From: a virus
Taxonomy: Duplodnaviria > Caudoviricetes
Strand: one strand, 5' to 3'
Length of the DNA: 28,670 nucleotides
IMG/VR virus record: IMGVR_UViG_3300006802_000396
Span: 1 to 28,670 of that record
The notes beneath the pieces are model-generated. The model was not told the DNA's origin. It did not search any database and worked only from the letters and a program-made list of their open reading frames with translations. Position numbers and translations under genes: made by a program. Shown here in pieces: positions 1 through 28,670 of the stretch (position 1 is the first letter of the stretch; each line of letters begins with the position of its first letter).

Positions 1-207
1 CGCAATCAGCAGCTCCTGCTCCGTCTCCGCAGCTCGGGCCGCCATCTGCAGCTCCTGCAAAGCCTTCTCCTGGGCGAATTGCAGCTCCATGGTCTTGCGC
101 TTCTGCTCCTCGGCGAGCCACGCAGCGCCGACCTTGAGGACGGAACCAAAGAAACCCAGAACGCCACCAGTGGCTACGTTGAGCAGGCCGTCGAGTACCG
201 TTTCCAT
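1..207 (-). CDS. Putative holin/membrane lysis protein (partial, runs off window start)
   Basis: Not in the ORF track. Read manually: ATG at 207 overlaps the endolysin stop (TGATG), with GGAGG 8 nt upstream. Translation METVLDGLLNVATGGVLGFFGSVLKVGAAWLAEEQKRK... gives an N-terminal hydrophobic helix plus a coiled segment. It directly follows the endolysin. Confidence 0.55.
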   Translation of the reverse strand, partial: METVLDGLLNVATGGVLGFFGSVLKVGAAWLAEEQKRKTMELQFAQEKALQELQMAARAAETEQELLIA

Positions 208-596
208 CACCATGACCTCCATGATCTGTTCCCGCCCATATCGACGTGCAGGAACGTGTTGTAATAGCCGAACCCCTGGAAGCCGACCTGCCGCGCCAGC
301 TCCTCGAGCCTCCACTTGTCGAGCCCCAGGATAGAGATGTCGTAGGCGTCTCCCACCTTATGCCGGGAAAGGGGCGCACCGCCCACCTTGGCGTTGTAGA
401 TCGGGTCGCGGTAGGCGCTGTTGATCGTCAGCGGGCGGGCCATCAGGGTGCGCAGCTCCTGTAGCCGGTCGAGAGCCTCGGTCATCACAACCAGAGATCC
501 GTCACCGTTCGATGCCAGCTCGGCCGGAGAGAAGTTGGGCCAGCGCCAGGTTGCAAGGTCGACCTCGCCGATGTTGTTCCACGCCAGGCGTGTCAT
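207..596 (-). CDS. Endolysin, peptidase M15A-type (Zn) cell-wall peptidase
   Basis: Motifs SAYR...N..VGGA..S.H..G.A.DI and FLHVD are typical of M15 peptidases; located in the lysis cassette. Confidence 0.9.
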   Translation of the reverse strand: MTRLAWNNIGEVDLATWRWPNFSPAELASNGDGSLVVMTEALDRLQELRTLMARPLTINSAYRDPIYNAKVGGAPLSRHKVGDAYDISILGLDKWRLEELARQVGFQGFGYYNTFLHVDMGGNRSWRSW

Positions 597-1042
597 GGCA
601 GCTCCTCCACGATCTCGAACAGCACCGTCGGCGTCTGCACGACGTGGATCCTGCCAAGGCCGCAGTCATAGGTGACCCGCTCGTAGAACTTGGCAGGGCC
701 AAGGGCGGCCTTCTCGGGAACCTGGACCGTGTACGCCAGGTGGAAGCTATCCTCGACCGGCGCAAATCCATCGATGCCATCAAAGTTCCAGACATTGCGC
801 TCCCCATCGACGATGGTGAACTCGCTTCGCGCATCACAGTCGCGGGTCTTGGTGCTGACGAACTCGACGCGCAGGGGGCCGCCTGGCACCGCATAGGGAT
901 AAGGTGCCTCGATCCACGACACGGTCAGCGGGGGCGGCTGCAGCTCGTACCAGTAGAGGGCAAGGCCAGCGCAGGTCCAGATGCCGACCATCGACACCAG
1001 GAGCGAGAGCTTTGACAGCGCAATCGAAACGGGGGCGCCCAT
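593..1042 (-). CDS. Hypothetical protein with N-terminal membrane anchor (lysis region)
   Basis: 149-aa ORF with a hydrophobic segment at about residues 12-32, followed by a beta-rich domain; ATGA overlap with the endolysin. Confidence 0.65.
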   Translation of the reverse strand: MGAPVSIALSKLSLLVSMVGIWTCAGLALYWYELQPPPLTVSWIEAPYPYAVPGGPLRVEFVSTKTRDCDARSEFTIVDGERNVWNFDGIDGFAPVEDSFHLAYTVQVPEKAALGPAKFYERVTYDCGLGRIHVVQTPTVLFEIVEELP

Positions 1043-1045
1043 GGC

Positions 1046-1303
1046 TCAACCCTTATGGATAATGGCGACAACGCCCTGCCAGATGGCAAAGGCAACAGCC
1101 GAGATGAACACGCCGACTGCACCGCGCTTCACCCAGCCCTGAAATTGCTCTGCACCCAGGCGCTGCTTGCGCAGGTAGAGGCTGTCAGCATAGATCTCGC
1201 GAGCTTCGGATGCGTCAAAACCCATCTCGCGCAGAACCTCTTTGGCGGTTTCTTTGGCTATCCTCTGAACGTCGGCCTTGGACATCTGATAAGTCTCACT
1301 CAT
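1046..1303 (-). CDS. Small membrane protein, possible holin/lysis accessory
   Basis: 85 aa with a single C-terminal TM helix (GAVGVFISAVAFAIWQGVVAII); AGGGGG RBS; first gene of the lysis cassette. Confidence 0.65.
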   Translation of the reverse strand: MSETYQMSKADVQRIAKETAKEVLREMGFDASEAREIYADSLYLRKQRLGAEQFQGWVKRGAVGVFISAVAFAIWQGVVAIIHKG

Positions 1304-1366
1304 ACGCGCCCCCTATCGTGACACGCACCTGCCGGCGTGACTGTTTCAAAACGAAACTTGGTCGGT

Positions 1367-1489
1367 TTATCCAACACCTGCGACAACAAACGCCGGGGGC
1401 GTCCCCTCCGGGATTGTCACGATGGTGATTGCGCCATACGTCATCGCGCTTCCATACGAAGCCTCGATACTAGTGAGAATTGTTTTCAT
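1367..1489 (-). CDS. Possible 40-aa ORF or frameshifted gene remnant
   Basis: ATG overlaps the stop of the upstream gene (ATGA); MKTILTSIEASYGSAMTYGAITIVTIPEGTPPAFVVAGVG*. See findings. Confidence 0.3.
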   Translation of the reverse strand: MKTILTSIEASYGSAMTYGAITIVTIPEGTPPAFVVAGVG

Positions 1490-1782
1490 GGCTTGGTGTC
1501 CCGCAAAGCCTTCTTCTCGACCCGAGCCTTAGCCAGGTTGGTAGGCAACTGGTCCTCCAACAGAACTTCAGTCACCAGCAGGGTGTCAATGAGGTCTTCA
1601 ACATCCCTCGTCATAAGGGAGTCACTCGCCGCCATGACAGCCTCCCACTCTCGCATCGGAGCCTCAGCGGCATTTGCCTTTTCGATTGCGGCATCTGCTG
1701 CTTCGATCGCATCAGCCGCAGCTTCTTCTTCAGGCGTGAAAGGAACAATCTCTCCTTGGCCCGTCATATTATATCGAGTCAT
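1486..1782 (-). CDS. Hypothetical protein, tail-fibre-associated (possible chaperone)
   Basis: 98 aa; N-terminal 'VPFTPEEEAAADA' resembles small proteins that follow fibre genes in marine podoviruses; TGATG-coupled to the fibre gene. Confidence 0.7.
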   Translation of the reverse strand: MTRYNMTGQGEIVPFTPEEEAAADAIEAADAAIEKANAAEAPMREWEAVMAASDSLMTRDVEDLIDTLLVTEVLLEDQLPTNLAKARVEKKALRDTKP

Positions 1783-3323
1783 CAGACGATCCCCCAGACC
1801 TTGAACGATCCATTAGGCATGTTGCCGGTGTTCTGCTCAAACTTGATGCCGTCAATCTCAGTCGCAACCAAGTTTCGCAAAGAGCCAGTGCCATTTGCAT
1901 GACCTCTGTTTCCGCCGGGAGCCGCAGAAGATACGAAGCTCCAGTGAATGTAAGGGCCACAGATGTTCGTCCCATCAGACAAGCCCGGATATAGGGTGGC
2001 CCTCATATGGAACATCTCATTGTACTGAGCGCTGCCTTTGTAGATTTCATTGTAGATATTGGGAATATTAATAGCTGAGGTGCCGTTGGAAGAACCAGCA
2101 GTGAACCGAAACCCCGTGTTGGCGTAGAAGTAATCAGTGCCCCCAGTTTGATAAGCCCCGCCTTGGCTGAACGTGCACAAAAGTCGGCAGGTCGCCGAGA
2201 TGTAGCCTTGCAGCTCGATCTCGAAATAGCTGTAGGTGCTCCAGTCCATGCCGTCAGCGTCCTCAAACGTCACTGAGCTTGGAGTGCCGGTTGACCAATC
2301 GTTATCAATAATCTTGACTCTCCCGGCCGCAGCTGCCGCTGGAACGGCAGGGTTGAGCAGCTCCCACCGCGTGTTGGTCGCCTCGTATCGCAGAATGATC
2401 TCGTGATATTGCCCAGCAATGTCCCCAGCTACTAGCGGCTGATTGCCATTCTTGACGATGGTCGATGCACCTAAGCCGTTTGGGTTGAATGTTGGCGTAG
2501 TGGACGTGTTGGCTGCTGCCGCCCGGAAAAAGCACAGCTGGCCGTCAGGAAGGCTTGTAAGGGCTGGACTATAGGTAACTTCAATTGCGTCGGCTGTTCC
2601 TCCGGGCGAAGCGCCCCAAGGCAGTTTGCCCTTGAGCGAGTTGGGGGTGACTGCTCTAGTGGTGTCAGTCCCGACGGCAGTTTCTAATTCGGTCGCAAGC
2701 TCGACAATGCCCGCCGCCGTGGTGGACGCTGCGGTTGTACCTGCTGCACCTAGAGTAGTGCGAGCTTCTGCTGCCGTCGTATCGTCCAGCACCGTAGCCA
2801 TGAATGAGGAGACCGCCGACGTGTCAACGGCTGCAGCCACCGATGGCAGACCCGTCACGGCGTCAAAGTACAGGTACTTGCCCAGCCTCGATGCCTTTGC
2901 GGGCATGGTGTTGTCGCCCGTCGCCAGAGCGTCCTCGATGGGGAACTTGATCCCGTAGTCGATGTCGCGCTGCATTTCCTGTGTGATGGCGATCATCTTG
3001 TCCAGCTCGGCGTTCACCGTGACGGCGCGGAAGTCCCCGGCCGTCTGGTAGTCCGCGAGGCGCTCCTTGGTCACCGCACGATAGAGAACCCAGGTGTCAT
3101 CGACCGTCGCGCCAGATGGGAACTGCGTACCGTCCAGGGTGATGGTCCCGCCGCTGGCGTTGCCGACGCCCGCCACAGTGTAGTCGGTCCCCTCGACCAG
3201 GGCCGTCCCGTTGCGCTCGACCACGAGATCGGTGCTGGCAAAGATCTCGAAGCCGTAGGTGAAGGTCGTCTCTCCGCCCAGGGCGACATGCCCGGTGCGG
3301 CTCGAGAGGTTGCTGATCGTCAT
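1782..3323 (-). CDS. Tail fibre / receptor-binding protein
   Basis: T7 gp17-like N-terminal adaptor (TFTYGF...DYTV.G...GG.ITL...LDK..I.QE), fibre repeat GIVELAT...DTTRAVTP, beta-rich C-terminal head; located after the internal virion proteins. Confidence 0.9.
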   Translation of the reverse strand: MTISNLSSRTGHVALGGETTFTYGFEIFASTDLVVERNGTALVEGTDYTVAGVGNASGGTITLDGTQFPSGATVDDTWVLYRAVTKERLADYQTAGDFRAVTVNAELDKMIAITQEMQRDIDYGIKFPIEDALATGDNTMPAKASRLGKYLYFDAVTGLPSVAAAVDTSAVSSFMATVLDDTTAAEARTTLGAAGTTAASTTAAGIVELATELETAVGTDTTRAVTPNSLKGKLPWGASPGGTADAIEVTYSPALTSLPDGQLCFFRAAAANTSTTPTFNPNGLGASTIVKNGNQPLVAGDIAGQYHEIILRYEATNTRWELLNPAVPAAAAAGRVKIIDNDWSTGTPSSVTFEDADGMDWSTYSYFEIELQGYISATCRLLCTFSQGGAYQTGGTDYFYANTGFRFTAGSSNGTSAINIPNIYNEIYKGSAQYNEMFHMRATLYPGLSDGTNICGPYIHWSFVSSAAPGGNRGHANGTGSLRNLVATEIDGIKFEQNTGNMPNGSFKVWGIV

Positions 3324-6300
3324 GGCGTTACTCCAGAATTGAGGATGGCGTCGAGCATGTCAGGAGGGAGCAGCTCGGGAGGGACGTTGTGACGCCGCTC
3401 CAGAACATCCGACGCGAGGTCGGGGAAGAGGTTGAACAGAGCCGTGCGAGCCGTCCCGCCCACGTTGGCGCCGGAGGTGTAGAGGCTGATGATCTCGGAG
3501 AGAACCTCCTTCTTCGTGTCAGCCCCGCTGCCGAGGTTGCTGTCGGTGTAGTCGGACTTGAGGGCGTACCATTCCGAGGCGATGACGGCGTTGAGCGCCT
3601 CCTCCATGTTGTAGAACTCACCGGGCTCGAGGTTAGGATAGAGCCCGGATGCGCCCAGACCAGACGACCCGACGACAGTCCGAACCGTGTTGCCGTCAGG
3701 ATCGACCGCGTAGGTAGCCCCACCGTCGCCACGAATGTACGTTCCCTGGCCGCGCAGGTAGGCGAAGAGGCTCTGCTGGGTTGGGGTCAGCTCGACGCCG
3801 AGAAGCCGCCCAGGGACGCTCGGAGGAATGAGGCCTAGACGGATAAACTCCCCGGAGATCCCAACGGCATCGACGTAGCCTCCCCACTTGCTGAGAGGGA
3901 TCTCGTTGTCCGGCCCGACCCGCATGCCGGTGAGGTCGAGTGTGGCTGCCCGCTCGGGATCGAGCCCCAGCTCGTCCACCAGGAACGCAGCGTCATGCTC
4001 GGCCTGCATCTGCGGGAACGGCGAGAGGACGTCTGGGCCGAACGCGTCGTAGGGCATCGGCTTGCCGAGCCAGTTGTAGCGCACTGGCAGCGCGTCGAAC
4101 TCCCAGTCAAGGATGGTCACGTCATCAGACAGGCCGAGGGTGCGCGATCGGTAGCGGTTGAGGACGCTCTCGAGCTGGCGCTCCAGGTAGTTGCCCATGG
4201 GATCGGGGCGTGTGTCGCGGCGCACGTCGCCATCTCCGAACGTGCGGTTCAGGTTAGCCATGAGGGGAGATCCCGGCCCAGCGGGGCCAAAGGTTCCCAT
4301 CAGGAGGCCCACTGCCATCTCGGTCCCGACCCGGCCAGCCTTGTCAAGGCCCGCCTCCATGTCTCGACTATTGGGCGTGGCTGCGTTGAGTACCGTGACC
4401 ACGCCCTGGAGAAACGACTGATCCATGGTGTAGTTCGCCACCGACGAGAGCGCAGCCGCCGCGATCATCGTGGCGTCCTGCTCCTTGTCAGTGTAGGCCA
4501 GCATCTGGGACACGTCGGCAGACATCGCCAGGAACGACGACATCGGCTCGGTGCGGGCGTAGGAGATAAAGTGTCCATCCTCGCCCCCGAAGCATCCCAT
4601 GTTGAACGAGTAGGGCTGGATCCCCTCCGTGGCGAGCGCCTCGCGCTGCTCGTAGTTGTCGGTCAGGCGACCGGTGATGCAGCCGTTCGCGGCGAGCATC
4701 GCACCGGACATGAGGAGCATGCCGCCCATCACCTGGCGCGAGACAACCTCCTGCCTGTCGGCCGCGTTGCCGGTCTGCAGGCGGGCGATGTTGTCTGGCA
4801 TGGCAAGGCCTGCGACCGGCATGCGGTGAGCCCCCACGCGAATGATATTGGCGATGACGTTGAGAAACGGCACGACGATCTTGCCGCCGGCGACGGTAGA
4901 CCGGAGCTGCGCGAACGACTGCATGACCGGCGTGCTGTCCATCTGCAGCGTCGCATAACGGCTGTGTTCGATGGCACCCAAGTGGATGTCGGGGGCCAGC
5001 GTGTCGGGGCTCGCCATGATGGCGTCAACGCGATCCTTGAACGCCTGCCCGGTGAGGCCTTCCGCCGTCGCCTGCATGTAGGCGTACTCGGCCACCGCCG
5101 CGCGATAGTTGATCACCTTGAAGAACTCGTCCGCGCTCGACAGCACCCGGCTTGGCCCACGGTAGTAGTATTCAAACAGGCCGTCGGCAAGGTAGGCGGT
5201 CAGGCCGCCCTGCTCGAGCGTCCCTCTGGGGAGGAGGAGGCCAGCGTCCTCGAGGACGGTCCCGACCGAGCGGTCGAACAGGTCCGAAAGATAGTTCCCG
5301 GTGTCGCGGTTTCGGAGCTGGGCGATGTTCTCAATGGTGAGCGCAGACCCGCGCGTCGCTGTCGTGAACTTGCTGGAGTAGCTGTTGCTGGTGCCAGCTC
5401 GGAAGGCCAGTTGCAGCGCCTCGCGAAACGACGACATCAGGGCGAACGTATATGCGGCCGAGCTGCCGAACGTGCGGCGCGGCCCCGTGGTGTTGCCGGT
5501 CGGGATGAATGGAGCCAGCCACCGCTCGGTGAGGAGGGAGGTTGTCAGGGCAGAGTTGCCGATGAAGTTGACGGCATGCGTCGTCGGGGATCCCAGCAGG
5601 CTGTTGATCCAGGCCTCGACCAGCATGTCCATCGTCGACGCGCCGCTGGCTCGACGCGTGTAGTCGGCGAGCAGGGAAGAGTTGGGCTCCTTCAGCGCCT
5701 CGGTCATCATCGCGAGGAAACGCTTGTTTACCTCTTCGCCGCCAGTGGTTTCGACGTAGTCGGCCAGCATCACGGCCCGCATCAGGTCGTTGGGTGGCAT
5801 CGCACCGGCAGGCATGTCGGGGGGCATTGCGGCGTTGGCACGAAGCGACCCCAATGCGCGACCGGCCTCGGCCACGGCGCCCTTGAACTGGAGCAGGAGG
5901 GCGCTCGTGATCTGGGCCTGGCGACGCAGGAGGGCCAGGTTCTCGGTCGTGGGGTTGAGGAGCGTCTCGGCGTGGATCGAGCGCACCTGGTCGAGGCTGC
6001 CCTCGACGATGGCGCGAGCTGCGCGGAGCTGGGGTGCGTTGTATGCCTCTCCCGTAGCGCGATTGAGGAGCTGGTCCTCGGTCAGGCCGGTGGCGTTCGC
6101 CAGCCATGCGACCGTGTCGTCGGTCATCACGCCCTGCTCGGCCCTGCCGGACCGGGCGATCCGCTGCTCGAGATCCTCGATGCGTCGCACCAGATCGATC
6201 TCGAGGAGGTCGCGCTGAACCTGCGTCATGCCCTTGACATCGGCCGACGCGAGAGGGCCAGCGGTCAGGTCGGCGAGCTGGTTCTGCAGGGCCGTGACCT

Positions 6301-9300
6301 CATCGCGCATGCCTGCGATGGCTGCTCGAGGGGCGGCACCCGTAACGTCACCGATCTGCTGCGAGAACGCATCCGTCACCGCCGCGAAGAAGTCGTCGAT
6401 CTGTCCTGTTTCGGTCAGCGATGCATACGGGAATGACCCCAGGGCGACATCAATGTCGTCCATGGAGGGCGACCCCAGCGAGCTGCGCAGGGCGTCGAAC
6501 GTCTCGTCGGTGATGGTGCCGCCGAGAACCTTGCCCGCGCTCTCGTCGATTGTCGGGGGGATCCAGCCAAGCTTCTTGTAGATCTCCTCGAGCGTGTTTG
6601 TGACGTTTCCGGCGACCTGGAACTCCTCGGTCGCAGGATCGCCGGCGGGTGCGTCAACGGCACCACCCAGATCGCTCTCGCCGGGCCGGGGCGGCACCAA
6701 GACGAAAAGGGCGTCTGATCCGACCACTCGCTCGTTGCCCTCCGCATCGAAGTAGGTCTGCAGGCCATCCTCTCCAGTCGATGCTAGGGCGTCTTGTCCT
6801 GCGCTGCCTGCGAGGACGGCTGCTCCTGCGCCTCCGGCGAGGGCTGCGCCCCCTCGTCTGCCTCGAGATGTACCGGCATCCCCCGGCGAAACATTCGCGC
6901 CATCACCTCCCGTGCCGGAGAGAGGGGTGCCGTGTTGTCTGATGATGCCATCGAGCTTCTCCCTGTTGACGGACGGCGCATCAATCCATGGCGCGTCCGT
7001 ATATTCCGAAACCTTGAAGTCGGCGGGAATGACGCCGTTCTTGGGGTTGCTGAAGGCGTCCCTGGCGTCTGTCCACTCGCTCGGAGAGAACACATACTCG
7101 GTGCCGTCAGATGTTTCATACTTGTAGTGACGCACGCCGTCCATGTCTACACCATAGCTGACGCCATAGTTGTACGTTGCATGTTTGCCCTGGCGCACAT
7201 AGACGTTGGCCCAAGCCGGGACGCCGGTCCCAGGGCCGCCGTTGCTCGGTCGGTTACGTGCCTCGATGCCCTGACGAAGGGCGGACAGGGTGGCGTGGTC
7301 CACCTCCTGCTCAGACTTGAGAACCCAGCTCTCCCAGTGGAACCGGCCGGGGGTCATCTCGCGACCGAGGCGCTCGCTCAACTCGCCGAGCTTGCCCAGC
7401 AGGGCCTCCTCGATCATCTCGTAGATGGCGAGACCTCGAGCGCCCGTGGTCACCGGGGCAAAGGTCGTGCCGGTCAGTGCACCACTGCCCTGTCCTTTCA
7501 CCTTCTTGCCGTCGTAGATGTTTATCCCGGCGAACCGGCCATCATCGAACATATTGCGGATCTGGACGCGGTCGAGGATCACAACGTCAGTGCGGCCCGC
7601 TGCCAAGAGGGTGAACGACAGAACCTTGTTGTCGATGCCGACACCCTGGACGTTGCTGTGAAACCAGCGCCGGATGTCTCGAGACGGAGTGCCGTCTGCA
7701 ATCATGTTGTGCAGGGTTTGCAGGTGGCTGACGCCATCCGGCCCCGTCTCCCCCATTTTCTGGAGGAAGTCTCCAAATGCGTTCAGGTTGTGCGCGGTCC
7801 CGGCCCCGGCGAGGCCGGAGCCCTTGGGCGCAACGCCCTTGGCCCAGGCAACGAACTCGGCAACCTTGTCTTTGGTGAAGTTGCCGTCGAGGGCCAACCG
7901 GATCCACGGTGCCATCTCGGCATTGATACCTTCGCGCACTCCTCGCGAGGACACGTCGAGGAACATGGCCTCCTGCGTGAACGGGTCAACGCCCTTCGAC
8001 AGGAATGACCATAGCAGCAATCCCGCAGTGTCCTCCGGCGCCGCCTTGCCGGAGCTGTAGAGGCCGCCCATGATGGCGGCGTCGGCGAGGCCGTCCTCGA
8101 CGTTGCGGAGCTGCGAAGGGGTCAGGCGCTCCAGATCGGCAGCCCAAGCGTCCACGTTTTGGAGCTGATTGATCAGGCGGTGGGGCGCGACAGGCACCTC
8201 GGGGCTGCCATAGACGTGTGCCATCGACCGGCCCCACGTCTCGACCGTCAGCTCCTCGCCGCGAGCAAGATCGAGAGCCTCGTCCACCTGCGCGAGGGAC
8301 GCGGGCGCGTTGCCGACGTTGGTCGACTGCGGCACCCCCTTGGGCAGCTCCACGTCATCGCCAAGGTCGGCGGTCATGCGCAGATAGGGGGCGAGCCGTC
8401 CCTGGTTGTCTCGCGCCTCGGCGGGCGCTGCGACATGGTCCTCAAACATCTGCTTGATGCGGACGTTTTCCTGGGCGACGACGGGATCCGTCGCGGTCGA
8501 TGGGGCGAGCTGCACGTCCTGCAGGGTTGCCTCCGGCTCGGCCTCAAACATGCCCCGCACCTCATCGGGCGTCATCAGGCCGACCTCGCTATCGGCGCCA
8601 ACGCTGCGGACGTCCTCGGGTGTCGCAGGGGGCTGGACATCGCCCGCGTCAGGGCCGCCGCCGCCAGGGATCCGAACCGTTCCTGTCTCGTCAGCGGCGA
8701 AATCGGCAAGGTGCTGTTTCAGCGTGGCCAGGCCTTCCTCGCCGAGCAGACCTCGAGCGACGCGCCCCTGCTTGATCAGTCGTGCGGCAGTCACCAGACC
8801 ACGCAGGCCTGCCTCGGTGATGCCACCCAGCGCCAGACCCTCGACCGACGTCTTGAGGCGCTCATAGAGGGCGTCGCCGTCCTCGTCTGTCGCGAGCCAT
8901 TCGGTGATCGGGTTGGCCGCCCAGGGGACAGACTGCACCAGGTCGGCAAAACGCCCCTCGTGTGCATCCCACGCAACGATGTCGGTCAGCATGCCATAGC
9001 CTGCAGCCTGACCCGACGCCTCGAGCCAGCCACCGGCCTTCACCACGCCGAGCGCCTGCCCACCCTTCGAGATGGCTCCGAACGGGATTAGGAACTGGGC
9101 CAGCGCCGACGTCAGGGAGCCAGAGACACTCTCCAGCTCGTTGTCGCCATCCTCCCGGCCCACAACATCCCTCACCGCGCCGACGAAGGCATCGCCATAG
9201 GGCGTGACCTCGGCCTGGATCCCGAGCGCATCGCGCGTCTCGTCAGGGATGCCGGAGGCCAAAAAATCACGGGCCTCGGAGAAGAGGTTAAGGCCGTTGC

Positions 9301-9727
9301 GGAACACCTCCTCGGCGGCACGGTCGCCAATCCTCCCCTCCATCAGCTCGATGAAACCCTGCTGGAGATCCTGGCCGATCAGCTCGCCGATGCTGGGCTC
9401 CTCGACCTTGGGCATGTCGCTCCATGCAACGGTCGGCTCGTTTCCCTCGGTCGTGGCGTTGACCGTGGAGGGCAGGCCTACAACGCCCTCGGCAGGGATG
9501 GCCGGGAACGTCGTGGAGGATCCGTCGGGCAGGCGCTTGCCTGTGACAAACACGCCATCGGGGCGCTGCTCCACGAGCAGGTCCATGTCGCCTGCGTTCA
9601 CCCATGCCTTCGGCACAGGAGGGTTGGCGGCAGCAGCCCGCGCCGGCCCCGCCTCGCTGGGGATGGATGCGTTGGCCTGCTCGCGCAGGTTCCGGTAGTG
9701 GGCGATGGCTTGCGGGTTGGCGGGCAT
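3320..9727 (-). CDS. Giant internal virion/DNA-ejection protein (2135 aa), multi-domain 'polyvalent'-like
   Basis: Largest ORF, in the T7 gp16-equivalent position. C-terminal helical region with QPYS...SYAR.EP...LAMSAD is typical of podovirus internal proteins. Contains an internal HhH-glycosylase-like domain (see findings). Confidence 0.8.
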   Translation of the reverse strand: MPANPQAIAHYRNLREQANASIPSEAGPARAAAANPPVPKAWVNAGDMDLLVEQRPDGVFVTGKRLPDGSSTTFPAIPAEGVVGLPSTVNATTEGNEPTVAWSDMPKVEEPSIGELIGQDLQQGFIELMEGRIGDRAAEEVFRNGLNLFSEARDFLASGIPDETRDALGIQAEVTPYGDAFVGAVRDVVGREDGDNELESVSGSLTSALAQFLIPFGAISKGGQALGVVKAGGWLEASGQAAGYGMLTDIVAWDAHEGRFADLVQSVPWAANPITEWLATDEDGDALYERLKTSVEGLALGGITEAGLRGLVTAARLIKQGRVARGLLGEEGLATLKQHLADFAADETGTVRIPGGGGPDAGDVQPPATPEDVRSVGADSEVGLMTPDEVRGMFEAEPEATLQDVQLAPSTATDPVVAQENVRIKQMFEDHVAAPAEARDNQGRLAPYLRMTADLGDDVELPKGVPQSTNVGNAPASLAQVDEALDLARGEELTVETWGRSMAHVYGSPEVPVAPHRLINQLQNVDAWAADLERLTPSQLRNVEDGLADAAIMGGLYSSGKAAPEDTAGLLLWSFLSKGVDPFTQEAMFLDVSSRGVREGINAEMAPWIRLALDGNFTKDKVAEFVAWAKGVAPKGSGLAGAGTAHNLNAFGDFLQKMGETGPDGVSHLQTLHNMIADGTPSRDIRRWFHSNVQGVGIDNKVLSFTLLAAGRTDVVILDRVQIRNMFDDGRFAGINIYDGKKVKGQGSGALTGTTFAPVTTGARGLAIYEMIEEALLGKLGELSERLGREMTPGRFHWESWVLKSEQEVDHATLSALRQGIEARNRPSNGGPGTGVPAWANVYVRQGKHATYNYGVSYGVDMDGVRHYKYETSDGTEYVFSPSEWTDARDAFSNPKNGVIPADFKVSEYTDAPWIDAPSVNREKLDGIIRQHGTPLSGTGGDGANVSPGDAGTSRGRRGGAALAGGAGAAVLAGSAGQDALASTGEDGLQTYFDAEGNERVVGSDALFVLVPPRPGESDLGGAVDAPAGDPATEEFQVAGNVTNTLEEIYKKLGWIPPTIDESAGKVLGGTITDETFDALRSSLGSPSMDDIDVALGSFPYASLTETGQIDDFFAAVTDAFSQQIGDVTGAAPRAAIAGMRDEVTALQNQLADLTAGPLASADVKGMTQVQRDLLEIDLVRRIEDLEQRIARSGRAEQGVMTDDTVAWLANATGLTEDQLLNRATGEAYNAPQLRAARAIVEGSLDQVRSIHAETLLNPTTENLALLRRQAQITSALLLQFKGAVAEAGRALGSLRANAAMPPDMPAGAMPPNDLMRAVMLADYVETTGGEEVNKRFLAMMTEALKEPNSSLLADYTRRASGASTMDMLVEAWINSLLGSPTTHAVNFIGNSALTTSLLTERWLAPFIPTGNTTGPRRTFGSSAAYTFALMSSFREALQLAFRAGTSNSYSSKFTTATRGSALTIENIAQLRNRDTGNYLSDLFDRSVGTVLEDAGLLLPRGTLEQGGLTAYLADGLFEYYYRGPSRVLSSADEFFKVINYRAAVAEYAYMQATAEGLTGQAFKDRVDAIMASPDTLAPDIHLGAIEHSRYATLQMDSTPVMQSFAQLRSTVAGGKIVVPFLNVIANIIRVGAHRMPVAGLAMPDNIARLQTGNAADRQEVVSRQVMGGMLLMSGAMLAANGCITGRLTDNYEQREALATEGIQPYSFNMGCFGGEDGHFISYARTEPMSSFLAMSADVSQMLAYTDKEQDATMIAAAALSSVANYTMDQSFLQGVVTVLNAATPNSRDMEAGLDKAGRVGTEMAVGLLMGTFGPAGPGSPLMANLNRTFGDGDVRRDTRPDPMGNYLERQLESVLNRYRSRTLGLSDDVTILDWEFDALPVRYNWLGKPMPYDAFGPDVLSPFPQMQAEHDAAFLVDELGLDPERAATLDLTGMRVGPDNEIPLSKWGGYVDAVGISGEFIRLGLIPPSVPGRLLGVELTPTQQSLFAYLRGQGTYIRGDGGATYAVDPDGNTVRTVVGSSGLGASGLYPNLEPGEFYNMEEALNAVIASEWYALKSDYTDSNLGSGADTKKEVLSEIISLYTSGANVGGTARTALFNLFPDLASDVLERRHNVPPELLPPDMLDAILNSGVTP

Positions 9728-11499
9728 TATTCGTTCCCCAGGTCAAGCAGGATCTGTTCTGCCTTGTTGCCAAACAGTGCGCTGTTTTGCGCGACAAAGT
9801 TGACGATCTCTTGGTTCGTGTAGTCGCCGCCCTTCATATACGAGATCAGGGCGTCTGCTGGCATTTGTTCAGCCATCTGCGCGGACACCATGTCCGAGAG
9901 AGGGGTGCGAGCGGCGAGGCTGTCGCGGATCCGGTCGACCTCCTCGCGGATGATCTGGGAGACGGCGGTGCGGGTCACACGCTCACCGGCCTCCTCGAGA
10001 TCAACGATCTTGTCGAGGACGTTGAGGCGAGCCTCGCGGAAACGCTCCTGGCTCTGGTCGTCGGACGCCATCCACGCGTTCGTCGATGGATCCGGCAGGC
10101 CAGCGGCGGCCATGAGGTTCGTCATGCCCTCCTGAAACACCGCGAAGTTGCGGTAGTGGTTTGCATCCTGCGTCTGCTCAAAGAGTTTTGCCAGCTCGGC
10201 AACGTCCTCCCTGCTGAACCGCTCGTCATCGAGCAGGCCAAAAATATCCTCGCTCCGCCAAGGCATACCCGTGTCGGGGTTGTCCAGGCCCAGCTCGAGT
10301 GTCGTCTCAAAGAACGCGAGGTAGGTCGGGTCGGTGTAGCCAGCGTTCCAGCTTTCGAGGCGTCCGCGCATCTTGTCGATGGTCGCGGCGTCGATGGCCG
10401 GATTGAGCTTCGCGGCCTCGAGCAGTGCCTGCCCTACCAGGAAGTCATCGGCCAGCATGAACTGACGCAGGGCGTCGTCGTTGACCTGCTCCTGATTGCG
10501 GTCGAACTGGCTCTGGGAAAAAGTGATAGCCGAGCGGCGAGCTGCCTCGATCTGGCGCATCTCGGTAAAGAGCTTCTGCTGGTCGGCGGGGGTCAGCATA
10601 TCGGCAAGGTAGATCGGGACGTCCTCGCCGGTATCAGGATCTGACACCGTGATGGATGGACCCATGCCGTTCTCCAGTGCAGCCAGAGCAGCCACGCCCT
10701 GCCCGGCCGCGACCATGTCGGTGTACCACCCGAGCGAGCCGTAGTAGGCGACGTCGGTGCGGAACTGCTCCAGCGCCTTTGCCTGTGTCAGGGGATCGAA
10801 GGCCGGAACCTCATTGCCAAACGCATCTTGGATGGTCGAGCTGTAGGTGGCCGAGAGCTGCCCCTGCATGGCCGCAATGGACGTCATCGCAGCCTCGCGC
10901 ACGGCAGGGTCGCTGCTGGTCAGGAGGGTGGCGCTCTCCTGCAGGTCGAGCTGGATCCGCTGGTTGAGCAGGTACGCATCCGCCTCGGCCTGGGCCTGCG
11001 CTACGCTGAGAAAGTTTGAGTTTGCCTTCGTGATGGCCGACTGGGCGTAGATCCCATACTGGGCCTCAAACACGCCACGCAGCTCGGGGGGCATTTCCGC
11101 TGCCGCTCCGAGCTTGTAGGCCTCGAGCGCCGTTGACAGCCCCTCCGGGTCGTTGGGGTGCGCCGCCGACAGCTCGGCAATCTTCGTGCGGGCGTCGAGG
11201 TCCACGCGGTTCTGGTAAGCCGACAGGGCGCTGTCGGTGTAGCTCGCACCGTAGATGGTCGGGGCGTAGAGCTGCTGGTTGTCGAGTGTCCCACCATAGC
11301 CGTCGACCAGGCCGCGACGTGCGCCCTCGATCCTGGCGTTGTCGTCGAGGCGCTGGTTTGTGACGAGCGTCACCTTTCGCGTCATCTCGCCCATCATGCG
11401 CAGGCTGTCGGCGGCGCTGCTCGCAAAGGTCAGCGTCGGGACCGACGAGATGTTTCCCTGGTTGACGATCTGCTGGTCGGCATTGATCCGCGTCACCAT
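9727..11499 (-). CDS. Internal virion protein (gp15-like position)
   Basis: Helical Ala/Gln-rich protein. Start placed at ATG 11499 (TGATG overlap, GGAGG RBS) rather than the ORF-track start 11565. TAATG-coupled to the giant gene. Confidence 0.75.
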   Translation of the reverse strand: MVTRINADQQIVNQGNISSVPTLTFASSAADSLRMMGEMTRKVTLVTNQRLDDNARIEGARRGLVDGYGGTLDNQQLYAPTIYGASYTDSALSAYQNRVDLDARTKIAELSAAHPNDPEGLSTALEAYKLGAAAEMPPELRGVFEAQYGIYAQSAITKANSNFLSVAQAQAEADAYLLNQRIQLDLQESATLLTSSDPAVREAAMTSIAAMQGQLSATYSSTIQDAFGNEVPAFDPLTQAKALEQFRTDVAYYGSLGWYTDMVAAGQGVAALAALENGMGPSITVSDPDTGEDVPIYLADMLTPADQQKLFTEMRQIEAARRSAITFSQSQFDRNQEQVNDDALRQFMLADDFLVGQALLEAAKLNPAIDAATIDKMRGRLESWNAGYTDPTYLAFFETTLELGLDNPDTGMPWRSEDIFGLLDDERFSREDVAELAKLFEQTQDANHYRNFAVFQEGMTNLMAAAGLPDPSTNAWMASDDQSQERFREARLNVLDKIVDLEEAGERVTRTAVSQIIREEVDRIRDSLAARTPLSDMVSAQMAEQMPADALISYMKGGDYTNQEIVNFVAQNSALFGNKAEQILLDLGNE

Positions 11500-12122
11500 C
11501 AGGTGGTGCCTCCGCGGTTGTAGTAGCTCATCCCGGCGTCGAGGCCTCCGCTCACAGCCGACCACAGACCCGCGTCGCGCGTCGAGCTGGCCTGGTTTCG
11601 CGCCTGTCGCGCCTGCGTCCGTCGTGTTGCCGAGCGCATGATGGCGTCGTCGCGCGTGATGCCGAGCTGGTAGTCAGCCTCGTTCATGGCGTCGATGGAG
11701 GCTTGACTGATCGATCCCTCTCCTCCGAGACCGGAGGCGTATCCTGCGGCGATGTTTGCAGCCATCACCTTGTTGAGCTGCCTGCGCTGCTCGACCGCCT
11801 CCTGCTTGCCCTTGAGGATCTCCTGCCGCGCACCGAAGTCGGACCACAGGGCGCTCTCTTCCAGGGACGCAGCCTGGGCGTTTGCCTGCCCCATGCCCAT
11901 CAGTCCGCTTGCGATGCTCGATGCAAACGACAGTCCCTGCAGGGCGGTGATGCCGCCAAACAGGCTCGAGGATCCCGCGAGTGCGAGAGCCGGTGCCGTT
12001 GCACCCGCCGCCAGGCCACCCGCCAGGCCGCCGCCCGCGAGAAGGCCACCAGCAGCCGCACCGGCCCCGCCGGCCGTTCCGGCCGCCGCGCTCACTGCCA
12101 TCATCGCCGTAACTGGTTCCAT
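11499..12122 (-). CDS. Internal virion protein (gp14-like position)
   Basis: MEPVT start, Gly/Ala-rich hydrophobic N-terminus followed by a coiled region and 'ASGLGGEGS'; follows the nozzle gene. Confidence 0.75.
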   Translation of the reverse strand: MEPVTAMMAVSAAAGTAGGAGAAAGGLLAGGGLAGGLAAGATAPALALAGSSSLFGGITALQGLSFASSIASGLMGMGQANAQAASLEESALWSDFGARQEILKGKQEAVEQRRQLNKVMAANIAAGYASGLGGEGSISQASIDAMNEADYQLGITRDDAIMRSATRRTQARQARNQASSTRDAGLWSAVSGGLDAGMSYYNRGGTT

Positions 12123-12124
12123 CT

Positions 12125-14362
12125 CTACACTCCAACCCGATAGGCCGCCGCGAGAACATTAAGCGGCAGCGATTTGTCTTGCCCAAACGTCACCGACGCT
12201 TCCTCGGTCCAGCCGAGGATCCCGGCGACCTTCTTCTCGCCAGTATAGACGGGAGGAGCCTCGTCGAGGAGCGAGGATCCGAACGCGCGGAACGCCACCT
12301 CATTGCCGTTGACAATCAGGTGCGAGCTGTCCTTGACCTTGACCGTGCAGTCCACGATCCGCTTCTTGCGGCCGACCGACGTCCCTTCGGGGAGAGCCTC
12401 CTCGACCGGCATAGTCTTGACCATAACCTGCATCCCCGTCCCATAGTCGACGTGGTCGGCGTCGAGGTAGAGCGACACGTCGGGGAAGGGTAGACCCACC
12501 TGATAGCTTGTCGAGGCATCGCGTGTGAACGTGACGCCTCCCGAGCCGGACATTGTCTGTTGCTCCTGAATGGCACCGTCGAGGATGATGTCGACAGCCT
12601 CCCCGGCGAGGTGCGTGGCTCCGGCCAGGGATCCCGTGGCGACACTCAGGGCGAGGTCATAGCTCGCCGCGTCAACCTGCAGGGATGTGTTGAATTTTTC
12701 GAGATAGAGGCCGTCGGCCCCGTTGATCGACCGCTCGACCGCGAAGTAGCTCTCCTCGAGGAGAGCCGCCACGGCTTTGAACTCACCGTCGGTGTGGATT
12801 GACGTCCACCCGGCGATGTCCTGGCTGCGCAGGGTGCAAAGGGCTGACATCCGGCCATCGCCGTTGATGACCCAGACGTAGTCGGCCTCGTCGGTCGAGA
12901 TAGCCTTGCGCAGGGCCATGTCCACCGGACCGGTCAGGAGGTGTGACGATAGCAGTGAGATCGGGATCGCGCTGTAGGCCAGCTCTGTTTCGGTGAACAG
13001 GAACTCTCGAACGGTCTTGCCGCCACGCTGCACGAAGATAATGCCGCCGTCGGCCTCGACCACCCTGGGGCCGCGCTTGGACCCACGCGAGCTGTTGCGA
13101 CGAGCAACGATGTTCGTCGGCGTTACCGCCTCGTTCTCGCTGATCGGGATGTACCATTCCGACGAGCTGGTGAAGAGGGTGAGGTGGCGCCCCGGATAGA
13201 TGTTCCAGATGGCAGCCACGCCCGCGCTGTCGAGCGTGACGTCGATGCCCATGTCGTCATCGGTCGAGCTGGTGTCGAAATCGTTAAAGTCGCCAGACTT
13301 GGACGCCCAGATCGTCTGGGGTCGGGACTTGGACCCGCCGAACCAGAGGCGTCCCTGGAAGAACGTGCAGCTCACCGGCCACCCGCGCGTGGTGGACCAG
13401 ACAGCCTCGGCGCCGGATCCGAAGTCCTTGGTCGGGATGTTGCTCAACGTCCACGCTGCGGGCTGCCACTCGTCGTGATCGCCCGAGCGCGTGATCGAGG
13501 TGGGGGTCACGTCGGGATGCACCACGAGCAGGGTGTCGAGATCCTGCTCCCAGTTGATAGAGGTGATCCCCAGGTCCGCGTCGGTGGTCGAGAGCTGGGC
13601 GGATGTCCACGGCACAGGCACGTCGGCCTGGCGCACACCATCCTTGTAGACCCTGCAGTTGCGATCGGTGAACGCCAGGAGGTAGGTCTGCGTGATCGAG
13701 AACTCGAACGGCACGAGGCGCACGGCAGAGATGGACGTGCCCTCGTTCCATGCATACAGCTCGTTGATCTCAAAGTGGTTGGTGCCTGCGTCGGTGGTGC
13801 CGATGCGGATCAGGCGGACATACCGCTTGCCGTTGAGGCGGAGGCGATAGTCGCGCAGGTTTTCCGAGATCTCCGAGAAGATATGCTCGACCGTGGTCCA
13901 GCTCGATGCATCGTCGCTGTCTTGAAGGCGCACCTCTTCGGTCAGGATGGGGGGCGTTCCCGCCGCGTTAACGCCAAGGCCGATGATGTCGAGATAGTCG
14001 GGGCATGCCGCAGCCGTGGCGAAGTCGATCTGGAAGATGATGAAGTTGTCGGTGGTGCCGGGGGGTGTCGTCGAGGCCTTCGTTGTCTCGTCGTCGTCAG
14101 TCAGGTTGCCCACACTCGTCGAGCCGACGTCGTTGGGCATCGTCACCGTGAAGCCGGAGAACGATTGCGTCGTCAGCGTGTAGGGCAGCTTGCCGACGTA
14201 TTCCAGGCCGGGCCTGCGAACGAAGCCTCCCTGGGGCTGCGACAGGACGTTGCGCATCAGCTCCGCGCCGTTGCGGTAGCCCTTGAAGTCCACGCGACCA
14301 CGCAGGAGCGGATCCAGCTCACCGGTCGTGAAGGCCGTCTTGATTGCGTGAACGCGAGCCAT
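12125..14362 (-). CDS. Tail tubular protein B / nozzle (T7 gp12-like, P22 gp10-like)
   Basis: N-terminal F..GELDP.L.GR.D...Y..G...N....QGG..RRPG and internal WP...FFQGRLWFGG..P.TIW.SK.GDF.DF motifs. Confidence 0.9.
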   Translation of the reverse strand: MARVHAIKTAFTTGELDPLLRGRVDFKGYRNGAELMRNVLSQPQGGFVRRPGLEYVGKLPYTLTTQSFSGFTVTMPNDVGSTSVGNLTDDDETTKASTTPPGTTDNFIIFQIDFATAAACPDYLDIIGLGVNAAGTPPILTEEVRLQDSDDASSWTTVEHIFSEISENLRDYRLRLNGKRYVRLIRIGTTDAGTNHFEINELYAWNEGTSISAVRLVPFEFSITQTYLLAFTDRNCRVYKDGVRQADVPVPWTSAQLSTTDADLGITSINWEQDLDTLLVVHPDVTPTSITRSGDHDEWQPAAWTLSNIPTKDFGSGAEAVWSTTRGWPVSCTFFQGRLWFGGSKSRPQTIWASKSGDFNDFDTSSTDDDMGIDVTLDSAGVAAIWNIYPGRHLTLFTSSSEWYIPISENEAVTPTNIVARRNSSRGSKRGPRVVEADGGIIFVQRGGKTVREFLFTETELAYSAIPISLLSSHLLTGPVDMALRKAISTDEADYVWVINGDGRMSALCTLRSQDIAGWTSIHTDGEFKAVAALLEESYFAVERSINGADGLYLEKFNTSLQVDAASYDLALSVATGSLAGATHLAGEAVDIILDGAIQEQQTMSGSGGVTFTRDASTSYQVGLPFPDVSLYLDADHVDYGTGMQVMVKTMPVEEALPEGTSVGRKKRIVDCTVKVKDSSHLIVNGNEVAFRAFGSSLLDEAPPVYTGEKKVAGILGWTEEASVTFGQDKSLPLNVLAAAYRVGV

Positions 14363-14973
14363 CAGCCACGCGCCGTGATCAGGGTGTAGTCCTGGACCAC
14401 CTTGGTGGGCTGCTGCACCCGGTCTGTCCGCTTGGCGAGCTTGAACAGGCCGCCGTGTTCGCCCTTCACGCCACCCGGCCCCCAGGCGTCCCGCGCAAAC
14501 TTGGTCTGCATGTTGACCTGGTCGGTGATCGGGATGGCGATCTCGGCGGCAAAGCCGGTGACGATCAGCTCCTGCAGGTAGGCGGGCATGAGGCTCTCGT
14601 CGAGATCGGCAATGTACTCGATCCAGACGGCCGTCTTGTCCGTCTCCAGTGTGCGACCGAACAGCTCAAAATCCTTGGTCGGGATAGGGTGGCCGGTCGA
14701 GGCGCTGTCATAGACCGCCACCATGCGCAGGAAGTCGGTGGGCAGGTGGTAGGCGTAGGCATGCTCGTTGATCGGGCTGGTGTCAGAGCGCGTCAGCTTG
14801 GAGCGACGCTTCGCGCAGAACCAGTCGTGGATCTCGAGGATGAAGAGCTTGAAGCCGGGATAGTTGTTGCCGCAGATCGTCGCTGCGTCGGTGCCATCGC
14901 TGAACGAGGAGATGGCCTTCTCGCCGAGACGGAGCAGGGACTGCGAGGAAAGATCAATGTCGGAAGTAGCCAT
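14362..14973 (-). CDS. Tail tubular protein A / head-tail adaptor (T7 gp11-like)
   Basis: Motifs L..LGE..ISS...A..C...Y and H.W.....R..L and YAY.LP.DFLR; located between decoration and nozzle genes. Confidence 0.88.
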   Translation of the reverse strand: MATSDIDLSSQSLLRLGEKAISSFSDGTDAATICGNNYPGFKLFILEIHDWFCAKRRSKLTRSDTSPINEHAYAYHLPTDFLRMVAVYDSASTGHPIPTKDFELFGRTLETDKTAVWIEYIADLDESLMPAYLQELIVTGFAAEIAIPITDQVNMQTKFARDAWGPGGVKGEHGGLFKLAKRTDRVQQPTKVVQDYTLITARG

Positions 14974-14984
14974 GTCACCTCACT

Positions 14985-15023
14985 AGAGAAAAGGGGCGAC
15001 CCGCCGTGAAACGAGCCGCCCCT
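14985..15023 (-). terminator. Rho-independent terminator after capsid/decoration genes
   Basis: Minus-strand RNA AGGGGCGGCUCGU-UUCACG-GCGGGUCGCCCCU-UUUCUCU: long GC stem with G-U pairs plus U-rich tail, in the T7 Tphi-equivalent position. Confidence 0.8.
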
Positions 15024-15044
15024 GTTCCGTTCAAGCGGTCAGCA

Positions 15045-15623
15045 TCAGGTGCGACGCATCAGCACCGTGATCTGAGCGACCGAGGCGGTGGAAGATCCAC
15101 CATCCGTCTCGATCTCGACCGTTGCACCAGCCGCCACCGCCGTGTTGGACGATGCCGCCAGGGTGTCAACGTCACCAGGGGCCGAGCCAGAGTAGGCAAC
15201 CGTGATGGTGCCGACCGTGCCTGCGGCCGTCTTCACGGTCAGCGTGGCATCCGCTGTCGTGATGGCGGTGTTGATCACACTCGAAACCGAGACCACCTCG
15301 GCCGCCACAGGCGACACGATGTAGACCTGACCGGCCGTCGAGATGTCGGTGATCTGCCCCGTCAGGATGAACGTGTCAGCCCCGATGGGTGCAGACGTCA
15401 CGACCCCTGCCGAGCTGGTCACTTCATACCAGGCCGAACCATCGGAGGCGTTGACGTAGATGACGTCGCCCGACGTGAGCATGTAGGCGATGTCGTTGAA
15501 ATAGCCCGACGCCGCGATTGTGGCGAGGGCATCCGCCGTGGAGGCATAGGTCCAGAGGACCGGGCTGTCTCCACGACCACCCGGCGAACCACCGGGATTG
15601 AGCTTGGTTTTATCGAGAGCCAT
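15045..15623 (-). CDS. Capsid decoration/cement-like virion protein
   Basis: Directly after the major capsid gene, strong AGGAGG RBS, Thr/Ala/Val/Ser-rich beta protein with 'DALATIAASGYFN...GDVIYV'. Confidence 0.65.
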   Translation of the reverse strand: MALDKTKLNPGGSPGGRGDSPVLWTYASTADALATIAASGYFNDIAYMLTSGDVIYVNASDGSAWYEVTSSAGVVTSAPIGADTFILTGQITDISTAGQVYIVSPVAAEVVSVSSVINTAITTADATLTVKTAAGTVGTITVAYSGSAPGDVDTLAASSNTAVAAGATVEIETDGGSSTASVAQITVLMRRT

Positions 15624-15635
15624 GAGCGTGTCCTC

Positions 15636-16484
15636 CTATGCTTCGTAGGTGGAAACGTCAACGATGCCGCCTGCGTCGATGTCAATCGCGCCTGCAGAAA
15701 AGATGCCGTTTGCCAGCCACGAGGTTTTCTCGGGGATCCAGTCCACGCTGGTGCTGAACTCGATACCGACCGCGAGGCCGATTGCACCCATGGCACCGCC
15801 GTGGAAGGCGAAGTTGGTACGCGTGTTCGTGGACAGGGTGAGGCCGCCCTCGTCACGATCTTCAACGAAGTAGAACGTGAAGCCGAGGAACGTGTTGATC
15901 TCGCCCGACGTGAGAGCGCGGACCGAATTGTAGTCCGCACTGGTGACCTCGGTCTCGCCGAGGAGCTGCTCATTGCCAATGGTATGAGCCACCATGGCGC
16001 GATCCTTCGCAGGGACGCCGTTCGTGTCGAGGAGCTGCTTGGCGCGGCGGAGCTTCGCCACGTTCAAGCCGGTGTTGGAACCGCCGACGGACGTTGCAAC
16101 GGTCAGGCTCGTCGAGGCCGCATCAAGGGCATCGATGATGAGCTGATCGCAGCGACGGCCAATCGCACCAGCGATCACCATGGCGAGCTGCTGGCGCTCG
16201 CTGTAGTTGACCTTCTGCTGGTCGAAGATGTCGGTGTACTCGGGGGCGTTCCAGTCCTCGAGGGTGGCCGTGCGGTTCGTGTGGGCAATGTTCATCGGGA
16301 CGACGTCCGTCTGAGGGACGCGGGGCGTTGCCATACCCTTCCCCATTTTGGGGAAACGGTGCGTCGAGCCGACAACACCCGTGCGAACGCGAGCCGTGGG
16401 GCGGAGCATCTCCATACCCTGGTACTCGTGTTTCACTTCGGTGTCGAACTGGGCGACCGCTGCGTCGGTGAGTTGCTTTGACAT
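15636..16484 (-). CDS. Major capsid protein
   Basis: QF..EVK..YQG...LR...R.R..V.GS...FP..G pattern and AIGRR.DQLIIDAL resemble BPP-1/HTVC010P-type capsids; follows the scaffold; biased codon usage. Confidence 0.92.
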   Translation of the reverse strand: MSKQLTDAAVAQFDTEVKHEYQGMEMLRPTARVRTGVVGSTHRFPKMGKGMATPRVPQTDVVPMNIAHTNRTATLEDWNAPEYTDIFDQQKVNYSERQQLAMVIAGAIGRRCDQLIIDALDAASTSLTVATSVGGSNTGLNVAKLRRAKQLLDTNGVPAKDRAMVAHTIGNEQLLGETEVTSADYNSVRALTSGEINTFLGFTFYFVEDRDEGGLTLSTNTRTNFAFHGGAMGAIGLAVGIEFSTSVDWIPEKTSWLANGIFSAGAIDIDAGGIVDVSTYEA

Positions 16485-16489
16485 GGGTC

Positions 16490-16724
16490 AATCTCTCCGG
16501 TTGATGATGGGTTCATCGCCGAACGATTGCCGTTGCCTATGTCTGGGTCAGGACGTCGCCCTGATTGCCGAGGCGGATGGGTCGTCTGCTCCAGATTAGA
16601 GGCTCTGGTGGGCCTTCTGGTGGTTGCCGCGCAAGGGCGAGCCGCAGTGGGCGGGGGCGAGGCACAGGAGGGAACCCAAACCCCGCCCCCTGGGTGCTAA
16701 AGCCTTTGGGGGGCCACCAGCACC
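16490..16724 (-). ncRNA. Candidate structured RNA / capsid leader with anti-RBS loop
   Basis: Hairpin 1 (16693-16724) and hairpin 2 (16653-16690, 10-bp stem, 18-nt loop UUUGGGUUCCCUCCUGUG). All non-Watson-Crick pairs are G-U only on the minus strand. Further small stems lie downstream. Confidence 0.55.
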
Positions 16725-16727
16725 TTG

Positions 16728-16756
16728 CTTATACGCCTGACGTGTGCCGGGCGCAA
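16728..16756 (-). promoter_or_regulatory. Putative sigma70-type late promoter
   Basis: TTGCGC-17 nt-TATAAG on the minus strand, immediately after the scaffold stop and upstream of the structured leader. Confidence 0.55.
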
Positions 16757-16761
16757 GATTG

Positions 16762-17595
16762 TCATTGACCTCCCGTGAGAGCCACGAAGCCGCGAGACAC
16801 CTCGTCGCGGTACTGCTCGCCGATGGGGCTGTCCTCGCTGTAGCGCGGATCCTTCATCATTTCCGCCAGCTCGGCCCTGGTTTTCATGCCGCCGTTCGAG
16901 CGCATGGTGTTGGTCGGGATCGGCTTCTCTCCGGCCTGCTCACGCAGGGCGTTGAGGGTTTGCAGGCCAAGCGCCGACATGCCCATCTGACGTGCGGCAA
17001 GATACTGGTCCTCGTTCAGGGTGCCGTCGGCATGCATGCGGTCGAGCCAGTTCTTGTTGGTCGCGATCAGGTTCTTGGCGTCGTCAATCGTCGGCATGCC
17101 CAGCGCCTCGATCTCCCGGTCGAGATCAAATGGCTCTGGCATGAGGCCGTCGAAGGCGAACATCGCATCGGAGACCAGGGACTTGAACTGCTTGTCGGTC
17201 AGGCCGTTCTTGTGGGCAACCTCGGCAAACGCCAGGAGTGCGGGGTCGTCGCCAGCCACCTCGCGGATCCGCTCGAGGGTCTTCTTGTCGTCACCCTCGC
17301 CGCGCTCCCGCTCGATCTTGAAGTCCTCGAGGTAGCCATCAGGGCTGTCGGGCGTCTTGCCCAAGCCCTTCCTGCCCTTGTTGAACTCAGCCCGCAGGTC
17401 GTTGTAGCTCTTCGCCAGCTTCTCGCCGTTCAGCTCGTTCTTCTCGGCGTTCCAGAATTGCTCGGGCGCCCAGTCGGGACGCGTCGGCTTGCCATCGTCT
17501 CTCGGCTCAGACGCGGCCTCCTGCTCGGTGTTCGTCGTCGTCTGCTGTTCGTCGCCAGCCACGCCCATGAGGCCGTCGTTGTTGTCGTCAGGCAT
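16762..17595 (-). CDS. Capsid scaffolding protein
   Basis: Acidic protein with RPDW.PE.FW...LAKSY..L and C-terminal EL..MM.DPRY motifs; between portal and capsid. Start set at ATG 17595 (GGAGGG RBS). Confidence 0.85.
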   Translation of the reverse strand: MPDDNNDGLMGVAGDEQQTTTNTEQEAASEPRDDGKPTRPDWAPEQFWNAEKNELNGEKLAKSYNDLRAEFNKGRKGLGKTPDSPDGYLEDFKIERERGEGDDKKTLERIREVAGDDPALLAFAEVAHKNGLTDKQFKSLVSDAMFAFDGLMPEPFDLDREIEALGMPTIDDAKNLIATNKNWLDRMHADGTLNEDQYLAARQMGMSALGLQTLNALREQAGEKPIPTNTMRSNGGMKTRAELAEMMKDPRYSEDSPIGEQYRDEVSRGFVALTGGQ

Positions 17596-17986
17596 GCTTT
17601 GCCCTCCAGAGCTTGAGGTATGAGGCGGCCTCGCGCAGCTCGACCTCGGATCCGGGGACGCCCGCAGCAATCACAATATCGACCGCGTCCTTGAGGGGTG
17701 TGCGCTCCAGGGGCTCGGGCTCGACCGGCCCAGGGGTCACCTCGTGCACCGGGCTCGAGATCTGGACGGTGGCCTCGGCCTCCTCCTTCGCCTTCCGCTT
17801 TGCGTCAGCGGCCTTGCCCTGCGTCCAGTCGGCCAGACCCTTGTCGTCGATGTCCTTTCGGCTCACCGCCCGGCCGAGGATCTCCTTGACCGCATTGAGG
17901 TTGGGTAGGCCGGTCTTGGTCCAGTGCGCCTCGACGTCTGGGTCCAGGCCCGCAACCACCTCTTCTAAAGTCAGGTCAGCACTCAT
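17588..17986 (-). CDS. Hypothetical head-module protein
   Basis: 132 aa with a small helical motif HWTKTGLP...V..ILGR.VSR.DI seen in phage head-region proteins; coupled at both ends. Confidence 0.7.
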   Translation of the reverse strand: MSADLTLEEVVAGLDPDVEAHWTKTGLPNLNAVKEILGRAVSRKDIDDKGLADWTQGKAADAKRKAKEEAEATVQISSPVHEVTPGPVEPEPLERTPLKDAVDIVIAAGVPGSEVELREAASYLKLWRAKHA

Positions 17987-18276
17987 CGTTCCTCCTTCGC
18001 GCGTTCCATGCGCTTCTCGATGTCCCGCACCAGATCCCGCTGACCTTCCCGGTAGACGAGCTGGTCACGAAACTCCAGCCCGATACCGGTCAGTGTGGGG
18101 TGCGGCCCCGATGCTTCGATGGTGACGTCGCGCAGCCACTGCAGGACGCGGCGACCTCGGGGCGTGGTGAAGGCTCCGAGGATGTCGCGGTCCAGGTCGC
18201 GGCGTTCATCAACGTCGGTTTTGTCCGGTCGGGCTGCCTCGAGCCCAGACCATCCGTTCTCACTGAAAACTGGCAT
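17983..18276 (-). CDS. Conserved post-portal protein (Bbp19-like)
   Basis: F.TP.G.RVL..L...EGQR.LV..I pattern; directly downstream of the portal; AACAGGAGGGAAC RBS. Confidence 0.75.
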   Translation of the reverse strand: MPVFSENGWSGLEAARPDKTDVDERRDLDRDILGAFTTPRGRRVLQWLRDVTIEASGPHPTLTGIGLEFRDQLVYREGQRDLVRDIEKRMERAKEER

Positions 18277-18287
18277 GTTCCCTCCTG

Positions 18288-19862
18288 TTACTGCCCCTGC
18301 TGCGGAGCCTGCTGGGCCATCTGCTGCTGGGCCATCATCTGGGCCATGGCCTTCTGCAGCTCGGCCCGTTCACTTTCGCTGCGAACGAGCTTGAGGTCAA
18401 TGCCCAGCTTGTCGGCAAACCACGGCGGGATGTCCTCGACCTTGACGGATCCCATCACCGCCTCCTGCCCGGCGAACGACGAGATCTGCAGCCAGTTGAC
18501 CACGCCGTCCACGTCGTTCATCTGCTGCACACGAGCGAGCGGCGACGTGATCTCGATGGCGACCGACAGGCCGTCGATCTTCAGCTCGGGCGTCGGGGCT
18601 GCGGGATCCGCGCCGGGGATCTGGATGATGCCCTTGCGCACCAGGATGTTGAGGCATCGCTGGAGCAGTGGGCGGATGAACTCATGCGAGATCCGACCGA
18701 ATGGTGCGCCGGTTTCCTCCTGCAGCTCCTTCACCCGCTCCATGATCTCGGTCGGCGAGCGCACCGGCCCTGCGTCGGGCGGGAGCTGGTTGTCGAAAAG
18801 GGCTCGTTTGATCGTCATCTGCAGGTCATCGATGATGAACTGCGAGACGTCGAAGCGGCCGCCGGTCTGGAGCGCCTGGAGGTTACCCTGCGCCCCGATC
18901 TCGACAACGGCACCGGGCGTGATCTGGATCGTGTCGGGGTTGATGACGCCATCGTCGACGGCGGTCCACACGCCTGCCACAGACAGCGACGCGTTCTTGA
19001 GAACCAGCTCCTTGACCTTGTTTAGCGTCTTGATGTCGGGCAGGACGTAGAGCGCCGGGCCTCGAGCCATCGCCTCGCCAGCCACCTTGGTCCAGCGGAA
19101 GAACACCCAGGGATGTTCGTTGTACCACCGCTCGACAATCTTGTGGGGCTCGGCCTTCGCGCCGCCCTTCCACCAGACGACGTAGGCGTACTTCTTCGCC
19201 CGGCTGTCGTAGAACGTCCCCTCCTCGAGCTTGACCTTCTGCTCGGGCGTGTCGCGTCCGATCCTCGCGAGATCCTCGGGCAGCTCGGCGTCTGTCCACG
19301 TCTCCTCGATCTCCCTGACCGGTGCCTCCCATCGCCGGAACGCACCATCGACGGAACCCATCGGGCCGTCGTCGGTCGCGAACTGGTAGTTGGGAACGGC
19401 CTGCATGAGGAGCGGCGAGCTGTCGTCGCCCTCGAGGATCAGCATGCCAGCCGTCGAGATTGCTCCCTCAAGATAGACCTCGCCGATCATGTGGTCGAAG
19501 TTGCTGGCGTGGATCGCAGCGAAGAGCTGCTTGTTGATGGTCTGGAGCTGGGTGCGAACCTGCTCCTTCTTTTCCTGGGGGACCAGAGGCCCATCGCTCA
19601 GAACCGCCCATGTCTGGAACGGTGGCGTGAGCTGTGACTGGAACCGCGACGCGAAACGCTGCACCGCCTCGATGGCCGTGCCGTCGAACACCCGGTCGAG
19701 CTTCTGGCTGCCCTCGGTCTTGTCGCTATAGCGGTTTCGCATGGGCAGGCAGAACTCATAGGCATCGTCGAGGATGCCCTGCCACTGCAGCTTGCGTTGC
19801 CAGGCCGCCTCGGCGCGGGCAATCAGTTTCTTGAGATCGACCGGAGCGTTCTTCTTTGCCAT
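18288..19862 (-). CDS. Portal protein (head-to-tail connector, T7 gp8-like)
   Basis: FD.TA..A...FAS.....LTPP...W, P....RW....GE...RGP....LPD.K.LN, R..TEI.ER..E motifs. Start set at ATG 19862. Confidence 0.95.
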   Translation of the reverse strand: MAKKNAPVDLKKLIARAEAAWQRKLQWQGILDDAYEFCLPMRNRYSDKTEGSQKLDRVFDGTAIEAVQRFASRFQSQLTPPFQTWAVLSDGPLVPQEKKEQVRTQLQTINKQLFAAIHASNFDHMIGEVYLEGAISTAGMLILEGDDSSPLLMQAVPNYQFATDDGPMGSVDGAFRRWEAPVREIEETWTDAELPEDLARIGRDTPEQKVKLEEGTFYDSRAKKYAYVVWWKGGAKAEPHKIVERWYNEHPWVFFRWTKVAGEAMARGPALYVLPDIKTLNKVKELVLKNASLSVAGVWTAVDDGVINPDTIQITPGAVVEIGAQGNLQALQTGGRFDVSQFIIDDLQMTIKRALFDNQLPPDAGPVRSPTEIMERVKELQEETGAPFGRISHEFIRPLLQRCLNILVRKGIIQIPGADPAAPTPELKIDGLSVAIEITSPLARVQQMNDVDGVVNWLQISSFAGQEAVMGSVKVEDIPPWFADKLGIDLKLVRSESERAELQKAMAQMMAQQQMAQQAPQQGQ

Positions 19863-19863
19863 G

Positions 19864-20088
19864 TCAGCCACCCAGTGTGGTCGTCTCGACACCGGTCTCG
19901 GTGTCAAAGAGGTTCTGTGCGCCCTGGCTCCTGGCCGCGAGAACCTTCTCGCGAGCCTTGCGCTTGCGCTCTTCCTCCGCATCCCTGCTGTCGAGGCGCT
20001 CCTGCTGTCGCCGCTGCGCAGCGATCAGCTCGGGGTCAGGCCCCTTCGGTTTCGGTGGGTTAAAGATGTTCTTGACGGTGTCAGCCAT
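19864..20088 (-). CDS. Small virion-associated protein (pre-portal)
   Basis: 74 aa with PKP-rich N-terminus, charged helix and C-terminal 'TTLGG', typical of small pre-portal genes in this phage type. Confidence 0.7.
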   Translation of the reverse strand: MADTVKNIFNPPKPKGPDPELIAAQRRQQERLDSRDAEEERKRKAREKVLAARSQGAQNLFDTETGVETTTLGG

Positions 20089-20533
20089 ATCCCCTCACAG
20101 AGCTTGCCCCCAGCGCCAGGAGCTTCCGATGTAGCTGGCGCGGGGTAATGATGAGCGGCCACCATACTCCCATAATCGCTTTAGCAACAGACACACACGT
20201 CAGGCTTGCTCGAGGGCAGTGGATCTCGTTCACGCCGATGTCGAGTGTCAGCTCCACGACGTCGGTCACCTCGTCACGCTCGAGGAGGGCTGCCAGCACA
20301 TCAATGGGGGCCGCCCAGACCATGTCGACGTGCAGCCTCGAGGGCAGTGGGTCAACCTTAAGCGTGTAGTAATCGGCCATCAGGCCGGGCTCCGGGAACG
20401 GACACGCCACCACCATCCAGCAGTGAGCCCAGGTGTCGCCCGTGAAGAGGTGCCACCAGCGTCGCCGCGTGATCCTGCGCTGGAACACGACGGCGACCGG
20501 AACACGGGAGCGGGGGATCCCGTACTTGATCAC
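20081..20533 (-). CDS. Hypothetical protein, possible permuted papain-like (NlpC/P60) fold
   Basis: N-terminal W.HC, C-terminal TCV......G....ITP.QL; GTGA-coupled to the upstream gene. Confidence 0.6.
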   Translation of the reverse strand: MIKYGIPRSRVPVAVVFQRRITRRRWWHLFTGDTWAHCWMVVACPFPEPGLMADYYTLKVDPLPSRLHVDMVWAAPIDVLAALLERDEVTDVVELTLDIGVNEIHCPRASLTCVSVAKAIMGVWWPLIITPRQLHRKLLALGASSVRGYG

Positions 20534-20874
20534 CGGGCCGTGCGTGGGTTGTAGGGCGCGGCCCCGGCGTCAGGCACGGCGATGTGGTCATGGTGCCACC
20601 TGATCACGATTGCCATCTGCTCACGCTGGTTGAGCTGCGCCCAGGGCCATGCCTGGAGGATCCCGCTGTCCAGCTCGGGCGTCATCTCGCCGGGGACAAC
20701 GATGCCAGTGCGGACCTGGCGGCCCACCTCGGTCAGGTTGCTCTCGGTCTTGACGAGGTGGCGGCCGGTCTTGTCCCACCATGCCGACGCACGGTCGATG
20801 GCCTCGGTTATCCGCATGCCGGTGTCAGGAAAGCGGCCGTGCACGGTGATGTAGTGCGTCATGTCGTCGTTCAT
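20530..20874 (-). CDS. Hypothetical protein
   Basis: 114-aa ORF with a strong GAGGAGG RBS right after the TerL stop. Confidence 0.7.
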   Translation of the reverse strand: MNDDMTHYITVHGRFPDTGMRITEAIDRASAWWDKTGRHLVKTESNLTEVGRQVRTGIVVPGEMTPELDSGILQAWPWAQLNQREQMAIVIRWHHDHIAVPDAGAAPYNPRTAR

Positions 20875-20885
20875 GGAGATCCTCC

Positions 20886-21725
20886 TCAGAAAATCTTGAA
20901 GTCATGCTTGGCAACGCGGGCTCCCCCGCCCCTCGAGCGGTTGCGGTCCTGGCCCTTGTTCTCTCGATGCTCTCCCCCGCCCAGGAGCATGTAGCCACCG
21001 GCGTCAGGCTTGTGGCTATAGGCGTTCTTCTCCGGCTTGTCGGCATACCGCTCGGCCCCTGACACCTCGACGCGCCGGAAACGCCAGCGGCCTGACAGGG
21101 ATGCTCGCAGGCCAGAGCATCGCCGGTTAATCAGGAGGCCGGGCTGCCCATCGATCAGGCGCGACATCGGCGAGCGCCACGCCTGGATCCTGGCGGTGAT
21201 GTTGTTGGTCGGCGCGGCGAACGTCGGGATGCCGGTGCGCCTTCGCATGTGGTCGATGGCCGCGACCTCGAACACCTCGTCGCGGCCGTTGCCCGCAGGA
21301 TCCGCCCACGCCCTTTCGATGCTCCGGCCTGGGAACATCTGTGCCGCCTCCTGCTTGACCTGCGTGGCGAAACGCTCGAGCCCCATGTCCAGGCTCGCCA
21401 CCTCATGGTGGATCAGCCAGACGCCACGCTGGTGGAGCTGACCAAACACCGCAGCCGGTGCCAGTGTCCCTGCGCCGATGTCCAGGCCGAGCAGGAGCGG
21501 TCGATCCTCAAGGACGGGCAGGTCATCCCGCGCCATGAGGTCGTCGCGGTACTCGGGCGTCACCGGCTTGCCGTCTGACACGAAGCCGTAGCGGCCCTGG
21601 GCATAGACGCGGATCCAGTCACGGTCCTTGCCAGGCAGCATGCGAGAATAGTAGCGGTCGGGTAGGTTGCTCAGGTTCTCGGCGCCAGGGTTGACGACGA
21701 AGAATTCGTTGGACGCCTCGATCAC
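20886..21725 (-). CDS. terL: Terminase large subunit, C-terminal part (end of ATPase lid plus RNase H-like nuclease)
   Basis: NP.AENL.NLP..YY, LLLGLDIG, ADPAG, H..DA..Y motifs; same frame as the N-terminal part, separated by a TAA at 21750-21752. Confidence 0.85.
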   Translation of the reverse strand: MIEASNEFFVVNPGAENLSNLPDRYYSRMLPGKDRDWIRVYAQGRYGFVSDGKPVTPEYRDDLMARDDLPVLEDRPLLLGLDIGAGTLAPAAVFGQLHQRGVWLIHHEVASLDMGLERFATQVKQEAAQMFPGRSIERAWADPAGNGRDEVFEVAAIDHMRRRTGIPTFAAPTNNITARIQAWRSPMSRLIDGQPGLLINRRCSGLRASLSGRWRFRRVEVSGAERYADKPEKNAYSHKPDAGGYMLLGGGEHRENKGQDRNRSRGGGARVAKHDFKIF

Positions 21726-21749
21726 CTCGCGATCCTCGACGGCAACACC

Positions 21750-22436
21750 TTACGTCTGGGCCTCCTCGAGGGTCAGCACTGAGGGTGGCTGGGCGAAGAA
21801 CTCCCACTCATCGGGCCACTCCATCTCTAGATCGTGCAGCCAGTGATCCTCGTCAGGCGGGTTGGTGTCGCCGAGGATGGCGGCATAGCTGCACTCGACC
21901 CCTCGGCTTGCCTTCGATGGGTATCGACCGACGCGGGCGGTGGCGGCGTCGACGAGCTGCTTGGGCATCTCGCGCAGCTCGTTGAACCAGATGATGCTGC
22001 CCTCCCAGGAGAGGAGCTTCTTGATGTCCTTTGGCTTGTCGAGGGCGAGGAACTCTACCAGCAGGTCGATCTTGCCCTCCTCGTTGCGGATGTGATGCGT
22101 CATCGGTGCGCCCATCCTGATCGGCCCGAACACCTCCTCGTCGAAGATTGAGCGCCAGGTCGCCACGGTCGTGGTCGCCAGCTCGCCGTAGGTGTTGCGC
22201 ACGACGGCGGCCTTGGTGTAGCGCCAGCCGTCCGGGGCAGGCTCCTGCTCCATGGCGGCTTTCATAATCTTTGCGCAGCAGACGGTTGACTTTCCCGAGC
22301 CGACCGAGCCGCGCACGATAGACACGAAGGCCCGAGACTGCAGGAAGTCCCACAGCGTCGGGCTCGTCGAGAAGTCTAAGGTCTTGTGGTATCCGGTCAG
22401 CGGACGCCCCTCATTTGCTGCGTGATTTTGGGACAT
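21750..22436 (-). CDS. terL: Terminase large subunit, N-terminal ATPase part
   Basis: Walker A GSVGSGKS, VVRNTY.EL..TT, Walker B IIWFNE, coupling motif DTNP; ends at an in-frame TAA. Start codon uncertain. Confidence 0.88.
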   Translation of the reverse strand: MSQNHAANEGRPLTGYHKTLDFSTSPTLWDFLQSRAFVSIVRGSVGSGKSTVCCAKIMKAAMEQEPAPDGWRYTKAAVVRNTYGELATTTVATWRSIFDEEVFGPIRMGAPMTHHIRNEEGKIDLLVEFLALDKPKDIKKLLSWEGSIIWFNELREMPKQLVDAATARVGRYPSKASRGVECSYAAILGDTNPPDEDHWLHDLEMEWPDEWEFFAQPPSVLTLEEAQT

Positions 22437-22663
22437 TTAGCCAGCTTGGCGAAGTCTGGGGACTTGTGGCCCATGGACCAGATCAGGCTGTAGCCATTCT
22501 CGCGGAAGATGTCGAGATCCACCTGCGGTAGGCGCATCTGTGACCCGTCCCTGAACGTGAACTCGTGAGCGCCCTCGTTAGGCACCCAGCGGAAGTAACT
22601 CATCGAGTGTGTGCTGTTGCGTCTGAGCAGGGCCATCGCCCCCCTCGTCATCTCGCGTGTCAT
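22397..22663 (-). CDS. Hypothetical protein
   Basis: ATG 22663 with GGAGGGG RBS and ATGA coupling; 88 aa. Confidence 0.6.
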   Translation of the reverse strand: MTREMTRGAMALLRRNSTHSMSYFRWVPNEGAHEFTFRDGSQMRLPQVDLDIFRENGYSLIWSMGHKSPDFAKLAKCPKITQQMRGVR

Positions 22664-22830
22664 GCCGCGCCCCCTCCGATGATCAGCGCGACGACCAGCG
22701 CCACCCAGATCACGTCTCGGTGTTTGGCTGCCCACGAGCGGCGCCGGCCAGGGTGGAACCTCTGGGCTCCGTGCGCTGTCGTGGAGCGGACGTTCCTGCA
22801 GGCGGCGTTGATCCAGAAGGCATGTGTCAT
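22660..22830 (-). CDS. Small hypothetical membrane protein
   Basis: ATG 22830 with GGGGAG RBS; C-terminal hydrophobic helix VIWVALVVALIIGG. Confidence 0.55.
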   Translation of the reverse strand: MTHAFWINAACRNVRSTTAHGAQRFHPGRRRSWAAKHRDVIWVALVVALIIGGGAA

Positions 22831-22931
22831 GGCTGTTGCTCCCCTATGATTTCCCACGGCCCTTCGGCTGCGGCTTCAAGTCGTTCAATCAGGTCAGTCA
22901 CGGCTGTCTCCATTGAGTGCGTGTATCTCAT
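22827..22931 (-). CDS. Small hypothetical protein (34 aa)
   Basis: Below the ORF-track cutoff. MRYTHSMETAVTDLIERLEAAAEGPWEIIGEQQP*, with ATGA overlaps at both ends exactly filling the gap. Confidence 0.5.
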   Translation of the reverse strand: MRYTHSMETAVTDLIERLEAAAEGPWEIIGEQQP

Positions 22932-23479
22932 TCAGCAGCATCCTTCTCTGGGCCGATCAGGGTCAGGCCGGTGAACGTCGGCGCGGAAGCAGCATCAGAC
23001 CCAGCGCCCTTGCCGTCGAGGCCCAGGTAGTCGAAGAGACGGTCGAGGGCGGGCTGCTTCGCATGCATCTCGATCTCGAGCATCTCGTCGAAGTCACCGT
23101 CGCCTCGGTTGGCCCGCCGCAGCTTCACCTTCTTGATCGCTGACGTGACCGACCGGGGCAGATCCTCGAAGGCCTTGACCGAGAGCCCACCCTCCGGCGT
23201 GACCTCGATGATCTCGGAGATGTCGCTGAACCCGACGGCGAGCAGCTCACGCATGACACGGTTCTCGGCGACCTGCAGCCGCTTGGCCGTATCAGCCTGG
23301 AGCTGGGCGATCCGCTCTTTGATGTGGGTTTTGTGGGGCAGCTCCTTCGCGTAATCGACGGAGATCCCCACGATGCGACCTGCCTCTTGTGCGTTGTATC
23401 GAGCCTCACCGACATACGCGCTGCACCAGAGATCCTGGAGCGGCGTGATGTCCTCGACGGTCGGCTTCGGATTAGCCAT
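22928..23479 (-). CDS. terS: Terminase small subunit
   Basis: T..Q..WC..Y....NA..A...G.S HTH, V..EL..VGFSDI, KQ.ALD.L motifs; upstream of TerL. Confidence 0.88.
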   Translation of the reverse strand: MANPKPTVEDITPLQDLWCSAYVGEARYNAQEAGRIVGISVDYAKELPHKTHIKERIAQLQADTAKRLQVAENRVMRELLAVGFSDISEIIEVTPEGGLSVKAFEDLPRSVTSAIKKVKLRRANRGDGDFDEMLEIEMHAKQPALDRLFDYLGLDGKGAGSDAASAPTFTGLTLIGPEKDAAE

Positions 23480-24494
23480 TGATCATCATCCCGATGCTGT
23501 TGTGATCGGCGAGGCCTTTGACCGTGGCGACCTGCGTCTGGGGAGGCTCTGGAGCTGTCGCTGTTCCTGGGGCGTGTGGCATGAGCTTCTCCCAATACAC
23601 CTTCCACGAGGAGGATCCGATGCGAGATTTTACGACGTTTCTGAACCTTGCCCAATCTCGAGGCTCCGCCTCCCAGGTGATGCTGATGGGCGGCTCTTTC
23701 GGGCCTTGGGGTTTCTGTGAGACGTTGGCTCTGGTGCCACCTTCTGCGGGGACATCCTCCCAGCGACCCTGATTGAGCCAGGTTGCAGGATTGCAGAATT
23801 GCCTATCGGCGGGTTTGTTTGAAATGTACCGCCTCACGGCGGTCAGCATTGTCTCGACGTCGGTTGTCTTGATCGCGGTGTCGAAGCTCTTTCGAGCTGC
23901 TTTTTTTCCCACCTTGTGGGGATAGGCTTCCCAGAACTGATCGAACATCGCCTCGCGCCCGCGCGTGTTACTCGAAGAGTAACTCTGGTTATGGTTCTGG
24001 TTCTGGTTCTGGTTATGCGTCGAGACACCCCCCCCTGTCTCGTCGGGAGTGTCGACGGCAGTCTCGTCGAGAGTGTCGTCGGGAGTGTCGCGCTTTCCAC
24101 ATTCTTCCACAACATCATCGACATCATCGACATCATCGATGACGTCGTTCCGACGTTGCTTGTTGACGGCCCTGGCGCCCCGTCGACCTCCCGCGCTCTT
24201 ACGCTCCCACAGCTCGAGCGAAATCATTGCCTCTTCCATGGCTCGCGCGTTCACGATGCCTCCCTCCACGACCTCGAGCTTCCCGGCTGCGACAAGGTTC
24301 TCGACGATGACGTCCCAGCCATCGATGGACCCCAGCATGAGGGGTAGCTCGGCCTCCGGGCAGGGCGCTGCCTTGTCCCAGATCACGCAGCAGATGCGCA
24401 GATAGACCAGCTCCTGCATCGGTGTCATCCGCGCGGTCCCGGCGATCCAGTCGCTCGCAAAGAAACGGACGTAGCTATGGCGTCCAGTAGACAT
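23472..24494 (-). CDS. Phage replication initiator (DUF1376/YdaU-like N-terminus, lambda O-like organisation)
   Basis: YVRFF.SDW..GT..M...Q..VY N-terminus, central repeats, F..FW..YP.KVGK..A...F and PATWLNQ.RWED. Start at ATG 24494 with ACAGGAGGG RBS. Confidence 0.8.
   Translation of the reverse strand: MSTGRHSYVRFFASDWIAGTARMTPMQELVYLRICCVIWDKAAPCPEAELPLMLGSIDGWDVIVENLVAAGKLEVVEGGIVNARAMEEAMISLELWERKSAGGRRGARAVNKQRRNDVIDDVDDVDDVVEECGKRDTPDDTLDETAVDTPDETGGGVSTHNQNQNQNHNQSYSSSNTRGREAMFDQFWEAYPHKVGKKAARKSFDTAIKTTDVETMLTAVRRYISNKPADRQFCNPATWLNQGRWEDVPAEGGTRANVSQKPQGPKEPPISITWEAEPRDWARFRNVVKSRIGSSSWKVYWEKLMPHAPGTATAPEPPQTQVATVKGLADHNSIGMMING
23967..24140. repeat. Iteron-like repeat cluster, probable replication origin
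   Basis: (TGGTTC/TGGTTA)n at ~23985-24015; GTCTCGTCGRGAGTGTCG at 24037 and 24061 plus a partial copy at 24079; (ACATCATCG)x3 from 24112; palindromes at 23967-23983 and 24021-24042. Confidence 0.6.
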
Positions 24495-24495
24495 A

Positions 24496-25071
24496 TCAGG
24501 TTCCCTCCTGTTTGTGTGGTGATGCATTGTGGACCCACTGGCGCAGGACTGCAAGCCGCATCAGGTGGTCCTGATCGACGTACCATGTCCCCTGCATCAG
24601 CGCGTCAGCCGGTCCTGCCGTCTTTCGCATCTTGGTGAAGTCCTCGCGCAGCAGCCATCCTCGCAGCTCTGCCGATCGGAGATCGGGTGCGACCACGGCC
24701 AGGATCAGGATGTCTGCGCAGGCCTCCTCAAAGATCGCCCGCTTGTTCACCGGCCAGATCAATCGCCGGGCTCGGCTGTGGTTGGTTGCCTTGACATCGA
24801 CCGACCCGACGGGGAGGCTGAAGTCGGATCCCGCGTCGGTGGCGACGGATCCCCAGTCGAGATCGGCCCGAGGGTCGAGGCCGAGGTAGATGGCCGCAGC
24901 CACCTCCCCGACCCGACCGACGGCCTGCATCCTGGGATCCTTGTCGATGTCGTGCATCGCCATCCTCTTCGAGCGGGCCTTCGCGCCAGCCGCGTAGGAT
25001 GCCACGACAGCCCGGCCGAAGGCCTCGCTCTGGCGCAGCATCTCGTCGGAGATGTCGATGCGCGGCGTCAC
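24496..25071 (-). CDS. Hypothetical protein, PD-(D/E)XK nuclease-like
   Basis: G..GE.A....G ... D.G.DF ... VDVKAT motif order; GTGA coupling. Confidence 0.6.
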   Translation of the reverse strand: MTPRIDISDEMLRQSEAFGRAVVASYAAGAKARSKRMAMHDIDKDPRMQAVGRVGEVAAAIYLGLDPRADLDWGSVATDAGSDFSLPVGSVDVKATNHSRARRLIWPVNKRAIFEEACADILILAVVAPDLRSAELRGWLLREDFTKMRKTAGPADALMQGTWYVDQDHLMRLAVLRQWVHNASPHKQEGT

Positions 25072-25313
25072 GGCTTGAAGTCGGCCGCAGGCATGGATCC
25101 GCCCAGGGCAACGTCCCGGCCGTAGCTCACCACCTCCTTCTTGTAGGGGTCGTTGGCCCAGGCCTCACGGATGATCTTCTCGACCTGCTGCGCGGGCGTC
25201 CGTCCATCCATGCGAGCGCGGGCCTCGACCCATGCCATGTGCCGCTCGGTGAGGCGGGTAGTCACTTCGTTCTTGCCGTCATCCTCGACGGTGGCTGCTT
25301 CCTTCTTGGTCAT
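25068..25313 (-). CDS. Ribbon-helix-helix DNA-binding protein
   Basis: VTTRL (strand) followed by two helices with 'A..DGRT.AQ.VE.II.EA'. Confidence 0.65.
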   Translation of the reverse strand: MTKKEAATVEDDGKNEVTTRLTERHMAWVEARARMDGRTPAQQVEKIIREAWANDPYKKEVVSYGRDVALGGSMPAADFKP

Positions 25314-25660
25314 TTCACAATCTCCACTTCTATGTTGTATAGGGCCTTCAGCAACTTGTGCTGTAGTTTCCAGATCCGCGTCACAGGATCCGAACTCTTG
25401 ATGTAGCCTTTGACATCCTCGTACACCTCCTCGCCACCGACCCTGCGGTAGTGGAAGTCGATCACGGGTCGCGCCACCTTGATTTCGTTGACGACGCAGG
25501 GCATCGCCACCTGGCGCTCGAGGTCTGTGATCTCGCCTGCCATCTGCAGGAGCTTCAGCTCCTCCCAGCGCCTGTGTTCGCGCTGTGATGGGAAGAACCC
25601 ATCCTCTGTGCGGACGCCCCTGGCGCCGTACTTATGTTTTCGCTGCGGGCCGGGGGTCAC
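25310..25660 (-). CDS. DUF1064-family endonuclease-like protein
   Basis: KYGA.......F.S..E..R..EL.L...AGEI.DLE.QV ... DF.Y ... EDVKG; GTG start at 25660 overlaps the upstream stop. Confidence 0.8.
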   Translation of the reverse strand: MTPGPQRKHKYGARGVRTEDGFFPSQREHRRWEELKLLQMAGEITDLERQVAMPCVVNEIKVARPVIDFHYRRVGGEEVYEDVKGYIKSSDPVTRIWKLQHKLLKALYNIEVEIVK

Positions 25661-26292
25661 GGCGCACCCCCCCATTGTAGCGCCATGGCATCGGATATGC
25701 CTGGATATGTGAGACCGCGCTCTCTTGCGCGTTTCGGAGATGGGCCGAGGCGGTTCTGACCGCTGTCGGTCTGGTTCGCCCACCGCTTTTTTCCGTTGAC
25801 GATGCGGGGGGGCACATACTCGGTCCCGGCCAGCTCGGGCAAACCCTTGAGCCACAGGCATGTAGCCTTGCTCGCATCCTCGCCAAAGTGATAGGGCTGA
25901 ATGATCTGGTCAGGCTTGCGGATGCGCGTCGAGAGGCAGCCTATCGGGTTTTCCACGGCCACCCGTGGGGCCGCAGGCGTGTCTATCAGCATGCGGGCGA
26001 AGGTCACGGCCATCTCCGTTTTTGCCGCACGGCCCGGTACGCGCCCGTTCCAGTGGAGCCCAGAGGATGACAGGTATGTGCAGTCGGGGAAGGCTAGGAT
26101 CATGTCCCAGCCGCCCCTGTCGATAACCTCAAACACATCCCCTTGGATATGCCGATCAGGAAACTGTTGCCGCTCAAACAGTTCCGGCTCCTGCGCCGGG
26201 CCGTCCAGATCTACGGACCATGCGTCATGGCCGAGCCTGCAGAGGGCATCGCGCACCCGGCCCGAGATCTCGCAGCCCACCAGTACGCGCAT
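25657..26292 (-). CDS. Phage DNA cytosine methyltransferase-like protein
   Basis: VLVGCE.SG.VR.A...GHDAWS.DL, FPDC (catalytic PC-like), VENP, QP..FG..K.TCLWL..LP, YPGI..AMA.QW. Confidence 0.75.
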   Translation of the reverse strand: MRVLVGCEISGRVRDALCRLGHDAWSVDLDGPAQEPELFERQQFPDRHIQGDVFEVIDRGGWDMILAFPDCTYLSSSGLHWNGRVPGRAAKTEMAVTFARMLIDTPAAPRVAVENPIGCLSTRIRKPDQIIQPYHFGEDASKATCLWLKGLPELAGTEYVPPRIVNGKKRWANQTDSGQNRLGPSPKRARERGLTYPGISDAMALQWGGAP

Positions 26293-26546
26293 CAGAAGAG
26301 GTCGAGCTGCGCTGCCACAGAGTAGCTCTCGAGCAGCGCGGCCTTCTCCTGCCGTGCATCACGCTCAATCGCCCGCAGCTTGATCAGCTCTCTGATGATG
26401 GATGGATCCAGGCCGACCGATTTGGCCTCGATGAACACCTCGCGGATGTCCTCGGTGATGTTCTTTCGCTCCTGCATCAGGTTCTCGACGCGATCGATCA
26501 CGCTCTTGATCTTGTCGCCTGCAATGGTGTTGCTTCCCTCGGTCAT
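26292..26546 (-). CDS. gapR: GapR/DUF2312 nucleoid-associated protein homologue
   Basis: IKS.I.RVE.L..E.K.I..DI.EVF.EAK..G.D...IR..IKLR......R.E..ALL..Y; start at ATG 26546 (ATGA overlap). Confidence 0.88.
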   Translation of the reverse strand: MTEGSNTIAGDKIKSVIDRVENLMQERKNITEDIREVFIEAKSVGLDPSIIRELIKLRAIERDARQEKAALLESYSVAAQLDLF

Positions 26547-26743
26547 GCCTGCGCCCCTGGGCCGGTCGTGGCGATGGCGTGATCGAGGAGCTGGTCGGCG
26601 ACCACGCTCATGCTCGCCTTGTTGGGCGCCGACAGTTTGTTGACCGCCTCGACCCGCTCCTCGAGCCGCTTGGCGATCTCCTCCGACAGGTAGAACGTCA
26701 CCCGGCGCTTGCCGGGGACATGACGTGTAGTGACATTTTTCAC
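26543..26743 (-). CDS. Ribbon-helix-helix (Arc/CopG-like) regulator, first gene of leftward arm
   Basis: RVTFYLSEE...RLE ... SMS.VAD.LLD.AI; GTG start with AAAGGAGGG RBS. Confidence 0.7.
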   Translation of the reverse strand: MKNVTTRHVPGKRRVTFYLSEEIAKRLEERVEAVNKLSAPNKASMSVVADQLLDHAIATTGPGAQA

Positions 26744-26762
26744 GATACCCTCCTTTCATGGG

Positions 26763-26791
26763 TTGACGCAGTATCACCGCATCGCTATATG
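26763..26791 (+). promoter_or_regulatory. Rightward sigma70-like promoter
   Basis: TTGACG (26763-26768)-17 nt-TATATG (26786-26791). Confidence 0.65.
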
Positions 26792-26799
26792 TTCGTCAA
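26770..26799 (-). promoter_or_regulatory. Leftward sigma70-like promoter
   Basis: TTGACG (26799-26794)-18 nt-GATACT (26775-26770), preceded by TG; correctly placed ahead of the RBS of the 26743 gene. Confidence 0.6.
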
Positions 26800-26815
26800 C
26801 GGGACATTTGTCCCG
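26800..26815. promoter_or_regulatory. Palindrome, candidate operator or 5' hairpin
   Basis: CGGGACA-TT-TGTCCCG, a perfect 7-bp inverted repeat abutting the leftward -35 and the rightward +1. Confidence 0.5.
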
Positions 26816-26833
26816 CAACAGGAGGGAAACCAG

Positions 26834-27013
26834 ATGGGCGCTTACGACGACGCAACAGAGACAGAGAAGACCCTGCGCAAGCAGGTATTCAATGCAATGC
26901 GCGACAACGACAAGGCCGAGGTCAAGCGTCTGAGCGCGGAACTCCGCGCCATCTACCACGCCCGCTGCCCCGACGTTGCGGCCATGTGGCAGGAATGCCG
27001 CGACACACTTTGA
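26834..27013 (+). CDS. Small early hypothetical protein (59 aa)
   Basis: ATG 26834 with AACAGGAGGGAAACC RBS; first gene after the rightward promoter. Confidence 0.7.
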   Translation: MGAYDDATETEKTLRKQVFNAMRDNDKAEVKRLSAELRAIYHARCPDVAAMWQECRDTL

Positions 27014-27039
27014 TCACACAAACAGGAGGGAACCTGACA

Positions 27040-27426
27040 ATGAGCATGATCAATATCGCCGGAGCGCAGCACGTCCGCTGGGCCACCAAGTCCATCACAC
27101 CCGACACATGGCAGATCGACATCGCGGTCTGGGGATCCAAGAAGGCCAACGGCCAGTATGGATCCTACACCGAGATCTCGATCTCGACCGACAAGGCCTC
27201 GCTCGACGCCCTGAACGGCGGCGAGGTGGGCGTCGGGGGCGAGAAGTTCATGGGCGACTACAAGTTTGGCGAGACGGTCGCCAGCGTCATCTTCTACGCC
27301 ACAAACGTCACTCTCGAGAGGGACGACAAGGCCATCCGCTTCAAGGCCATCGACGGCAGCGGCCTGATCATCGGTTGGGTCCACGCCACCTGCGTCGACG
27401 GCCAAGCCTTCAAGGAGATCAAGTGA
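27040..27426 (+). CDS. Early hypothetical protein (128 aa, beta-rich)
   Basis: ATG 27040 with ACAGGAGGGAACC RBS; strongly biased codon usage. Confidence 0.75.
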   Translation: MSMINIAGAQHVRWATKSITPDTWQIDIAVWGSKKANGQYGSYTEISISTDKASLDALNGGEVGVGGEKFMGDYKFGETVASVIFYATNVTLERDDKAIRFKAIDGSGLIIGWVHATCVDGQAFKEIK

Positions 27427-27710
27427 TGCGGCCCATCAACGTGACAACCACCTTTTCATACGATGACCTCGAGGGTGAGGTCGATGTCAGGGTGACATCC
27501 TTGGGCTGCCCTGCCTACATCAGCGGCCCGCCCGAGCATTGCTACCCGGCAGAGCCCCCTGAGTTTGAGATCGAGGGCATCAGGTTCGACTGCCTCGTGT
27601 GGGACCATAAGACATGGGACCAGGTCGTGCGCGATCGCCTCGAGACGGAGGACTGGTTCTACGAAGAGGTCATCCGCCTCGCACGGGAGGGCCTCGACGA
27701 TGCTGACTAA
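27426..27710 (+). CDS. Early hypothetical protein with GPPE.CYP.E motif
   Basis: TGATG-coupled start at 27426; 94-aa acidic protein; the motif is recurrent in small phage proteins. Confidence 0.7.
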   Translation: MRPINVTTTFSYDDLEGEVDVRVTSLGCPAYISGPPEHCYPAEPPEFEIEGIRFDCLVWDHKTWDQVVRDRLETEDWFYEEVIRLAREGLDDAD

Positions 27711-27942
27711 ACGCCAGGCCGAGTGCTTCTACCTCATCCGAGAGAGGATTGCCCATGATGGCTGCGCCCCATCCATTCGCGAGCTGTGCGAGCTGATGGG
27801 TACGAAGTCGAAGGATGGCGTCACAAATTTTCTCTGCGCTCTCGAGGAGCAGAAGTACATCCGGCGCCCGCCCGCTCGGCATCGTAACATCCAGATCATC
27901 GACCACCCAGAGAACCGGGTAGCAACCCCAGAGGGAACCTGA
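27700..27942 (+). CDS. LexA-like winged-HTH DNA-binding domain only (80 aa)
   Basis: MLT.RQ......I.E.....G..PS..EL...MG.KSK.GV......LEE..YIRR.P...R.I.I closely follows the alphaproteobacterial LexA N-domain; no peptidase domain. GGGAGG RBS. Confidence 0.8.
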   Translation: MLTKRQAECFYLIRERIAHDGCAPSIRELCELMGTKSKDGVTNFLCALEEQKYIRRPPARHRNIQIIDHPENRVATPEGT

Positions 27943-27943
27943 C

Positions 27944-28670
27944 ATGACCATCATCGCCACCAACATCGACGACCTGCCAGAGGAGGAGTGGCTTGCCCTG
28001 CGCCACCCTCACCTTGGATCCTCCGAGATGCCCGTCATCCTCGGCGAGAGCTACCAGAGCGGCAAGACCATCTGGGACATCTGGCGCGACAAGCAACGCC
28101 CCGCACCCCTGCCACAGGCCGAAGACGAGCGCATGTGGTGGGGCAAGGAGATGCAGAAGATCATCGGACGCGCCGTCGCTCGTCACAAGGGCTGGGACGT
28201 GATCGAGGGGACCACCCACGTCTGCGACCCCGAGCTGGGCATCGGCGCGACGGTCGACTTCACGGTCGAGCGTGAGGGCGAGCTGGGCATCGTCGAGAGT
28301 AAGAACCGTGACTGGCTGTTCTGGCGCGACCATTACACAGAGGACACGCCCTGGGCCTACGATCAGATCCAGCTCGCGCACCAGATGATCCTGCACCCCG
28401 ACGCGTCCTGGGGCGGCATCGCCGTCTGCGTGGGCGGTAACGAGCTGCGCTGGTACGAGTACACCCGCGCCGACCTCGAGCCCGTCATGGAGCGGATCCT
28501 CGAGGCCGCGCGAGAGTTCTGGAGCTGGGTCAGGAACGACAAGGAGCCCGAGATCCTCGGCCAGGACATCCCGCAGTGGGTGATGGACCGTGGGCCGGTG
28601 ATCGAGCGCGACGAGCCGGTCAAGCTCCTGTCCCGCCGCGAGGACATCGACGATGTGATCGAGAAGTGGA
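27944..28670 (+). CDS. YqaJ-like recombination exonuclease (partial, runs off window end)
   Basis: Not in the ORF track (no stop). Read manually: EEWLALR...LGSSE...ILG ... WG..M ... GATVD ... VESKN ... QIQ..HQM ... VGGNEL ... FW..V....P. Confidence 0.85.
   Translation, partial: MTIIATNIDDLPEEEWLALRHPHLGSSEMPVILGESYQSGKTIWDIWRDKQRPAPLPQAEDERMWWGKEMQKIIGRAVARHKGWDVIEGTTHVCDPELGIGATVDFTVEREGELGIVESKNRDWLFWRDHYTEDTPWAYDQIQLAHQMILHPDASWGGIAVCVGGNELRWYEYTRADLEPVMERILEAAREFWSWVRNDKEPEILGQDIPQWVMDRGPVIERDEPVKLLSRREDIDDVIEKW

Follow-up and report, generated by a model that had tools for sequence, protein, structure and literature searches.

The switch from early to late gene expression in phages is usually credited to proteins. 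Among the regulatory RNAs closest to the locus described here, AbcR is a stand-alone small RNA with its own terminator. For AbcR, it was shown by mutagenesis that the M2 motif GUUCCC regulates mRNAs (PMC5461406, accessible part of the text). That the mRNA leader of a mobile element can be the source of a trans-acting RNA is known from the regulator derived from the 5'-UTR of IS200 tnpA (PMC5435999, accessible part). In Pseudomonas phages, the candidates for 5'-UTR noncoding RNAs include the leader of the YuA major head gene (PMC10914365), and for the late sRNAs of PAK_P3, tRNA T-loops and two coding regions were given as predicted targets (PMC4933390), as far as the accessible parts of both papers go. 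Here, a hairpin in the capsid leader of a phage is described, the loop of which is antisense to an RBS motif shared by several genes of the same phage.

The sequence studied, referred to as the window, is an entire virus record of 28,670 bases. The genes on its minus strand code for terminase, portal, a T7-type scaffold (PF05396), a PF19821 capsid protein, tail tubes and internal virion proteins, and further genes code for a DUF1376 initiator, a GapR-like DNA-binding protein (26292-26546), a LexA-like repressor (27700-27942) and YqaJ. By capsid, the closest named phages are SI2 (59%) and MEP301 (55%). The window derives from an uncultured podophage, probably with an alphaproteobacterial host, the host being suggested by GapR and by the MAG labels of some relatives. 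The large terminase subunit is present as two open reading frames (21750-22436 and 20886-21725; region 20886-22436), compared to one of 516 amino acids in the sequence G001. The part of G001 from 27543 to 42968 (L105) has no match to window 1-1449, a lower GC content and apparently its own replication genes.

The scaffold (capsid assembly) gene (16762..17595, minus strand; PF05396, E 1e-15) forms the upstream border of a 277-nt spacer, which extends from the scaffold stop codon to the ATG of the major capsid gene (15636..16484, minus strand; PF19821, E 2e-78; phrog_3437) and holds the hairpin of interest, hairpin 2, together with the rest of the capsid leader. The capsid gene is followed by a second gene of the presumed capsid transcript (15045..15623, minus strand) and then by a terminator-like hairpin at 15023-14992. 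In one relative, a tRNA gene was identified inside the scaffold-capsid spacer (L077:505-578).

The minus strand carries a predicted -35 box TTGCGC (16751..16756) and a predicted -10 box TATAAG (16728..16733) of a capsid-operon promoter, separated by a 17-nt spacer, exactly as described in a first-pass annotation of the locus. In L068, a 3.8-kb metagenome contig without early genes, the capsid and scaffold proteins of which are 74% and 54% identical to those of the window, the -35 box is TTGCCT at the equal 17-nt spacing with a diverged spacer, and GCGTATAAG at the -10 box is identical. In a consensus promoter scan of the window, the TTGCGC box scored under the threshold. Judged from the spacing to the -10 box, transcription would start near 16721-16723. 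Frequently, the predicted capsid promoter coincides in part with an inverted repeat or a terminator hairpin, mainly at its -35 box (L068:1760-1805, L146, L153, L036, L155 and window 16756-16727).

Two tandem hairpins had been proposed downstream of these boxes. Both are present; however, hairpin 1 (16693..16724, minus strand) is weak (z -1.27) and has no matching stem in L068, so that only the second is conserved. Hairpin 2 (16653..16690, minus strand; z -2.91) consists of an 11-bp stem, a weak upper stem and a UUCCCU apex. Its arms, 16690-16680 and 16663-16653 on the minus strand, and the 18 nt between them (16680-16663) were found where they had been placed, but the description of these 18 nt as an open loop did not hold, since both the minimum free energy and the centroid structure pair UGGG with CCUG, leaving half of the stretch paired and a UUCCCU hexaloop exposed. 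The assignment to a minus-strand RNA agrees with the folding energies, the two-hairpin fold reaching -45.6 kcal/mol (z -2.32; 4/200 shuffles) on this strand compared to -38.1 (z 0.17) on the plus strand. The invariant 12-nt core of hairpin 2, GGUUCCCUCCUG, includes GUUCCC and runs antisense to the RBS motif of the phage. An Rfam search with the element gave solely sub-threshold matches to unrelated families, and none to the AbcR, cuckoo or c4 models. Further downstream, a conserved middle block (16589..16620, minus strand) with a small CCAGA/UCUGG hairpin shares with L068 two runs, of 18 and 11 nt, on either side of a short gap.

L068 retains the TTGC box 17 nt from TATAAG, the stem of hairpin 2 and the unchanged 12-nt core. 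In the stem, 5 of 10 counted pairs are changed on both sides and none is broken; in this two-sequence comparison of window and L068, equal stem pairing is reached by 21/500 shuffles. Selection on the loop sequence, as had been proposed, is supported by the identity of the core in L068 while half of the counted stem pairs turned over. Other blocks of the leader are conserved in L068 as strongly as the loop. When the L068 loop was compared with the six start sites of that contig (p 0.013), the best match was to the Bbp19-like gene (9 nt) and then to the next gene (8 nt); the capsid RBS of L068 matches the L068 loop over 6 nt. Directly 3' of the gene that follows the capsid gene, L068 contains a second anti-SD stretch, GGTTCCTCCTGG (L068:3490-3505), which is predicted to be paired and has no counterpart at the matching place in the window.

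The search for relatives covered DNA patterns in viral contigs, scans with the scaffold, the capsid, gene 27040 and the initiator, and blastn of the leader against phages; the matches listed were copies of the phage, L068, distant relatives or chance matches, with no further close relative among them. In four distant phages that have CU-rich hairpins in the spacer (L099, L101, L163 and L193), the loops show no significant flank match to the RBSs of the same phage (p 0.26-1.0), and therefore the specific antisense relation is shown only for the small clade of the window and L068. In L163 and L101, these are terminator hairpins with anti-SD loops located about 185 nt before the capsid ATG, and in L099 the hairpin lies about 150 nt before it. 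Loosely defined anti-SD spacer hairpins were not enriched family-wide (11/83 spacers, compared to 4-13 in 40 shuffles), and CCTCC anywhere in the spacers was marginal (26/83 compared to 20.1; 12/200 shuffles).

The RBS motif to which the loop is complementary was identified in the window as exact 13-mers at 16664 (plus strand), 24499 (minus strand) and 27022 (plus strand) and with one mismatch at 18276 (minus strand) and 26818 (plus strand), in line with the first-pass annotation. For ACAGGAGGGAA, five copies were counted in the window, the hairpin copy included, compared to none in 1,087,984 bases of 81 non-redundant relatives. An extra 11-nt copy of the motif at G001 41399-41408, left out of the counts, sits in a part of lower GC content (0.49-0.57 compared to 0.63), which is unlike the window and possibly chimeric. 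Matches to the loop of at least 11 nt were found at 4/61 GGAG start sites of the window and at 0/1005 in the 81 relatives. With the GGAGG core held fixed, the real loop flanks beat 5000 random flanks on the GGAG start sites of the window (p 0.0002), in a test the filter of which removed two true targets; on the start sites of four other phages, the same flanks gave no significant match (p 0.17-0.70). The match to a phage-specific RBS family thus exceeds chance, as had been claimed, and the complementarity to the target RBSs extends beyond the generic anti-SD core. A part of the motif copies, GGGAACCTG, resembles the helix-45 loop region of 16S rRNA, which we take to be probably a coincidence.

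In a duplex scan of both strands of the window, the best four non-self sites of the loop were the start regions of 24494, 27040, 26834 and 18276. The best of these predicted targets is the RBS of the replication initiator (24499..24511, minus strand; ATG 24494; phrog_9327/270), with a 13-nt match, a duplex of -29.5 and a net value of -17.8 after opening costs. It is followed by the RBS of a gene for a 128-aa protein (27022..27034, plus strand; ATG 27040; 13-nt match; -29.4, net -17.8), the RBS of the first gene in the plus-strand operon, coding for 59 aa (26818..26830, plus strand; ATG 26834; 11-nt match; -27.1, net -15.4) and the RBS of a Bbp19-like gene after portal (18277..18288, minus strand; ATG 18276; 12-nt match; -25.7, net -16.9). 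The Bbp19-like gene, the PF25181 score of which is below the family cutoff, belongs to the structural module and is not an early gene. The 16-pair duplex of the loop with the start regions of 24494 and 27040, noted earlier, was reproduced, in one of two analyses with automatic gene calls that were noisy and missed gene 26834. The RBS of the YqaJ/RecE-like nuclease (27927..27939, plus strand; ATG 27944) is a weak predicted target, being fifth of 18 start regions with a net value of -9.6. The proposed set of five target genes therefore stands for the four strong start regions that top the window scan, but not for YqaJ, which falls outside the top 14. When opening costs are included, the five named sites rank 1-5 among the 18 hand-picked start regions (-17.8 to -9.6; next -8.7). 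All these figures, including the motif counts and p values above, are partly post hoc, the hairpin having been picked for its RBS match. The start region of the capsid gene itself has a net value of -0.2 kcal/mol with the loop, and the RBS of the LexA-like repressor pairs weakly (net -5.3).

Several other origins of the motif copies were considered. On the plus strand, the copy in the hairpin has no start codon behind it, as stated before, the nearest GTG being 22 nt past GGAGG and a CTG 18 nt; an open reading frame using the site as its RBS was rejected, with spacings of 18-34 nt and a reading not common to L068. A generic alphaproteobacterial RBS was likewise rejected, the 11-mer CAGGAGGGAAC having 54 matches in 81 alphaproteobacterial genomes, two of them from the unpublished G044, compared to 69 control matches; by the same counts, host targets with long matches would be rare. 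A DNA operator is unlikely, five of the six copies lying at RBS spacing and the sixth inside a stem with strand-specific wobbles. Ahead of two unrelated genes, 24499-24525 (minus strand) and 27008-27034 (plus strand) are near-identical over about 26 nt, which has the appearance of a duplicated RBS cassette. The likeness of the 24499 and 27022 copies reaches upstream of the part that can pair with the loop, so that duplication may have contributed to the RBS family.

As to the transcript, six RNA-library runs were compared with the window as assembled contigs, from which neither strand nor level nor a single molecule can be read and in which DNA may be included. Among the contigs listed, those from four studies lie over hairpin 2, namely X15 (16457-16708), X16 (16430-16708), X19 (16223-16739) and X17 (16436-16675), the last covering half of it. 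The contigs X16 and X19 bridge hairpin 2 into the capsid gene, with more than 31 letters both before and after the start. In two studies the contigs end at 16708, in the loop of hairpin 1, which hints weakly at a 5' end close by; one contig reaches 16739, beyond the predicted transcription start. At the other side, contigs end next to the terminator-like hairpin that follows the second gene, at 15032 and 15037. Outside 15032-16739 the RNA cover is sparse; the runs had been picked with 15000-19000, and the depth of contigs cannot rank parts of the window. No terminator-like site was found 3' of hairpin 2 on the minus strand, so that a free small RNA would lack a boundary at its 3' end. The stand-alone riboregulator of two hairpins proposed in the first-pass annotation is not supported in that form, since the contigs continue into the capsid gene and only hairpin 2 is conserved. 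Because the RNA contigs run into the capsid gene, hairpin 2 looks like part of an mRNA leader and not like a free sRNA, and the simplest reading is a capsid mRNA, which we infer to be a minus-strand transcript, with a leader of about 237 nt instead of a free RNA of 70 nt. A fragment may be released from this leader. Hairpin 2 is a real, selected and conserved RNA element, and its position in the capsid mRNA is likely to be close to the 5' end.

The same leader contains a pseudo-symmetric four-way-junction RNA (16518..16590, minus strand), in which GA-C-CC..GG-CAA-UC occurs twice and which ends 39 nt before the capsid ATG. The strict pattern of the junction, which itself demanded some of the pairs, was found in 21/83 leaders at 36-54 nt before the ATG and was absent from the reverse-strand, coding and 30 shuffled controls. 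A covariance model built from 8 seeds identified 18/83 sources at E<0.005, all of them capsid leaders and 10 of them non-seeds. Among 24 matches fitted to the model, 6 of them weak and off-target, double changes were seen in 8/11 pairs, in an alignment that leans towards the model; in the 8 seeds alone, they were seen in 2/11. Other examples are L012:7041-7113 and L143:9887-9959. An Rfam search of fifteen small relative loci gave no match for the junction, which may be among the 10,006 candidates of PMC10690425. Loop-loop kissing within the junction was better than with swapped partners (3/5000), but not better than with shuffled loops (256/2000). Among copies of the phage, the leader is polymorphic at 16575, in a junction loop (C/T), and at 16499, just 5' of the capsid SD (1-nt deletion), and both polymorphisms are present in the RNA contigs, too. 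The junction is a separate, older element that would likely act in cis on capsid translation, and it is a candidate for a protein-binding translational operator. It represents a covarying RNA before the capsid genes of a widespread group of aquatic podophages, including relatives of MEP301 and SI2.

The best explanation, which we regard as having an even chance of being correct, is that hairpin 2 would serve as an antisense domain, either as part of the capsid mRNA or after being cut from it. The dependence on a single informative relative, L068, and the predicted pairing of half of the loop speak against the antisense reading. Instead, the hairpin might be a general CU-rich module in the manner of AbcR or cuckoo, which binds a host RNA-binding protein or, briefly, many SD sites of host and phage, the match to its own RBSs being secondary. 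Such a module would explain the AbcR M2 motif GUUCCC in the loop, the exact cuckoo motif CCUCCUCCC that occurs only in the L163 loop, and the presence of CCTCC in 3/42 strong spacer-hairpin loops of other relatives compared to 0.38 expected (95/20000 shuffles) and to 3/475 strong hairpin loops elsewhere in their loci. However, two of the three CCTCC loops (L101 and L163) are those of terminator hairpins upstream of the promoter and, given the similar leaders of these phages, are not independent; in addition, the flank match to the rare RBS family of the phage is left unexplained and the 11-mer is not enriched in the 81 alphaproteobacterial genomes. We consider such a general module rather unlikely. 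It is quite improbable that the hairpin acts in cis within a long late transcript, folding back on the Bbp19-like RBS 1.6 kb upstream and tuning the ratios of assembly proteins, with the other motif copies as duplicated RBS cassettes. The Bbp19-like site matches well in the window (12 nt) as well as in L068 (9 nt), which, like the additional upstream likeness of the 24499 and 27022 copies and the RNA contig that reaches 16739, would fit folding of this kind, but other genes have the two longest matches, and three of the sites lie on the opposite strand. Moreover, the conserved promoter directly upstream of the hairpin suggests that most copies of the hairpin would be made without the 18276 site.

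A switch within the leader, in which the loop pairs with the capsid SD or with the GGAG at 16597-16594 beside the junction and forms one arm of a translational switch, is given a small chance. The leader around the loop is highly structured, conservation in L068 extends to the neighbouring GGAG block, and the L068 loop matches the capsid RBS of that contig (6 nt); in the window, however, the net value with the capsid start region is close to zero (-0.2 kcal/mol), the internal match comprises only 4-5 pairs, and the matches of 11-13 nt would be left unexplained. Least probable is a neutral 5' stabilising stem, the loop of which arose from an inverted copy of the phage RBS cassette and is not involved in regulatory pairing. 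The phage does duplicate this cassette, and the conservation was seen in one relative, L068, but a loop under no constraint would not be expected to keep all 12 nt when half of the stem pairs have been exchanged.

For the antisense domain, the following mechanism is proposed. The promoter at 16756-16728 would produce the capsid leader of about 237 nt, in which the exposed UUCCCU would nucleate on AGGGAA. The weak upper stem would then melt, and 11-16 pairs would cover the Shine-Dalgarno sites of the replication initiator, of genes 26834 and 27040, with which the plus-strand operon opens, and of the Bbp19-like gene, the capsid site itself being spared. Since three of the predicted targets are on the opposite strand, they would be reached only by pairing in trans, and the acting molecule could be either the full mRNA or a piece cleaved from its leader. 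Translation of the targets would drop once capsid transcription is strong, a timing that we infer as well. One strong target, the Bbp19-like gene, is located in the structural module, so that a clean early-to-late switch fits poorly. In a wider and tentative form, which we hold to be possible but somewhat unlikely, the capsid mRNA itself would be the regulator: a private RBS address, ACAGGAGGGAAC, placed on chosen genes would be read by the leader, so that initiation of replication and the beginning of the early operon on the opposite strand would be shut down to a degree proportional to capsid transcription, and the junction would set capsid translation.

By title or abstract start, no paper on the capsid-leader and RBS arrangement or on the junction was found in a literature search covering few subscription papers. 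The leader-derived and late phage RNAs introduced above are similar in that a leader gives rise to a trans-acting RNA (PMC5435999) or in that late phage RNAs are abundant or conserved (PMC10914365, PMC4933390); however, in the accessible parts of these papers, none is described as targeting a family of RBSs of the phage itself. As in AbcR1 and AbcR2 of the Rhizobiales, GUUCCC is present and predicted to be mostly unpaired, and the predicted pairing is at ribosome-binding regions (PMC5461406, accessible part); it occurs in the window and in L068, with five of its six bases in the predicted hexaloop. In contrast to AbcR, in which, according to the same part of the text, the M1 motif CUCCCA sits within the first hairpin and M2 between the hairpins, M1 is absent here from hairpins 1 and 2 and M2 is located at a hairpin apex. 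AbcR is also a separate sRNA gene with its own 3' end, whereas here the apparent leader of a phage mRNA would pair over 11-16 positions with predicted targets among its own genes, no terminator-like site was identified, and the contigs continue into the capsid gene. In the cuckoo/CcsR RNAs (RSs0680, RF02344), too, a CU-rich anti-SD loop stays invariant while its stem undergoes compensatory changes (PMC4615179, accessible part), but there 2-4 adjacent anti-SD hairpins with CCUCCUCCC loops are present, compared to one loop with the core GGUUCCCUCCUG and no Rfam match in this leader. The c4 antisense RNA of P1 and P7 is likewise a phage RNA, the loops of which block translation of phage mRNA around the ribosome-binding site (PMC12197685, accessible part). 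However, c4 controls the ant mRNA for immunity, whereas the element described here is linked to the capsid gene and would address several unlinked genes by a common RBS motif; the c4 Rfam model gave no match in the hairpin 2 element. Thus, the element would work like AbcR, cuckoo and P1 c4 and yet lacks their defining features, so that it would be a member of none of these families. If the proposed mechanism is correct, replication genes would receive feedback from a structural mRNA through RNA pairing alone, which would combine an AbcR-like seed with a common RBS code.
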